Source of the DNA: Candidatus Micrarchaeota archaeon | GTDB taxonomy: Archaea > Micrarchaeota > Micrarchaeia > Norongarragalinales > UBA8480 | DNA: 44,667 nucleotides | Direction of reading: 5' to 3' | Assembly (NCBI GenBank): GCA_021812145.1 | Contig: JAKAOM010000001.1 | Span: forward strand, 87,898-132,564 | Shown here: piece after piece, positions 1 to 44,667 of the stretch | How positions within the stretch are numbered: position 1 is the first letter of the stretch | Layout: every line of letters begins with the position of its first letter | Translations under genes and position numbers: made by a program | Notes under the pieces: generated by a model | What the model saw: the letters and a program-made list of their open reading frames with translations, nothing else | Told to the model about the DNA's origin: nothing | Database searches by the model: none

Positions 1-1070
1 GGTGGCAGTGAGAAGGTTATCTTGTCGCCTTCTTTTTTTATTTTGACGAATATGGTTAGAGGTCTAGTGCTACCCCTGCTTGAAAGCTCCGGCATTGATT
101 TGAGGTTGAATTTTTCTTTTTCTATGGCTTCATTTTTTAGTATCTCTTTTTCAGTTTTGTTGAGCAGAGTGTTGCTTCCTATTATATTTCCTACAACGAA
201 CGCTTCTCCCTTTTTAGCTTTTTTTTCAGACGCTCTGATTTTTTGCATGTTTGGAAACCCCTGCTCGTCGGCTCCGCAATAGTATTCGTTTTTGTTTTTT
301 TTGAAGTTGTTTCTTTTTTCTATTTCTTCGTTGAATAATTTAGCCTGGTACGCGTGTATGAATAGAAGCTGCAGTGTTCTGGGGAGTTTTCTTATTGCTC
401 CCACGTAGTCGTTAGGATGTTGCGAGAGGTGTTCTATCATAAGCCGCTCGTATCTTAAGAATTTTGGAAAGTATTCTAGCGCTTTTTTATAGTTTTTGTC
501 TTTTTTTAGTTTTTGTCTTTGTTTTTTTGACTCGTCGCTTCCTTCGCACAGATAACTTTCAACCGCTTTTTTGAACTCGCCCTTTATCATAAATTTTCCT
601 ATTTTCGCGGTGTTTTTTCTCATGGAACCGAACCTTTGTGGTCCGAACTCGTTTGGAATTACTACCTCTTTTGGCGGATTTTTTTTGAATTTTATTGTGA
701 ACCTGTTTCCTTTCAGTTTTCCCATTGCTATTTTATCTTTTGAATTCCACGCTCCGTTTATTTGAATGTCTTTTATCTTCAGATTCATGAGTTCTTCTGG
801 CTTAACGTTGTACACGCTGCATAGTTGAGTGGTTATTGCATTCCTGTCTTTGTTTCCAGCGCTTGAGAGACTTTTTTTTGATTTGCCTAGCGCTTTTGCA
901 ACCGCGTTTAGCGCTTGTATGGTGTTCCAGTTTTTTTTTTGAAGCACGAATTGCGTGAATTCCCCTTCTTTATTTTCTCTTTTCTCCTTTTCATCGATTT
1001 TCAAAACCCTGCCGGTGTAGTCTATCTCTTCGACTATGAAGTCCTCTGGTTTTGTTCTTTCTCTTTTCAT
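1..1070 (-). CDS. truD: tRNA pseudouridine(13) synthase TruD, 3' end runs off the window
   Basis: Not in the ORF track. Manual translation from ATG at 1070 gives MKRERTKPEDFIVEEID, then SAGNKDRNAITTQ (catalytic Asp motif), GKLKGNRFTI and NEFGPQRFGS. Confidence 0.92.
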   Translation of the reverse strand, partial: MKRERTKPEDFIVEEIDYTGRVLKIDEKEKRENKEGEFTQFVLQKKNWNTIQALNAVAKALGKSKKSLSSAGNKDRNAITTQLCSVYNVKPEELMNLKIKDIQINGAWNSKDKIAMGKLKGNRFTIKFKKNPPKEVVIPNEFGPQRFGSMRKNTAKIGKFMIKGEFKKAVESYLCEGSDESKKQRQKLKKDKNYKKALEYFPKFLRYERLMIEHLSQHPNDYVGAIRKLPRTLQLLFIHAYQAKLFNEEIEKRNNFKKNKNEYYCGADEQGFPNMQKIRASEKKAKKGEAFVVGNIIGSNTLLNKTEKEILKNEAIEKEKFNLKSMPELSSRGSTRPLTIFVKIKKEGDKITFSLP

Positions 1071-1112
1071 TTTAAAACTTCCCAATTTTGCTTTAATTGT
1101 TTACGGTTTGCG

Positions 1113-1571
1113 TTAATTCCATATTTTGTCCGCAAGCATTCTTCCGTATATTGAATAGTTTATAATATCCTCTAGAGTGTCTTTTATCGTCTCATTAAAT
1201 TCGTCTATTTTCGTTTTGTTTTTTTCATTTTCAAGCAGGTTTTTTATTCTGGCGTACTTGTCGCTTAGTCTTACTATAAGCCCTTTTTCCTTGAAGCGAA
1301 GTATGTTGTCCGCGCCGTATGCTTCGTTTTTTTTCAATCCTATTTCACAGCATTTTTTCAGTATTTCTGACGGCTGCATAAAGTATTTATTTATCATTAT
1401 TGATAGTGCGAGAGCCTCGCTTTCTTCAAATATTTTAGCTGCCGGGTTTTTGTCGAATGCTTTTTTGAGTTTTTCCATCATTTTTTCTATTTTTGTATTT
1501 ACTTCGTTTTCATGGATTTTTTCTGTTTTAGTTTTTTTAAAAGCGTATTCTATGAAGTTTTCTTTCCACAT
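1113..1571 (-). CDS. DUF1599 / nucleotide-modification-associated domain protein (MazG-like helical fold)
   Basis: Pattern KKNEAYG...GLIVRLSDKYARIKNL...ETIKDTLEDIINYS resembles DUF1599. Confidence 0.65.
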   Translation of the reverse strand: MWKENFIEYAFKKTKTEKIHENEVNTKIEKMMEKLKKAFDKNPAAKIFEESEALALSIMINKYFMQPSEILKKCCEIGLKKNEAYGADNILRFKEKGLIVRLSDKYARIKNLLENEKNKTKIDEFNETIKDTLEDIINYSIYGRMLADKIWN

Positions 1572-1612
1572 GTTTTTCTATTTAAGTGTTATTATTTTAA
1601 AAAGCGTTCGAT

Positions 1613-2797
1613 TTATTGGTATATTATTCTTCTTGTCATTGCGCCAATGCCGTGGAACATTTCGCTGAATTGAGCGCCTTCCTGCGTTTCGGTTGATATG
1701 GGTATTACCTCGCCGCCTTGCTCCTCTGTTTTTTTGATCATTTCCTCAAGAATGTCTTCTTCTTTTTCTATTTTAGTTTCTCCCCCGCACTCGCATTTGT
1801 AGTTTGGATTGTATTTTTCGTATTTTTTTCCGCAGTTTGGACAGTATATGGTGTATTTTTTGAGTTTAAATCCTTCGGTGACCAGAAGTTTTGAAACATT
1901 CTTCTGTTCTAGGTTTTTGATTATCTCGTTTACCCCGTATGCAGCGGTTCCGTTTTTTACTATCTCTTTCATGAATTCGTCTACTATTTTTTTTTCCTGA
2001 ACCATTTCCTGCCCTGAGATAAGATCCGCGCTTTTGTCTATTAACTCTTTTAATCCTGACTCGTCCGCGTAGCCTATGTCCACAGTCCCAATTATTTTCA
2101 ACTGGTAGTTGTAGTATTTTCCCTTTACGAAGTCTTCTTTGGTTGGTCCTGGCCCTCCTACTATAACCCCTTTGAAGTTTTTAATGCCTAGCAGAGCGTT
2201 CATCGCTTCGCCTATTCTTTGGTAGTATTTTTCGACTGTTTCCTCATGTATTCTTTGGAATCTTCCAGCGCTCTGCCCTCCTTTGTGGAATTTTTGATGC
2301 GCGGTGCTGTGTAGTTTTTTTAGTATTTTTATTGTTTTACCTTTGAGTAATCCTACTGTTGCGTCTCTGCCGTCCATGGCCACTATCCCGTAAGAGTCGG
2401 TGTTGTCAGTTATTTCAAGAAGTGGGTCTAGCACGAATTTGCTTTCGCATCGGTAAAATTGGACCTGGAGAGGTTGTGGGGGGATCACCGTGAATAGCTG
2501 TATGTCCGGCTTTCCCTCTGTTTCTGATATGTTGCCGCAGAATATTGCAACCCCATTTTCTGGTGGGGTGGGCATTTTTTTTAGAAAACTCATTATTTTT
2601 TCTATTGCAGCCTGGACGTTTTTTTGAGTTGTTTTGCTTTTTATGTTTGATGCTTGCCCGTATTCGTCCCTCAATTTTCCAGTTATCTCACTCACTGGAT
2701 AGTTCGGGGTTATGTATACGCTTATCAGTTCTGTTCCCCTTCCTGAATATTGGGACATTTCTTCCAGTTTTTTCTTGAATTCGTAGTTGCTTTCCAT
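1613..2797 (-). CDS. prf1: Peptide chain release factor aRF1
   Basis: GRGTELIS, NIKS, YRCESKF and GGQS motifs; C-terminal CxxC/CxC zinc insert. Confidence 0.97.
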   Translation of the reverse strand: MESNYEFKKKLEEMSQYSGRGTELISVYITPNYPVSEITGKLRDEYGQASNIKSKTTQKNVQAAIEKIMSFLKKMPTPPENGVAIFCGNISETEGKPDIQLFTVIPPQPLQVQFYRCESKFVLDPLLEITDNTDSYGIVAMDGRDATVGLLKGKTIKILKKLHSTAHQKFHKGGQSAGRFQRIHEETVEKYYQRIGEAMNALLGIKNFKGVIVGGPGPTKEDFVKGKYYNYQLKIIGTVDIGYADESGLKELIDKSADLISGQEMVQEKKIVDEFMKEIVKNGTAAYGVNEIIKNLEQKNVSKLLVTEGFKLKKYTIYCPNCGKKYEKYNPNYKCECGGETKIEKEEDILEEMIKKTEEQGGEVIPISTETQEGAQFSEMFHGIGAMTRRIIYQ

Positions 2798-2816
2798 TTT
2801 AATCTCTCAATTCCTT

Positions 2817-3380
2817 TTATTTAAGAAGCTCGCTTCTGGCTTGTTCCAGTTGTATTCGGATCACGTCTTGTTTTTTCCTGAGCATTCCTGTTAGGGATGA
2901 TGAGTATTTTATTGTTGAAATGTTTTCGTATATTTCTTCCATTTTTTTGAATGTTTCTTCGGCTTTTTTAGTCTCTTTGTTTTTAAGGTGTATTTGTATC
3001 TCCCTTCTTAGCTCTCCAACACAGTCGGCGAGCCCTTGCGCGTAGCTGAGTGGATCGCAGTGTATTTCTGAAGGGTATGGGATTTCCTTTTTTTCCATTA
3101 TCGCCCTTAGGCTTGTCAGTTCTGCATATTCTTGCATGGCAATGCTCTTTATTTGATCGAAGCCTTTTATTTTTTCTATTTCCTCGACCTTGTCTCCAGT
3201 CTGCTTTATTTCATCTTCAGTTATTTTCTCGTTTTGATGTATTTTTTTTATCATTTTTGAGCATTCTCTCACTATCTCCCTTGAGAGTTTAAGCGATTTG
3301 TCCTGCTCTTTTTCTTTCTCGCTTAGTTCCGCGTCGAGTTTTTTTATTATCTCTTCTATTCTGGATTCTTGTTTTTTCAT
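2817..3380 (-). CDS. Translin/TRAX-family protein
   Basis: LKLSREIVREC, QEYAE, GLADCVGELRR and LRKKQD motifs. Start moved to ATG at 3380 because a TATA-like element lies about 25 nt upstream. Confidence 0.85.
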   Translation of the reverse strand: MKKQESRIEEIIKKLDAELSEKEKEQDKSLKLSREIVRECSKMIKKIHQNEKITEDEIKQTGDKVEEIEKIKGFDQIKSIAMQEYAELTSLRAIMEKKEIPYPSEIHCDPLSYAQGLADCVGELRREIQIHLKNKETKKAEETFKKMEEIYENISTIKYSSSLTGMLRKKQDVIRIQLEQARSELLK

Positions 3381-3464
3381 GTAGTGTTTATTGTACGCTC
3401 TTATTTTTAACGTTTTCACTCGGGTTGTTTTTCAGCGGTCGCGTTGGCTGAGTTTTGTGTTTTT

Positions 3465-4019
3465 TTATTGTTTGTTTTTAAGCGTTTTTACTATTTCGTT
3501 TATTTTTTCTTCCAGTTTTTCCTTTGTCGAGTCGTTTATTATTTTTGTTTTAGCCAGGCTCATGGCGCCTTTGATGTTTTGGTTGCTGCTTTCCCATTCT
3601 TTTTGCTCTGATTTTCTGAATTCCTCAAACGTTTGCTTTTCTTCGTTTGCTCTTTTCCTTTTCATTGTTCTTTCATATCTTGTTTCTATTGTAGAGTCTA
3701 TTGATATTAGCGTGAAGTTTTTCATCTTTTCAAGTTCCCACACCTCTTCAGGCGATCTTATCCCATCTATAACCGCGTTTTTAGGTTTTTCTTTTTCTAT
3801 TTTTTTCCTCACTCTCTCAGCCAGAACTTGTGGCCCGTAGTTTTCCCTTAGCTCGTTTGCAATGTTGTATAAGTTTTTTCTTTCTGGCGTCATTCCTCTT
3901 TTTTCGCATTCATCCCTGACTTCCTCGCTTAGACTGTAATAAATAAATCCGCTTTTCTGAAGTATTTGCGCCACAAGACTCTTTCCTGAGGCGAATGTTC
4001 CGGTTAATCCTATCTTCAT
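3465..4019 (-). CDS. NMP-kinase-fold P-loop protein (archaeal dephospho-CoA kinase / UPF0200-like)
   Basis: IGLTGTFASGKS P-loop, VIDGIRSPEEV, IIND near the C-terminus. Confidence 0.75.
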   Translation of the reverse strand: MKIGLTGTFASGKSLVAQILQKSGFIYYSLSEEVRDECEKRGMTPERKNLYNIANELRENYGPQVLAERVRKKIEKEKPKNAVIDGIRSPEEVWELEKMKNFTLISIDSTIETRYERTMKRKRANEEKQTFEEFRKSEQKEWESSNQNIKGAMSLAKTKIINDSTKEKLEEKINEIVKTLKNKQ

Positions 4020-4123
4020 GTTTTTTAATTAGCGCTTTTCTTTAAAAAATGTTTCTATTTTTTTAATAACATTTGTTTAAATCTTTTGTTGTGCGAGTAG
4101 CTCTGCACTAATTTTGCTTTTAT

Positions 4124-4142
4124 TTGAAAAGCATTTATATTT
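4124..4142 (+). promoter_or_regulatory. Putative BRE+TATA promoter of tRNA-Gly
   Basis: gaaaagcaTTTATAtt about 25-30 nt upstream of the tRNA 5' end. Confidence 0.5.
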
Positions 4143-4165
4143 TTTCGCTGTTAATTCTAACACAG

Positions 4166-4236
4166 GCGGCTGTAGTCTAGTGGTATGATACGAGCTTCCC
4201 AAGCTCGAGGTTCGGGTCCGATTCCCGGCAGCCGCA
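4166..4236 (+). tRNA. tRNA-Gly(CCC), no intron, atypical T-loop TCCGATT
   Basis: Acceptor GCGGCTG/CAGCCGC+A; anticodon arm CGAGC-TTCCCAA-GCTCG. Confidence 0.92.
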
Positions 4237-4245
4237 TTATCCGTG

Positions 4246-5904
4246 TCACATTTTTTCAAGCGCATCGATTCCAAGGGTTTCAAGGCATTCCTTTAGCGTT
4301 TCCTCTGTTTTTTTGACTAGCTGAAGCCTGAATTCGCTACCTGTTTTTATTACCGGGCTGGTGGCGTAGAACGTGTTGAAGAGGTGAGCGGTTTTGAGAG
4401 CGTATTCTGCGATTATGTGCGGACTGAGCTCTTTTTCTGCTTGTTTAAGAGTTGGGAGGTAGAATGCTATCTGGCAGGCTAGTCTTTTCTCGTCTTCGTT
4501 TAATTCAAAGGTTTGCTCTGTTGGCGTTTGTTTTGATTCCGCCGCTTTTTTTATTATGCTTGTTATTCTGGCATGGGTGTATTGAAGATATGCGCCTGTG
4601 TCCCCTTCAAAATTGACGCTTTGTTTAGGGTTGAATGAAATGTTTTTTTCGTTCCTTACTCTTAGAACGGTAAATTTAAGCGCTGCAACGCCTACTTTCT
4701 GTGATATTTCGTTTTTTTCCTTTTCTCCATATCTTTTTCCGTTTTTTTCAATTTCTTTTAAAGCTTCCTCTTTGCTTTCATTCAGCATGTCTTCAAGTAA
4801 AAGGGTGTTTCCGCTTCTTGTGGCTAGTGTTTTGCCCTGAAATGTCATGAAACCGTAGCTTACGTGGTTTAGCGTTTTCACGTAGTTCCTTCCAAGCAAT
4901 TCTATTATTTTGAAGAGCTGCTGGAAGTGGGTGTTTTGCCTTGAGTCTGTAACATACACGCTGACGTCGGGGTGGTATTTTTCGTTTTTGTAGTCCGCCC
5001 ATGCAAGGTCTCTTGTTATATACACTGTTGTTCCATTGGATCTCATTAGAATTGTGTTTGGCAGTCCTTCCTTTTCAAGTTTTACTACCACCGCCCCGTC
5101 TTCCAGATTGGTTATTCCTTTTTTTTCGCATTCTTTTGCTATTTTGACTCCGCTTTCTATGAATTGGCTTTCTCCTCTGACGTCATCGAATTTAACGTTC
5201 AGGAGCGAGTACGCTTTTTCGAATATTTTCATTGAGTGATCTGTTATTTTTTTTATTGTTTCCAGGGTTTCAACGTCCCCCTTTTCTATTTTTTCAGTTA
5301 TTTCCTCCACTTTTTTTTTAAGTTCCTCACTTTCCTCCACTTCCTTATTTATTTGAACGTAGGTCTCAAGCAGTTGCCTTTCGTTTTCTATTTCATTCAT
5401 TTTGAGTTTTTTCATTGCTAGTATCATTAGCGCCACTTGCCTTCCACTGTCTCCCGGATAGTTGACGCTGTACGCTTTCCAGCCTGTTTTTTCCATTATC
5501 CTTCTTATGCTATCCCCAAGTATGGTTGATCGAATGTGGCCTACGTGCAGAGGTTTTCCTATGTTTGGCGACGAGAATTCCACTACTGCCGTTTTGCCAT
5601 TCCACTCCCCTTTTTGCTTTTTTTGTGACAGGTTTTTTTCGTGGAATTTCCTTGTAAATTCAAGGTTTAGATAGTTGTTTTCAGCGCTTTTTATTTTGAT
5701 TGATTCGGCTAGCTTTTTGTCTTCAGATAGTTTTTTCACTATCTCGTCTTTTTTTCCCTTTTGAATTGCTTCAAACAGGTGTATTGCCAGATCGCCGCGT
5801 CCTTCTTCCGCTCTTGCCGGCTTGGTTTTCAACCCTTCTTTTTCAAGGATTTGGGTTATTTCTTCAATTGTTTTTTCAGCTTCTGATTGCTGCATTTTCT
5901 TCAC
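4246..5904 (-). CDS. argS: Arginine--tRNA ligase
   Basis: VEFSSPNIGKPLHVGHIRS (HIGH), KMSKS-equivalent TLATRSG, FEGDTGAYLQYTHAR, C-terminal LGI..LEKM. Confidence 0.96.
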   Translation of the reverse strand: MKKMQQSEAEKTIEEITQILEKEGLKTKPARAEEGRGDLAIHLFEAIQKGKKDEIVKKLSEDKKLAESIKIKSAENNYLNLEFTRKFHEKNLSQKKQKGEWNGKTAVVEFSSPNIGKPLHVGHIRSTILGDSIRRIMEKTGWKAYSVNYPGDSGRQVALMILAMKKLKMNEIENERQLLETYVQINKEVEESEELKKKVEEITEKIEKGDVETLETIKKITDHSMKIFEKAYSLLNVKFDDVRGESQFIESGVKIAKECEKKGITNLEDGAVVVKLEKEGLPNTILMRSNGTTVYITRDLAWADYKNEKYHPDVSVYVTDSRQNTHFQQLFKIIELLGRNYVKTLNHVSYGFMTFQGKTLATRSGNTLLLEDMLNESKEEALKEIEKNGKRYGEKEKNEISQKVGVAALKFTVLRVRNEKNISFNPKQSVNFEGDTGAYLQYTHARITSIIKKAAESKQTPTEQTFELNEDEKRLACQIAFYLPTLKQAEKELSPHIIAEYALKTAHLFNTFYATSPVIKTGSEFRLQLVKKTEETLKECLETLGIDALEKM

Positions 5905-5921
5905 TTTTAGTTTTTGATGAT

Positions 5922-6713
5922 TTAAACTATCACTTGCTCTCTTGGGTATATTTCTACTCCTTTGTTTGTTATTTTGAAGGGGTGCATTGAAGTGTCGTGG
6001 CTTGTCTGTCTCATTTTAAGTATTTCTATTGCCCTTTGCCTTCCCTGCTTTATGAGTATGTTGTGTAGTAGAATAACTCCATCTACTACGAATTCTTCAA
6101 CGCCGTACCTTCCTACCAGATTTATTGATTCTGGAGTTTCAGATATGAAGAAGGTGGTTATTCCCATTGTTTTTAGCCTCTTGTTTAGGTCATTCATTAA
6201 TCTTCTTAACTCGTAGGGGTTTTCAAGGGAACCTCCTAGGTAGGTTATGCTGTCCATAGCTAGTCTTTTTGCGTTCATGTCCTTTATCTTGTAATATAAT
6301 TCTCCTGAAAGACTGGTGGCGAAGTTTTTTACTTCGTATGGGTCTTTTGATATTATCGCCAGCTTGTTTTCTTTTTCGTATTTTTCTATGTCCATTCCGA
6401 AGCTTTTTGCAGTGTTTCTTATGCTTTCGGAGTTTTCTTCGAATGAAATGTATATTCCAGGCTCGTTGAATTTGACCACGCCTTCGTAGAGAATTTGGAG
6501 GGAAAGGTTTGTTTTTCCAGAACCGCTTGAACCGTTTATTAGTATTGAAGAGCCTCTTGGAATGCCTTCAGGCATAAGCTCGTCCAGGCCTTCAACCCCT
6601 GTTTTCATTCTTCCAAAGTCTAGTTTCTTCTGGTTTTTTTCTTCTATTCCCGCTATTGGAGCGAATACTGCGTCTTTTTCCCCTTTGTTTTCAGCAGCGC
6701 TTTTTTTGGCCAT
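5922..6713 (-). CDS. KaiC-like / RAD55-family RecA-superfamily ATPase
   Basis: TGVEGLDEL, Walker A GSSGSGKT, SFEE, MDS, EEFVVDGVI, ILKMR. Confidence 0.88.
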   Translation of the reverse strand: MAKKSAAENKGEKDAVFAPIAGIEEKNQKKLDFGRMKTGVEGLDELMPEGIPRGSSILINGSSGSGKTNLSLQILYEGVVKFNEPGIYISFEENSESIRNTAKSFGMDIEKYEKENKLAIISKDPYEVKNFATSLSGELYYKIKDMNAKRLAMDSITYLGGSLENPYELRRLMNDLNKRLKTMGITTFFISETPESINLVGRYGVEEFVVDGVILLHNILIKQGRQRAIEILKMRQTSHDTSMHPFKITNKGVEIYPREQVIV

Positions 6714-6921
6714 GATTGTTTTTTTAACCGCTCTGGTTTAAATTCCTTGCTTTTGATTGTTTGCCTTTTTTTACCTTTGGAAGCGAGCTGGCTTTGGTTC
6801 TTTTCGGTGGTTAGGCTTTGCAATTTTTAATTTTTTGTTTTTTTGGTTTTTATAGCAAGTTTTTTAACTGTTTGTTTCAGAATATTAATAAGCTTTAAAA
6901 TGTGTTTAAGGTAGTTAGATA

Positions 6922-7464
6922 ATGATTGCGAAAACAATTACAAAAGAGATTAAGACTCTTAAACAGCCTTTTTCAACTATCATTATAACTAACTCTTCTG
7001 ATTTTAATGATGTGGTTGTTGATTTGATGAAGTCTGTGGGTAGCGATGCGACCGCGGTTATGGTTTCCTTCAACAAGCCGTCAAGCTCTTTTGAGGCTAT
7101 TTTCAAGGGCAAGTTGAAGTGCGATGTTTTTTATATTGATTTGGTAACGCAGGTGGCCACTGGAGAGCCTCAGAAAAAAGACAACGTGGTTTTTCTGGCA
7201 AGCCAGCGCAACCTTACTGATTTGAGCATAACTTTAAGCGAGGTTTTAAACAGGCTTGAAGGAAAGAAGTTTGTTATTCTTGACTCTCTAACCACAATGC
7301 TTTTGTACAATGATTCAGGCACAACAACACAGTTTCTTCAGTTTTTAGCAAACCGGTTGAGGTTGTGGAACACAAGCAGCTACATTCTTACTATGGAAGG
7401 GAAGAACGAGGACGAGGTTATACGGGTTGTTAGCCAAGTGGTTGACAAGACTATTAAAACTTGA
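6922..7464 (+). CDS. Degenerate KaiC/RecA-like domain protein, probably inactive
   Basis: FYIDLVT, LTDLSITL and FVILDSLTTMLLYN (Walker B region), but no Walker A. Confidence 0.6.
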   Translation: MIAKTITKEIKTLKQPFSTIIITNSSDFNDVVVDLMKSVGSDATAVMVSFNKPSSSFEAIFKGKLKCDVFYIDLVTQVATGEPQKKDNVVFLASQRNLTDLSITLSEVLNRLEGKKFVILDSLTTMLLYNDSGTTTQFLQFLANRLRLWNTSSYILTMEGKNEDEVIRVVSQVVDKTIKT

Positions 7465-7476
7465 TTTTTTCTCTTT

Positions 7477-8478
7477 TTATTTTATGAATCCCTGTATTAG
7501 TATTTGAAGCGTTTGCTGGGTTACCAGGAATATTGTAACTGATATTATAAGCAGTATTGGAACATATCCCACCCCTCTTGATGCTTTACCGTATCTTATC
7601 TGCCCTATTATAAATCCTGCCAGAAAGTTTGTTGCTATTATGCTTTCAAGTGCGAAGTCGAATATGTCGTTTGGGTTTATTGAGTTTGCCTGCCCCCCGC
7701 CTACGAAAGGTATGTTTTGAAGCAGGGTTCCGGTGTTTCCGTTTGCGGTGGTGGTCATTAAACTTTGACTTATCTTTGAGTAGGTGGTTGAGATTGAAAA
7801 CAGCAGTGGTGCCATGATGGTTGCCGCGAATATTATGAAAAGGGTGTAGGTTACGGTGGAGGTGGATATTTGATTTTTAAGGGTTTGTGTGTTTCTGGTG
7901 TCCTCGGCTACTTCCTCCAGCAGTTTTGACATTTCTCCCCCCAACCTTATTCCTTCCTGTATGAGTTGAACCGCTCTTTTTATCACCTCTGACCTTACTC
8001 TTTTTGACATTTTTTCAAGGTTTTCTTCTATCGGCTTTCCTCCAAAGGTGTCTGCGCTTATTTTTTTGATTTCGTCTCTTAGCGGTCCGAATTCAGGCCT
8101 TGCGGAAAGCCATATGGCGTTCTCAAGTGTCATTCCCGCCCTGATGTTAGCCGCTATTATGTCAAGGGCGTCTGGCAGCAGCTCTTCTATTTTCCTAGCC
8201 CTGTTGTCTGCAGTCATCATTATTAACATGTAAAGCAGCCCGGGTATTGCTATCAAAACGATAGCCGGTATTATAATGCGAAGATTTGGGTTTGGGAATA
8301 TTATCTGCGTAAGGAATACTGCCGCCAGGGTTGCGAAGAAGGTTAGGTACATTGTGAATCCGATGAATATCCTGGGCTGAAGGGTGAACCCGCCCTGTTC
8401 CATAAGCGTGGATATTGATTCAACAGTCTTTTTAGGCGCGAACATTGATATTTTCAAGTAAAGTTTGTTGAAGTCCAT
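7477..8478 (-). CDS. Type II secretion system F-family membrane platform protein (TadC/PilC-like)
   Basis: IEELLPDALDIIAANIRAGMTLENA, RPEFGPL, GG.MSKLLEEVAED; several TM helices. Confidence 0.88.
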   Translation of the reverse strand: MDFNKLYLKISMFAPKKTVESISTLMEQGGFTLQPRIFIGFTMYLTFFATLAAVFLTQIIFPNPNLRIIIPAIVLIAIPGLLYMLIMMTADNRARKIEELLPDALDIIAANIRAGMTLENAIWLSARPEFGPLRDEIKKISADTFGGKPIEENLEKMSKRVRSEVIKRAVQLIQEGIRLGGEMSKLLEEVAEDTRNTQTLKNQISTSTVTYTLFIIFAATIMAPLLFSISTTYSKISQSLMTTTANGNTGTLLQNIPFVGGGQANSINPNDIFDFALESIIATNFLAGFIIGQIRYGKASRGVGYVPILLIISVTIFLVTQQTLQILIQGFIK

Positions 8479-8484
8479 TTTTGT

Positions 8485-9363
8485 TTACACTCTCGGCCTT
8501 CTGGTTTTAATAAGATTCAGGAAAACCAGTTGGAAAACTATTAAGAATATTATTATTAGCGGGAATATAATTGACGTTATTGGAACGTTTATTATTGATA
8601 TTATAACTATAAGTATGGTTATTCCAAGGCTTGGAACTATAACTGCCATCATCATGTATATCATCGTCCATGGTGAGAGTTCATGCGCGTATTTTTCTAT
8701 GTCGTCCATTTTGTCTTTTGTTAGCCCGTCTATTGTTGTTTCAAGAGCGGTTCCAACGTCGCTTCCTACTTTTAGCGCGTTGGATATTTGCCATAGAATT
8801 CTTCTTAGCTTGAATGACGGGCTTTGCTTGCTGGCTTCGGATATTGCGTCAAGTTCTGAAACTCCTCCGTTTATTCTGCTTACTATTTTTTTGAATTCCT
8901 CGCTAACCTCCCCGTAGCTTGTTGAAATGCTTATCATGGCGTTGAATAGTGGAACGCCGCTTTTAACTTCAATGTAAAGCTGTCGTGATGCGGGTATTAG
9001 ATTATCCTCTATCAACCTCATTTTTTTGGTGGCCACAAGTTGAGGGTAGTATATTATTGTTGCAAAAGTGGATAGGAATATTATGATTGCGATGAGGGAT
9101 GCTAGAAACAGCATGTTTGTTTCTGAAAGATAGCCTATTCCGACTATAAGCGCGAATAGGAATAAAGCGTTTAGAATTGATGCCGTTCCTGCTATGGCGG
9201 CGTATTCTCTGGCGTCGTACTCGTAATCGGATTGCGCTAACTCATCTTCGAGGCCCGGGAAGAATTCCGAGATGAAGTTTCCAACTCCTTTTATTCTTTT
9301 TGCTATTGCAGCGGTTAGAGGGTAGGGTACTAGAGAGAATGGTATTGTTTTCACTTCAACCAC
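8485..9363 (-). CDS. Type II secretion system F-family membrane platform protein (TadB/TadC-like)
   Basis: EVKSGVPLFNAM, YGEVSEEFKKIV, ALKVGSDVG; directly downstream of the ATPase. Confidence 0.88.
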   Translation of the reverse strand: MVEVKTIPFSLVPYPLTAAIAKRIKGVGNFISEFFPGLEDELAQSDYEYDAREYAAIAGTASILNALFLFALIVGIGYLSETNMLFLASLIAIIIFLSTFATIIYYPQLVATKKMRLIEDNLIPASRQLYIEVKSGVPLFNAMISISTSYGEVSEEFKKIVSRINGGVSELDAISEASKQSPSFKLRRILWQISNALKVGSDVGTALETTIDGLTKDKMDDIEKYAHELSPWTMIYMMMAVIVPSLGITILIVIISIINVPITSIIFPLIIIFLIVFQLVFLNLIKTRRPRV

Positions 9364-11384
9364 TCGGGCACTTTATTTTTTGATATTTCATCCATAAGCT
9401 CGCTTCTGTTTTTGTAGTACTCCGCTATCAGCGAGCCTATACTGTTTACTTTGTCTATTTTATGTTCCAGGGCGAAGTCAAGAATTTGCTTTTTCTCGCT
9501 TATGTCTGTTTCTATTTCATTTATCGTCATTCCAGTGTGCATTGTCAGCTCGTCTACGAGTCTTACGAAGTTACCGACTCTTTCAAGTTTGTCATCTCTG
9601 GCGTTCCACTTGTATATCACGTTAAGATTCATTTTATTTTCTTCCGGAGTTATTTCAGCTACCTCGTACGTTCTTCTTATTCCTGTTCTTCTTTGCCTGT
9701 ACTGGACTATTATCAGTTGAAGAGCGCCCAGCACTTCTTCCGGCAGGCTGATTGGAGGGTTTGTCAATCTGTTTTTGACTTGCAGTACCTCGTCTGCGTG
9801 GACTGTTGAGTATACCGAGTGCCCGGTGTGCATTGCCTCAAACAGCACTTCAGCTTCTTCTTTTCTCCTTACTTCTCCTAGAACTATCCTGTCCGGTCTC
9901 ATCCTGAGAGAGTTGACCACTAAATCCAGCATGGTTATCTCCCCCTTGCCTTCTGGGTTGGGCTCTCTTGTCACTAGTGGTATCCAGTGCATGAAATCCG
10001 GAAGTACCAACTCTCTTGTATTGTGCACTACTGTGTTTTCGCATACGAAGTTTTCGTACATTGGAACTGTAAGGTCGTAGACGCTTCCATCGTAAAAGGT
10101 TTTGTTTATTTCCGTTATCTTTGCGGTTTCGGCTTGTGTTTCCCCCTGAATTTTCATCTGTATAGCGCCGTTCATGGAAAGGTTTTCGCTTGTGAGTACT
10201 GCAATGCATATCTCGTCGCCCTTTTCAAGCTCGCCTGCCCTTACAGGGATTAGCGTTCCATCCATTTTGAATACCGAGTGGTCTTCAGTCACGTTTATAG
10301 TTGTTTTTTCTGTTTTTATTTCCACCATGTTTTTTGATATCTTGTGCTTGATGAAGGCGGTTGGCTGGGCTATGACTATCTTTCCGTCTTTGGTGGAGGA
10401 AAATATTTTTATCTCGTCTGTGTTTAGTGCTACCTCTGTTCCGTCTTCAAGAATTGTTTTGTCTTTAGCAAGCTGGCTTTCTACAAGATCGCTTATCTTT
10501 TTCTCGTAGAAAACGTCTTTTTTCTGGAATATTATTTTTTCACTTCCTTTCACGCTGTCCTCTATTGAGACGACTCTGTTGTTTGCTGGCACGAACGGCA
10601 GTATGGCGTTTAGGAAGCTTGTTTTTCCGGATGCGGTTCCCCCTCCCACGAGGATGCTCATTTCGTATTGCATTGATGTCCAAAGCAGCGCGGCCACCTC
10701 GCTGGTTATTGTTTTGTATTCCGGGTTTATGAGGTTGATTATGGTCCAGGGATCTTTGGAAAACTTTCTTATTGTAAGTGAGTTTCCCTTGTTGCTTATG
10801 GGGAAGAGTATTGCGTTGACCCTGCTTCCGTTTAGCAGGTGCGCGTCCATCATTGGCTGCAGGTTTGTCACTTGCTTCCCTATTTTTCTGGCTATTATTG
10901 ACGAGTAGTTGTATATCTGTTCTTCGGAGCTTATTGTTATGTTGGTGGTAAGCCATCCTTGTTTTTTGTGGTATACTTTGACTGGCTCGTGCGAAGAGTT
11001 TATAACCACCTCTTCAAGATTGTCGTCGTTAAGTATTAACTCCAAGTCTCCGAGCCCGGTCATGTCGTTTATTATTTTTCCAACCAGTATTTTTTTCTCT
11101 TCTTCGGAAACTCCAGGTAGTTGCTGTTCTATAAGGGTTGAAGCTCTATCTGCCAGTTTTATTTTTACTTTTTCGTTTTCTCTTGGGTCTAGTATTTCCG
11201 AGGTTTTTATGTCTATGCTTTCTATTATTTTTTCCTTTAGGTGTTCAAGGACTGCTTCTGTTGCTGGTTTTATTTTAACATGCTTCAGGTAGTATTTGTT
11301 TGTGAATTCTTTCTCTTCTTGTGTGATTTCTATTTCAGCCATTACCCCCTCGCTTTCAACCACGTATTTTTCAAGTGTTTTCAT
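9351..11384 (-). CDS. Type IV pilus/secretion ATPase (CpaF/TadA/VirB11 family), intein-containing
   Basis: Walker A GGTASGKT, Asp box IED/TREL split by an insertion, LRMRPDRIVLGEVR, His box AMHTGH. Confidence 0.93.
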   Translation of the reverse strand: MKTLEKYVVESEGVMAEIEITQEEKEFTNKYYLKHVKIKPATEAVLEHLKEKIIESIDIKTSEILDPRENEKVKIKLADRASTLIEQQLPGVSEEEKKILVGKIINDMTGLGDLELILNDDNLEEVVINSSHEPVKVYHKKQGWLTTNITISSEEQIYNYSSIIARKIGKQVTNLQPMMDAHLLNGSRVNAILFPISNKGNSLTIRKFSKDPWTIINLINPEYKTITSEVAALLWTSMQYEMSILVGGGTASGKTSFLNAILPFVPANNRVVSIEDSVKGSEKIIFQKKDVFYEKKISDLVESQLAKDKTILEDGTEVALNTDEIKIFSSTKDGKIVIAQPTAFIKHKISKNMVEIKTEKTTINVTEDHSVFKMDGTLIPVRAGELEKGDEICIAVLTSENLSMNGAIQMKIQGETQAETAKITEINKTFYDGSVYDLTVPMYENFVCENTVVHNTRELVLPDFMHWIPLVTREPNPEGKGEITMLDLVVNSLRMRPDRIVLGEVRRKEEAEVLFEAMHTGHSVYSTVHADEVLQVKNRLTNPPISLPEEVLGALQLIIVQYRQRRTGIRRTYEVAEITPEENKMNLNVIYKWNARDDKLERVGNFVRLVDELTMHTGMTINEIETDISEKKQILDFALEHKIDKVNSIGSLIAEYYKNRSELMDEISKNKVPEWLK
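10020..10556 (-). mobile_element. Mini-intein (179 aa, no homing endonuclease) in the pilus ATPase
   Basis: Starts SVKGSEKI (Ser1); block B VTEDH; block F VYDLTV; ends VVHN before Thr+1. Removing it restores VSIED-TRELVLP. Confidence 0.92.
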
Positions 11385-12529
11385 TTTACAGCGCCTTTTT
11401 TCCTGTTTATTTCTTTCAGCTTGAAGAACCTCCCGTTTTTAATCCAGGCTTCAATCCAAACCCCGTTCCTTTTGAACTTGATTGTTTTTGTTTTTACTTT
11501 TGTTTTTTCCCTTTTTTTCATTGCGATTACTGTTCGAACGACCTGTTTTGTCGCCTTCTTGCCCGCGTGTGTTTTTCTTTCTTTCTTTTTCTTTATTTTC
11601 CTCTCTTCCTTAGTTTTTTCCTTAACTGCCTTTTCTTTCTTTTCTTTTTTGATTTGTTTTGTTTTTTCTACTTCCTTTTCGATTTTTTTTATTTTTTCTT
11701 TTTCAGGGTTTTCTTTGTTTTTGGTTTTTTCTAGTTTTTTCTTTTCGGCTCTGATTTGAGCTATCTTTTCAAATTTTTCTCTAGGTATTTCTATTTTTGC
11801 ATTGTTTTTTCCTTGTTCGACTGGTTTCGTTTCTAGGGGTTGTATTTTTCTTTCTTCGAGCTTTCTCTCCATAATTTTGGCTTTCTCCTTCATTTCGTTT
11901 GCTTCTTCAACCTCACTTTCGGGTATTATTTCAGTTTTTCTTTTCATTCTAAATAGATTTTTTATCCGGTCAATCAAAGATGGTTTTCTAACCTCCAATT
12001 TTTTGATGTTTTCCCTGAATGTTTGAAGTTGCTGGTCGAAAAGGTATACTTTCTTGTAGAGTTCGTTGACTCTGTTTTCCATTATGTGAACTTCCTCTAT
12101 TATTTTTTGCATTTCTTTTTCTGTTTTTTCCACTTCCTCTTTCGGAACGTTGGCCTGCTGCGATAGTTTTTTGAGGTTATTTTGGGCTATGTTTATTCTT
12201 TTGTTTAAGTCGGTTTCTATGAATTCGAATATGCTTTCAGTATCGTAGACCTGTTTTTCTATTTTTTTGCCTTCTTCCGCAGTCAGCGGTTTGGATTGCG
12301 GGGCCAGGGTTGCTTTTTGAACTATTTTCTTTTTTGCGGTGAGTATTGTGTTTGTAAGTTCGTATCTTATTGAAATCAGGCCGCTTTCAGCGAGCATTTC
12401 ACCTAACTTTTCCACCTCGTCGGGGTTCATTGCGAGGACTTTGGCCGCGTTTGTTACGCTCACGCTTTCATTGGCGTTTATGTATTCAACCAGCCGGTCT
12501 ATGGAAGTGTCGAGGTTTTCCTTTATCAT
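11381..12529 (-). CDS. Hypothetical protein: N-terminal wHTH-like domain, coiled coil, Lys-rich tail; first gene of the pilus operon
   Basis: LDTSIDRLVEYI...AAKVL...LAESGLISIRY wHTH-like pattern; 4-nt overlap with the ATPase start. Confidence 0.65.
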   Translation of the reverse strand: MIKENLDTSIDRLVEYINANESVSVTNAAKVLAMNPDEVEKLGEMLAESGLISIRYELTNTILTAKKKIVQKATLAPQSKPLTAEEGKKIEKQVYDTESIFEFIETDLNKRINIAQNNLKKLSQQANVPKEEVEKTEKEMQKIIEEVHIMENRVNELYKKVYLFDQQLQTFRENIKKLEVRKPSLIDRIKNLFRMKRKTEIIPESEVEEANEMKEKAKIMERKLEERKIQPLETKPVEQGKNNAKIEIPREKFEKIAQIRAEKKKLEKTKNKENPEKEKIKKIEKEVEKTKQIKKEKKEKAVKEKTKEERKIKKKKERKTHAGKKATKQVVRTVIAMKKREKTKVKTKTIKFKRNGVWIEAWIKNGRFFKLKEINRKKGAVK

Positions 12530-12593
12530 CGAAAAATACTTTTCCGTGTTTTTGTTTTTAACGTTTTCGCCCTTTTGTTTTTTCCCTTATCTT

Positions 12594-13154
12594 TTATATT
12601 CTCTTTGTGACTAGGTATGCTATTATGACTGCTGATATGGATATTAGAAGATTGTCGTCCAGGTCTAAATCTATTGTTTCTATCATTCCGAGTGCGAAAG
12701 CGTACGCGATTCCTTCAAAACCTAGAAACGAGAAGGCGGGAATTGAGCTGAAGACTACAAATGAAACGAAGCCGTACCATGTTTTGTTGTCGTTCCACGG
12801 TAGTTTTACTTCCGCGTTTCTTCCTATCAGCGTTGAAAATCCGTCCCCTACCGCAAGTATTGAGATAAGCGTTATAGCGTATAAAGGAGTTGTTAACGTT
12901 AGGATTAGTATCATACCCGCGAACATTGTTATCGCTCCTTTGCCAGGTATTTTTGCTCCTCTTTCTATTTTTTCAAGTATCCCGTCTATTAACGGGTTTT
13001 CGAATCCCAGCGCTTTTGCGTTTGAAATCATCACTCCTGCCATTAGAATTAAAACAAGCAATCCTACCGTGCTTGGAACTCCTATTAGATAAACTAAGCT
13101 TATTGTCACTAAACCTATTGCGATGTGTATCGTCTGTCTTAATTCTTCATTCAT
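12594..13154 (-). CDS. Dolichol/phytol kinase family (CTP-dependent isoprenoid-alcohol kinase)
   Basis: ELRQTIHI, LAVGDGFSTLIGR, KTWYG and DDNL motifs; multi-TM. Confidence 0.85.
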   Translation of the reverse strand: MNEELRQTIHIAIGLVTISLVYLIGVPSTVGLLVLILMAGVMISNAKALGFENPLIDGILEKIERGAKIPGKGAITMFAGMILILTLTTPLYAITLISILAVGDGFSTLIGRNAEVKLPWNDNKTWYGFVSFVVFSSIPAFSFLGFEGIAYAFALGMIETIDLDLDDNLLISISAVIIAYLVTKRI

Positions 13155-13554
13155 CTATAATCCATCCTAACTCTTCTATTTTGTTTATTATCGTCTCTCC
13201 TATGAAAGGGGTTATTATTCCTATTGAAACCCCTGCTCCCAGCATGGTTATTGATGGAGCGGATAGCATGATTATTATTGATATTATGATAAGCGGGTAG
13301 AACGCTTGGCTGGCGAAGAAGGTCATTGTTATAGTTAAAGGTATTGCAATTTCTATTGCAGCAAGCCCGTTTGTGTTTGTCGCTATTGTTGCCGCTAAAA
13401 TTGCGACAAGTATGATCAGTGATGCTATGAGCGTTTTTCTTCTTTTTGAGAATAAAATTGAGATTATTATCAAAAATGCTATTATGATTAAGCTGTTTTG
13501 GCTTACAATGTTTGAAAAGGATGTTATTGTTTGAGCTAGGTTTTCTGCAGCCAT
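13147..13554 (-). CDS. Small integral membrane protein
   Basis: Very hydrophobic 135 aa ORF overlapping the start of the kinase gene. Confidence 0.6.
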   Translation of the reverse strand: MAAENLAQTITSFSNIVSQNSLIIIAFLIIISILFSKRRKTLIASLIILVAILAATIATNTNGLAAIEIAIPLTITMTFFASQAFYPLIIISIIIMLSAPSITMLGAGVSIGIITPFIGETIINKIEELGWIIDE

Positions 13555-13609
13555 GTTTATTTTCTCTTGCGTTGGGTTTATTAAATTTTTTGAGAATAAT
13601 TTTCAGCGT

Positions 13610-13747
13610 GCCGCAGTAGCTCAGCTGGTTAGAGCGCCAGTTTTTCTTGGATTTGCCTTGAAATAGGGCGTGACTCATAAATTCTAACTCAGGATTTGAC
13701 TGGATTGGGCTATCTGGAGGTGGGGGGTTCAACTCCCCCCTGCGGCA
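13610..13747 (+). tRNA. Elongator tRNA-Met(CAT) with two introns (30/31: 13641-13672; 37/38: 13680-13711)
   Basis: Removing both 32-nt introns gives a 74-nt cloverleaf GCCGCAG...CCAGA-CTCATAA-TCTGG...CTGCGGCA. Both junctions fold as BHB motifs. Confidence 0.9.
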
Positions 13748-13748
13748 T

Positions 13749-15653
13749 TTATTTTAGGGTTGCTTTTATTCTCCTTACTCCTGCGCTTACTGCTTCTTCC
13801 TTTATTATTTTGAACTCTCCTAGCTCGGAAGTGTTTTTGACGTGCGGTCCGGTGCATACTTCCAGGCTGTAATTTCCTATTTTGTACACGCTTACTCTGT
13901 CTCCGTATTTTTCCGTGAACAGCGCTTGCGCACCCAGTTTTTTGGCTTCGTCCACGTTCATTTCGCTTCTTTCGACGTTCAATCCTTTTTTGATTTGGTT
14001 GTTGACTTCGTCTTCCACTTTTTTTATTTCTTCAGGTGTTAGTTTTCTTTCGAGGTTGAAGTCGAACCTGAGCCTTTCCGGCGTTATGTTGCTTCCTTTT
14101 TGTTTTATGTTTTTGTCTATTATTTTTCTAAGCGCTTCGTTCAGCAGGTGGGTGGCGGTGTGCAGTTTTGTTGTTTGTTCTGAAGTGTCTGCAAGCCCTG
14201 ATTTGAATTTTTTTTCAGCTCCTACTCTTGAAGTTTCCTGGTGTTTTTCAAGTTCTTTTGCGTATTCTGCCCTGTGGAACAGCAGGTTTTTTTCTGTTGC
14301 TATTTCTATTATAAGCTCTTCTGGAAAGCCGTATGATTGGTAGAGCAGGAATCCTTCTTTGCCTGTGATTGTGGCTTTGTCTATTTCGCTTTCGGTTATT
14401 TCAGCTTCTTTTATTTCGTAGGCCTTCCCTTGGCTTTTTCTAGTCCATATTTCCTCAATTGTCTGCTCGTGGTTTGGTGCTTGCATTAGCTTGGCGTATT
14501 TTTCTGCGGGTATTGGTGTTTTTTCCTTGAACACTGTTTCAGCTGCTTTTATACCGTCGCTTATGACTTTTTTGAACCTATCCTCCTCTTCTTCAAATTG
14601 AGAGAGTATGAATTTTTTGTTTTTGCTCAGTTCTTCATAGTCCTTTTCGTATATTTCTATTATTTTTTCGGATATTTCTGCTGTGAAGTTTTCTTTTATT
14701 CCCATCTCCCTTCCGTGTCTTATAGCTCTTCTTATGAGCCTTCTTAGAATATAGCCTTGCTCAACGTTGCTTGGAATTATTCTTTTGTCGTCTCCCAGGA
14801 TGAACGTGGCTGCTTTAAGGTGGTCTGCTATTATCCTAGCGCTTCTATCTTCGTATTTTTCTGAAATGTTTTTTATTTTTTCCAGTATTGGTTTGAATAG
14901 TTCCGTGTCGTAGATTGATTTTTTACCCTGAAGCATGGCGGTGGTTCTTTCCAACCCCATTCCCGTGTCCACGTTTTTCTGTTTTAGCATTTCGTATTTT
15001 CCTTCTTTGGTTTTGTTGTACGCCATGAAAACGTCGTTCCAGATTTCAACCCATCTTTTGTCTTTTGTGTCGAATTCCTTCGGGGTGTTTTCGCCTTTCC
15101 AGTAGAACATTTCGCTGCATGGCCCGCACGGGCCTGTTTGTCCCGCTGGACCCCAGAAGTTGTCTTCTTTCGGGAGGAACCTTATCCTTTCAGAAGGTAT
15201 TCCCAGCTTCATCCATATTTCAGCCGACTCTTCATCTCTTGGCGCGTCGCTGTTTCCTTCAAAGCAGGTTACGGCCAATTTTTCTATTGGAATTCCCAGC
15301 CATTTTTCGCTTGTAAGGAATTCGAAGCTCCATTCTATAGCTTCTTTTTTGAAGTAGTCTCCCAGCGACCAGTTGCCTAGCATTTCGAAAAAGGTTAGGT
15401 GAGTGTCGTCTCCCACGCTGTCGATGTCTCCTGTTCTAACGCATTTTTGAGCGTCTGCTATTCTTTTTCCCATGGGGTGCGGCTGGCCCAGTATGAAGGG
15501 AACCAAGGGGTGCATTCCGGCGGTTGTGAAGAGAACTGTTGGGTCGTGCTCTGGAATTAGAGATTCTGATTTTATTATTTTGTGTCCTTTTTCCCTGAAG
15601 AATTCAAAGTATTTTTTTTTAATTTCGCCCGCGGTTATATTCTCTGGTTTCAT
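13749..15653 (-). CDS. alaS: Alanine--tRNA ligase, short form without C-Ala domain
   Basis: LFTTAGM, HLTFFEMLGNWS, GPCGPCSE, DTGMGLER, IADH; editing motifs HTATH and CTGPH; ends at GVRRIKA. Confidence 0.96.
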   Translation of the reverse strand: MKPENITAGEIKKKYFEFFREKGHKIIKSESLIPEHDPTVLFTTAGMHPLVPFILGQPHPMGKRIADAQKCVRTGDIDSVGDDTHLTFFEMLGNWSLGDYFKKEAIEWSFEFLTSEKWLGIPIEKLAVTCFEGNSDAPRDEESAEIWMKLGIPSERIRFLPKEDNFWGPAGQTGPCGPCSEMFYWKGENTPKEFDTKDKRWVEIWNDVFMAYNKTKEGKYEMLKQKNVDTGMGLERTTAMLQGKKSIYDTELFKPILEKIKNISEKYEDRSARIIADHLKAATFILGDDKRIIPSNVEQGYILRRLIRRAIRHGREMGIKENFTAEISEKIIEIYEKDYEELSKNKKFILSQFEEEEDRFKKVISDGIKAAETVFKEKTPIPAEKYAKLMQAPNHEQTIEEIWTRKSQGKAYEIKEAEITESEIDKATITGKEGFLLYQSYGFPEELIIEIATEKNLLFHRAEYAKELEKHQETSRVGAEKKFKSGLADTSEQTTKLHTATHLLNEALRKIIDKNIKQKGSNITPERLRFDFNLERKLTPEEIKKVEDEVNNQIKKGLNVERSEMNVDEAKKLGAQALFTEKYGDRVSVYKIGNYSLEVCTGPHVKNTSELGEFKIIKEEAVSAGVRRIKATLK

Positions 15654-15722
15654 GTTTTAATCTTATAGAGCGATTGTTTTTTAAACATTTTTCCTGCTTT
15701 GCTTTTTAACGAATGGTTTGTT

Positions 15723-16010
15723 GAGTGTGAGGGCGGTACCCCGCCTTTTGTTGTACGAAAAACACCGCGTGTTTTTCTTTTGGCAGCATTAATCTAAGCG
15801 GCTTTAAAAAAGCCTTGCGCCATACGGTGGGGCTCGTTTCACTTCGCTCGCGCGTTAAAGCATCGTTTTTGTCATTTGCTGAAAAACGCCGATCGAATGT
15901 CGTTTCTGCTCCCCACCCCTGCCTTAAGCAGGGAAGGTTTTGCCTTCTGTTTGATTTTTGGTGGGCGGAAGTTCCTCCCTATGAAGGGTAAGCTGCCCGC
16001 CTTCACGCTC
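15723..16010 (-). ncRNA. rnpB: RNase P RNA (archaeal, about 288 nt)
   Basis: Minus strand has GAGGAACTTCCGCCCAC, GCAGAAACG, TGAAACG and ACAAAAGGCGGGG; P1 GAGCGTGAAGGCGG/CCGCCCTCACACTC; P2 GGCAGC/GCTGCC. Confidence 0.9.
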
Positions 16011-16031
16011 TATTCTTTTTGAGTTGTTTTC

Positions 16032-16048
16032 ACTTTTAAGCGTTTTGT
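16032..16048 (-). promoter_or_regulatory. Putative BRE+TATA promoter of RNase P RNA
   Basis: Minus-strand CAAAACGCTTAAAAG about 25 nt upstream of the predicted 5' end. Confidence 0.45.
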
Positions 16049-16073
16049 TTATCTTTTAAAATGTTGTTGCTAT

Positions 16074-17081
16074 TTAGCATTCTTTAAGCAGTTTCTGCAT
16101 TATTTTAGGGTGTTTTTCAATTGGTATTGTCTTGAATTGTTTTTTTATGTCGCCTAAAGCGTAGGCGTCGTTTTTCTTGTAGTATTCTGACATTTTTTTC
16201 CAGAAGTTTTTTTTGTCCTTTTTGTAAATTTCTATTGCAACCTCTCTGGTTTTTGAAAGGTTCAGGCTCACTTTGTGTTTGCTTCCTAAAAATTCTTTGA
16301 TTTTATTTTGACTTTCAAGTTTTGAATTAACCGAAGCATTCCAGAACAGGCCGTGCCCTTCAAGTTTTTTAATCATGGCTTCAGGCGTTAATGATGAGTA
16401 TCTATATATTGGGTTTTCAAGATTTATGAATTGAACTCGGTATGTATCTGTGAATCCTATTTTAACTAATGTCATAACAATCATTGAAAAGAGTTTTTTT
16501 AATTCACTTGGTTTGTTAAAATTAGATATGATTTGTTTTATAAAAAATGCCATTGTGATGTTGAATCGATTCATATAATTTTTGTATGAGTACCCTAGCG
16601 TCCAAGCGTCTTGAATAACGTTTACGTATCTTATGTTTTTTGCAAACCTTGTGCGGTATTCTGTATGGTCTAGCATATTTATGCCGAAAATTATATAGAA
16701 TGGTAAGTTGAAGAGTTCAGTTGTCGGATAGATTTCAGGAAGTTTTTTTATTTCTTGTATTGATTTTTCATGGATTATTTCATTTGCTTGTACATAGAGA
16801 ATATAATCACCTTTACATTTTTTTTTCACTTTGTTTGCTGAGTCAGCTAATGAGAGTTGAGGTGTTTTTTTGTCTAAAATCCATTTTTCGCGGTATATTT
16901 TTATTTTTGTGTGTTTTTTTTGTAGTTTCAACAGTTCTTCCCAAGTCCCGTCTGTTGAAAACCCGTCTGAAATCAAAAATTCATCACATGCAGGCAACGC
17001 AGATTCTATTGCTTCAATGAAAGGGTATCCTTGTGATTTTACGTTCCAAACATTCATAAATCCAGATATGCTGTATGTCAT
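16074..17081 (-). CDS. Glycosyltransferase family 2 protein
   Basis: YPFIEAIESAL, SDGFSTDGT and GDYILYVQANE indicate a GT-A fold; divergent from aglB. Confidence 0.8.
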   Translation of the reverse strand: MTYSISGFMNVWNVKSQGYPFIEAIESALPACDEFLISDGFSTDGTWEELLKLQKKHTKIKIYREKWILDKKTPQLSLADSANKVKKKCKGDYILYVQANEIIHEKSIQEIKKLPEIYPTTELFNLPFYIIFGINMLDHTEYRTRFAKNIRYVNVIQDAWTLGYSYKNYMNRFNITMAFFIKQIISNFNKPSELKKLFSMIVMTLVKIGFTDTYRVQFINLENPIYRYSSLTPEAMIKKLEGHGLFWNASVNSKLESQNKIKEFLGSKHKVSLNLSKTREVAIEIYKKDKKNFWKKMSEYYKKNDAYALGDIKKQFKTIPIEKHPKIMQKLLKEC

Positions 17082-17170
17082 TTCTAATCTCTTTAAATGT
17101 TTGCGGCGAAAGTATTAAAAGTATTGAGCTTTAACATTTTTACACTTTTAGTTGTATTGATTATTGGTGG

Positions 17171-20100
17171 TTGAATTTGATTCTGGAGTTGCTTGCAATT
17201 GTAATAATCGCTTTGCTCGTTTCAGTTCCAGGAGTTATTTTCACATTCGCTTTGCTTAAAGGGGTTGATTTGAATCGCTTTGAAAAAACTCTTATTGGCA
17301 TTTTGCTTGGCTTGTTCATTCCTCCTTTGATGAGTTTTTTCGAATTCGTACTGTTTGGCTGGCTTTTCAACGCTTGGATTTTCATTTTAAACACAATTGT
17401 TTTTCTTGCTTTTTCTATCATTCTTTTTTACACTCAAAAAATAGGTTTCAGTTTTAATTTTGATTTAGGTTCTTTGAATTCCGAAGGCTTTGCTGATTTC
17501 CTTAAGAAGAACAAGGTTTGGGTTATTCTTGCTATTTTGATGATTGTAGGGTTTTACGCACGCTCTGCTTCTCCTTCAACTAATTTTTTCGAGTTTGACC
17601 CTTACTATTACATGAGGGTTACTGAACAGCTTGTTAATTTCGGGGTTCCATTGCTTCATAGTATGGACGTTTACTATCCTTTAGGTTCTAACTATAGAGA
17701 GTTTCCTTTGGTTTCATACATGACTGGAGGCTGGTTTTCGCTTTATTCTCTTTTCACCAACGCTGCTTTTAATCCAAATGTTTTTAACTTCAATTTTGGA
17801 TCTATTAATTTGAATAATTTGATTTTGATTTCCAATGTTTACCCTCCTTTGTTTGGAGCTTTGATGGCTTTCTTTGCTTTTCTTTTAGTGAAAGAGGAGT
17901 ATGGAAGCAGGGCGGGTTTGTTTGCGGCTGGAATAACCGCTTTCATGCCTCAGCTTATTGAAAAATTTGCTTTTGGCGAGGCTTTGCTTGAACCTATGGG
18001 AATTTTTATAGCGATAGCTCTTTTCGCCTTGTACGCGCTGGCTGTCAAACGCAAGAGTTTAAGGTTGGGTTTGATTGCGGCTTTTATGTTTTCAGCTACC
18101 CTTCTGGCTTCTGCAGAGTATGTTTGGCCTTTCATGGTTATTGCGGTTTACATGCTTATTCAGTCTTTTATTGATTTTTGGAACGGGGATTTGGATGACA
18201 GGATGGCTGCGATTAACATTTTGATGGGAGTTGGAGCTTTGATTGCCTACGCTGCAAGTTTTATTTATGGCATTCTAAGAGCGCCTTCTAATTCTATGGT
18301 CTTAACTTTTTTTGCAATCGCGCCTTCCCTGCTGTTTTTTGTAATTAATAAGTTGAAGCTTGCTGAAAACAAGGAGAGGAAGAAAATTGTTTTCGGCGCC
18401 ATAGCTGTTTTCGTTGTTTTGGTTATGTTTGTAACACCTATCGGATACAAGCTTTATGAGTATACTAATGGTCTTGCTGGTTTTGCTTCTAATTCTAATT
18501 TTGTCAGCAAGACTGTTGCTGAGCAGGCGCCGACAACTGCTGGTGTTTTTCCGTCTTCTATGGGCGTTATTGATCCTAATGTTGTTTTGCTTTTAGCTAC
18601 TATTGTTATGATTGTTTCGGCTTCTTTTGTGATTTACAAGAAAAACAAAAGAGAGGGTTTGGCTGCCGGAGTCATTGCTTTTGTTCTGCTTATTTTCCAT
18701 GATTATCTCGACCCAGTCGCTTCTTGGCTTTTCGCTAGCGGAACTTCCTCAAGCAGTCTCGTGCATTTCATGATTGAGAGTTCTATTTTCTGGTATATGG
18801 CCATATTGATTGTGTTGTTCATTCTTGTTCAGTTTTACGAGCCCAGCAAGCATAGGCTTCAACTGCTTTTTGTTGTTTCAATATTTCCAGTTGCGTATAT
18901 TGGTTTAAGTATTATGAAGTATTTGGTTCATTTGGGGGCTGTTTTGGCCGTTGCTGGAGGGGTTTTGTTCGGCGAGGTGGTGCAGACTATTGATGGTTTT
19001 GTTGATTATTTCAAGTGGGGGGTTGATTACAAAAAAATTGTTTTAAGTTTGATGACGGTTATTTCCGCTATTTTGGTTCTTTTGCTTGTAACCGGCGTTC
19101 CTTTGTCCTTTTATCCAGCTCCTTCTGTTGGATTTTTTGATTCTTGTGCTGGAGGCGCTACGAGCGTGATGTGTCAGCTTCAGGTTTCCCGCATTTCTCA
19201 GGATTGGCTTGACGCTATGAGTTGGATGAGCAATAATACAAACATGTTTAACGCTTCAATTCAGCAGAATTGCATTTCTACTTACGGTTACACTTGCAGG
19301 GTGATAAGTTGGTGGGATTATGGTCATTGGACTACTTTCTTAGGAAATACTCAGAGTGTGCTTGATCCTTTTAACCGTTATGAGTTCATGGATCAGGAGG
19401 TTGCTAACGATTTTGTTGGAAGCAATGAGAGCAATCTTGTTAATTCCATGCTTTATTTCCATGCTTCTCAAGTTGAGGTTGATTTTGAACTTATTCAAAA
19501 ATGGGGTGCGCTAGCATATCTTGCTGGGACTTGCACTTACAACAACACTGCTGCTGGAGGGGTGTCGTTGGGTTGTCCGGATCAGTTGAGGATAACTAAC
19601 TGGCAGGTTGGACCTGGGCAGAGTATTTGGGAGTTTCTTCATTATCCTGAATACTTGCAGGTGGTTGGCCAGTGTCCTTTATCCTCTTCAATGTATGCGG
19701 TTAAAAGCAATTTTGACAGTTCTTCCACTCCTTACGATTACTGCATGAGCCAGACTGAGTTGGTTCCTGTTGTTAACAATAATCTTAATCTTGCTGGGGC
19801 GAAGCCGCTTGTTCTTGTTAATTTGATGAGTCCTGTGACTAGTTTAAACAACAATACAGTCTATCTTCTTCCTGTTCAGCAGGGTGTTTTTGTTAACGCA
19901 AATCCTCAAATTCAGTCAAGTTACGGTTCGAACGAGTTTTTTAACTCTGTGTTTGCCAGGCTTTACTTTTTCTCCAATCTTCCAGGCTTTACTTTGTCCT
20001 ACGTTTCTCCTAATGGCGAGGTTAAAATTTTCTCGCTTAACTACACTGCCTATCTTAATTACCTTAATTCTGCTTCTTCGAATTCTTCTGTTGTAAATGC

Positions 20101-20197
20101 GCCTATGATCCCTGCTAACCTTTCGATTAATTCTTCTTTGAATTCGTCAGTTAATCCAGCTATAAATTCAACTTCCTCTAACTCGTCAAACTCCTGA
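17171..20197 (+). CDS. aglB: Oligosaccharyltransferase AglB (STT3 family)
   Basis: EFDPYYY, TVAE, SWWDYGHW, DK-like ELIQKW; many TM helices. Confidence 0.95.
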   Translation: MNLILELLAIVIIALLVSVPGVIFTFALLKGVDLNRFEKTLIGILLGLFIPPLMSFFEFVLFGWLFNAWIFILNTIVFLAFSIILFYTQKIGFSFNFDLGSLNSEGFADFLKKNKVWVILAILMIVGFYARSASPSTNFFEFDPYYYMRVTEQLVNFGVPLLHSMDVYYPLGSNYREFPLVSYMTGGWFSLYSLFTNAAFNPNVFNFNFGSINLNNLILISNVYPPLFGALMAFFAFLLVKEEYGSRAGLFAAGITAFMPQLIEKFAFGEALLEPMGIFIAIALFALYALAVKRKSLRLGLIAAFMFSATLLASAEYVWPFMVIAVYMLIQSFIDFWNGDLDDRMAAINILMGVGALIAYAASFIYGILRAPSNSMVLTFFAIAPSLLFFVINKLKLAENKERKKIVFGAIAVFVVLVMFVTPIGYKLYEYTNGLAGFASNSNFVSKTVAEQAPTTAGVFPSSMGVIDPNVVLLLATIVMIVSASFVIYKKNKREGLAAGVIAFVLLIFHDYLDPVASWLFASGTSSSSLVHFMIESSIFWYMAILIVLFILVQFYEPSKHRLQLLFVVSIFPVAYIGLSIMKYLVHLGAVLAVAGGVLFGEVVQTIDGFVDYFKWGVDYKKIVLSLMTVISAILVLLLVTGVPLSFYPAPSVGFFDSCAGGATSVMCQLQVSRISQDWLDAMSWMSNNTNMFNASIQQNCISTYGYTCRVISWWDYGHWTTFLGNTQSVLDPFNRYEFMDQEVANDFVGSNESNLVNSMLYFHASQVEVDFELIQKWGALAYLAGTCTYNNTAAGGVSLGCPDQLRITNWQVGPGQSIWEFLHYPEYLQVVGQCPLSSSMYAVKSNFDSSSTPYDYCMSQTELVPVVNNNLNLAGAKPLVLVNLMSPVTSLNNNTVYLLPVQQGVFVNANPQIQSSYGSNEFFNSVFARLYFFSNLPGFTLSYVSPNGEVKIFSLNYTAYLNYLNSASSNSSVVNAPMIPANLSINSSLNSSVNPAINSTSSNSSNS

Positions 20198-20207
20198 TTT
20201 TACGGTT

Positions 20208-20549
20208 TTATTTCCACCAAATTTTGTCCCCTTTTTTAATCCCGTATTTTTTTACGCTTCCCTGCGGTGCTTCTATTAGGTACAGGCTTGGTGGGGGAGT
20301 AACATTAAGCGTGAATGGTTTTACAGTTATTGCTTGAACAACCTTTTTTCCTTCGTCCAAAAATATTGCGTCGAATGTAACAAAGCAGAATAAAGAGTGG
20401 ATTGAATTTTCAAGGCTGGCTTTTTTGGAGAAAAAGAACAGCATGGGGTTTTCAAGTTTTTTCTTGAACATTATTCCCTTAAGCTTTTCATTGAAGCTTC
20501 TAGCTTCATCATGCTTCTTCCACAGTGTTTTTTTTCCAATTCCGATCAT
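20208..20549 (-). CDS. DUF192-family protein
   Basis: KLKGIMF, IHSLFC..FDAIFLD, YLIEAPQG, GIKKGD. Confidence 0.8.
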   Translation of the reverse strand: MIGIGKKTLWKKHDEARSFNEKLKGIMFKKKLENPMLFFFSKKASLENSIHSLFCFVTFDAIFLDEGKKVVQAITVKPFTLNVTPPPSLYLIEAPQGSVKKYGIKKGDKIWWK

Positions 20550-20640
20550 TTAAAATCATTTTTTTTAGTGTTTAGCAGAATATTTTAAAACATTTAGCTT
20601 TTTAATATTATTCGTTTTAAATTGTATTGGTGTTTGTGAC

Positions 20641-21333
20641 TTGCTTAATAGTGTTGGGATTATTCCAGATGGGAACAGGAGGTTCGCAAAAAAAGTCGGC
20701 ATTGACTTCAGCCGGGCTTATCTGAAGGGCTTTGAGAAGGTTCGCGACGTTGTGGAATGGGCTTCTGAGAAGAAGGTAAGGGAAGTTTACTTTTGGGCGT
20801 TGTCTTTTGAGAATTTTTCAAAGAGGTCCAAGGCTGAACTTTCTGTTTTGTTTGGGCTTATGAGAAAATACGTGGATACTGCTTTGAGCGAGAATACTTT
20901 TGTTGATTTGGATTGCAAGGTAAACTTCTTTGGAAATAGAAGTGTTTTGCCTCAATCTGTTTTGTCGAGAATACACGAAATCGAGGTTCAAACCGAAAAT
21001 TGTTCTTCCTATAAAATAGGTGTTGGGATTGCTTACAGCGGACGCGAGGAGATTCTGACCGCTTCAAAAAGAGTGGCGGAGGATGTTCTTGAAGGCAAGT
21101 TTAAAGTTGATGATATTGACGAGGGTTTGTTGTCGAAGTATTTGTACACCTCCTCTTCTCCCGATCTTGTTATTAGAACAGGAGGCGTTTCAAGGCTTAG
21201 CGGTTTCATGCCTTGGCAGGCGGTTTACAGCGAGCTTTACTTTTCAAGAAAGCTTTGGCCAGAATTTGAGAAGAGGGATTTTTTCAAGGCGGTTGATTTT
21301 TTCAATTCTACCGAGCGAAGGTTTGGCAAGTGA
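20641..21333 (+). CDS. uppS: cis-prenyltransferase (polyprenyl diphosphate synthase)
   Basis: IIPDGNRRFA, SFENF, YSGREEI, PDLVIRTGG..RLSGF.PWQ..YSEL. Confidence 0.95.
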   Translation: MLNSVGIIPDGNRRFAKKVGIDFSRAYLKGFEKVRDVVEWASEKKVREVYFWALSFENFSKRSKAELSVLFGLMRKYVDTALSENTFVDLDCKVNFFGNRSVLPQSVLSRIHEIEVQTENCSSYKIGVGIAYSGREEILTASKRVAEDVLEGKFKVDDIDEGLLSKYLYTSSSPDLVIRTGGVSRLSGFMPWQAVYSELYFSRKLWPEFEKRDFFKAVDFFNSTERRFGK

Positions 21334-21338
21334 TTTTT

Positions 21339-22370
21339 TTATTTAAAAATAAAATCCATGTCCCCTATTTTTTCAAGTATTTTGTTGAATCCTAAGTTTG
21401 AGCTAAGAATTGCCGCGTCTGTGAAATTGTTGTCCATTTTGTCAAGTATTTTTCTTACAAGCAGGTGCTTTTTTAGGGTTTTTTCTTTCATCCATTCCTT
21501 TTCATAATTTTCCAGCTTTTCAATAGCAGTTATAGCCCCCAGGCTTCCGAACACTATTCCTCCCCCAGTTGTTGGTTTGGTCTGCCCCGCCGCATCTCCA
21601 ATTAGTAGAATGTTGTTTTTTTGTATTCTTTCCCTTTCTTGCATCGGTATGAACGCGTGGAATTGTTTTTTGAGATTTTTGAATTTTTTGATTTCGCTTC
21701 TTTGCAGGAATTTTCCTTGAAGCTCTCTTATTTTTTTGATTTCGGTGGTTCCGAACCCTGTTTTTGTTTCACTTCCGGCAGGAACGATCCATCCAAAGAA
21801 TCCAGGGTAAGCTTCGCTGTCCAAGTAAACGTGCACCATTTTTTCATCGTTTCTGCCTTTAAATTCTGCTTCATAGCAGAGCACTTTTTCTTTTATCTCA
21901 GGAAATCCCGCTGTTTTTGCGGTGGTGGATGAAAATCCATCCGCTCCAACAAGCCAGTTGAATTCTATGGTTTGCCTGTTTGTTTGTATATTGGCTTCAT
22001 TTATTTTTTCAAGTTTTGTTCTAAGCTTTATTTTAGCCCCCTCCGCTTCAGCCTCTGCTATAGCCTCCTCATCAAGTTTTTGTCTGTCTAGAACCACCGC
22101 AACAGGGGTTTTTTTTACAACGCTGAAGTTGAAATGTTTTGAGTGTATCACCGCCCCGTAGATTTCGTTCATCACCGCATTTTCGTATTTCAAGCCTATT
22201 TTTTTCAATCCGCTTGTTGACACGAGCGCTGTGCATTTTCCTTGTTTTCCAACGTAGCTGTGTTCTTCTATTAGCGTTGTTTTGAAGCCTTTTTTTGCGC
22301 TTTCCCTGGCGGCAACTCCGCCTGTTATGCTTCCTCCTACTATAAGAATTTCACTTGATTTTGATTCCAT
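21339..22370 (-). CDS. Geranylgeranyl reductase family FAD oxidoreductase
   Basis: IVGGSITG, VGADG, PGFFGWIVP, IGDAAGQTKPTTGGGI. Confidence 0.88.
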   Translation of the reverse strand: MESKSSEILIVGGSITGGVAARESAKKGFKTTLIEEHSYVGKQGKCTALVSTSGLKKIGLKYENAVMNEIYGAVIHSKHFNFSVVKKTPVAVVLDRQKLDEEAIAEAEAEGAKIKLRTKLEKINEANIQTNRQTIEFNWLVGADGFSSTTAKTAGFPEIKEKVLCYEAEFKGRNDEKMVHVYLDSEAYPGFFGWIVPAGSETKTGFGTTEIKKIRELQGKFLQRSEIKKFKNLKKQFHAFIPMQERERIQKNNILLIGDAAGQTKPTTGGGIVFGSLGAITAIEKLENYEKEWMKEKTLKKHLLVRKILDKMDNNFTDAAILSSNLGFNKILEKIGDMDFIFK

Positions 22371-23757
22371 ATTCTGCTAGTTTTTGGTTGAATATTTTCA
22401 CTATTTTTTGTTTTTCGCCTTCTGTTTTCCCTTCAACTCTTACAACTATCATTGGCTGCGTGTTTGACGCTCTTATCAGCCCCCAACCGTTCTTGAATTC
22501 GACCCTTCCTCCGTCCAGCGTGATTACTTTGTATTTTTTCTTTAGTTCATTGACTGTTTTTTTGACTATTTCGAATTTTTGTTTTTCATTGCATTCTATT
22601 CTTAATTCTGGAGTTGAGTGGTATTTTGGAAGTTCCTGTGTTAGTTGAGAAAGTTTTTTGTTTGTTTTGCTCAGGATTTCAGCCAGCCTGCACGCTGCGT
22701 AGATTCCGTCGTCGAATCCGTAATACTTATCGTAGAAATAATAATGACCGCTTACCTCCCCTGCTATTACCGCATGCAGCTCCCTGCTTTTCTCTTCTGT
22801 AAGAGAATGCCCTGTTTTCCACATGAATGGTTTTCCCTTGCTTTTCTTCACAACTTCTCCCACCATTCTAGACGTTTTAACGTCAAAAACCACATATCCT
22901 TTTTTTTGTTTGAGCGCGTCTTCAGCGAACAAGGCCAGCAGTTCGTCTCCTCTCAGCAGTTTTCCCTTTTCGTCTACGCAGCCCATCCTGTCCGCGTCCA
23001 CGTCAAATCCAACGCCAGCGTCTGCCTTTGTTTCTATTACTTTTTTTGATAGGTCTTTCATGTTTTCTTCAACGCTTGGGTCTGGATGATGGTGCGGGTA
23101 GCGCCCGTCCGGATTGCAATACAGTTTAATAACGTTGCAGCCTATTTTTTCAAGTATTTTTGCAGCCACCCCCCCGACTCCGTTGCCAGCGTCAACTACT
23201 ATTTTTATTTTTTTTTCGGTTTTTTCGGTTTTTTCAATTCTTTGAACGTATTTTTCTAATATATTTTTCTTGGTTGTTTTTCCCTTTCCTTTTTTGAATT
23301 TCCCGTTTTCTATTATTTTTCTTATTTCCTGAACTTTCTTACCGTAGAGAGAGCTTGTTCCAACGCACATTTTGAATCCGTTGTTGTCCGCTGGATTGTG
23401 ACTCGCGGTTACCATCACCCCTGCCGTCTTTTGCAGATGAAGGGAGAAGTAGAATGCAGGGGTAGGGAGCGTGCCTATATCATCGACTTTGCAGCCGGTT
23501 GATACTATCCCTTTAATGAGCGCTTTTGAGAGCTTTGGAGTTGAGAGCCGGTTGTCTTTTCCGACGGTTATTTTTGAGTATCCTTTTTTTTGCGCGTAGG
23601 TTCCGAAAGCCTTCCCTACAAACTCGCTAATCTTTTCTGTTACTTCGCTTTCAGCCACTCCCCTTATATCGTATTCTTTGAATATGTCCTTGAATTCTTC
23701 AGATCCTATTTTTGGTTCAGCGTCTTCCGCGGCCTCTTCTTTGATTCTTGCTTTCAT
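22351..23757 (-). CDS. Phosphomannomutase/phosphoglucomutase
   Basis: IFKEYDIRG, TASHNP, DVDADR, GEVSGH, RASNTQP. Start codon uncertain. Confidence 0.94.
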   Translation of the reverse strand: MKARIKEEAAEDAEPKIGSEEFKDIFKEYDIRGVAESEVTEKISEFVGKAFGTYAQKKGYSKITVGKDNRLSTPKLSKALIKGIVSTGCKVDDIGTLPTPAFYFSLHLQKTAGVMVTASHNPADNNGFKMCVGTSSLYGKKVQEIRKIIENGKFKKGKGKTTKKNILEKYVQRIEKTEKTEKKIKIVVDAGNGVGGVAAKILEKIGCNVIKLYCNPDGRYPHHHPDPSVEENMKDLSKKVIETKADAGVGFDVDADRMGCVDEKGKLLRGDELLALFAEDALKQKKGYVVFDVKTSRMVGEVVKKSKGKPFMWKTGHSLTEEKSRELHAVIAGEVSGHYYFYDKYYGFDDGIYAACRLAEILSKTNKKLSQLTQELPKYHSTPELRIECNEKQKFEIVKKTVNELKKKYKVITLDGGRVEFKNGWGLIRASNTQPMIVVRVEGKTEGEKQKIVKIFNQKLAEYGIKIK

Positions 23758-23842
23758 TTTTCATCTTTTTTTTGAATTTTTTTCTCATTCTCCTCCAATT
23801 GAATCTTTTTCCCTTGCTTCGGGGGTTTTTCTTTTCCGCCAT
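23717..23842 (-). CDS. Putative small basic protein (41 aa), possibly eL41/eS32-like
   Basis: Manual translation MAEKKNPRSKGKRFNWRRMRKKFKKKMKNESKNQRRGRGRR with a GGTG SD-like motif upstream; absent from the ORF track, probably because it is too short. Confidence 0.35.
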   Translation of the reverse strand: MAEKKNPRSKGKRFNWRRMRKKFKKKMKNESKNQRRGRGRR

Positions 23843-23931
23843 TTTTTTCACAACACCTTTTTTTGAATTTTTTTTTAATTATTTGAGTTTCTTTAATCTT
23901 TTCGTGTTTTTATCGTTTTTGCCTTGGTTTT

Positions 23932-24633
23932 CTAGTCTTTAAGCGCCTCCCATAGTATTTCCTCCTTGTAGTTTACGCTTAAACCATTGTCGTTTATTGT
24001 TACCGGATGGATTGTTGTTGAATTGTTTGTGCCTCTCATCTTTCTTACGTATATAAAGTGGTGGGGAGGTATGAAGTACAGGTCTATAACCCCGTCCACT
24101 AGAAATTCCTCCACCCCGTATCTGGAAAGGTCGTTTTTTCTCCCGGTGGTCTCGCTTGTTAAAATAGTTGTGCAGTTTAATTTTCTCAATTCTTCAATCA
24201 GAACGTATATTGCGTATCTTATTTTTGCCGTGCTGTCAAGCCAGAATGAAAGGGCTGTGACCGAGTCTATAACCATTCTTTTAGCCCCCATTTCTCTGGC
24301 TTTTTCCACTATTCTTTTTGTTTCGGATTCCAGATTTTCTGAAAAGTCGGCGCTTGGCTCGAATTTTAGTATTTTCATTAGATTGTCCTTTTCCAGAGAA
24401 AGCAAATCCCATTTGAATCGTTGCATGTTCCACCATATGTTTTGCGGTCCTTCTTCAAGCGTTATGTAAATTCCCGGCTCGTTGTATATTTTTGCCCCGT
24501 TGTATAAGTATTCAAGCGATAGAATGCTTTTTCCTACTCCCGGCCCCCCGCTTGCAAGTATGCTTGACCCTTCAGGAAATCCTCCTTCTATAAGTTCGTC
24601 TAAGCCTGGAACTCCTGTTTTTACTCGGTTCAT
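23932..24633 (-). CDS. KaiC-like / RAD55-family ATPase
   Basis: RVKTGVPGLDELIEGG, Walker A GGPGVGKS, TLEE, VIDS, VEEFLVDGVI, VRKMRG. Confidence 0.9.
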   Translation of the reverse strand: MNRVKTGVPGLDELIEGGFPEGSSILASGGPGVGKSILSLEYLYNGAKIYNEPGIYITLEEGPQNIWWNMQRFKWDLLSLEKDNLMKILKFEPSADFSENLESETKRIVEKAREMGAKRMVIDSVTALSFWLDSTAKIRYAIYVLIEELRKLNCTTILTSETTGRKNDLSRYGVEEFLVDGVIDLYFIPPHHFIYVRKMRGTNNSTTIHPVTINDNGLSVNYKEEILWEALKD

Positions 24634-24788
24634 CCTATTTTTTTTGTCGGCTATGTTTTTTAAGCTTTGTTGATTCTTTTTTTATTCTGCCTTTCTTTTT
24701 TCAGTTCTTTTTTTACCCTATTAACCTTAATTTTTTTAAGAAAGATTTATTAATAATGTTAATTTAAAATGTTGCAAGTGGTGTTTTT

Positions 24789-25517
24789 ATGATAATTGAA
24801 ATTAAGGAAACGAAGAAGTTGGATTTTAAGAAGCCTGTTTTGATAGAAGGCTTTCCAGGGGTTGGAATGATTGGGACTATTTCAACGTTTTACCTTGTTG
24901 AAAAGCTGGGTTTGGAGTTGATAGGCGAGATTGTCAGCAGCCATTTTCCTCCCGTAACTTCCATTCATAATTTCAAGCCGTTGTCGCCTGCGAGAATATA
25001 TGGAAGCGCGGACAAGGATGTTATTGTTTTGTTTTCCGAGTTTGTCATACCTGCGGAGATAGTTTACTCATTGACAAACGCTATAATCGATTACGCGGAT
25101 TCAAAGAAAGTCAGGACCATCTACTCCTTTGCAGGCATTGGAGTTGAAAACCCACCTGATACGATATACGGGATTGCAAGCACTGACTCTATTGGAGAGG
25201 AGTTGAAGAAGAGCGGTGTTTCTTTGATAAAGGAAGGCGCGACTCAGGGAGTCAGTGGTGTGTTGATTTCCCAGTGCGCTTTAAGGAATTTTCCTGCGGC
25301 AAACCTGCTGATTCCAACGGACAAGCTTTTGGACCCGCGTTCCAGCGCTAGACTTTTGGATTCTGTAAAGAAAATGCTTGGTTTTGATCTTAACACTGAC
25401 GATCTTGTAAAGGAAGCTGATGAAGTTGAGAAGAAAATAAAGGGAACTTTCGACAAGATGAAAAGCATGAATCAGGATTACAAGAATTTTCAGGAGCAGC
25501 AGGCGATTTACGATTGA
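24789..25517 (+). CDS. Proteasome assembly chaperone (PAC2 family)
   Basis: LIEGFPGVGMIGTI, FPPV, GVSGVL, DPRSS, L.KEA. Confidence 0.88.
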   Translation: MIIEIKETKKLDFKKPVLIEGFPGVGMIGTISTFYLVEKLGLELIGEIVSSHFPPVTSIHNFKPLSPARIYGSADKDVIVLFSEFVIPAEIVYSLTNAIIDYADSKKVRTIYSFAGIGVENPPDTIYGIASTDSIGEELKKSGVSLIKEGATQGVSGVLISQCALRNFPAANLLIPTDKLLDPRSSARLLDSVKKMLGFDLNTDDLVKEADEVEKKIKGTFDKMKSMNQDYKNFQEQQAIYD

Positions 25518-25526
25518 TTTTTCAGT

Positions 25527-25654
25527 GCAGGGGTGGCAGAGTCTGGTCAAATGCGCAAGGCTTAGGCCTTTTTGGTGTTTTCAAAAAGTAGGAAACCTTG
25601 TACCTTAGCGGTTGCCTGGGTTCAAAACAATATGTGAAAATCCCAGCCCCTGCA
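25527..25654 (+). tRNA. tRNA-Leu(TAG) with two introns (37/38: 25567-25594; 59/60: 25627-25640)
   Basis: Acceptor GCAGGGG/CCCCTGC+A; spliced anticodon arm CAAGG-CTTAGGA-CCTTG; long variable arm; both introns form BHBs. Confidence 0.92.
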
Positions 25655-25706
25655 TTTTTTATGCTTTATAAAAAGTTTTTTAAACCTCGACGCCTTTTAT
25701 TTTTCA

Positions 25707-26030
25707 ATGAACCTTTCAACAGATTTTATTGACGTGGTTGAAGACCTGCTTATTGTCATTCTTTCAATCGTTTTTCTTTATCTATTGTATTTTAACTTAA
25801 AGGGAAAAAATCCTGCGCCCAAGGCTGCTGAGGAGGGAGGCCAGCGGCTTTTTGAGGTTGACATGGAAGAGGAAGGTTTGAAGGAAAGGAAGAAGGAAAT
25901 AGAGAAAAGCATTGAGATGAAGAAGAGGGATTACTTGCAGGGAAAAGTGGACAAAGACGAGTACAATCGTTTTTTGAGAAGGCAGCATGCTATTCTTGTT
26001 TCGGTTAATTCCAAGCTTAGAAAAAGCTGA
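25707..26030 (+). CDS. Hypothetical membrane-anchored protein with coiled-coil/SHOCT-like C-terminus
   Basis: N-terminal TM helix, then charged helices ending in YLQGKVDKDEY. Confidence 0.6.
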   Translation: MNLSTDFIDVVEDLLIVILSIVFLYLLYFNLKGKNPAPKAAEEGGQRLFEVDMEEEGLKERKKEIEKSIEMKKRDYLQGKVDKDEYNRFLRRQHAILVSVNSKLRKS

Positions 26031-26149
26031 TTTTTCTATACTTTGTAGGCAACTGCCGCAAATTGAGTTTGCTTGAGCTTTGATAGGTAGTTTAAGATTG
26101 AATATTGTTTTGTGAATAGTTTTTTAAATAAGATTAGCTTTAATTTTTA

Positions 26150-29100
26150 GTGATGAAAAAACTGTTTTTTGAGTTTTTTTTTGTTATTGTCTTAGCTGGC
26201 TTTTTGAGAGCTGCTTCTTGCGGTAATATAGGTTCATCCACTACTTTTACCGGTAATGTGGTCGCTTCTGGAAACTGTTTTAACTTGACTGCAAGCAACG
26301 TGGTTATAAACTGCAATGGTTATTCACTCACTGGAAGCGGAAGCGGCGACGGTTTTGACGTAAACAATGTTAGCAATGTTTCGATTTTGAATTGTCTTGT
26401 AACCGGCTTCACAGCTGGAGTTAACGCCTCTGAGTTTAACAACCTCACCATAGCTTATTCTAATTTTACGGGAAATGTTTATTCCATAAACACCTGGACT
26501 CCCTCTTATAGATATTCGAATGGGGTCAGCTGGGTTTACACTGCACCGCCGGTTGGCTTTATTTATTCCTATGGCTTGAATCTTTTCAATAATAATTTTT
26601 CAGATCAATTTACTTTAAACAACAACCCTTACTCCTGCAACGTGATTTACAATGCTACAATAGAGAATAATTTGATAAGCGGCAATTTTGCAGGTCATCA
26701 TCTGAGCAATTCAACGATTTCTTTCAATAATTTTACGGGCAATGGCAATACGCTTGGATGGAATTCGTCCACCGCTTTCTATAACGGAACTTCGGTTTCA
26801 TCACCTTCGTGGGCTATCAATTATTTTTATCAGTATGGAAGTAACCTTAATTTAGGCAGTTATGATAATGTGACAAGTAACAATTTTTCCAATGGAAACT
26901 CAACTCTTTTTTTCATTTCCCCCTGCAGTTATAACCATTTTTTAAGCAACAATCTTTCGGGATCGGCGTTCACTGGCCAGTTTTGGTGCGATAATAATGT
27001 TCAAGCGTGTGTTTCAAATGGCGCGTGGTCGATTGATGCCAGTACTGGGAACAATACTTTTGACTATAATAATTTTACAAGAAACAGTACTGAATCCCCG
27101 TTCATTGGCTTTTTCAATTATCGCAACAACGTGAATTACCTTTTTGAGAATGTTACTGTTAATAATTGGATTGATGGTAAGTCTGTTTTGTATTATTCTC
27201 CTTGGTCTAATAGTGTTTGTCCTAGTAATACGGTTATGCATTTTGGTGTTAATCAGTATGGTTTTGTAGGACTGGTTAATTGTTCTAGTGTAACTGTTGA
27301 TGGTGTTTTTTATACTGGTTTGGGGGTTGGTTTGACAAACAACTCACTTTTCAGCAGCTCAAACGTTAGCGGCACTTCAAGCATGGGTTTGGCTTTTTTA
27401 AGCTCTAACAATGACGTTGTCCAAAACAGCAATCTAACCGGAAACGCGGTTATGCTCGCCACCACCAGTTTGAAAAATTGGTTTAACAGTTACAACGATT
27501 ATTATGGAGTAGGTCTTGCTGCTGGAATGGGGAATGCTTTTAGCATTAATAACGTTTCTAATTTTTCAATAAATAATGTTTATGCTAGCAATTTTACTGT
27601 GGGGGTTGAGTTTTCGCAGTTTACCAATCTTACAGTAAATAATTCAAATTTCATTGGAAACAACGTTTCCATGCTCCAATGGAACTCCCCAATAGGATTT
27701 AATGATCCTCTAGAAAATACTCACTCTTTCGTTCTTTCAACCGGATTGAGCGTTTTCAATAATACTTTTGCTGATCCAACCACCTTAAAATTCAATCCAT
27801 ACCAGTGTGAAGCTATCCGGTATGGCAATTTCGTAAACAACACGATTTCAGGCACTTTTTTTGGGCATCACGTATATAATTCGAGTTTTTCAAACAACAG
27901 CATAATAAATAACAATTATGGCTTAATCACTTTGGGAGGAGACTTTAATGTTGGCAGTTTCAACAATTTAATAAACAATTATTTCGGCAATTCTAGTTAT
28001 GAGGGAAGCATTACCGTGTCTTTTTGCAGTAACAACTATTTTTACAACAACACTTTTTTGGGAGGAATTTTTGCTGGAATGCCTTGGTGCAGCTATAACG
28101 TATCAACCTGCATAGGTATGGGCGGGTGGGGTGGTGGTCCAACTGGAAACAATACTTTTGACTATAACAATTTCACAAGGACCAACGTTGGCAGCCCTTT
28201 TCTAAACCTGCTGACCTACGCAGGTAATGGGGGGAATTATTTTTTTGAAAATGCCACTGTCAATAATTGGATTGATGGTAAGTCTGTTTTGTATTATTCT
28301 CCTTGGTCTAATAGTGTTTGTCCTAGTAATACGGTTATGCATTTTGGTGTTAATCAGTATGGTTTTGTAGCGCTTGTTAACTGCTCTAATATAACCGTTG
28401 ATGGTGTTTTTTACACTGGTTTGGGAGTCTATTTAACGAATAACTCTTTGTTTAACAATTGCAATGTTAGCAGAACTGACACTCTAGGGCTGTTTTTAGA
28501 TAATTCAAACAACAACACACTTCAAAGCAGCAATATTACAACTGTTGGCGCTCCAGCATTGTGGTTTTACAATGCAAATTACAATAATATACTAAACGAT
28601 TTGATTTTACAAACTGCTTCCGCCTCGTACTCGCTTGGCGTAGGAAACAGTGACTACAACCTTTTTGCAAACTCGTATGTTTACGGTCTTAATTCAGTTT
28701 ATCTTTATTCTGGCAGTAACGGGAATGTTTTCAACAATTTTACAATAAATACCACTTCGAGCTACAGCATAGGAGAGGGAGGTTTTTATTCCGGAATAGC
28801 TTATAATAATACTTTTGAAAACTCGTTTTTGAATTTAAATGTTCCAACCCGCCCTTTCACTCTTTTCAATTCTACTTTGATTCTTTTTAACACTGCCTTG
28901 AATGCGTCAACCACTGGTCTTTTGAACGTTTCATCTTTTTACGAATCTACCAACAGCACCGTGCCTTTCTTTAACATTGTTGATTCCAACAGCAGCGTTT
29001 TGATTCAGTGGTTTTTGAACGCCTTGGTTGAGGATGCTGACGGTAATGCTGTGTACAATGTAAGCGTTAACGTTACTAACAGTTCTGGTATTATCGTGCA

Positions 29101-29716
29101 GAATCTAACCAACAGTTATGGATATACTGGCTGGAATGTTTTAAGTCAGGAGTTTTTGACTAATCTAAGCAGCGTTTTTTTCACTCCCTACACTGCTGCA
29201 GCGAGCGTTTCTGGGTGCGTTAACGGAGTTTACTCCGCTTCCACCACCCTAACCTCATCTCAAATTGTTATTATAAAATTCCGGAAATTGTTTAGGACTC
29301 TCCAGCTTTTGAGCGTAAGCCCTTCAACTTATACCCTATACAACCCTAACCAGAATCTTTCTTTGGTTTTCGAAGTTTTTAATCCAGGTTGCCTTTCAAC
29401 AGATTTTAACGTTACTGTTTACGCTCCTCAGGGTTCTTTTAATTGCAACTCAAACACCGGCGGTTTTGCTACTGTTTACGTCCCGTGTGGTTTTGTTAAC
29501 CTGACTTCTTATGCAAACAGCGTTAACGTGAGTTTGATTCCGCTTTCAGCTGGTTGGAGTTCCACGCCAATGCAGCAATTCATGTTCTACACTTCTATTT
29601 CAAACAACGTGGTGGTTTCTGATTCCAACGTTTGGCTGATTCTGGGTTTGGTCTTACTTGCCTTCTTTGCTTTAAGAAATAAACTTGGCAATGGTTTAAA
29701 GAGAAAGAACTCCTAA
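26150..29716 (+). CDS. Cell-surface glycoprotein with parallel beta-helix (NosD/PbH1-like) repeats and an internal duplication
   Basis: Signal peptide; CFNLTASNVVINCNGYSLTG start typical of archaeal beta-helix proteins; Asn-rich with many N-x-S/T sequons; C-terminal TM plus basic tail. Confidence 0.8.
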   Translation: MMKKLFFEFFFVIVLAGFLRAASCGNIGSSTTFTGNVVASGNCFNLTASNVVINCNGYSLTGSGSGDGFDVNNVSNVSILNCLVTGFTAGVNASEFNNLTIAYSNFTGNVYSINTWTPSYRYSNGVSWVYTAPPVGFIYSYGLNLFNNNFSDQFTLNNNPYSCNVIYNATIENNLISGNFAGHHLSNSTISFNNFTGNGNTLGWNSSTAFYNGTSVSSPSWAINYFYQYGSNLNLGSYDNVTSNNFSNGNSTLFFISPCSYNHFLSNNLSGSAFTGQFWCDNNVQACVSNGAWSIDASTGNNTFDYNNFTRNSTESPFIGFFNYRNNVNYLFENVTVNNWIDGKSVLYYSPWSNSVCPSNTVMHFGVNQYGFVGLVNCSSVTVDGVFYTGLGVGLTNNSLFSSSNVSGTSSMGLAFLSSNNDVVQNSNLTGNAVMLATTSLKNWFNSYNDYYGVGLAAGMGNAFSINNVSNFSINNVYASNFTVGVEFSQFTNLTVNNSNFIGNNVSMLQWNSPIGFNDPLENTHSFVLSTGLSVFNNTFADPTTLKFNPYQCEAIRYGNFVNNTISGTFFGHHVYNSSFSNNSIINNNYGLITLGGDFNVGSFNNLINNYFGNSSYEGSITVSFCSNNYFYNNTFLGGIFAGMPWCSYNVSTCIGMGGWGGGPTGNNTFDYNNFTRTNVGSPFLNLLTYAGNGGNYFFENATVNNWIDGKSVLYYSPWSNSVCPSNTVMHFGVNQYGFVALVNCSNITVDGVFYTGLGVYLTNNSLFNNCNVSRTDTLGLFLDNSNNNTLQSSNITTVGAPALWFYNANYNNILNDLILQTASASYSLGVGNSDYNLFANSYVYGLNSVYLYSGSNGNVFNNFTINTTSSYSIGEGGFYSGIAYNNTFENSFLNLNVPTRPFTLFNSTLILFNTALNASTTGLLNVSSFYESTNSTVPFFNIVDSNSSVLIQWFLNALVEDADGNAVYNVSVNVTNSSGIIVQNLTNSYGYTGWNVLSQEFLTNLSSVFFTPYTAAASVSGCVNGVYSASTTLTSSQIVIIKFRKLFRTLQLLSVSPSTYTLYNPNQNLSLVFEVFNPGCLSTDFNVTVYAPQGSFNCNSNTGGFATVYVPCGFVNLTSYANSVNVSLIPLSAGWSSTPMQQFMFYTSISNNVVVSDSNVWLILGLVLLAFFALRNKLGNGLKRKNS
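27161..27269 (+). repeat. 109-bp exact direct repeat, copy 1
   Basis: aataattggattgatgg...cagtatggttttgtag is identical to 28262-28370. Confidence 0.9.
28262..28370 (+). repeat. 109-bp exact direct repeat, copy 2
   Basis: Identical to 27161-27269; offset 1101 bp (367 codons, in frame). Confidence 0.9.
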
Positions 29717-29724
29717 TTTGGATT

Positions 29725-30477
29725 TTATCTTATCATTGAGCACGCGTTTGTCATAGTGTTTATGAAATCGTCAAACGTTAGCTCGTTCCAACTGTAGGTA
29801 GTGAAATTGTAGTAATTCATGTTGCTGAAGCTTGACTGCACAATATAATTCACTCCAAGCGAAGAGTTGGAATAACATGGAAAACTTATTTGATAAGCCG
29901 GTGATGCCGAGTTAGCATTTTGAACTGCATAGGTTATTGCGTACCCGTTTGCGTTTTTTGTTTTAGGGTATACCGTTTGGTTTTCCCCGCCAGGCATTGA
30001 CGGAAAAACTTCAAGATAAAAATTGTTTGTGAAGTGGTTTGTAACCGCTCCAATATTCGGGTCGTAAGGATTGTACGCTTTAAGAGAGTCTGGCGTTTGA
30101 TAATCTGTTTGTTCTCCGGGGTTTTTCTGAATCGTAACATTGAATGGGTTTAGCGTAACTGTGTTTCCCATTGACATTGTAGGGGCTAGAAAGGCATTCA
30201 TTGCCCCCTGGATAACCGAAGCCACTGTTTCGGTTTCTGCAAGCAAGGCGTTTGTAGAAGTGGGCTGTGGGTTTGCGTTGGATAGGTTTGCCGGTGGTAG
30301 GGTGGAGTTCGTCTGGATTGGTGGTGTGTTGTTTTGGGATGGTTGAACTTGACTTTGAGTGTGGTTTACCGCGCTGGCCGATGAGGTGTTGTTTAAAGAT
30401 GAAAAGAGCAGAAATAACCCTAATACTATTATCATAAATCCGATTACTAAAACAATCAGACCGTCTGTGGCGTCCAT
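29725..30477 (-). CDS. Hypothetical membrane-anchored extracellular protein
   Basis: N-terminal TM helix, S/T/N/P-rich linker, sequon-rich domain with two Cys. Confidence 0.7.
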   Translation of the reverse strand: MDATDGLIVLVIGFMIIVLGLFLLFSSLNNTSSASAVNHTQSQVQPSQNNTPPIQTNSTLPPANLSNANPQPTSTNALLAETETVASVIQGAMNAFLAPTMSMGNTVTLNPFNVTIQKNPGEQTDYQTPDSLKAYNPYDPNIGAVTNHFTNNFYLEVFPSMPGGENQTVYPKTKNANGYAITYAVQNANSASPAYQISFPCYSNSSLGVNYIVQSSFSNMNYYNFTTYSWNELTFDDFINTMTNACSMIR

Positions 30478-30662
30478 TTCTCTTTTTTTATTGTAATCGT
30501 TTTTTTTAATACTTTCGTTTAATCTCTTTTTCCCCTCTTGTTTTTTTTGATCAAGAGTTATGCTCTATTTTTGTTTTATCCGTCCCCTTTATTTGTGCGA
30601 AAGTTTTATTAAAATAGAATGGCAGAACTAATTGAATTGTGTGAGCAGTATGGTGGTTCAAG

Positions 30663-31496
30663 GTGAATGATAGTTTTTTCGATTCCGGCAAAAGCTTTGA
30701 AGAATGCAGGGTTGCGGTTGTTCCAGTTCCTTACGACGGCACTGTTTTCTTTGGAAAAGGTTGCCGGGATGGGCCTGAGGCTATTTTGAAGGCTTCAAAA
30801 TTTTTGGAAAGTTTTGATTTGGAGTGCGGTTTTGACATTAGCGAGAAAGTTGGATTTTTCACGCTTCCTGAAGTGGAGCCTGTTGTCAGCGGGCCTGAGA
30901 AAATGATTGAAAGCGTTGAAAATGCGGTTAAGGAAGTTGTGAATAAAGGAAAGTTTCCTCTTGTTTTCGGAGGAGAGCATTCCATTTCACTTGGTGCGGT
31001 AAGGTGTTTCGACAAAAAGGTTTCAGTTCTTGTCTTTGACGCTCATTTAGATTTCAGGGATGATTTTGAGGGAAGCAAGTTCAGCCACGCGTGCGTTGTG
31101 AAGAGGTTGAAGGACGAGGGTTTCAACGTTGTAGTTGTAGGTGTAAGAAGTTGTTTTGATAATATAAGTCAGGAAGAGCTTCGCTTTTTCAGGAATTTAA
31201 GCGACGTGGAGGGTGTGCTGAATTCCCTTGGAAATGAAGTCTACGTTAGTTTTGATTTTGACGCTTTGGACCCTTCTATAATGCCGAGCACTGGCGCTCC
31301 AGAGCCTGACGGCCTTTTATGGAGAGAGGTTGTTTCTTTTTTGAGAGTTTTGTCTTCAAGGAAAAAAATTGTTGGAATGGACTTTGTTGAGCTAGCGCCT
31401 ATTCCTGGTTTTGAAGCTCCCAACGTTTTGGCTGCAAAGCTGGTTTATGAATCAGTTGGTTTTGCTTTCAGAAATAAGGTTTATCCTGATTTTTAG
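30663..31496 (+). CDS. speB: Agmatinase (ureohydrolase family)
   Basis: GGEHSI, DAHLD, SHA, DFDALDPS.MP.TG.PEP.G, DFVEL.P. Confidence 0.92.
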   Translation: MNDSFFDSGKSFEECRVAVVPVPYDGTVFFGKGCRDGPEAILKASKFLESFDLECGFDISEKVGFFTLPEVEPVVSGPEKMIESVENAVKEVVNKGKFPLVFGGEHSISLGAVRCFDKKVSVLVFDAHLDFRDDFEGSKFSHACVVKRLKDEGFNVVVVGVRSCFDNISQEELRFFRNLSDVEGVLNSLGNEVYVSFDFDALDPSIMPSTGAPEPDGLLWREVVSFLRVLSSRKKIVGMDFVELAPIPGFEAPNVLAAKLVYESVGFAFRNKVYPDF

Positions 31497-31569
31497 GTAT
31501 TATTTATAATATTACTTATTAGTATACTTTATAGTAAACTTTAAAAGCTTAGATGTTGTAATATTGTGT

Positions 31570-31794
31570 ATGGGTTATGTAACAATTTCTTTAAAGATTC
31601 CTGAGGATTTAAGAGGTAGAATGCAGCAGCTTAATTTCAAGCCTTCTGATGTAAGGTTTTTGATAGAAAGAGAAACGAGGGCTAAAGAGCTTGAGTCTCT
31701 AGGTAAACGAGTCGATAAGTTGAAAAGTGCTTTTGACAAGATATCTGAAACGGAGGTAGTTAAATTATTAAGAGAGGACAGGGATTCAAGATGA
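31570..31794 (+). CDS. Putative VapB-type antitoxin
   Basis: RHH-like N-terminus (VTISLKIPEDL); ends LLREDRDSR; ATGA overlap with the PIN gene. Confidence 0.75.
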   Translation: MGYVTISLKIPEDLRGRMQQLNFKPSDVRFLIERETRAKELESLGKRVDKLKSAFDKISETEVVKLLREDRDSR

Positions 31795-32195
31795 AATACG
31801 TTTTTGACTCTTCTAGTATTTTCATACTTGCTGAAAAAAAGCAGTTTAAATACTTCACAGATGGTTTTACGCTTTCTCTTGCCAAGTACGAGATTGGAAA
31901 TATCCTGTGGAAAGAGCATCATTTGTTTCATCGTATAACAGCAAAAGAGCTTGAGGAAATGATATCAATATATGAAGATGTTTTTAGGAATATGAACGTT
32001 TTTGATGTCGGAGGTCATTTAGGTTACATATCTAAAATGGCGTCAAGACTTGGAATAAGTTTCTATGACGCGTCTTACGTCTATTTTGCTTCTAAAGAAG
32101 GGTGTTTTTTGATAACAGCGGATATAGGCTTAGCTAAAAGAGCGCATCAGGAGATAAAAGTTTTGCGTCCAGATGATTTGATTAATGGAGTTTGA
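31791..32195 (+). CDS. vapC: VapC-family PIN-domain toxin
   Basis: YVFDSS, YEIGNILWK, SFYDASY and LITAD acidic motifs. Confidence 0.88.
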   Translation: MKYVFDSSSIFILAEKKQFKYFTDGFTLSLAKYEIGNILWKEHHLFHRITAKELEEMISIYEDVFRNMNVFDVGGHLGYISKMASRLGISFYDASYVYFASKEGCFLITADIGLAKRAHQEIKVLRPDDLINGV

Positions 32196-32252
32196 GTTGG
32201 TTGCGCAAAGTCTTTTTAAGATTGCTGTTTAAAGTAATTTTGGTGTTTTTAA

Positions 32253-32471
32253 TTGAAGAAGGATTTGTACGAGGCTTTTGAGGTTTTGGACTCAAAAACC
32301 GATGATTTGGAGAAGAAGTTCCAGGATCTGAAGGGTGCGGACGAAAGAGTGGATCGGATTGTGGAGAAAAGGCTTTCCGAATTGAAGATGGTTTTGTACT
32401 TCAACCTGATAATCTCCGTTGTTTTGCTGTTTTTCGTTATAGGGTGGCTTGCAAGGGCTTTCGGTTTTTGA
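32253..32471 (+). CDS. Small coiled-coil protein with C-terminal TM helix
   Basis: 72 aa; GGTG SD-like motif upstream; hydrophobic C-terminus. Confidence 0.55.
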   Translation: MKKDLYEAFEVLDSKTDDLEKKFQDLKGADERVDRIVEKRLSELKMVLYFNLIISVVLLFFVIGWLARAFGF

Positions 32472-32539
32472 TTTTGTTTACTTTTTGTAATTTTAAGTAT
32501 ACAAAAAGTTTATAAATTTGAATGTTTAAACTTGTTAGC

Positions 32540-32782
32540 ATGAATCAAAACAATTCTATTGTTATAAGCTTTAGGCTTGACAGGAGAGTAAGGAATATTC
32601 TTGAAAAAGAGAATCTGGAGCCAGCAAAAGAGGCTAGAATTGCTCTCGAGGATTTGGCCAAAAGGGTGGAGTTCAAGAAGGCTATGACTGAGCTGACTTC
32701 TTTTATTGAAAGAAGAGTGAAGCCATCCAAGAAAGGTTTTGCGGTCAGTGTTGTTAGAAGTGACAGAAATGAAATGCATTGA
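32540..32782 (+). CDS. Putative VapB-type antitoxin
   Basis: SIVISFRL RHH-like start; ends VVRSDRNEMH; overlaps the PIN gene. Confidence 0.72.
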   Translation: MNQNNSIVISFRLDRRVRNILEKENLEPAKEARIALEDLAKRVEFKKAMTELTSFIERRVKPSKKGFAVSVVRSDRNEMH

Positions 32783-33158
32783 TTCTTCAGCGATCGTAAA
32801 ATACCTTTCAAGGGAGGAAGGTTGGGAGGCTTTAAGAGACGACCTTCTGGATTCGACGACGATTGAACTTGCTGTCAAGGAGTTGAGCAATGCATTTTGG
32901 GTTAAGGTTAGAAAAAAAGATGTGGAGTTTAAGGACGCGCTGCATATAATAAGCGAGTTTAATAATAACGCCGTGCTTGTCAGTCAGAGTGAGTTTCTGC
33001 CAACGGCTTTTAAAATATCCGTAGAACATGGCATTACAGTTTATGATTCATTGTTTATAGCAGTGGCTGTTGTAAAGGAGTGCGAGCTAGTGACCTGCGA
33101 CGCGAAGCAGGCTGAGGTAGCAAAAAAGGTTGGAGTAGCAGTTAAATTTTATAAATGA
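32769..33158 (+). CDS. vapC: VapC-family PIN-domain toxin
   Basis: MKCIDSSAIVK, KELSNAFW, TVYDSLFIA, LVTCD; start reset to ATG at 32769. Confidence 0.88.
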   Translation: MKCIDSSAIVKYLSREEGWEALRDDLLDSTTIELAVKELSNAFWVKVRKKDVEFKDALHIISEFNNNAVLVSQSEFLPTAFKISVEHGITVYDSLFIAVAVVKECELVTCDAKQAEVAKKVGVAVKFYK

Positions 33159-33273
33159 TGTTAAATTTTTTATTGTGATTCGATTAAAAAGGCTGTTTTT
33201 TTTAAAAGAAAGTTTTTTATTCTTATTCATGACAATTATAAAGAAAAGCTTTGCCAATCTATGGTGTTTTCAT

Positions 33274-33409
33274 GCCGGGATGGCAGAGTGGTAATGCGCA
33301 CGCCTGGAATTTTTTCTTCAGCTTTCAGTTGAAGTTATTGCTCGTGAGCGTGTGGCCGAAAGGCCTCCTGAGTTCGAAATTCGATTGTTCGAAAATCTCA
33401 GTCCCGGCG
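33274..33409 (+). tRNA. tRNA-Ser(GGA) with two introns (37/38: about 33310-33346; 59/60: 33379-33395)
   Basis: Acceptor GCCGGGA/TCCCGGC+G73; arm CACGC-CTGGAAA-GCGTG after splicing; variable arm GGCC-GAAA-GGCC. The anticodon-intron BHB is imperfect. Confidence 0.85.
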
Positions 33410-33444
33410 TTTTTGTTTTAAAGAAAAAAGGTTGTTATTTAAAA

Positions 33445-33978
33445 TTGGAAAAAGTTAAGAAAGATAATAAGAAGTTTGAAAAACCGGCAAGGCCGGAAGT
33501 CAAGAGCGAGAACAGAAAGGGAGTAGTCAGACTATGCGGTGTTGACGTAGTAGGAAGCGTTCCTGTTAAAACCGCTCTCATGAAGGTTAAGGGTGTTGGA
33601 TTCAGTCTGGGCGGTGCTATCTGCAACGAGCTTAAGAAGCTCGGAGTCGACGGAGATTTGCTTGTGGAGAATCTAAACGAAAGCCAGATTGACTTGATTG
33701 AAAAGGCGGTTGCCAACCCGGCAAGCATTGGCGTTAAGAGTTTTCTTTTAAACAGACGCGGCAGGGAGGGAAGCTTGTACGGAAGCGAGTTGTTTATAAC
33801 TGTCAGGCAGGATATTTCAAGAGAAAAAGAGTTGAAAACCTACAGGGGCTGGAGGCACATGCTGAACCAGAAAGTAAGAGGGCAGCACACCAGAAGCACT
33901 GGAAGAAGCGGTGCTACAGTGGGAGTTTCAAAGAAGGCTTTGAAGCCTACTCAGAAGAAAGAAGAGGAGAAGAAGTAA
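33445..33978 (+). CDS. rps13: 30S ribosomal protein uS13
   Basis: ALMKVKGVG, YRGWRH...KVRGQHTRSTGR. The track start (33352) lies inside tRNA-Ser, so in-frame TTG at 33445 is preferred. Confidence 0.93.
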   Translation: MEKVKKDNKKFEKPARPEVKSENRKGVVRLCGVDVVGSVPVKTALMKVKGVGFSLGGAICNELKKLGVDGDLLVENLNESQIDLIEKAVANPASIGVKSFLLNRRGREGSLYGSELFITVRQDISREKELKTYRGWRHMLNQKVRGQHTRSTGRSGATVGVSKKALKPTQKKEEEKK

Positions 33979-33979
33979 A

Positions 33980-34444
33980 ATGGGAGACCCTAAAAAACTA
34001 AGAAAACAGTACGAGACCCCAAGGAAAGTTTGGGACAAGGCTAGAATCGCAGAAGAGAGAAAGCTTTTGGTCGACTACGGTTTGAAGAACATGAGAGAGT
34101 TATGGGTTGCTAAAACCGTTTTGAGAAAGATTAGAAGAGAAGCGAGAATGCTTTTGGCCGAGGAAGGAAAGGGAGTGGCGTTAAGAAAGGAAAATTTAAT
34201 GAAAAGGGCTGAAAAATATTTCTTAAACAAGGGATCGGGTTTTGATGACCTGCTCAACCTGGACGTTTCAAGCGTTTTAGACAGAAGGTTGGAAAGCGTT
34301 GCGTTTAGAAAAGGTTTGGGCAGAACCATGCTCGAGGCCAGGCAGGGCATTGTGCACGGCCGTGTTTTTGTAGGAGGGAGAAAATGCAGTTCACCTTCAA
34401 TGCTTGTCAGTTTTGAAGAGGAAGGTTCGGTGGAGAAAATATGA
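33980..34444 (+). CDS. rps4: 30S ribosomal protein uS4
   Basis: [34 protein letters not shown]. Confidence 0.95.
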
Positions 34445-34953
34445 GCGATGTAGTAGAAGCTAAAAGCGAAGTTAAAGAGAATAAACCTGAAGTGAAAACA
34501 GAGCAGGGAACCGGTTTTTCTTCACAGGGAAAGCGCGAGTTCAGACCTAGAAGAGAGGTTGTAATTCACGAGGGAAAGTGGGGGGTTGCCCATATATTTT
34601 CATCAAAAAACGACACTATTATAACCATAACCGATTTAAGCGGTGCTGAAACAATTGCAGTGGCGAGCGGTGGAATGATAGTTAAGGCAGACAGGGAGGA
34701 AGGCGGTGCCTACGCTTCAATGCAGGCCACCTTCAAGGCTGCTGAAAAGGCAAAGCTTAGAGGGGTTGAAGGTGTTCATGTTAGAATTAGAGCTCCAGGC
34801 GGGCACGGCAACAGAAATCCTGGTGTTGGAGCTCAGTCAGCCATCAGAGCTTTAGTTAGAAGTGGTTTAAGAGTTGGAAAGATTGAAGACGTTACCCCAA
34901 TTCCAACCGACACTACCAAAAGACCTGGAGGAAAAAGAGGGAGGAGAGTTTGA
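34441..34953 (+). CDS. rps11: 30S ribosomal protein uS11
   Basis: [35 protein letters not shown]. Confidence 0.96.
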
Positions 34954-35639
34954 AGTCTGATCTAATTGAAAAGAACGGGAACAGGGCTTTCTTTCACGTT
35001 AAGGATTCTAGCTTCGCAGAGGTAAACTCTCTGAGGAGGTTTATCTTAACAGGACTTCCAAGCTTTGCCATAGACGAGGTTACCTTTCACGAGAATTCAA
35101 GCAGTTTATTCAACGAGTTCATTGCAGCTAGACTTGGATTGGTTCCATTGACTTTTGATGACGTTGATTACGAGGTTGGGTTTTCACTTGACTTCAAAGG
35201 GCCTGGAGTTGTCTACAGTAGGGATTTGAAAAGTTCGGACAAGAAAATAAAGGTTTTCAGCGAGGATATTCCATTGATTGAGTTGGATGCAGGGCAGAGT
35301 TTAAGGTTTGACGCGGTTGCCAGAAAGGGTTTTGGAAAGGACCACGCCAAGTTTCAGAATGCTTTTGCAGGCTACAATTCATACCCTGAAGTGAAGGGAA
35401 AGGTCAAAAACAAGGAGGAGGCTGCAAAGCTTTGCGTTAAAGGAGCCTTGAATTCAGACCTTGATTTGGTAAAACCTCAATTGTGCGATTTCTGCGGTGC
35501 TTGCGAAGCTGCGGGCCTTAAGGTTTCCACAATAGAAGGCGAGTTTGCGTTTTTCGTCGAAAGCTTCAACAATGTTTCTCCCGAGGATATTTTTGAGCTT
35601 GCGGTTAAAAGTTTAAAAAAGAAAAAGGGCGGTGATTGA
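34950..35639 (+). CDS. rpoD: RNA polymerase subunit D (Rpo3)
   Basis: NSLRR, AIDEV.F.EN.S, RLGLVPL, G.GKDHAKF, Fe-S motif CDFCGAC. Confidence 0.94.
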
Positions 35640-35651
35640 AATAATGGTTAC

Positions 35652-35751
35652 GCAGGGGTGGCAGAGTCTGGTCAAATGCGCATGGCTAAGGACCATGTAC
35701 CGTAGAGGTTGCCTGGGTTCAAAACCACTGGTGGAAATCCCAGCCCCTGCA
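35652..35751 (+). tRNA. tRNA-Leu(AAG), A34, with a 14-nt intron at 59/60 (35724-35737)
   Basis: Anticodon arm CATGG-CTAAGGA-CCATG puts AAG at 35688-35690; body nearly identical to tRNA-Leu(TAG); T-loop BHB. Confidence 0.92.
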
Positions 35752-35778
35752 TTTTTTGCTTTCAAAGGTGTTTTTTAA

Positions 35779-36126
35779 ATGATTATTGGTAGCGACAATC
35801 CTGAATTCCTTAGGCTTTTGGCTTTTCTTGAAAGAAAAGGAAGAAAGGAAAAAAGCGGTTTTTGGCTTCGAGTGGTGGAGCTTTTGAAAAAACCCAGAAG
35901 AAGGAGGGTGGAAGTTAATCTTTACAAGATCGGAAAATTCGACTCAGACTTTATAGTGGTGCCTGGAAAAGTTTTGGGAGTAGGCAATGTTGGAAAGAAA
36001 ACAATCGGCGCCTTGAGCTTTTCTGCAACCGCAAAAAAAAGGATAGAGGAGAGCGGCGGAAAGGCTTTGAGCTTGATGGATTTCGCCGAGAAGGTAAAAC
36101 AGGAAGGAGTTATGATTGTTGTTTAA
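35779..36126 (+). CDS. rpl18e: 50S ribosomal protein eL18
   Basis: PRRRRVEVNL.KI, VVPGKVLG.G, FSATAK..I...GG. Confidence 0.95.
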   Translation: MIIGSDNPEFLRLLAFLERKGRKEKSGFWLRVVELLKKPRRRRVEVNLYKIGKFDSDFIVVPGKVLGVGNVGKKTIGALSFSATAKKRIEESGGKALSLMDFAEKVKQEGVMIVV

Positions 36127-36145
36127 TTTGGTGATTTGAATTACT

Positions 36146-36547
36146 ATGGATTTGGATGCGGATGGAATGATTGTTGGACGACTTGCGGCTTTCTGCGCAA
36201 AACAGGCGTTGAAAGGAGAGGTTGTAAATGTATTTAACGTTGAGAAGAGCGTTTTCAGCGCTACAAGCGAGAAGGTTTTATTCACAAAATATTTGAAAAG
36301 AAGGGGAATACAGAACAAGGCCGACCCTGAGAAAAGCGCGAAGTGGCCAAGAAGACCTGATTTTTTCTTCAAAAAAATCGTAAGCGGAATGCTTCCGGAT
36401 GGAAGAAGAGGCAAGGACGCGCTTAAGAGAATTAAAGTTTTTCTTACTAGCGGAGGGGTAAAACCTGAATTGAAGAATTCCAATTCCCTGAAAGTCAAGA
36501 CTGTTACATTGAAGGAGTTGTGCGCAAAGTTGGGGTGGAATGAATGA
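36146..36547 (+). CDS. rpl13: 50S ribosomal protein uL13
   Basis: DADGMIVGRLA..AK..L.GE, PRRPD, GMLP, LC.KLGW. Confidence 0.94.
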   Translation: MDLDADGMIVGRLAAFCAKQALKGEVVNVFNVEKSVFSATSEKVLFTKYLKRRGIQNKADPEKSAKWPRRPDFFFKKIVSGMLPDGRRGKDALKRIKVFLTSGGVKPELKNSNSLKVKTVTLKELCAKLGWNE

Positions 36548-36987
36548 GCAAGAAAACAGATAAAACTGCTAAAAATGATAAAGCCAAGTCAAAGGCAAAA
36601 AAAACCGACGTTCTATACGCAAGAGGTAAGAGGAAGGAAAGCATTGCAAGGGTTACCGCGAAGCCGGGCGAAGGCTTGGTTTGGGTGAACGGAGGCCTTT
36701 TGGTAGGCAATGATTCAAGGCTTATCAGTTTGCAGGAGGTTTTTTCACTTGTTCCTGAAGTAAAGCTAAACTTTTTCGCGATTGTTTCAGGCGGCGGAGT
36801 GGAAGGTCAGGGCCAGGCTTTGAAAACAGGTGTGGCGAGAATACTAGCAAAAGTCGGGGGGGAAGAGATAAAGAAAAAATTTATGGATTTCGACAGGTCT
36901 CTTTTAGTTGAAGACGTTAGAAGAGTGGAGCCTAAAAAGTTCAAGGGGCCAAAAGCCAGGGCGAGATTCACCAAGAGTTACAGGTGA
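36544..36987 (+). CDS. rps9: 30S ribosomal protein uS9
   Basis: GKRKESIAR, GGGVEGQ, D.RR.EPKK..GP.ARAR..KSYR. Confidence 0.95.
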   Translation: MSKKTDKTAKNDKAKSKAKKTDVLYARGKRKESIARVTAKPGEGLVWVNGGLLVGNDSRLISLQEVFSLVPEVKLNFFAIVSGGGVEGQGQALKTGVARILAKVGGEEIKKKFMDFDRSLLVEDVRRVEPKKFKGPKARARFTKSYR

Positions 36988-37021
36988 TTTGAGTTATGAA
37001 AACAATATTAGGTGTTTTTTC

Positions 37022-37219
37022 ATGCTGATTCCAGTAAGATGCTTCAGTTGCAACAACCCTGTTTCAGAGAAGTGGGGCGAGTTTCAGGAGCGTGTTTCCA
37101 AGGGAGAGGACGCCGGCAGGGTTTTGAACGAGCTCGGAGTTGACAGAATCTGCTGCAGGAGAATGTTCTTGGGCAACGTCGACTTGATTGAGGAAGTCAA
37201 AAGCTACAGACGCTACTAG
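37022..37219 (+). CDS. rpoN: RNA polymerase subunit N (Rpo10)
   Basis: MLIPVRCFSC...LG..RICCRRM; start reset to ATG at 37022. Confidence 0.96.
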   Translation: MLIPVRCFSCNNPVSEKWGEFQERVSKGEDAGRVLNELGVDRICCRRMFLGNVDLIEEVKSYRRY

Positions 37220-37238
37220 ATTTTTTCATTTATAAATT

Positions 37239-38360
37239 TTATTCTTTTACTGAGTAGATTTTGTTGATGAAGCCGCGTTTGCTTCCTTTATCTTCTCTTT
37301 GCTTTTTTATCAATCCGTCTTTAAGCATTTCCTTCAGCAGGTTGTAGGCTTTTGTTTCGTTCAAACCTATTTCTTCTTCAATTTCTTTTTTAGGCGCGCT
37401 TCCATCTCTAAGCATTTCCATTATTCTATTTTTTATCAATTCATTCTTTGCTTTTTTGGCTTGGATTTTCAGTTTTTTTCTTTCCAGTGACTTGGTCTTT
37501 TTTTGAAGTTCGTAACCCCCATTTTCTATTTCGCTTGTTTTTTCCATTATTTTATTTATTATTTTACCCTTGTTTTTGAGTTTTTTCGTTTGTTTTTCCA
37601 TTTCCCAGAATAGGGCGGGCAGTCCTTTTTCTTCTTGGAGTGCTTTCTCTTTTTTTTGGCTGCTTTTGATTTCGAATTTTTTCTGCATTTCTAGAAGTTT
37701 TTCGCCAACCTCGCTTACTTCGCTTGTTTTTATTCTTCGTTTTTTTATCAGCTCTTTTAGTATTTTGAAGGTGTATGCCGGATCGGTTTGCATTGCTTTT
37801 GCTTTGCTGTTTGTCGCTTCTATTTGATTTTTAAGTTCGGGGAGCTCTTCTACAGCGTAAGGGCTTATTCTTATGAACTGGGTTGGGTTGACTCCTTTTT
37901 CTGAAATTGTTTTTGCGTGGATTATCATTTCGTTGAGTTGGCTTTCATTCAAAATTAACCTCTTCTTGCTTTTGTAGTATTTCGAGTTGTTTTCGATCTT
38001 GCTATTTTCAAGAATAGCGTCAAGTGCGAAGAAGGGGTCTGAGTGTTTTTTGATTGAGTTTGCGAGTTCAACAGCATTTTTGAGTGTTTGAGGGCTTGTT
38101 TTTTTAGCAATTTCTTTTATTATTCTAACCTGCATTTCAATGTTGTGGTCCTGGTTTCTGTGAATTTCAGCTATTTGCGATATTAAGTTTGGTTCAAGCA
38201 TTTCTTCACGGTATTTGCCCTCCCTTCCGACAGTTATTTTTTTGATGTTGTTTATTATTTTTTTATCATTGTTTAAACCAAGGTCCGCTAGTGTTTTTTT
38301 GATTTTATACTCCGCTTCGCTTTCACTAAACCTTTTACTGTTTTCCTCTTTTCTTTCCAT
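37239..38360 (-). CDS. Hypothetical helical protein with a C-terminal wHTH-like domain
   Basis: IMEMLRDG..PKKEIEEEIGLNETKAYNLLKEMLKDGLIKK...IYS resembles wHTH; the rest is K/E-rich and helical. Confidence 0.65.
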   Translation of the reverse strand: MERKEENSKRFSESEAEYKIKKTLADLGLNNDKKIINNIKKITVGREGKYREEMLEPNLISQIAEIHRNQDHNIEMQVRIIKEIAKKTSPQTLKNAVELANSIKKHSDPFFALDAILENSKIENNSKYYKSKKRLILNESQLNEMIIHAKTISEKGVNPTQFIRISPYAVEELPELKNQIEATNSKAKAMQTDPAYTFKILKELIKKRRIKTSEVSEVGEKLLEMQKKFEIKSSQKKEKALQEEKGLPALFWEMEKQTKKLKNKGKIINKIMEKTSEIENGGYELQKKTKSLERKKLKIQAKKAKNELIKNRIMEMLRDGSAPKKEIEEEIGLNETKAYNLLKEMLKDGLIKKQREDKGSKRGFINKIYSVKE

Positions 38361-38501
38361 TGTTTTTTTTAGTTGCAGTTCATTTTAATTAATCTTTTGG
38401 ATTGTTTGGTTGGTTTTTTCTAGATTTTTTGTTTTGGGTTTTTCATATCTGGTTTTTTTCGTGGAAAGTGTTTTTAACTTTCTTTTCCTTTTTTCTGCTC
38501 A

Positions 38502-38575
38502 GGGGTTGTGGGACAACTTGGTCAGCCTATCAGCTTAGGGAGCTGAAGATCCGAGTTCAAATCTCGGCAACCCCA
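38502..38575 (+). tRNA. tRNA-Pro(AGG), A34, no intron
   Basis: Acceptor GGGGTTG/CAACCCC+A; anticodon arm TCAGC-TTAGGGA-GCTGA puts AGG at 38537-38539; T-arm CCGAG-TTCAAAT-CTCGG. Confidence 0.9.
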
Positions 38576-38681
38576 TCTCAAATTGTTAATAGAAATATGT
38601 AAGTTATGTTTTCTTTGTGTTGTATATTCAAATGGTTTGAATAAAAGGTTTTTAAATATTGCCTTTCTTATTTTAATGTCA

Positions 38682-41600
38682 ATGAGCTTGCAGGATTCAT
38701 ATTATAGTTTTATTTCTAATACTCCTTTGAAGGGTGTGGCGATGGCTATTGAGAATGCGGGAATTCCAAGCTTTCCTGTTTTTATTATATTAGCTCTTTT
38801 GATTGTCGGAGGGTTGGGCTTTATTGTTTTTTCCAGTTTTTCAGGAGTTCAGCAGGGTTATTCTGTCAATGTTTTAAGTTCTTCCGGCCCTGTAAGCGGG
38901 GCTATGGTCACTGTCTCTTATCAGGGAAAGGTTTTGACAAATTATACTGACGACAGTGGGAACGCTGTTTTTTCAGGAGTTCCTTCAAACGCTCTTCCCA
39001 GCGTTTCTGTAAACGCCAGCGGGTTTTCTTTTGTTTCCAAGCAGGGTCTTTCTTCAGGAAGTCCTATTAATCTTCAAACCGTCCCTGCCAGCGTGACTTT
39101 AAGCGTTCAAAGCACTGGCAGCGCGCCTATCAGCAATGCAAACGTTCTGTATCAGGTTGGCGGCGGTGCAATTCAGTCAACTGTGACTGACGGTAACGGT
39201 AACGCTGTTTTGACTGTTGCTTTAAACTCTCAGGTTTCAGGAACAGTTTCAGCCAGCGGTTATCAAACTGGCAATTTTTCATTCACTGTTTCGCAGCAGT
39301 CTATAAGCGAGAGCGTGGTTTTGAATGCAATTACAACAACCACAAATAATCAGGCTTTGATGATGACTGCTCAGGATCAAAATGTTATTTCAAGTCCTGA
39401 CACCAACACTTCTGCTTATAATATAGACTCTAACAATAATTTCGCAAGCAACGCTAGCGTTTACGTGACTGTATCTGATTTGAACGGCAATCCTCTCAAC
39501 GCAACTGTTGATCTTTTCTTGAACGGCTCTTCAAACTCTTTCGCTTCCATTCTTGCAAGCAACGGAACAGCTGTTTTTTCTGTTGGCGTTGGAAGCAGCG
39601 TTTACGCCACAGCTTCTCTTGACGGGTACGCTTCTTCATCCTCAGCAGCGGATGTTGTTTCAGCCAGCGGTTTGAACTTGGCTGTTTCTTTAACGCCAGT
39701 TAATTATCAGAACACTACAAACGTTACTGTTAGCGTTTTCGCTAACTCTTCCAATGGAACGATTCCTGTTTCTGGAAGTATTTATTTATGGACCTATCCA
39801 TTACAAAACGTGGTTTACGAGAGTTCTTCTTATGAAAGCGGAGCTGTGATAAACGTTCCGGTTGGAGTTGGTTTTAGAGTAGGTGTTTTTTCAGCTGGTT
39901 ATTTAGCCCAAATTTCTCCTCTTGAGTTCGCTTTAAACTCTTCTCCTCTTGAAGTTAATTTTTCAATGGTCAACGCCACTCTTCAAAACTCTTTCACTTT
40001 GAATGTTTCAACTGTTGATTTCTACAACAACCCTGTTTCCGGAGCCTATGTAAGCGTTTATGATAAGGGAGTTGTTTTCCCTCTTGATATTCAGAATTTT
40101 CAAACTGATTTTAACGGGAATATTTCAATTCCAGGCCTTCCTCTTCCGATAAACGGTTTCAGCGTTTCTGCTGTTTCAAGCGCTTACTCTGGAAAAACTT
40201 TGCTTAACGCAAATTCTTCAATTAACGGGACTGTTTCAGCAACTGTTGTTCTCCTTCCACCTATAACCACCGTCAGTGTTGAAGCTTATGGTTTCGACGG
40301 AACTCCTTTGAACGCTACTTTTTCAAGCTATTTTGTTGATTCTAACAATCAGCCTCAACTGATAGATTCTTGCTCTTCTCAAGCTCCCTCCACCTGTAGC
40401 CTTAAAGTTTTTACTGGCGTTTCTCTTGTATTGCAGGCTTCAAGCAATCAAACTCCCGGCTATCTTCCAGCGGTTTACTCAAGCCAGTTCAATCCTAAAG
40501 ATTCTTATTTTGAGAATTTCACTCTTTACCCTACCAACTCTCCTTTGCTTGGAAGCTTCAATGTTTTCGGTCCCTGCAATTGGAATGACTCCTACTCTTC
40601 ATGCTCTAACGACACTTCTCTTTCTCCTTCTTTGTTTAACGCAAGCAACGGCAGTCTTACTGTTGGAATGAAGTATTACGCTGTTTTCAAAATCAACGTT
40701 AACACCACTGCCGATCATTACGGCGTTTATTTCTTGACTGGCAATTCAAGCGGTGATGTTTTAAGCGACAACGCTGCTTTGATGAAATTCCCTGTTGACA
40801 TGCTTACCTATAGTTCAAGCGATGTTTTCAATCCTGCCTATTTCAACGATAGCGGTGACACTGGGTTTAACAGCGGTTGCGGTTCAACTATTTTAAACAC
40901 TTCATTAGGTTTTTACAAGTGGGTTGAATCAGTATCTCAAATTCCTTCAAGCGCTTCTTCTTCAAGTGTTGCAACTTATACTGTTCAAATTCCTTTCATG
41001 ATAACCGCTTCTTCTCCAGAAGGTTTGAATGTTTTCTACAGGGTTTTTGAAACTTCCAACAATTCTTACATTCGCGATCCTTTCGACTCGAGGCTTAACG
41101 TTTCGGCTTCAGCGCCTGGAGTTCAGGAGTGCAACGCGGCGGTTTATACTCAGCGCTTCCATGTTTTTCAGGATAATAATAGTGAAACGCTTTGCAGCGA
41201 TCAGGCTTGCTTGAAGGTTTATTGCGAAGTGCCTGGAGTTTCAAGCCAAGCTCGCTGCTACAATGTTAACGTTCCTGCCTTCAGCTATCAAGGCAATGTT
41301 TTGAATGTTTTCTACAATATTTTAGACATGAATCCCGACAGTTTTGCCGGAACTCCTCTTTCAATAGGCTCTTCCGCCATCTCTCCTTTTGACAGCAATT
41401 ATCTAACCTTGGCTTACGCCAACCTAACTCCTGCCGGGAGTTACTTTAATAACATTGTAAACCAGACTATTTTCAACTCTACTGGGAGCGGGGTTTTGAA
41501 TTTAACCAATAATGGGAACGCTTCTGTTCAAAACATTGTTTTCACTTATGGTTCAAAGCTTTCCTTCACCACCAGCGTGAATTTAAGCAGCGCTCCGCAG

Positions 41601-44234
41601 CCAGTCTCTCTTCTTCCAGCCCTTCCGAGTGGCTATATAGTTAACTATAATCAAAGCGCGGGTAATTTAAGCCTTGACTTTTTGAATGGTTCTTCTTCTT
41701 CAGGCATTCAGTTTTATTCAGACCCTATAATGCCTGCCGACGCTGTCTTTCTTGTTTTGAATCAATCTTCTGTCAGCTGTGGTCAGGGAATGCAGGTTCA
41801 CTTAACCAACCTAACTGACCAGTGCGTTACAATCAACAGCATTCAGAACGATCCTGTTCTTTCTGGCTTGTCTTCTTACTTGAAGGCTTGGGGTGGCAGT
41901 GTTTACGTTTTAAGGTACGATCCAACCAACCCTCAATGCAGCGCTTTCTCAATAAACCCTAACGTGGTGAATAACTTCAACTCGAATGGTTTAAGCGTGG
42001 GAAATATATGCAATGGGGTTTACGCTAACTTTTCAATACAAGCTAACTCTACTAAACCCACTTCCTGCTCTCAAACCGGTTCAAGCAGCAACGGCTACTG
42101 CGCTGTAACTGAAAAGCAAGCGTGGAGCGAGTCTGCAATGTCCACTTCCGTAAACCCGGCAGGCAAAACAAACACTGTTGGCGTTTTGATTAACAACAGG
42201 GTTTACTCGCAGAGCGGAACGGTTCCGTTGAACAACACCAACGGCGGGGCTTTCAACAACCCTCAAATCAGCGTTCAGCAGCAGATAACCCTTCAAGACC
42301 AGGGCGGTTTTTTCACTATTTCAAGCATGAACAATTCAATTCCAACTCCTTTGATTAACGTTTCCGGTTCAACAACAATCCCTGCTCCTGCTTTTGACCC
42401 TATGGGTTATGGCGGCACTTCTCAAATTCCTGCCGACAGTTCAAGCGATTTCGCAGACTTGGTGGAGCTTTCAAATTCTTCATTCTACGGCAGCGCTTTG
42501 GCTGTTTTGAACAACACTGCTTTTAGAAGAAGTTTGCCGAACAGTTTCGGAACTCCTATTCAGCTTTCATCTTTCCCTTACAGCGCTTTCGCTTCTGTCA
42601 ATAATACTAACATTTCATTTGCTTTCGGCGCTGACTGGCTTGGAAAGAGCGGTTCTGGAAGCGTTGACTTCAGTTTTGCAGGCGTCAACACTCCAAGCAA
42701 TTGTACAACGCAGAATCAGAGAGGGGTTTACGGCTTGACTTTGACTTACTCTCCTTCCAACGGAACGGTGAGCATTCAGGCGAACCCGTTGAGTTTTGGA
42801 ATGCAGAACGACTTCGCGCACCTTCAAAACTTGAACGTTCAAATGTGCGGTACGATGAGCTTCAACCCTGCAACTCAGAACTTCCAGAACACCGGCGACG
42901 GGTGGTATTATTCTGCTTATCCAGGGACAGGAGGCACTTTAAGCGACGGTCATTCTTTCAACGTGAACATGGTTCACCCTGCTTACAATGCTGTAGCTTT
43001 CGTAGGTCAGTCGGTTGTAAACGCCGGCAAGGCTTTCGCTTCTTGTGGAGTTTCAGATCTTGCCGCTTACGGCGCTTGCACGGTAGCATTCAACATTGCT
43101 TTGGCTGCATCCTGTTCAACTTATTGTTCACCATCGGCTAGCGTGCCTTATGCTGGTTTTGCAACTTATGCTGCTTGTGATTCTTCTTGTATAGGTGCTG
43201 GCGGTAATGGTCCTGGAGGTGCTACTGCTAATCTTGCAGGAATAGCTGCTTTTCAAGGCAGTTTTTCAGCCGCGACGGCTGCTTTCGATGCTGCTCTCAA
43301 AAACATTCATATTGACGTAACTCCAGGTGATGTTTATGATGCTTCAAGCTTTTTAGGCACTCTTAACACCATTTGTCAGGTTGCAAGTCCTGTTGCAAAT
43401 ACTGTCAACAGCATTGTAACTAGTTACAAGGCAACAGAGCTTGTTTCTAAGGAGGCGTCTACAGATCAGGGAAGTTTGTGTGGAGAATATGCAAGTCAGA
43501 CTTTTGATTCTAGCTGCGCTTGTGGTACTGCTGTTTTTGGTTCCACATCCTCAAGTGCATTGTCAGTTTCAGGCTGTTGGATTGAGAAGGGACTGCTTGC
43601 TGCGTACTCTAGTAATTCTATTCAAACTGCTAGCTATAATACTAAAACTGCTATTGATGATACTAAAACTGCTTCTGAAAAGGCTGATGCTACTCTACAA
43701 ACTGCTGGAGCTGCATCTCCATTCAGTCAGAGTGCATATGACAAGGCATTAGTTGCAGATGAAGAAGCTGCAGGAAAACTTGAAAGCGCAAATGCCTTAG
43801 ATAACGTATTGAATAAACCAGATAGCAAGGTTGGCTGGCTTGACGAGTCTACTAGTGTGATTAATGGATTATGCACCTACCCCTACATGGTTTTGGGAGC
43901 TATTCAAACACTAGGAGCGTTCGGAGGAAACAAGCCGGCATATGTTGGAATTGGAATCAGTGGAAGCGGTTCAAGCTCCTGGCTTACGGCTTTTGAAACG
44001 GTTTTCGGAAGCACTGTTCAGAAGGGAAATGTGGATTGCTCAAACGCTTTTAACTTCGACCCATCACAGAAAACTTTTGCCTGGAATAATTTCGACCTTG
44101 TAAGCCTTAGGGCGTTTGAAGGAATGAATGGGCAGTGTTATTCTGCAAATAATATAAAGACCTACGTTCCTTCTGGAGACTTAAACCCTGGAAGTCAGAC
44201 TGCAACATTCTACATTTCAAGCAAGATTCAATAA
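38682..44234 (+). CDS. Giant membrane-anchored surface glycoprotein (about 1850 aa) with carboxypeptidase-regulatory/Ig-like beta-sandwich repeats and a Cys/Ala-rich helical C-terminal region
   Basis: N-terminal GIPSFP plus TM anchor; repeated PVSGA.V...TD..G.A.F motifs; many sequons. Start set by alignment with the paralog at 44307. Confidence 0.8.
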   Translation: MSLQDSYYSFISNTPLKGVAMAIENAGIPSFPVFIILALLIVGGLGFIVFSSFSGVQQGYSVNVLSSSGPVSGAMVTVSYQGKVLTNYTDDSGNAVFSGVPSNALPSVSVNASGFSFVSKQGLSSGSPINLQTVPASVTLSVQSTGSAPISNANVLYQVGGGAIQSTVTDGNGNAVLTVALNSQVSGTVSASGYQTGNFSFTVSQQSISESVVLNAITTTTNNQALMMTAQDQNVISSPDTNTSAYNIDSNNNFASNASVYVTVSDLNGNPLNATVDLFLNGSSNSFASILASNGTAVFSVGVGSSVYATASLDGYASSSSAADVVSASGLNLAVSLTPVNYQNTTNVTVSVFANSSNGTIPVSGSIYLWTYPLQNVVYESSSYESGAVINVPVGVGFRVGVFSAGYLAQISPLEFALNSSPLEVNFSMVNATLQNSFTLNVSTVDFYNNPVSGAYVSVYDKGVVFPLDIQNFQTDFNGNISIPGLPLPINGFSVSAVSSAYSGKTLLNANSSINGTVSATVVLLPPITTVSVEAYGFDGTPLNATFSSYFVDSNNQPQLIDSCSSQAPSTCSLKVFTGVSLVLQASSNQTPGYLPAVYSSQFNPKDSYFENFTLYPTNSPLLGSFNVFGPCNWNDSYSSCSNDTSLSPSLFNASNGSLTVGMKYYAVFKINVNTTADHYGVYFLTGNSSGDVLSDNAALMKFPVDMLTYSSSDVFNPAYFNDSGDTGFNSGCGSTILNTSLGFYKWVESVSQIPSSASSSSVATYTVQIPFMITASSPEGLNVFYRVFETSNNSYIRDPFDSRLNVSASAPGVQECNAAVYTQRFHVFQDNNSETLCSDQACLKVYCEVPGVSSQARCYNVNVPAFSYQGNVLNVFYNILDMNPDSFAGTPLSIGSSAISPFDSNYLTLAYANLTPAGSYFNNIVNQTIFNSTGSGVLNLTNNGNASVQNIVFTYGSKLSFTTSVNLSSAPQPVSLLPALPSGYIVNYNQSAGNLSLDFLNGSSSSGIQFYSDPIMPADAVFLVLNQSSVSCGQGMQVHLTNLTDQCVTINSIQNDPVLSGLSSYLKAWGGSVYVLRYDPTNPQCSAFSINPNVVNNFNSNGLSVGNICNGVYANFSIQANSTKPTSCSQTGSSSNGYCAVTEKQAWSESAMSTSVNPAGKTNTVGVLINNRVYSQSGTVPLNNTNGGAFNNPQISVQQQITLQDQGGFFTISSMNNSIPTPLINVSGSTTIPAPAFDPMGYGGTSQIPADSSSDFADLVELSNSSFYGSALAVLNNTAFRRSLPNSFGTPIQLSSFPYSAFASVNNTNISFAFGADWLGKSGSGSVDFSFAGVNTPSNCTTQNQRGVYGLTLTYSPSNGTVSIQANPLSFGMQNDFAHLQNLNVQMCGTMSFNPATQNFQNTGDGWYYSAYPGTGGTLSDGHSFNVNMVHPAYNAVAFVGQSVVNAGKAFASCGVSDLAAYGACTVAFNIALAASCSTYCSPSASVPYAGFATYAACDSSCIGAGGNGPGGATANLAGIAAFQGSFSAATAAFDAALKNIHIDVTPGDVYDASSFLGTLNTICQVASPVANTVNSIVTSYKATELVSKEASTDQGSLCGEYASQTFDSSCACGTAVFGSTSSSALSVSGCWIEKGLLAAYSSNSIQTASYNTKTAIDDTKTASEKADATLQTAGAASPFSQSAYDKALVADEEAAGKLESANALDNVLNKPDSKVGWLDESTSVINGLCTYPYMVLGAIQTLGAFGGNKPAYVGIGISGSGSSSWLTAFETVFGSTVQKGNVDCSNAFNFDPSQKTFAWNNFDLVSLRAFEGMNGQCYSANNIKTYVPSGDLNPGSQTATFYISSKIQ

Positions 44235-44306
44235 TCTTTTTTCAAGTCTTGTTAAGGAAGATTAATCAATAGTTTTTTATTTGTTTAGTATTTTATTTTA
44301 GTTTTG

Positions 44307-44667
44307 ATGAGCTTGCAGGATTCATATTATAGTTTTATTTCTAATACTCCTTTGAAGGGTGTGGCGATTGCAATTGAAAAAAAGGGGATTCCCAGCTTTC
44401 CTGTTTTCATTGTGGTAGTGCTTCTGATTGTGGCTGGTTTGGGCTTTCTGGTTTTTTCTTTTGTTCAAAAGCCTGTTTCAAGCCAGAGTTTTGTGGTTTC
44501 TGTTCTTAGCGGGGGCGTTCCCGTAGCTAATGCAAGCGTAAGATTTTTAGGAGCTAATGGAGTTTTTTTAGGCAGCGGTTTAACTGACGCGAGCGGAACA
44601 GCTGTTTTTAACGGCAGTGGTGTTTTGACTGTTTATGTTGAGAAGAATGGTTTTCAGAGCGTTCAAG
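44307..44667 (+). CDS. Paralogous surface protein, N-terminal part only (runs off the window)
   Basis: MSLQDSYYSFISNTPLKGVAIAIEKKGIPSFPVFIVVVLLIVAGLGF...; first 62 nt identical to 38682-38743. Confidence 0.85.
   Translation, partial: MSLQDSYYSFISNTPLKGVAIAIEKKGIPSFPVFIVVVLLIVAGLGFLVFSFVQKPVSSQSFVVSVLSGGVPVANASVRFLGANGVFLGSGLTDASGTAVFNGSGVLTVYVEKNGFQSVQ

What the first reader, a model, noticed from the sequence alone, without database searches (positions are those of the whole stretch)
35652..38575. Two A34 tRNAs in an archaeon: candidate archaeal inosine-wobble (or unmodified-A34) decoding system
Seen: tRNA-Leu has anticodon AAG and tRNA-Pro has AGG, each fixed by a perfect 5-bp stem, while tRNA-Ser in the same region keeps GGA. 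Established: archaea read family boxes with G34/U34/C34 and, with rare exceptions, lack ANN tRNAs and A34-to-I editing; I34 is made by bacterial TadA (mainly Arg-ACG) and eukaryotic ADAT2/3. Inference: two such changes are unlikely to both be errors. Both tRNAs have G36/G37 (CNN boxes), as does G36 in the TadA substrate Arg(ACG). CTC and CCC codons occur in this window, so without G34 isoacceptors the cell needs a wobble deaminase or superwobbling A34. Prediction: tRNA-Arg is ACG rather than GCG, and non-CNN boxes stay G34.
Basis: partly seen in the sequence, partly recalled or inferred. Interest (0 to 1): 0.9.

Follow-up and report, generated by a model that had tools for sequence, protein, structure and literature searches.

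The report
Archaeal Leu and Pro A34 tRNAs
Two transfer-RNA genes of a tiny acid-mine archaeon carry A at the wobble position where archaea normally have G; the change is real and inherited, the same pair was already reported in related ultrasmall archaea, and it probably works without the inosine editing used by bacteria and eukaryotes.

Summary
tRNA-Pro(AGG) lies at 38502-38575. tRNA-Leu(AAG) lies at 35652-35751 and has a 14-nt T-loop intron that hid it from ARAGORN and Rfam. Contigs from three other runs show A at both wobble positions. All 3 species of the genus carry both genes, with a compensatory stem change in Leu.

Sister genera have Leu-GAG and Pro-GGG at the same places. No GAG or GGG tRNA was found in this genome, in a 94%-complete congener, or in a closed 952-kb relative.

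The organism is a Micrarchaeota (DPANN) archaeon. In a 401-genome sample, Pro-AGG matched in 44 genomes, 38 of them among the 83 of one family. All 6 Leu-AAG genomes found also carry Pro-AGG.

No deaminase tracks the trait. Three A34 genomes that are 94-95% complete have no CDA-fold deaminase. This genome's only one looks like a dCMP deaminase and is missing in its congeners.

The most likely reading is functional A34 tRNAs that are not converted to inosine. No RNA data exist, so this is untested.

The same Leu-AAG/Pro-AGG pair was published for ARMAN-4/-5 in 2011, so this is a new member of a known kind.

The parts
35652..35751 (+). tRNA-Leu(AAG), class II, A34 at 35688. It lies directly after rpoD and before the L18e-L13-S9-rpoN genes.
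   Evidence: Read by hand and found by my own finder. Orthologues in G050/G051 are AAG with a compensatory stem change; G056/G058 have GAG with the same variable arm and T-loop intron site.
35724..35737 (+). 14-nt non-canonical intron in the T-loop (about position 59/60; the exact register is ambiguous because of flanking A runs).
   Evidence: Its removal restores a 7-nt TTCAAAT loop and an 86-nt tRNA. G050/G051 carry a longer, different sequence at the same site. Introns at 59/60 are cleaved by the ARMAN-2 endonuclease (PMC3239211).
38502..38575 (+). tRNA-Pro(AGG), no intron, A34 at 38537.
   Evidence: ARAGORN; Rfam 56.6 bits; 96% identical AGG copies in G050 and G051.
33274..33409 (+). tRNA-Ser(GGA) with a 37/38 intron and a T-loop intron. 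It keeps G34.
   Evidence: My own finder and hand reading; missed by ARAGORN and Rfam.
25527..25654 (+). tRNA-Leu(TAG) with two introns (37/38 and T-loop). This is the U34 partner in the CUN box.
   Evidence: BLAST hit of the Leu query; read.
35779..37219 (+). L18e, L13, S9 and RpoN genes between the two A34 tRNAs. This is conserved synteny.
   Evidence: ORFs. Leu and Pro lie on one contig about 3 kb apart in G050 and G051. rpoD-tRNA-Leu-L18e-L13-S9 is also found in G083.

Best explanation
These are two working tRNA genes in which the wobble base changed from G to A. [quoted passage not shown]

The proposed mechanism is inferred, not shown:
- A34 stays adenosine rather than becoming inosine.
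- It pairs by Watson-Crick with the dominant CUU and CCU codons.
- It also reads CCC well and CUC less well by A:C wobble, helped by the strong C1:G36 pair and G37.
- The U34 and C34 isoacceptors (Leu-TAG/CAG, Pro-TGG/CGG) cover the rest of each box and back up the C-ending codons.

The switch recurs in Micrarchaeota. Pro-AGG is widespread in one family, and Leu-AAG is found only in genomes that already have Pro-AGG.
For: Shown:
- The genes are real, conserved and under structural constraint.
- No Leu-GAG or Pro-GGG was found in G000. All 6 Leu-like and all 4 Pro-like BLAST hits are accounted for, and my own finder adds none.
- None was found in G051, which is 94% complete.
- None was found in G083, a single 952,257-bp contig.
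- In G000 and G083 every other box keeps G34: Ser-GGA, Thr-GGT, Ala-GGC, Val-GAC, Gly-GCC, Arg-GCG, Ile-GAT.
- Sister genera have GAG and GGG.
- Pro-AGG pattern: 44 of 401 genomes, including 38 of 83 in family f14.
- Leu-AAG pattern: 6 true hits of 401. All 6 are among the 44.
- Three f14 genomes with Pro-AGG (G231, G113, G138) still have Leu-GAG.

Against a deaminase:
- G051 (94% complete), G138 (95%) and G113 (94%) have no PF00383 or PF14437 match in six frames.
- PF00383 hits 23 of 44 Pro-AGG genomes against 249 of 357 others.
- PF02137 hits 0 of 5.
- G000's only CDA-fold protein is absent from G050 and G051. A homologue is present in G008, which has GAG and GGG.
- That protein resembles dCMP deaminases most closely.

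Codon usage, given as C/(U+C), against the mean of five G34 boxes:
- G000: Leu 0.149, Pro 0.235, others 0.343.
- G083: Leu 0.208, Pro 0.255, others 0.480.
- G415: Pro 0.177, others 0.408.
- G056 (sister with GAG and GGG): Leu 0.572, Pro 0.516, others 0.509.

Published (PMC11066159, sections read):
- Unmodified A34 in an AGG anticodon reads CCU:CCC at 56:44.
- Unmodified AAG with G37 reads CUU:CUC at 87:13.
- A Salmonella Pro tRNA with unmodified A34 behaves likewise (cited there).
Against: - No RNA-level evidence exists. No RNA run holds the locus, so A versus I at position 34 is untested.
- Absence of CDA-fold deaminases does not exclude an unknown enzyme. As I recall, the archaeal enzyme that makes m1I57 is still unidentified.
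- A raw enrichment exists. The G000-type deaminase is present in 10 of 44 Pro-AGG genomes against 17 of 357 others, including all 3 species of genus g50. Within f14 it is only 6 of 38 against 4 of 45.
- If tolerance of unmodified A34 were the whole story, Ala-AGC and Gly-ACC should arise too. The E. coli data show they also read C. They were not seen in G000 or G083 and were not scanned elsewhere.
- U-over-C preference is also seen with I34 tRNAs, so codon usage does not discriminate strongly. In G000 alone, Val (G34) is as C-poor (0.147) as Leu.
- G000 is only 77.7% complete.
- The large Pfam scan missed a hit seen, so its absences are soft.
Confidence: 0.6

Rival explanations
1. Wobble inosine. 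A34 of both tRNAs is deaminated to I34, either by this genome's 158-aa CDA-fold protein or by an unrecognised deaminase. That would give a eukaryote-like I34 decoding of CUU/CUC/CUA and CCU/CCC/CCA.
For: - A34 replaces G34, as in I34 boxes of bacteria and eukaryotes.
- Both anticodons are ANG, the type E. coli TadA partly accepts (AAG about 15% modified; PMC11066159).
- G000 has one CDA-fold protein with invariant HAE and CxxC.
- Homologues occur in all 3 species of the second Leu-AAG/Pro-AGG genus, g50.
- Raw enrichment: 10 of 44 Pro-AGG genomes against 17 of 357 others.
Against: - That protein is absent from both congeners that carry the same A34 tRNAs.
- It is absent from 34 of 44 Pro-AGG genomes.
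- It is present in G008, which has GAG and GGG.
- By sequence and fold it is nearest to dCMP deaminases. NCBIfam gives ComEB 6e-9 against TadA 0.029. The top 14 Foldseek hits are dCMP deaminases, and TadA appears only from rank 20.
- Three A34 genomes that are 94-95% complete have no CDA-fold gene at all.
- Arg stays GCG.
- E. coli TadA did not modify an AGG anticodon.
Confidence: 0.15
2. A34 carries some other, unknown modification that tunes its pairing, neither inosine nor plain A.
For: Unmodified A34 is rare in nature. Archaea have lineage-specific anticodon modifications. Nothing in the data excludes it.
Against: No candidate enzyme was found. Published experiments show that plain A34 suffices for AGG and partly for AAG.
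Confidence: 0.1
3. The A34 genes are decaying or unused copies, and the U34 tRNAs (Leu-TAG, Pro-TGG) read all four codons by superwobble.
For: - Two single-contig f14 genomes (G103, G107) show neither Leu-GAG nor Leu-AAG by BLAST, so the purine-34 Leu tRNA may be dispensable in this class.
- G051 has a decayed Pro-tRNA fragment 1.6 kb from Pro-AGG.
Against: - The cloverleaf is intact, with a compensatory stem change between species.
- The AGG anticodon is kept in 44 genomes across at least 17 genera with varying stems.
- Synteny is conserved.
- Codon usage is shifted toward U3 in exactly the A34 boxes.
Confidence: 0.05
4. Sequencing or assembly error at the two wobble positions.
For: None found.
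Against: Three further runs show A at both positions. Two other species and three other lineages carry the same anticodons.
Confidence: 0.01

Closest known systems
[quoted passage not shown] 2011, NAR; PMC3239211, passages read)
   Same: Exactly the same two anticodons, with the G34 synonyms missing, in ultrasmall acid-mine-drainage DPANN archaea. tRNA-Ile(UAU) is also present, as noted there (G083; G000 C5:9447-9586 by my reading).
   Different: ARMAN-4/-5 are, as I recall, Parvarchaeota, a different lineage. Here the trait sits in Micrarchaeota, whose published member ARMAN-2 has Pro-GGG. Within Micrarchaeota it arose more than once. That paper proposed no mechanism and reported no distribution. 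Its supplementary figure could not be seen.
Eukaryotic ADAT2/ADAT3 wobble-inosine decoding
   Same: A34 replaces G34 in Leu and Pro boxes, and the G34 gene is absent.
   Different: Only 2 of the 8 eukaryotic boxes are affected. Arg, Ala, Thr, Val, Ser and Ile stay G34. No ADAT2/TadA-like enzyme tracks the trait.
Bacterial TadA with tRNA-Arg(ACG), extended to tRNA-Leu(AAG) in Leuconostocaceae/Lactobacillales (PMC8007984 passages; PMC13249217 listing only)
   Same: Leu-AAG replaces Leu-GAG, and the anticodon is of ANG type.
   Different: The canonical substrate Arg-ACG is absent here, and no TadA orthologue was found.
Natural or engineered unmodified-A34 decoders: the Salmonella Pro tRNA A34 mutant and M. 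jannaschii-derived AGG/AAG tRNAs in E. coli (PMC11066159), and Mollicutes lacking TadA (PMC3711424, abstract start only)
   Same: A34 in four-codon boxes with G/C-rich first two positions. AGG reads CCU and CCC about equally without inosine. The order Pro before Leu matches the measured tolerance.
   Different: Those are mutants, engineered tRNAs or bacteria. Here the state is fixed and recurrent in natural archaeal lineages, and its modification status is unknown.

Membership tests
ARMAN-type A34 sparing (Leu-AAG + Pro-AGG in place of GAG/GGG) | tRNA-Leu gene for the CUN box with A at position 34 | tested here: met
   Loop CTAAGGA on a perfect 5-bp stem; conserved in G050 and G051.
ARMAN-type A34 sparing (Leu-AAG + Pro-AGG in place of GAG/GGG) | tRNA-Pro gene with A at position 34 | tested here: met
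   ARAGORN agg; Rfam 56.6 bits.
ARMAN-type A34 sparing (Leu-AAG + Pro-AGG in place of GAG/GGG) | Synonymous G34 tRNAs (Leu-GAG, Pro-GGG) absent | tested here: met
   None among the BLAST hits or finder output of G000 (77.7% complete), of G051 (94%) or of the closed contig G083. An absence in an incomplete genome remains provisional.
ARMAN-type A34 sparing (Leu-AAG + Pro-AGG in place of GAG/GGG) | Other family boxes keep G34 | tested here: met
   Ser-GGA, Thr-GGT, Ala-GGC, Val-GAC, Gly-GCC, Arg-GCG and Ile-GAT in G000 and G083.
TadA / ADAT2-3 wobble-inosine system | CDA-fold tRNA adenosine deaminase co-occurring with the A34 tRNAs | tested here: not met
   No PF00383 or PF14437 match in G051, G138 or G113. 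PF00383 hits 23 of 44 Pro-AGG genomes against 249 of 357 others. G000's protein scores E 0.029 against NCBIfam TadA.
TadA / ADAT2-3 wobble-inosine system | tRNA-Arg(ACG) in place of Arg(GCG) | tested here: not met
   Arg-GCG is present in G000 (C23:4699-4804) and in G083 (461310-461383). No ACG tRNA was seen.
TadA / ADAT2-3 wobble-inosine system | Inosine at position 34 in the mature tRNA | not testable with these tools
   No RNA run is listed for the locus. Only DNA contigs could be laid.
dCMP deaminase (ComEB/DCTD type), for the 158-aa protein at G000:C5:7810-8283 | CDA fold with H-A-E and C-x-x-C zinc ligands | tested here: met
   H78, A79, E80, C117 and C120 are invariant in 24 sequences. 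AF2 model pLDDT is 93.7.
dCMP deaminase (ComEB/DCTD type), for the 158-aa protein at G000:C5:7810-8283 | Scores as a family member by curated model | tested here: inconclusive
   ComEB is the best NCBIfam hit but scores 36 bits against a cut-off of 219. PDB phmmer and the top 14 Foldseek hits are all dCMP deaminases, with TM only 0.52-0.62. The JGI name for homologues is 'dCMP deaminase'.
Unmodified-A34 decoders | Adenosine, not inosine, at position 34 of the mature tRNA | not testable with these tools
   Inferred only, from the lack of a co-occurring deaminase and from published decoding data.

The most novel reading that the evidence does not exclude
[quoted passage not shown] The enzyme would be one not recognisable as TadA/ADAT2: for example the divergent four-extra-cysteine deaminase family found in G000 and in all three g50 species, or a non-CDA enzyme. 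This would be the first wobble inosine in Archaea, and an independent origin of the eukaryote-like I34 strategy.
Probability: 0.15. Interest if true: 0.85.

Novelty: new member of a known kind. Interest (0 to 1): 0.5.

Why it matters
Reviews still state that Archaea have no ANN anticodons and no A34 deaminase (PMC8007984, PMC8879553; passages read). The 2011 ARMAN-4/-5 note has been largely overlooked.

This case adds three things:
- The same Leu-AAG/Pro-AGG pair arose again in a different DPANN phylum.
- Pro-AGG is common in a whole Micrarchaeia family.
- Leu-AAG appears only on a Pro-AGG background.

That ordering matches laboratory measurements of how well plain A34 reads C-ending codons.

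One carrier (G083) shares an identical S2 protein with the organism NCBI names Candidatus Mancarchaeum acidiphilum. As I recall, that organism grows in co-culture. The open question of inosine versus bare adenosine at an archaeal wobble position is therefore directly testable.

Tried and rejected
- Sequencing error: rejected.
- ARAGORN's 'tRNA-Ser(aga)' at C3:19834-19927 and two 'tRNA-Leu(aag)' at C26:38553 and 40055. By hand these are Gly-TCC with a stem intron and two Leu-TAA copies. They are not further A34 tRNAs.
- G086 hit of the Leu-AAG pattern: not a tRNA.
- Unique depletion of CTC/CCC within G000 alone: not unique, because GTC is as low with a G34 tRNA. The signal appears only when compared with sister genomes.
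- G000's 158-aa deaminase as the A34 deaminase: not supported.
- Synteny test of its absence in G051 through the neighbouring HAD gene: uninformative, with only 26% identity hits elsewhere.
- ADAR/ADAT1-type domain PF02137: 0 of 5 genomes.
- RNA evidence: no RNA holder is listed for the locus. Read laying could use DNA contigs only.
- Control for the Leu pattern: the GAG version matches only 20 of 68 genomes of the order and misses G056 and G058, whose GAG I read directly. The Leu-AAG count of 6 of 401 is therefore a lower bound.
- MFE folding of the tRNAs gives acceptor, anticodon and T arms but not a clean cloverleaf. It was not used as evidence.
- Literature searches for A34 in DPANN or Micrarchaeota found nothing on this beyond PMC3239211, which was found.
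- Rafels-Ybern 2018 (PMC6103674) is not held. What I say of it is recalled.
- The supplementary figure and table of PMC3239211 could not be seen and may list further details of the ARMAN tRNAs.
- Not attempted: complex prediction, the protein-atlas search, the search of protein representatives and build_rna_model.


Full report
WHAT IS THERE

The window is G000:C26:87898-132564 of a 757-kb, 26-contig genome that is 77.7% complete with about 39% G+C. It carries an archaeal RNase P RNA and the archaeal S13-S4-S11-RpoD / L18e-L13-S9-RpoN gene row.

ARAGORN finds tRNA-Pro(agg) at 38502-38575. Rfam scores it 56.6 bits over the full model. Its loop is TTAGGGA on the stem TCAGC/GCTGA.

The Leu gene at 35652-35751 is missed by ARAGORN and by Rfam at gathering score. 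The cause is 14 extra bases in its T-loop. Read by hand, it has these features:
- a 7-bp acceptor stem and a class-II variable arm;
- the anticodon stem CATGG/CCATG and the loop CTAAGGA;
- a length of 86 nt once the insertion is removed, equal to intron-less Leu tRNAs of relatives.

Both tRNAs have G36 and G37.

With my own intron-tolerant finder and hand reading, the window holds at least six tRNA genes. ARAGORN saw two of them and Rfam three.

IS IT REAL

Contigs of three other sequencing runs (X2, X3, X4; same study, other samples; X1 left out as the possible source) cover both wobble positions. They show no other letter there, while differing at a handful of other sites.

The two other species of the genus in the genome collection, G050 and G051, carry both genes:
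- Pro-AGG is 96% identical.
- Leu-AAG is 85-86% identical.
- The Leu anticodon stem has changed on both sides (C27:G43 to T27:A43).
- The T-loop intron has a different sequence at the same site.
- In both species the two genes lie about 3 kb apart on one contig, as here.

This is inheritance under structural constraint, not error.

WHAT THEY REPLACED

In the sister genera of the family, the orthologous Leu gene is GAG. It has the same variable arm and the same T-loop intron site (G056, G058). Pro is GGG in these genomes:
- G049;
- G058 and G008;
- G057;
- G056, read by the bulge-helix-bulge rule because its intron lies inside the anticodon;
- G059, which has the same kind of intron and which I read the same way.

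Further members of the order have Leu-GAG and Pro-GGG.

In G000, all six Leu-like BLAST hits are AAG, TAG, CAG, TAA (twice) and CAA. The four Pro-like hits are AGG, CGG, TGG and a Ser T-arm. My finder adds no GAG or GGG.

G051 (94% complete) has Pro AGG, CGG (twice) and TGG, and Leu AAG, TAG, CAG and TAA.

My hand inventory of G000 comes to about 44 tRNA genes. It keeps G34 in Ser-GGA, Thr-GGT, Ala-GGC, Val-GAC, Gly-GCC, Ile-GAT and Arg-GCG.

HOW WIDE

A congener's record title reads Candidatus Micrarchaeota archaeon. The runs that hold the locus are mine-drainage metagenomes.

A strict pattern for Leu-AAG matched 7 of 401 genomes sampled across the phylum:
- Six are true tRNAs: G000 and G051; all three species of genus g50 (G083, G184, G359); and G415. 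The seventh hit is not a tRNA.
- The same pattern written for GAG matches only 20 of 68 genomes of the order, so 6 is a lower bound.

A pattern for Pro-AGG matched 44 of 401 genomes:
- 38 of 83 in family f14, in at least 14 genera;
- 4 of 94 in f13;
- G051 and G000 in f1.

One of the 44 (G241) is an unpublished genome.

All six Leu-AAG genomes are among the 44. G050, which is outside that sample, also has both. Three f14 genomes with Pro-AGG that I read still have Leu-GAG: G231, G113 and G138. So Pro-AGG is the commoner state, and Leu-AAG is nested inside it.

Each lineage's Pro-AGG resembles its own other Pro tRNAs. In g50, the AGG and CGG genes share the same D-arm. This argues for separate origins rather than transfer from one source.

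For Leu-AAG I count at least two origins. The g50 and G415 genes share their anticodon stem and a similar 37/38 intron, so they may not be independent.

G083 is a single contig of 952,257 bases. I fetched it whole. Its tRNA set shows:
- A34 only in Leu and Pro;
- Ser-GGA, Thr-GGT, Ala-GGC, Val-GAC, Gly-GCC, Arg-GCG and Ile-GAT retained;
- no GAG or GGG.

Its S2 protein is 100% identical to one that NCBI names from Candidatus Mancarchaeum acidiphilum.

IS THERE A DEAMINASE

G000 has exactly one CDA-fold gene, 158 aa, at C5:7810-8283.

Its closest relatives by sequence and fold are dCMP deaminases:
- The best NCBIfam hit is ComEB/dCMP deaminase at 6e-9, far below the family cut-off. TadA scores 0.029.
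- The best PDB sequence hits are dCMP deaminases.
- A confident AF2 model (pLDDT 93.7) gives dCMP deaminases as the top 14 Foldseek hits. TadA appears only from rank 20, with E-values about 500 times weaker.
- JGI names its homologues dCMP deaminase.

Its distribution does not follow the A34 tRNAs:
- It is not found in G050 or G051 by protein search or by two Pfam models.
- Near-full-length homologues occur in 27 of 401 genomes.
- Ten of those 27 are among the 44 Pro-AGG genomes and 17 are among the other 357.
- This raw enrichment comes from family structure. Within f14 it is 6 of 38 against 4 of 45. In f13 the overlap is the single genus g50.
- G008 has the protein together with Leu-GAG and Pro-GGG.

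Any CDA-fold domain (PF00383) is found in 272 of 401 genomes. It is found in only 23 of the 44 Pro-AGG genomes, against 249 of the other 357. That scan is less sensitive than the small ones, because it missed the G083 hit seen.

G051 (94% complete), G138 (95%) and G113 (94%) have no match to PF00383 or PF14437. No ADAR/ADAT1-type domain was found in 5 genomes.

A TadA/ADAT2-type route to I34 is therefore not supported as the general mechanism. For G000 itself it rests on a protein that looks like a nucleotide deaminase.

CODON USE

In long ORFs, the share of C among U- and C-ending codons is lower in the A34 boxes than in five G34 boxes of the same genome (Val, Ala, Thr, Ser, Gly):

| Genome | Anticodons | Leu | Pro | Mean of five G34 boxes |
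|---|---|---|---|---|
| G000 | Leu-AAG, Pro-AGG | 0.149 | 0.235 | 0.343 |
| G083 | Leu-AAG, Pro-AGG | 0.208 | 0.255 | 0.480 |
| G415 | Leu-AAG, Pro-AGG | 0.353 | 0.177 | 0.408 |
| G231 | Leu-GAG, Pro-AGG | 0.447 | 0.383 | 0.584 |
| G056 (sister) | Leu-GAG, Pro-GGG | 0.572 | 0.516 | 0.509 |

Five genomes are few, and partial sequence was used for three of them. Cause and effect cannot be separated. U preference also occurs with I34. I take this only as evidence that the A34 tRNAs are in use and matched to the codons.

WHAT IS KNOWN

- Reviews state that all ANN anticodons are missing in Archaea and that no A34-specific deaminase is known there (PMC8007984; PMC8879553).
- Fujishima et al. [quoted passage not shown]
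- The same paper shows Pro-GGG with T-loop introns in ARMAN-2. It also shows that the ARMAN-2 splicing endonuclease cuts an intron at 59/60, the site of the Leu intron here.
- Experiments in E. coli with archaeal-body tRNAs show that an AGG anticodon stays unmodified and reads CCU:CCC at 56:44.
- In the same system, AAG with G37 is unmodified and reads CUU:CUC at 87:13.
- The same behaviour is cited there for a Salmonella Pro tRNA mutant (PMC11066159).

MECHANISM AND VERDICT

Shown: two functional-looking A34 tRNA genes replaced G34 genes in this genus. The same replacement recurs in Micrarchaeota, with Pro more widespread than Leu.

Inferred: A34 is not turned into inosine. It reads U by Watson-Crick pairing and C by A:C wobble, well for Pro and less well for Leu. 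The U34 and C34 isoacceptors cover the remainder. The nesting of Leu inside Pro matches the measured tolerance.

Two single-contig f14 genomes show neither Leu-GAG nor Leu-AAG by BLAST. This suggests the purine-34 Leu tRNA is under relaxed constraint in this class.

Unexplained: why Ala, Gly and Val do not follow.

Confidence in the full statement is 0.6. Wobble inosine by an unrecognised enzyme remains possible at about 0.15 and would be the important outcome.

The same pair is already in print for related ultrasmall archaea, so I rate this a new member of a known kind. Its added value is a distribution, a negative deaminase result and a culturable test organism.

Noticed in passing
window 13610-13747, 25527-25654, 33274-33409, 35652-35751: Four of the six tRNA genes in the window carry introns. 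tRNA-Met/Ile2(CAT) has two introns flanking the anticodon loop. Leu-TAG and Ser-GGA each have a 37/38 intron plus a T-loop intron. Leu-AAG has a T-loop intron. ARAGORN found 2 of the 6 genes and Rfam 3, so standard annotation will under-call tRNAs in this genome.
   Followed up: partly
window 15725-16008 (-): Archaeal RNase P RNA: Rfam RF00373, 96.1 bits, full length.
   Followed up: no
window 38583-44234 (+): A 1883-aa ORF rich in Ser/Asn/Thr/Gly, with an N-terminal hydrophobic stretch, starts right after tRNA-Pro(AGG). It is probably a giant surface protein.
   Followed up: no
window 37239-38360 (-): A 373-aa Lys/Glu-rich ORF of unknown function lies between rpoN and tRNA-Pro on the opposite strand.
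   Followed up: no
G000:C5:7810-8283 (L001:1429-1905:-) and homologues (alignment A1): A divergent ~160-aa CDA-fold family starting MRYLSE. Besides the HAE...CxxC site, it has three further invariant cysteines and one nearly invariant (C28, C57, C60, C74 in G000 numbering), perhaps a second zinc site. Near-full-length homologues occur in 27 of 401 Micrarchaeota genomes. Sources also name Patescibacteria and Aenigmatarchaeota among the homologues.
   Followed up: partly
G000:C5:9447-9586 (-); G083 908728-908815: tRNA-Ile(TAT) genes. The one in G000 has two introns by my reading. This matches the ARMAN report that these archaea read AUA with a UAU anticodon rather than agmatidine.
   Followed up: no
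L074 (G051:C48:4740-4890): A decayed fragment of a Pro tRNA (D-arm and 3' end kept, middle lost) lies 1.6 kb from the intact Pro-AGG gene.
   Followed up: no
G103 and G107 (single-contig genomes of family f14); L185: BLAST with a Leu tRNA finds only TAG, CAG, TAA and CAA, with neither GAG nor AAG. The CUN box may be read by two tRNAs there. G103 also has a lone 3' tRNA-Leu fragment, as left by an integrated element.
   Followed up: partly
L238 (G056:C6:22100-22420), L081 (G059): Pro tRNA genes with an intron placed inside the anticodon, after position 34. The wobble base depends on the exact splice site. The bulge-helix-bulge reading gives GGG, but a one-base shift would give AGG.
   Followed up: partly
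G049, G057 (L066-L068): Sister genera with G34 tRNAs carry 154-166-aa proteins that match MafB19/TadA-like and dCMP_cyt_deam_1 models strongly (E 1e-23 to 1e-29). Their substrate is unknown. They show that such deaminases occur in this family without A34 tRNAs.
   Followed up: no

Follow-up and report, generated by a model that had tools for sequence, protein, structure and literature searches.

A class-II tRNA-Leu gene with the anticodon AAG, i.e., with an adenosine encoded at the wobble position (A34), lies on the plus strand at positions 35652..35751 of the 44,667-nucleotide stretch of a Candidatus Micrarchaeota archaeon genome that we analysed (hereafter, the window). The explanation that we favour, and think probable, is that the gene produces a functional, spliced tRNA-Leu whose genomically encoded A34 is most likely left unmodified, and that it has replaced the tRNA-Leu(GAG) gene in the genus of this genome. 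The evidence comes from the structure of the gene, its synteny, the derived state of its anticodon, the conservation of its exons with a compensatory change, the fact that neither G34 copies nor TadA-like genes were found in the assemblies of this genus and of a second one, and the recurrence elsewhere in the phylum of the same pair of anticodons, Leu(AAG) and Pro(AGG).

The gene spans 100 nt, of which 86 nt are exon and 14 nt are intron, and encodes no CCA. Its cloverleaf, drawn by hand, comprises an acceptor stem of 7 bp (GCAGGGG/CCCCTGC), U8, a D-arm with GG, an anticodon stem CATGG/CCATG closing the loop CTAAGGA (35686-35692), a T-stem CTGGG/CCCAG and the discriminator A. The anticodon occupies 35688..35690 on the plus strand, A34 being position 35688. 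The long variable arm (TACCGTAGAGGTTGC, 15 nt, 35698..35712, plus strand), a class-II trait of tRNA-Leu, was read from the sequence. A stretch of 21 nt stands in place of the 7-nt T-loop; once the intron is removed, the T-loop reads TTCAAAT and, together with G18G19, U33, a purine at position 37 and A73, completes the features of a class-II tRNA. Infernal, run with relaxed filters on a 301-nt stretch, matches RF00005 at exactly these coordinates (44.0 bits, gathering threshold 29, E 2.1e-8, model positions 1-71), and its alignment puts 15 bases in the T-loop where the model expects 1. Because of this 14-nt T-loop intron, the gene is hidden from ARAGORN and from the fast filters of Rfam: it was detected neither by ARAGORN, nor by Rfam with gathering filters, nor in a whole-genome Infernal pass that returned 38 matches. 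Within the window, ARAGORN calls only a tRNA-Gly(ccc) and a tRNA-Pro(agg), and Rfam with its normal filters finds an RNase P RNA and three tRNAs, with neither of the two Leu genes among them. The minimum free energy (MFE) fold of the unspliced 100-mer contains no cloverleaf and has an unexceptional stability (z -1.67), which is expected for an intron-bearing precursor and carries little weight. A run of six T directly 3' of the discriminator (35752..35757, plus strand) is a candidate archaeal terminator, as judged from the sequence alone.

The second Leu gene of the window is a paralogue, tRNA-Leu(TAG) (25527..25654, plus strand), which has a 28-nt intron at 37/38 and a 14-nt T-loop intron homologous to that of the AAG gene. 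The original prediction had matched the first 31 nt and the 3' end of the two genes, and the identity extends to the T-stem, the acceptor 3' strand and the discriminator. It had also described a compensatory difference in the anticodon stem, which we confirm as a single pair (CAAGG/CCTTG in the TAG gene versus CATGG/CCATG in the AAG gene), and T-loop introns that differ in sequence yet keep a bulge-helix-bulge (BHB) motif. This motif can indeed be drawn for both inserts in the form h-B-H-B-h', with the T-stem as outer helix and a 2-bp inner stem. Its 4-bp helix pairs T54 T55 C56 A57 with TGGA in the AAG gene or with TGAA in the TAG gene, and the 3-nt bulges are AAA and AAT. Cuts after the second base of each bulge would remove 14 nt and leave TTCAAAT, which is the T-loop of the other tRNAs of the genome. 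The drawing puts the intron of the AAG gene at 59/60 (35724..35737, plus strand); the letters by themselves, given the run of A, allow any position from 56/57 to 59/60, with the same product throughout. The drawn structures, at -6.9 (AAG) and -5.7 (TAG) kcal/mol, are not the MFE folds (-9.8 and -8.1 kcal/mol) and lie 2.4-2.9 kcal/mol above them. In the congener with a T-loop intron of 23 nt, the MFE fold itself contains the helix and a 3-nt bulge.

Non-canonical BHB introns are known in archaeal tRNAs of Thermoproteales and of ARMAN/Micrarchaeota, and ARMAN have a broad-specificity splicing endonuclease of three units. The intron of the AAG gene is like these in being a short T-loop intron whose 4-bp helix is flanked by two 3-nt bulges. 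The gene of the splicing endonuclease (EndA) is present in the genome of the window (G000; PF01974, 77 bits) and in its congener G002 (76 bits), in both as a 378-aa ORF in which the catalytic domain is matched twice, lying in G000 in the region C26:2418-2894; PF01974 gave no match in the other congener, G001, which is 61% complete. The T-loop intron is the part of this gene that is ordinary for the phylum.

The genome of the window amounts to 757 kb in 26 contigs, with a completeness of 77.7% and about 40% G+C. Together with G001 and G002 (94% complete) it makes up the genus g1 of the family f1, and our statements on absence rest mainly on G002 and on G083, a genome of another family that is described below. 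By Pfam, the order of the genes around the tRNA is S13, S4, S11, RpoD, tRNA-Leu(AAG), L18e, L13, S9 and RpoN, with rpoD (RNA polymerase subunit D; 34950..35639, plus strand; PF01000 and PF01193) immediately upstream and rpl18e (35779..36126, plus strand; PF17135 and PF00828) downstream. That this is a conserved slot for a tRNA-Leu, as originally proposed, is borne out for Micrarchaeota by a survey of 80 S11 loci, 73 of which also have RpoD and were read in the interval between RpoD and L18e. The anticodon arm of a tRNA-Leu is present in 63 of the 73, as AAG in 2, as uninterrupted GAG in 53 and as GAG with a candidate intron at 37/38 in 8. The remaining 10 slots gave no anticodon call, 7 of them being Asgard/Baldr-type records with a gap of only ~130-150 nt. 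A stricter rule for the slot yields 2 AAG, 50 GAG and 21 loci without a call. The two AAG loci are the same sequences as the congeners G001 and G002 and are counted once.

The distribution of the two anticodons among close relatives indicates which of them is ancestral. All 12 genomes of the family f1 could be resolved at the slot. The three genomes of g1 have AAG, with the loop CTAAGGA and without a D-loop intron; in the four other genera, all nine genomes have GAG beside RpoD (CAGGN TTGAGGT), with a D-loop intron. The original prediction had named GAG in all close relatives, combined with reads that do not support the A, as an observation that would count against the gene; the first half of it is true outside the genus (9/9, four genera of f1) and false inside it (3/3 AAG). 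In the whole order, an exact A34 pattern matches 3 of 68 genomes, all from g1, while the same pattern with G34 matches 20 of 68, a scan of low sensitivity that has probably overlooked further A34 lineages. Since the slot holds GAG in every resolved relative outside the genus and AAG in the congeners, the A34 of this tRNA-Leu is derived and fixed in g1.

That this A34 reflects an error of assembly or sequencing, or a minority variant of a GAG gene, is next to impossible, even though the window comes from a metagenome-assembled genome in 26 contigs. Sequence support for the A had been set as a check from the start: contigs of four runs (one study; one of the runs is perhaps the source) cover the position and have only A at 35688, as they do at 38537, the A34 of the tRNA-Pro described below, and they differ at 8 SNP positions elsewhere. 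The same A is found in the two other species of the genus, and the loop departs from those of the GAG orthologues not only at position 34 but also at 32 and 38.

The path by which the anticodon changed can be approached by comparing the gene with its GAG orthologue. In other Micrarchaeota this orthologue has the same slot and the same class-II body, the variable arm being identical in L026 and G005, and in some relatives it has a T-loop intron at the same place. Relative to it, tRNA-Leu(AAG) has A34 instead of G, C/A instead of T/T at 32/38, G-C at 31-39, and none of the D-loop intron of the other nine genomes of f1. The gene fits the GAG orthologue in its location and variable arm, while its loop, its 31-39 pair, its T-stem and the missing D-loop intron resemble the UAG paralogue. 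Judging from these resemblances, T34A in a UAG-type copy that had replaced the old gene is as plausible as a direct G34A change.

The gene seems to be under selection. Its exons differ between G000 and G001 solely by a change from C27-G43 to T27-A43, which is compensatory, and those of G002 depart by one more base, in the loop of the variable arm. Among the same genomes the identity of RpoD is only 81-82%, and the T-loop intron measures 14 or 23 nt with unalike sequences, while the exons are conserved. The earlier reading of a functional-looking, selected core gene rather than a pseudogene is thus supported: the gene is kept in all three genomes of the genus, with conserved exons and a compensatory pair. 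One may still argue that the gene is dispensable, with tRNA-Leu(UAG) as the main reader of CUU and CUC, by four-way wobble, and the A34 gene being a tolerated, near-neutral mutant of the GAG gene that drifts to loss. Gene loss does come easily to small DPANN genomes, G000, G002 and G083 all have tRNA-Leu(UAG), and most four-box tRNA_ANN proved neutral in E. coli, according to the available part of bioRxiv 10.64898/2026.05.15.725136. Several observations make this very unlikely in our view. The exons have remained nearly unchanged, with their compensatory pair, in three species while the intron diverged; the BHB was kept; position 38 changed along with position 34; and the same pair of changes recurs, fixed in 3/3 genomes of the genus g50 (see below). 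CTT is, moreover, the most used Leu codon, as had been judged by eye: in 602 ORFs of at least 120 aa of G000 it accounts for 6071 of 18,540 Leu codons (32.7%), against 1065 for CTC. We thus retain a functional gene that serves in decoding as the better explanation.

The change in tRNA-Leu is accompanied by one in tRNA-Pro. The partner gene, tRNA-Pro(AGG), lies at 38502..38575 on the plus strand, with A34 at 38537 and no intron; it was found by ARAGORN and by RF00005 (56.6 bits) and is 96% identical in both congeners. Neither this partner nor the recurrence of the pair figured in the original prediction. We read the region after RpoN in the 57 S11 loci that have RpoN and found 28 uninterrupted GGG, at least 6 more GGG with an intron, and 2 AGG, which are the congeners. 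L026 and L063 are among the intron-bearing GGG loci: an apparent Pro(AGG) in each was rejected on reading by hand, as the BHB places an intron at 34/35 and the anticodon becomes GGG. The tRNA-Pro(AGG) of the window takes the place of the usual GGG gene. Its 5' half matches the GGG orthologue of L026, so that a direct G34A change is the simplest account in the case of tRNA-Pro.

We then placed the two genes in a census of all tRNA genes, made with a custom scanner anchored on the T-arm and with Infernal; it assigned 43 tRNA genes in G000, besides 2 candidates left without assignment, and may miss genes that are split or have several introns. Leu(AAG) and Pro(AGG) are the sole genes with A34. 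Anticodons for the CUN box are CAG, TAG and AAG, and those for the CCN box CGG, TGG and AGG, while G34 is kept elsewhere (Val GAC, Thr GGT, Ala GGC, Gly GCC, Ser GGA). The picture is the same in G002, where all 68 contigs were scanned. In G083, a single contig of 952 kb with 42 Infernal tRNA hits, A34 occurs solely in Leu and Pro and G34 is kept in Thr GGT, Val GAC, Gly GCC and Arg GCG; the 42 hits include neither Ala GGC nor Ser GGA. With this scanner and Infernal, no GAG or GGG tRNA gene was found in G000, G002 or G083, and no decoder of CGU/CGC/CGA was found in g1. Some calls were discarded as mis-parsed introns or false positives. In G000, ARAGORN reports a 'Ser(aga)' at C3:19835 that proves to be Gly(TCC), interrupted by an intron at 29/30, and two 'Leu(aag)', at C26:38554 and C26:40055, that are both Leu(TAA) genes interrupted by an intron at 30/31. 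Two of its calls in G002 likewise belong to other tRNAs, 'Ala(agc)' to Leu(TAA) and 'Phe(aaa)' to Ser(GCT). The 'Arg(GCG)' of L020 lies in GC-rich coding DNA.

The same pair of anticodons recurs in the phylum. Among 401 sampled genomes, the exact A34 pattern matches seven (G000, G002, G083, G184, G359, G415 and G086), of which the match in G086 is not a tRNA. A scan with one mismatch allowed was uninformative, and none of the candidates that it gave in G165, G326 and G180 is a tRNA. G083, G184 and G359 are all three genomes of the genus g50 (family f13), and G415 belongs to the family f14. These four genomes have, between RpoD and L18e, a tRNA-Leu of the form CAGGA CTAAGG^A TCCTG with a canonical intron of 13-15 nt, and each of them has a tRNA-Pro(AGG). 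Leu(AAG) is thus found together with Pro(AGG) in 7/7 AAG genomes, from two or three separate lineages. GAG is present in 24 genomes of 12 other genera of f13 (121 genomes searched) and in 53 genomes of f14, including four of the genus of G415 itself (101 searched). Given these GAG relatives, the pair arose no fewer than two times, and probably three. Since related genomes are not independent, it is these events that count, rather than seven data points.

The anticodon loops of the A34 genes have a pattern of their own. The Leu loops of the G34 orthologues are mostly TTGAGGT, TTGAGGG or CTGAGGC, and those of the A34 genes are CTAAGGA or CTAAGG^A; in tRNA-Pro, the A34 form is TTAGGGA versus TTGGGGT in the G34 form. 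The exception is the tRNA-Pro of G415 (CTAGGGC). The 32-38 pair tunes anticodon strength, and such tuning may have a bearing on the A34 genes. The Leu and Pro tRNAs also have G36 and G37 in common.

We analysed codon use for signs of how A34 is read. The share of C among the C- and T-ending codons, C/(T+C), is 0.149 for Leu and 0.235 for Pro in G000, and 0.147 for Val, which keeps G34. In G002 the values are 0.225 (Leu), 0.381 (Pro) and 0.192 (Val). An adaptation of codon use to A34 is thus not evident in g1. In G083, of the seven boxes compared, Leu (0.19) and Pro (0.22) have the smallest shares, the others ranging from 0.38 to 0.60, and Leu and Pro are likewise lowest in G184, from only 3617 codons. 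The C share of Leu relative to that of Val is 1.0-1.2 in g1 versus 1.3-1.5 in three G34 genomes of f1. As a sign of A34 decoding, the pattern of codon use is suggestive, not decisive.

The alternative that bears most directly on the state of the wobble base is that A34 is deaminated to inosine by a divergent CDA-fold or unrecognised enzyme, giving IAG and IGG anticodons that would read U-, C- and A-ending codons, like their eukaryotic counterparts. It would agree with the trend that the available parts of PMC8879553 and PMC11066159 describe across life, where an encoded A34 nearly always becomes I34 and the G34 isoacceptor is lost; here, too, the G34 genes are missing. CUC (1065) and CCC (902) codons are still in use in G000, so some tRNA must read both well enough. 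In addition, Leu and Pro share A34-N35-G36-G37, which one enzyme could recognise.

The search for such an enzyme gave two proteins that speak for deamination and much that speaks against it. The models PF00383 and PF14437 find one protein of 158 aa in G000, encoded at C5:7810-8283, and nothing over the cut-off in G001 or G002, while PF02137 (ADAR/ADAT1-type deaminase) matches in 0/3 of these genomes, and an enzyme of the latter type was discarded. The 158-aa protein is an unusual CDA-fold protein that G000 has in common with G083 and G184, which have no other candidate; G359 has none. It is nearest to dCMP deaminases (ComEB at 36 bits, far under its cut-off, and PDB 2hvv, 1vq2 and 4p9c), TadA giving only a weak N-terminal match. 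Homologues occur in 0/2 congeners and in 24/38 other relatives, and all the carriers among the latter that could be resolved at the slot are GAG, as in G020. A ComEB-like deaminase was thus rejected as the A34 enzyme, since its occurrence does not track A34. The second protein, of 137 aa, is found in G415 and is TadA-like (NF008113, 44 bits against a cut-off of 150), which makes I34 possible in that genome. No TadA/ADAT-like gene was found in g1 (G002 being 94% complete) or in g50. Furthermore, the tRNA-Arg of G083 remains GCG, although ACG is the classical TadA substrate, and in G083 and G184 the share of C-ending codons is lowest exactly in Leu and Pro, which fits A34 better than I34, a base that pairs well with C.

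Taken together, these observations make inosine possible but unlikely. Of the marks of an I34 substrate, we find an encoded A34 without a G34 isoacceptor; no TadA/ADAT2-type deaminase was found, with a weak TadA-like protein in G415 alone. Of those of an unmodified A34, we find the four-codon box, no recognised wobble deaminase and a favoured U-ending codon, with a bias specific to Leu and Pro that is clear in g50 and not in g1. Since no wobble deaminase was found in two of the three lineages, an unmodified A34 is the best reading. A deaminase of an unrecognised family is possible in any of the lineages. It would be a long shot that such an enzyme, or a recruited two-zinc CDA-fold protein, acts on the A34-N35-G36-G37 of both Leu and Pro; if true, a Micrarchaeota A34 deaminase would account for the joint switch of the two tRNAs in two or three lineages, and the deamination would be the first wobble inosine in Archaea. 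Loss of Trm5 (m1G37) was rejected as the driver, PF02475 being present in 5/5 A34 genomes tested.

With A34 most likely unmodified, we infer the splicing, the charging and the codons read as follows. The precursor would be transcribed from the spacer between rpoD and rpl18e, and the archaeal splicing endonuclease would cut out the 14-nt T-loop intron at the bulge-helix-bulge. After addition of CCA, LeuRS would charge the tRNA by way of A73 and the long variable arm, position 34 being no identity element for Leu. The tRNA would have taken over from the ancestral tRNA-Leu(GAG) as the only dedicated decoder of CUU and CUC in g1. A34 would pair with CUU in Watson-Crick geometry and read CUC less well, possibly with help from tRNA-Leu(UAG), while tRNA-Leu(UAG) and tRNA-Leu(CAG) would cover CUA and CUG. 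The tRNA-Pro went through the same change, from GGG to AGG. The proposed decoding is consistent with what the available part of PMC11066159 reports for unmodified A34, namely U as its best partner, modest pairing with C and weak pairing with G and A. It also agrees with bioRxiv 10.64898/2026.05.15.725136, in which four-box tRNA_ANN were unmodified when expressed in E. coli and had neutral or beneficial effects.

Archaea are described as lacking, or almost lacking, A34 tRNA genes and TadA/ADAT in the available parts of PMC11066159, PMC8879553 and bioRxiv 10.64898/2026.05.15.725136, the last of which counts, in the same portion, three tRNA_ANN among 10,517 archaeal tRNAs of 220 genomes. Our full-text search found no literature on A34 tRNAs in Micrarchaeota or DPANN. 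In the cases reported here, A34 is fixed in whole genera and lies in core ribosomal-operon slots, the G34 genes are replaced, Leu and Pro are always paired, and the pair arose more than once. These genomes thus offer natural material for the old question of why unmodified A34 is avoided and what makes it tolerable. As routine tRNA finders miss these genes or mis-call others nearby, A34 cases are under-counted in DPANN genomes.

Unmodified A34 is used for decoding by Mycoplasma tRNA-Thr(AGU), yeast mitochondrial tRNA-Arg(ACG) and a Salmonella mutant tRNA-Pro(AGG), the last of which arose by the same change from GGG to AGG as the Micrarchaeota tRNA-Pro. The Micrarchaeota genes resemble these decoders, and the orthogonal A34 tRNAs tried in E. 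coli (available part of PMC11066159), in having A34 in four-codon boxes without a recognised deaminase; as in those decoders, U would be read best and C somewhat. They differ in that the known cases are organelles, minimal bacteria and laboratory mutants, whereas in Micrarchaeota the putative unmodified A34 is natural, belongs to free archaeal lineages and would have evolved repeatedly. Eukaryotes have the same two encoded anticodons in the ADAT2/3-dependent tRNA-Leu(IAG) and tRNA-Pro(IGG), also without G34 isoacceptors; they have ADAT and have switched seven or eight boxes, whereas Micrarchaeota switched two boxes only, and the searches in g1 and g50 gave no homologue of ADAT/TadA. In bacteria, Leuconostocaceae/Lactobacillales and a small number of further genera have tRNA-Leu(AAG) and other four-box tRNA_ANN genes, which are fixed by lineage, likewise have A34 in a four-codon box without a G34 partner, and among which Leu-AAG is one of the commonest cases (available parts of bioRxiv 10.64898/2026.05.15.725136 and PMC13249217). 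Those bacteria have TadA and some tRNAs with I34, whereas the present case is archaeal and has no TadA-like gene in two of three lineages; and, unlike the bacterial genes, the Micrarchaeota tRNA-Leu(AAG) carries an archaeal intron and always occurs together with its Pro counterpart.

The tRNA-Leu(AAG) gene of the genus that includes the window's genome (G000) lacks the D-loop intron (positions 35652-35680 compared with loci L231-L239) that all nine tRNA-Leu(GAG) genes occupying this slot in the family's other genera have. Its first 31 nt are identical to those of the TAG paralogue, and the absence of the intron, together with this identity, hints at a gene conversion of the AAG gene by a UAG-type gene. 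The gene might also have its own TATA box, as judged by eye: the candidate, TTTAAAAA (35612-35619), lies within the 3'-terminal part of rpoD and precedes the tRNA by about 33-40 nt.

The second A34 tRNA of the window, tRNA-Pro(AGG) (38502-38575, + strand), lies 3' of rpoN, at the site of tRNA-Pro(GGG) in relatives, and was found in all of the genomes carrying Leu(AAG) (7/7). The 1883-aa ORF at 38583-44234 (+ strand), whose sole Pfam match is one CarboxypepD_reg domain, starts either within the tRNA-Pro gene or directly 3' of it.

Other anticodons that ARAGORN called as A34 in G000 and its congener G002, i.e., Ser aga, Leu aag (twice), Ala agc and Phe aaa (G000 C3:19835-19927, C26:38554-38655 and C26:40055-40156; G002 L200:2032 and L220:9692-9807), were rejected as mis-parsed intron-bearing Gly(TCC), Leu(TAA) and Ser(GCT). 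Automatic A34 counts are untrustworthy in such genomes, in both directions. The window encodes further intron-bearing tRNAs. tRNA-Met(CAT) (13610-13747, + strand; Infernal 52.8 bits, one 67-nt insert) is misread by a T-arm-anchored parser and apparently has two introns, at about 30/31 and 38/39. tRNA-Ser(GGA) (33274-33409, + strand), immediately 5' of S13, combines a 37-nt canonical intron with a T-loop intron; a GGA tRNA occupies the same site in about 32 related loci. The archaeal RNase P RNA (96.1 bits) is encoded at 15725-16008 on the minus strand.

The whole-genome tRNA census of G000 and G002 contains only CCG, TCT and CCT among tRNA-Arg (in G000 at C1:28076, C6:71957 and C8:22921), and no decoder of CGU, CGC or CGA was found in these genomes (77.7% and 94% complete, respectively). 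CGN codons make up 0.55% (G000) and 0.62% (G002) of all codons; in three family members with G34, their share is 3.0-4.2%. They are also scarce (0.4-1.1%) in three genomes of other families with both A34 tRNAs (G083, G184 and G415), of which G083 has tRNA-Arg GCG and TCG despite its low CGN.

A small CDA-fold deaminase is common to G000 (C5:7810-8283, minus strand; L111:1429-1905) and genus g50 (G083 C1:316358-316753; G184 C3:64872-65258); it was not found in the congeners G001 and G002, or in G359, also of g50. Its N-terminus reads MRYLSE..., an extra CxxC...H motif precedes HAE, and its nearest relatives are the two-zinc dCMP deaminases.
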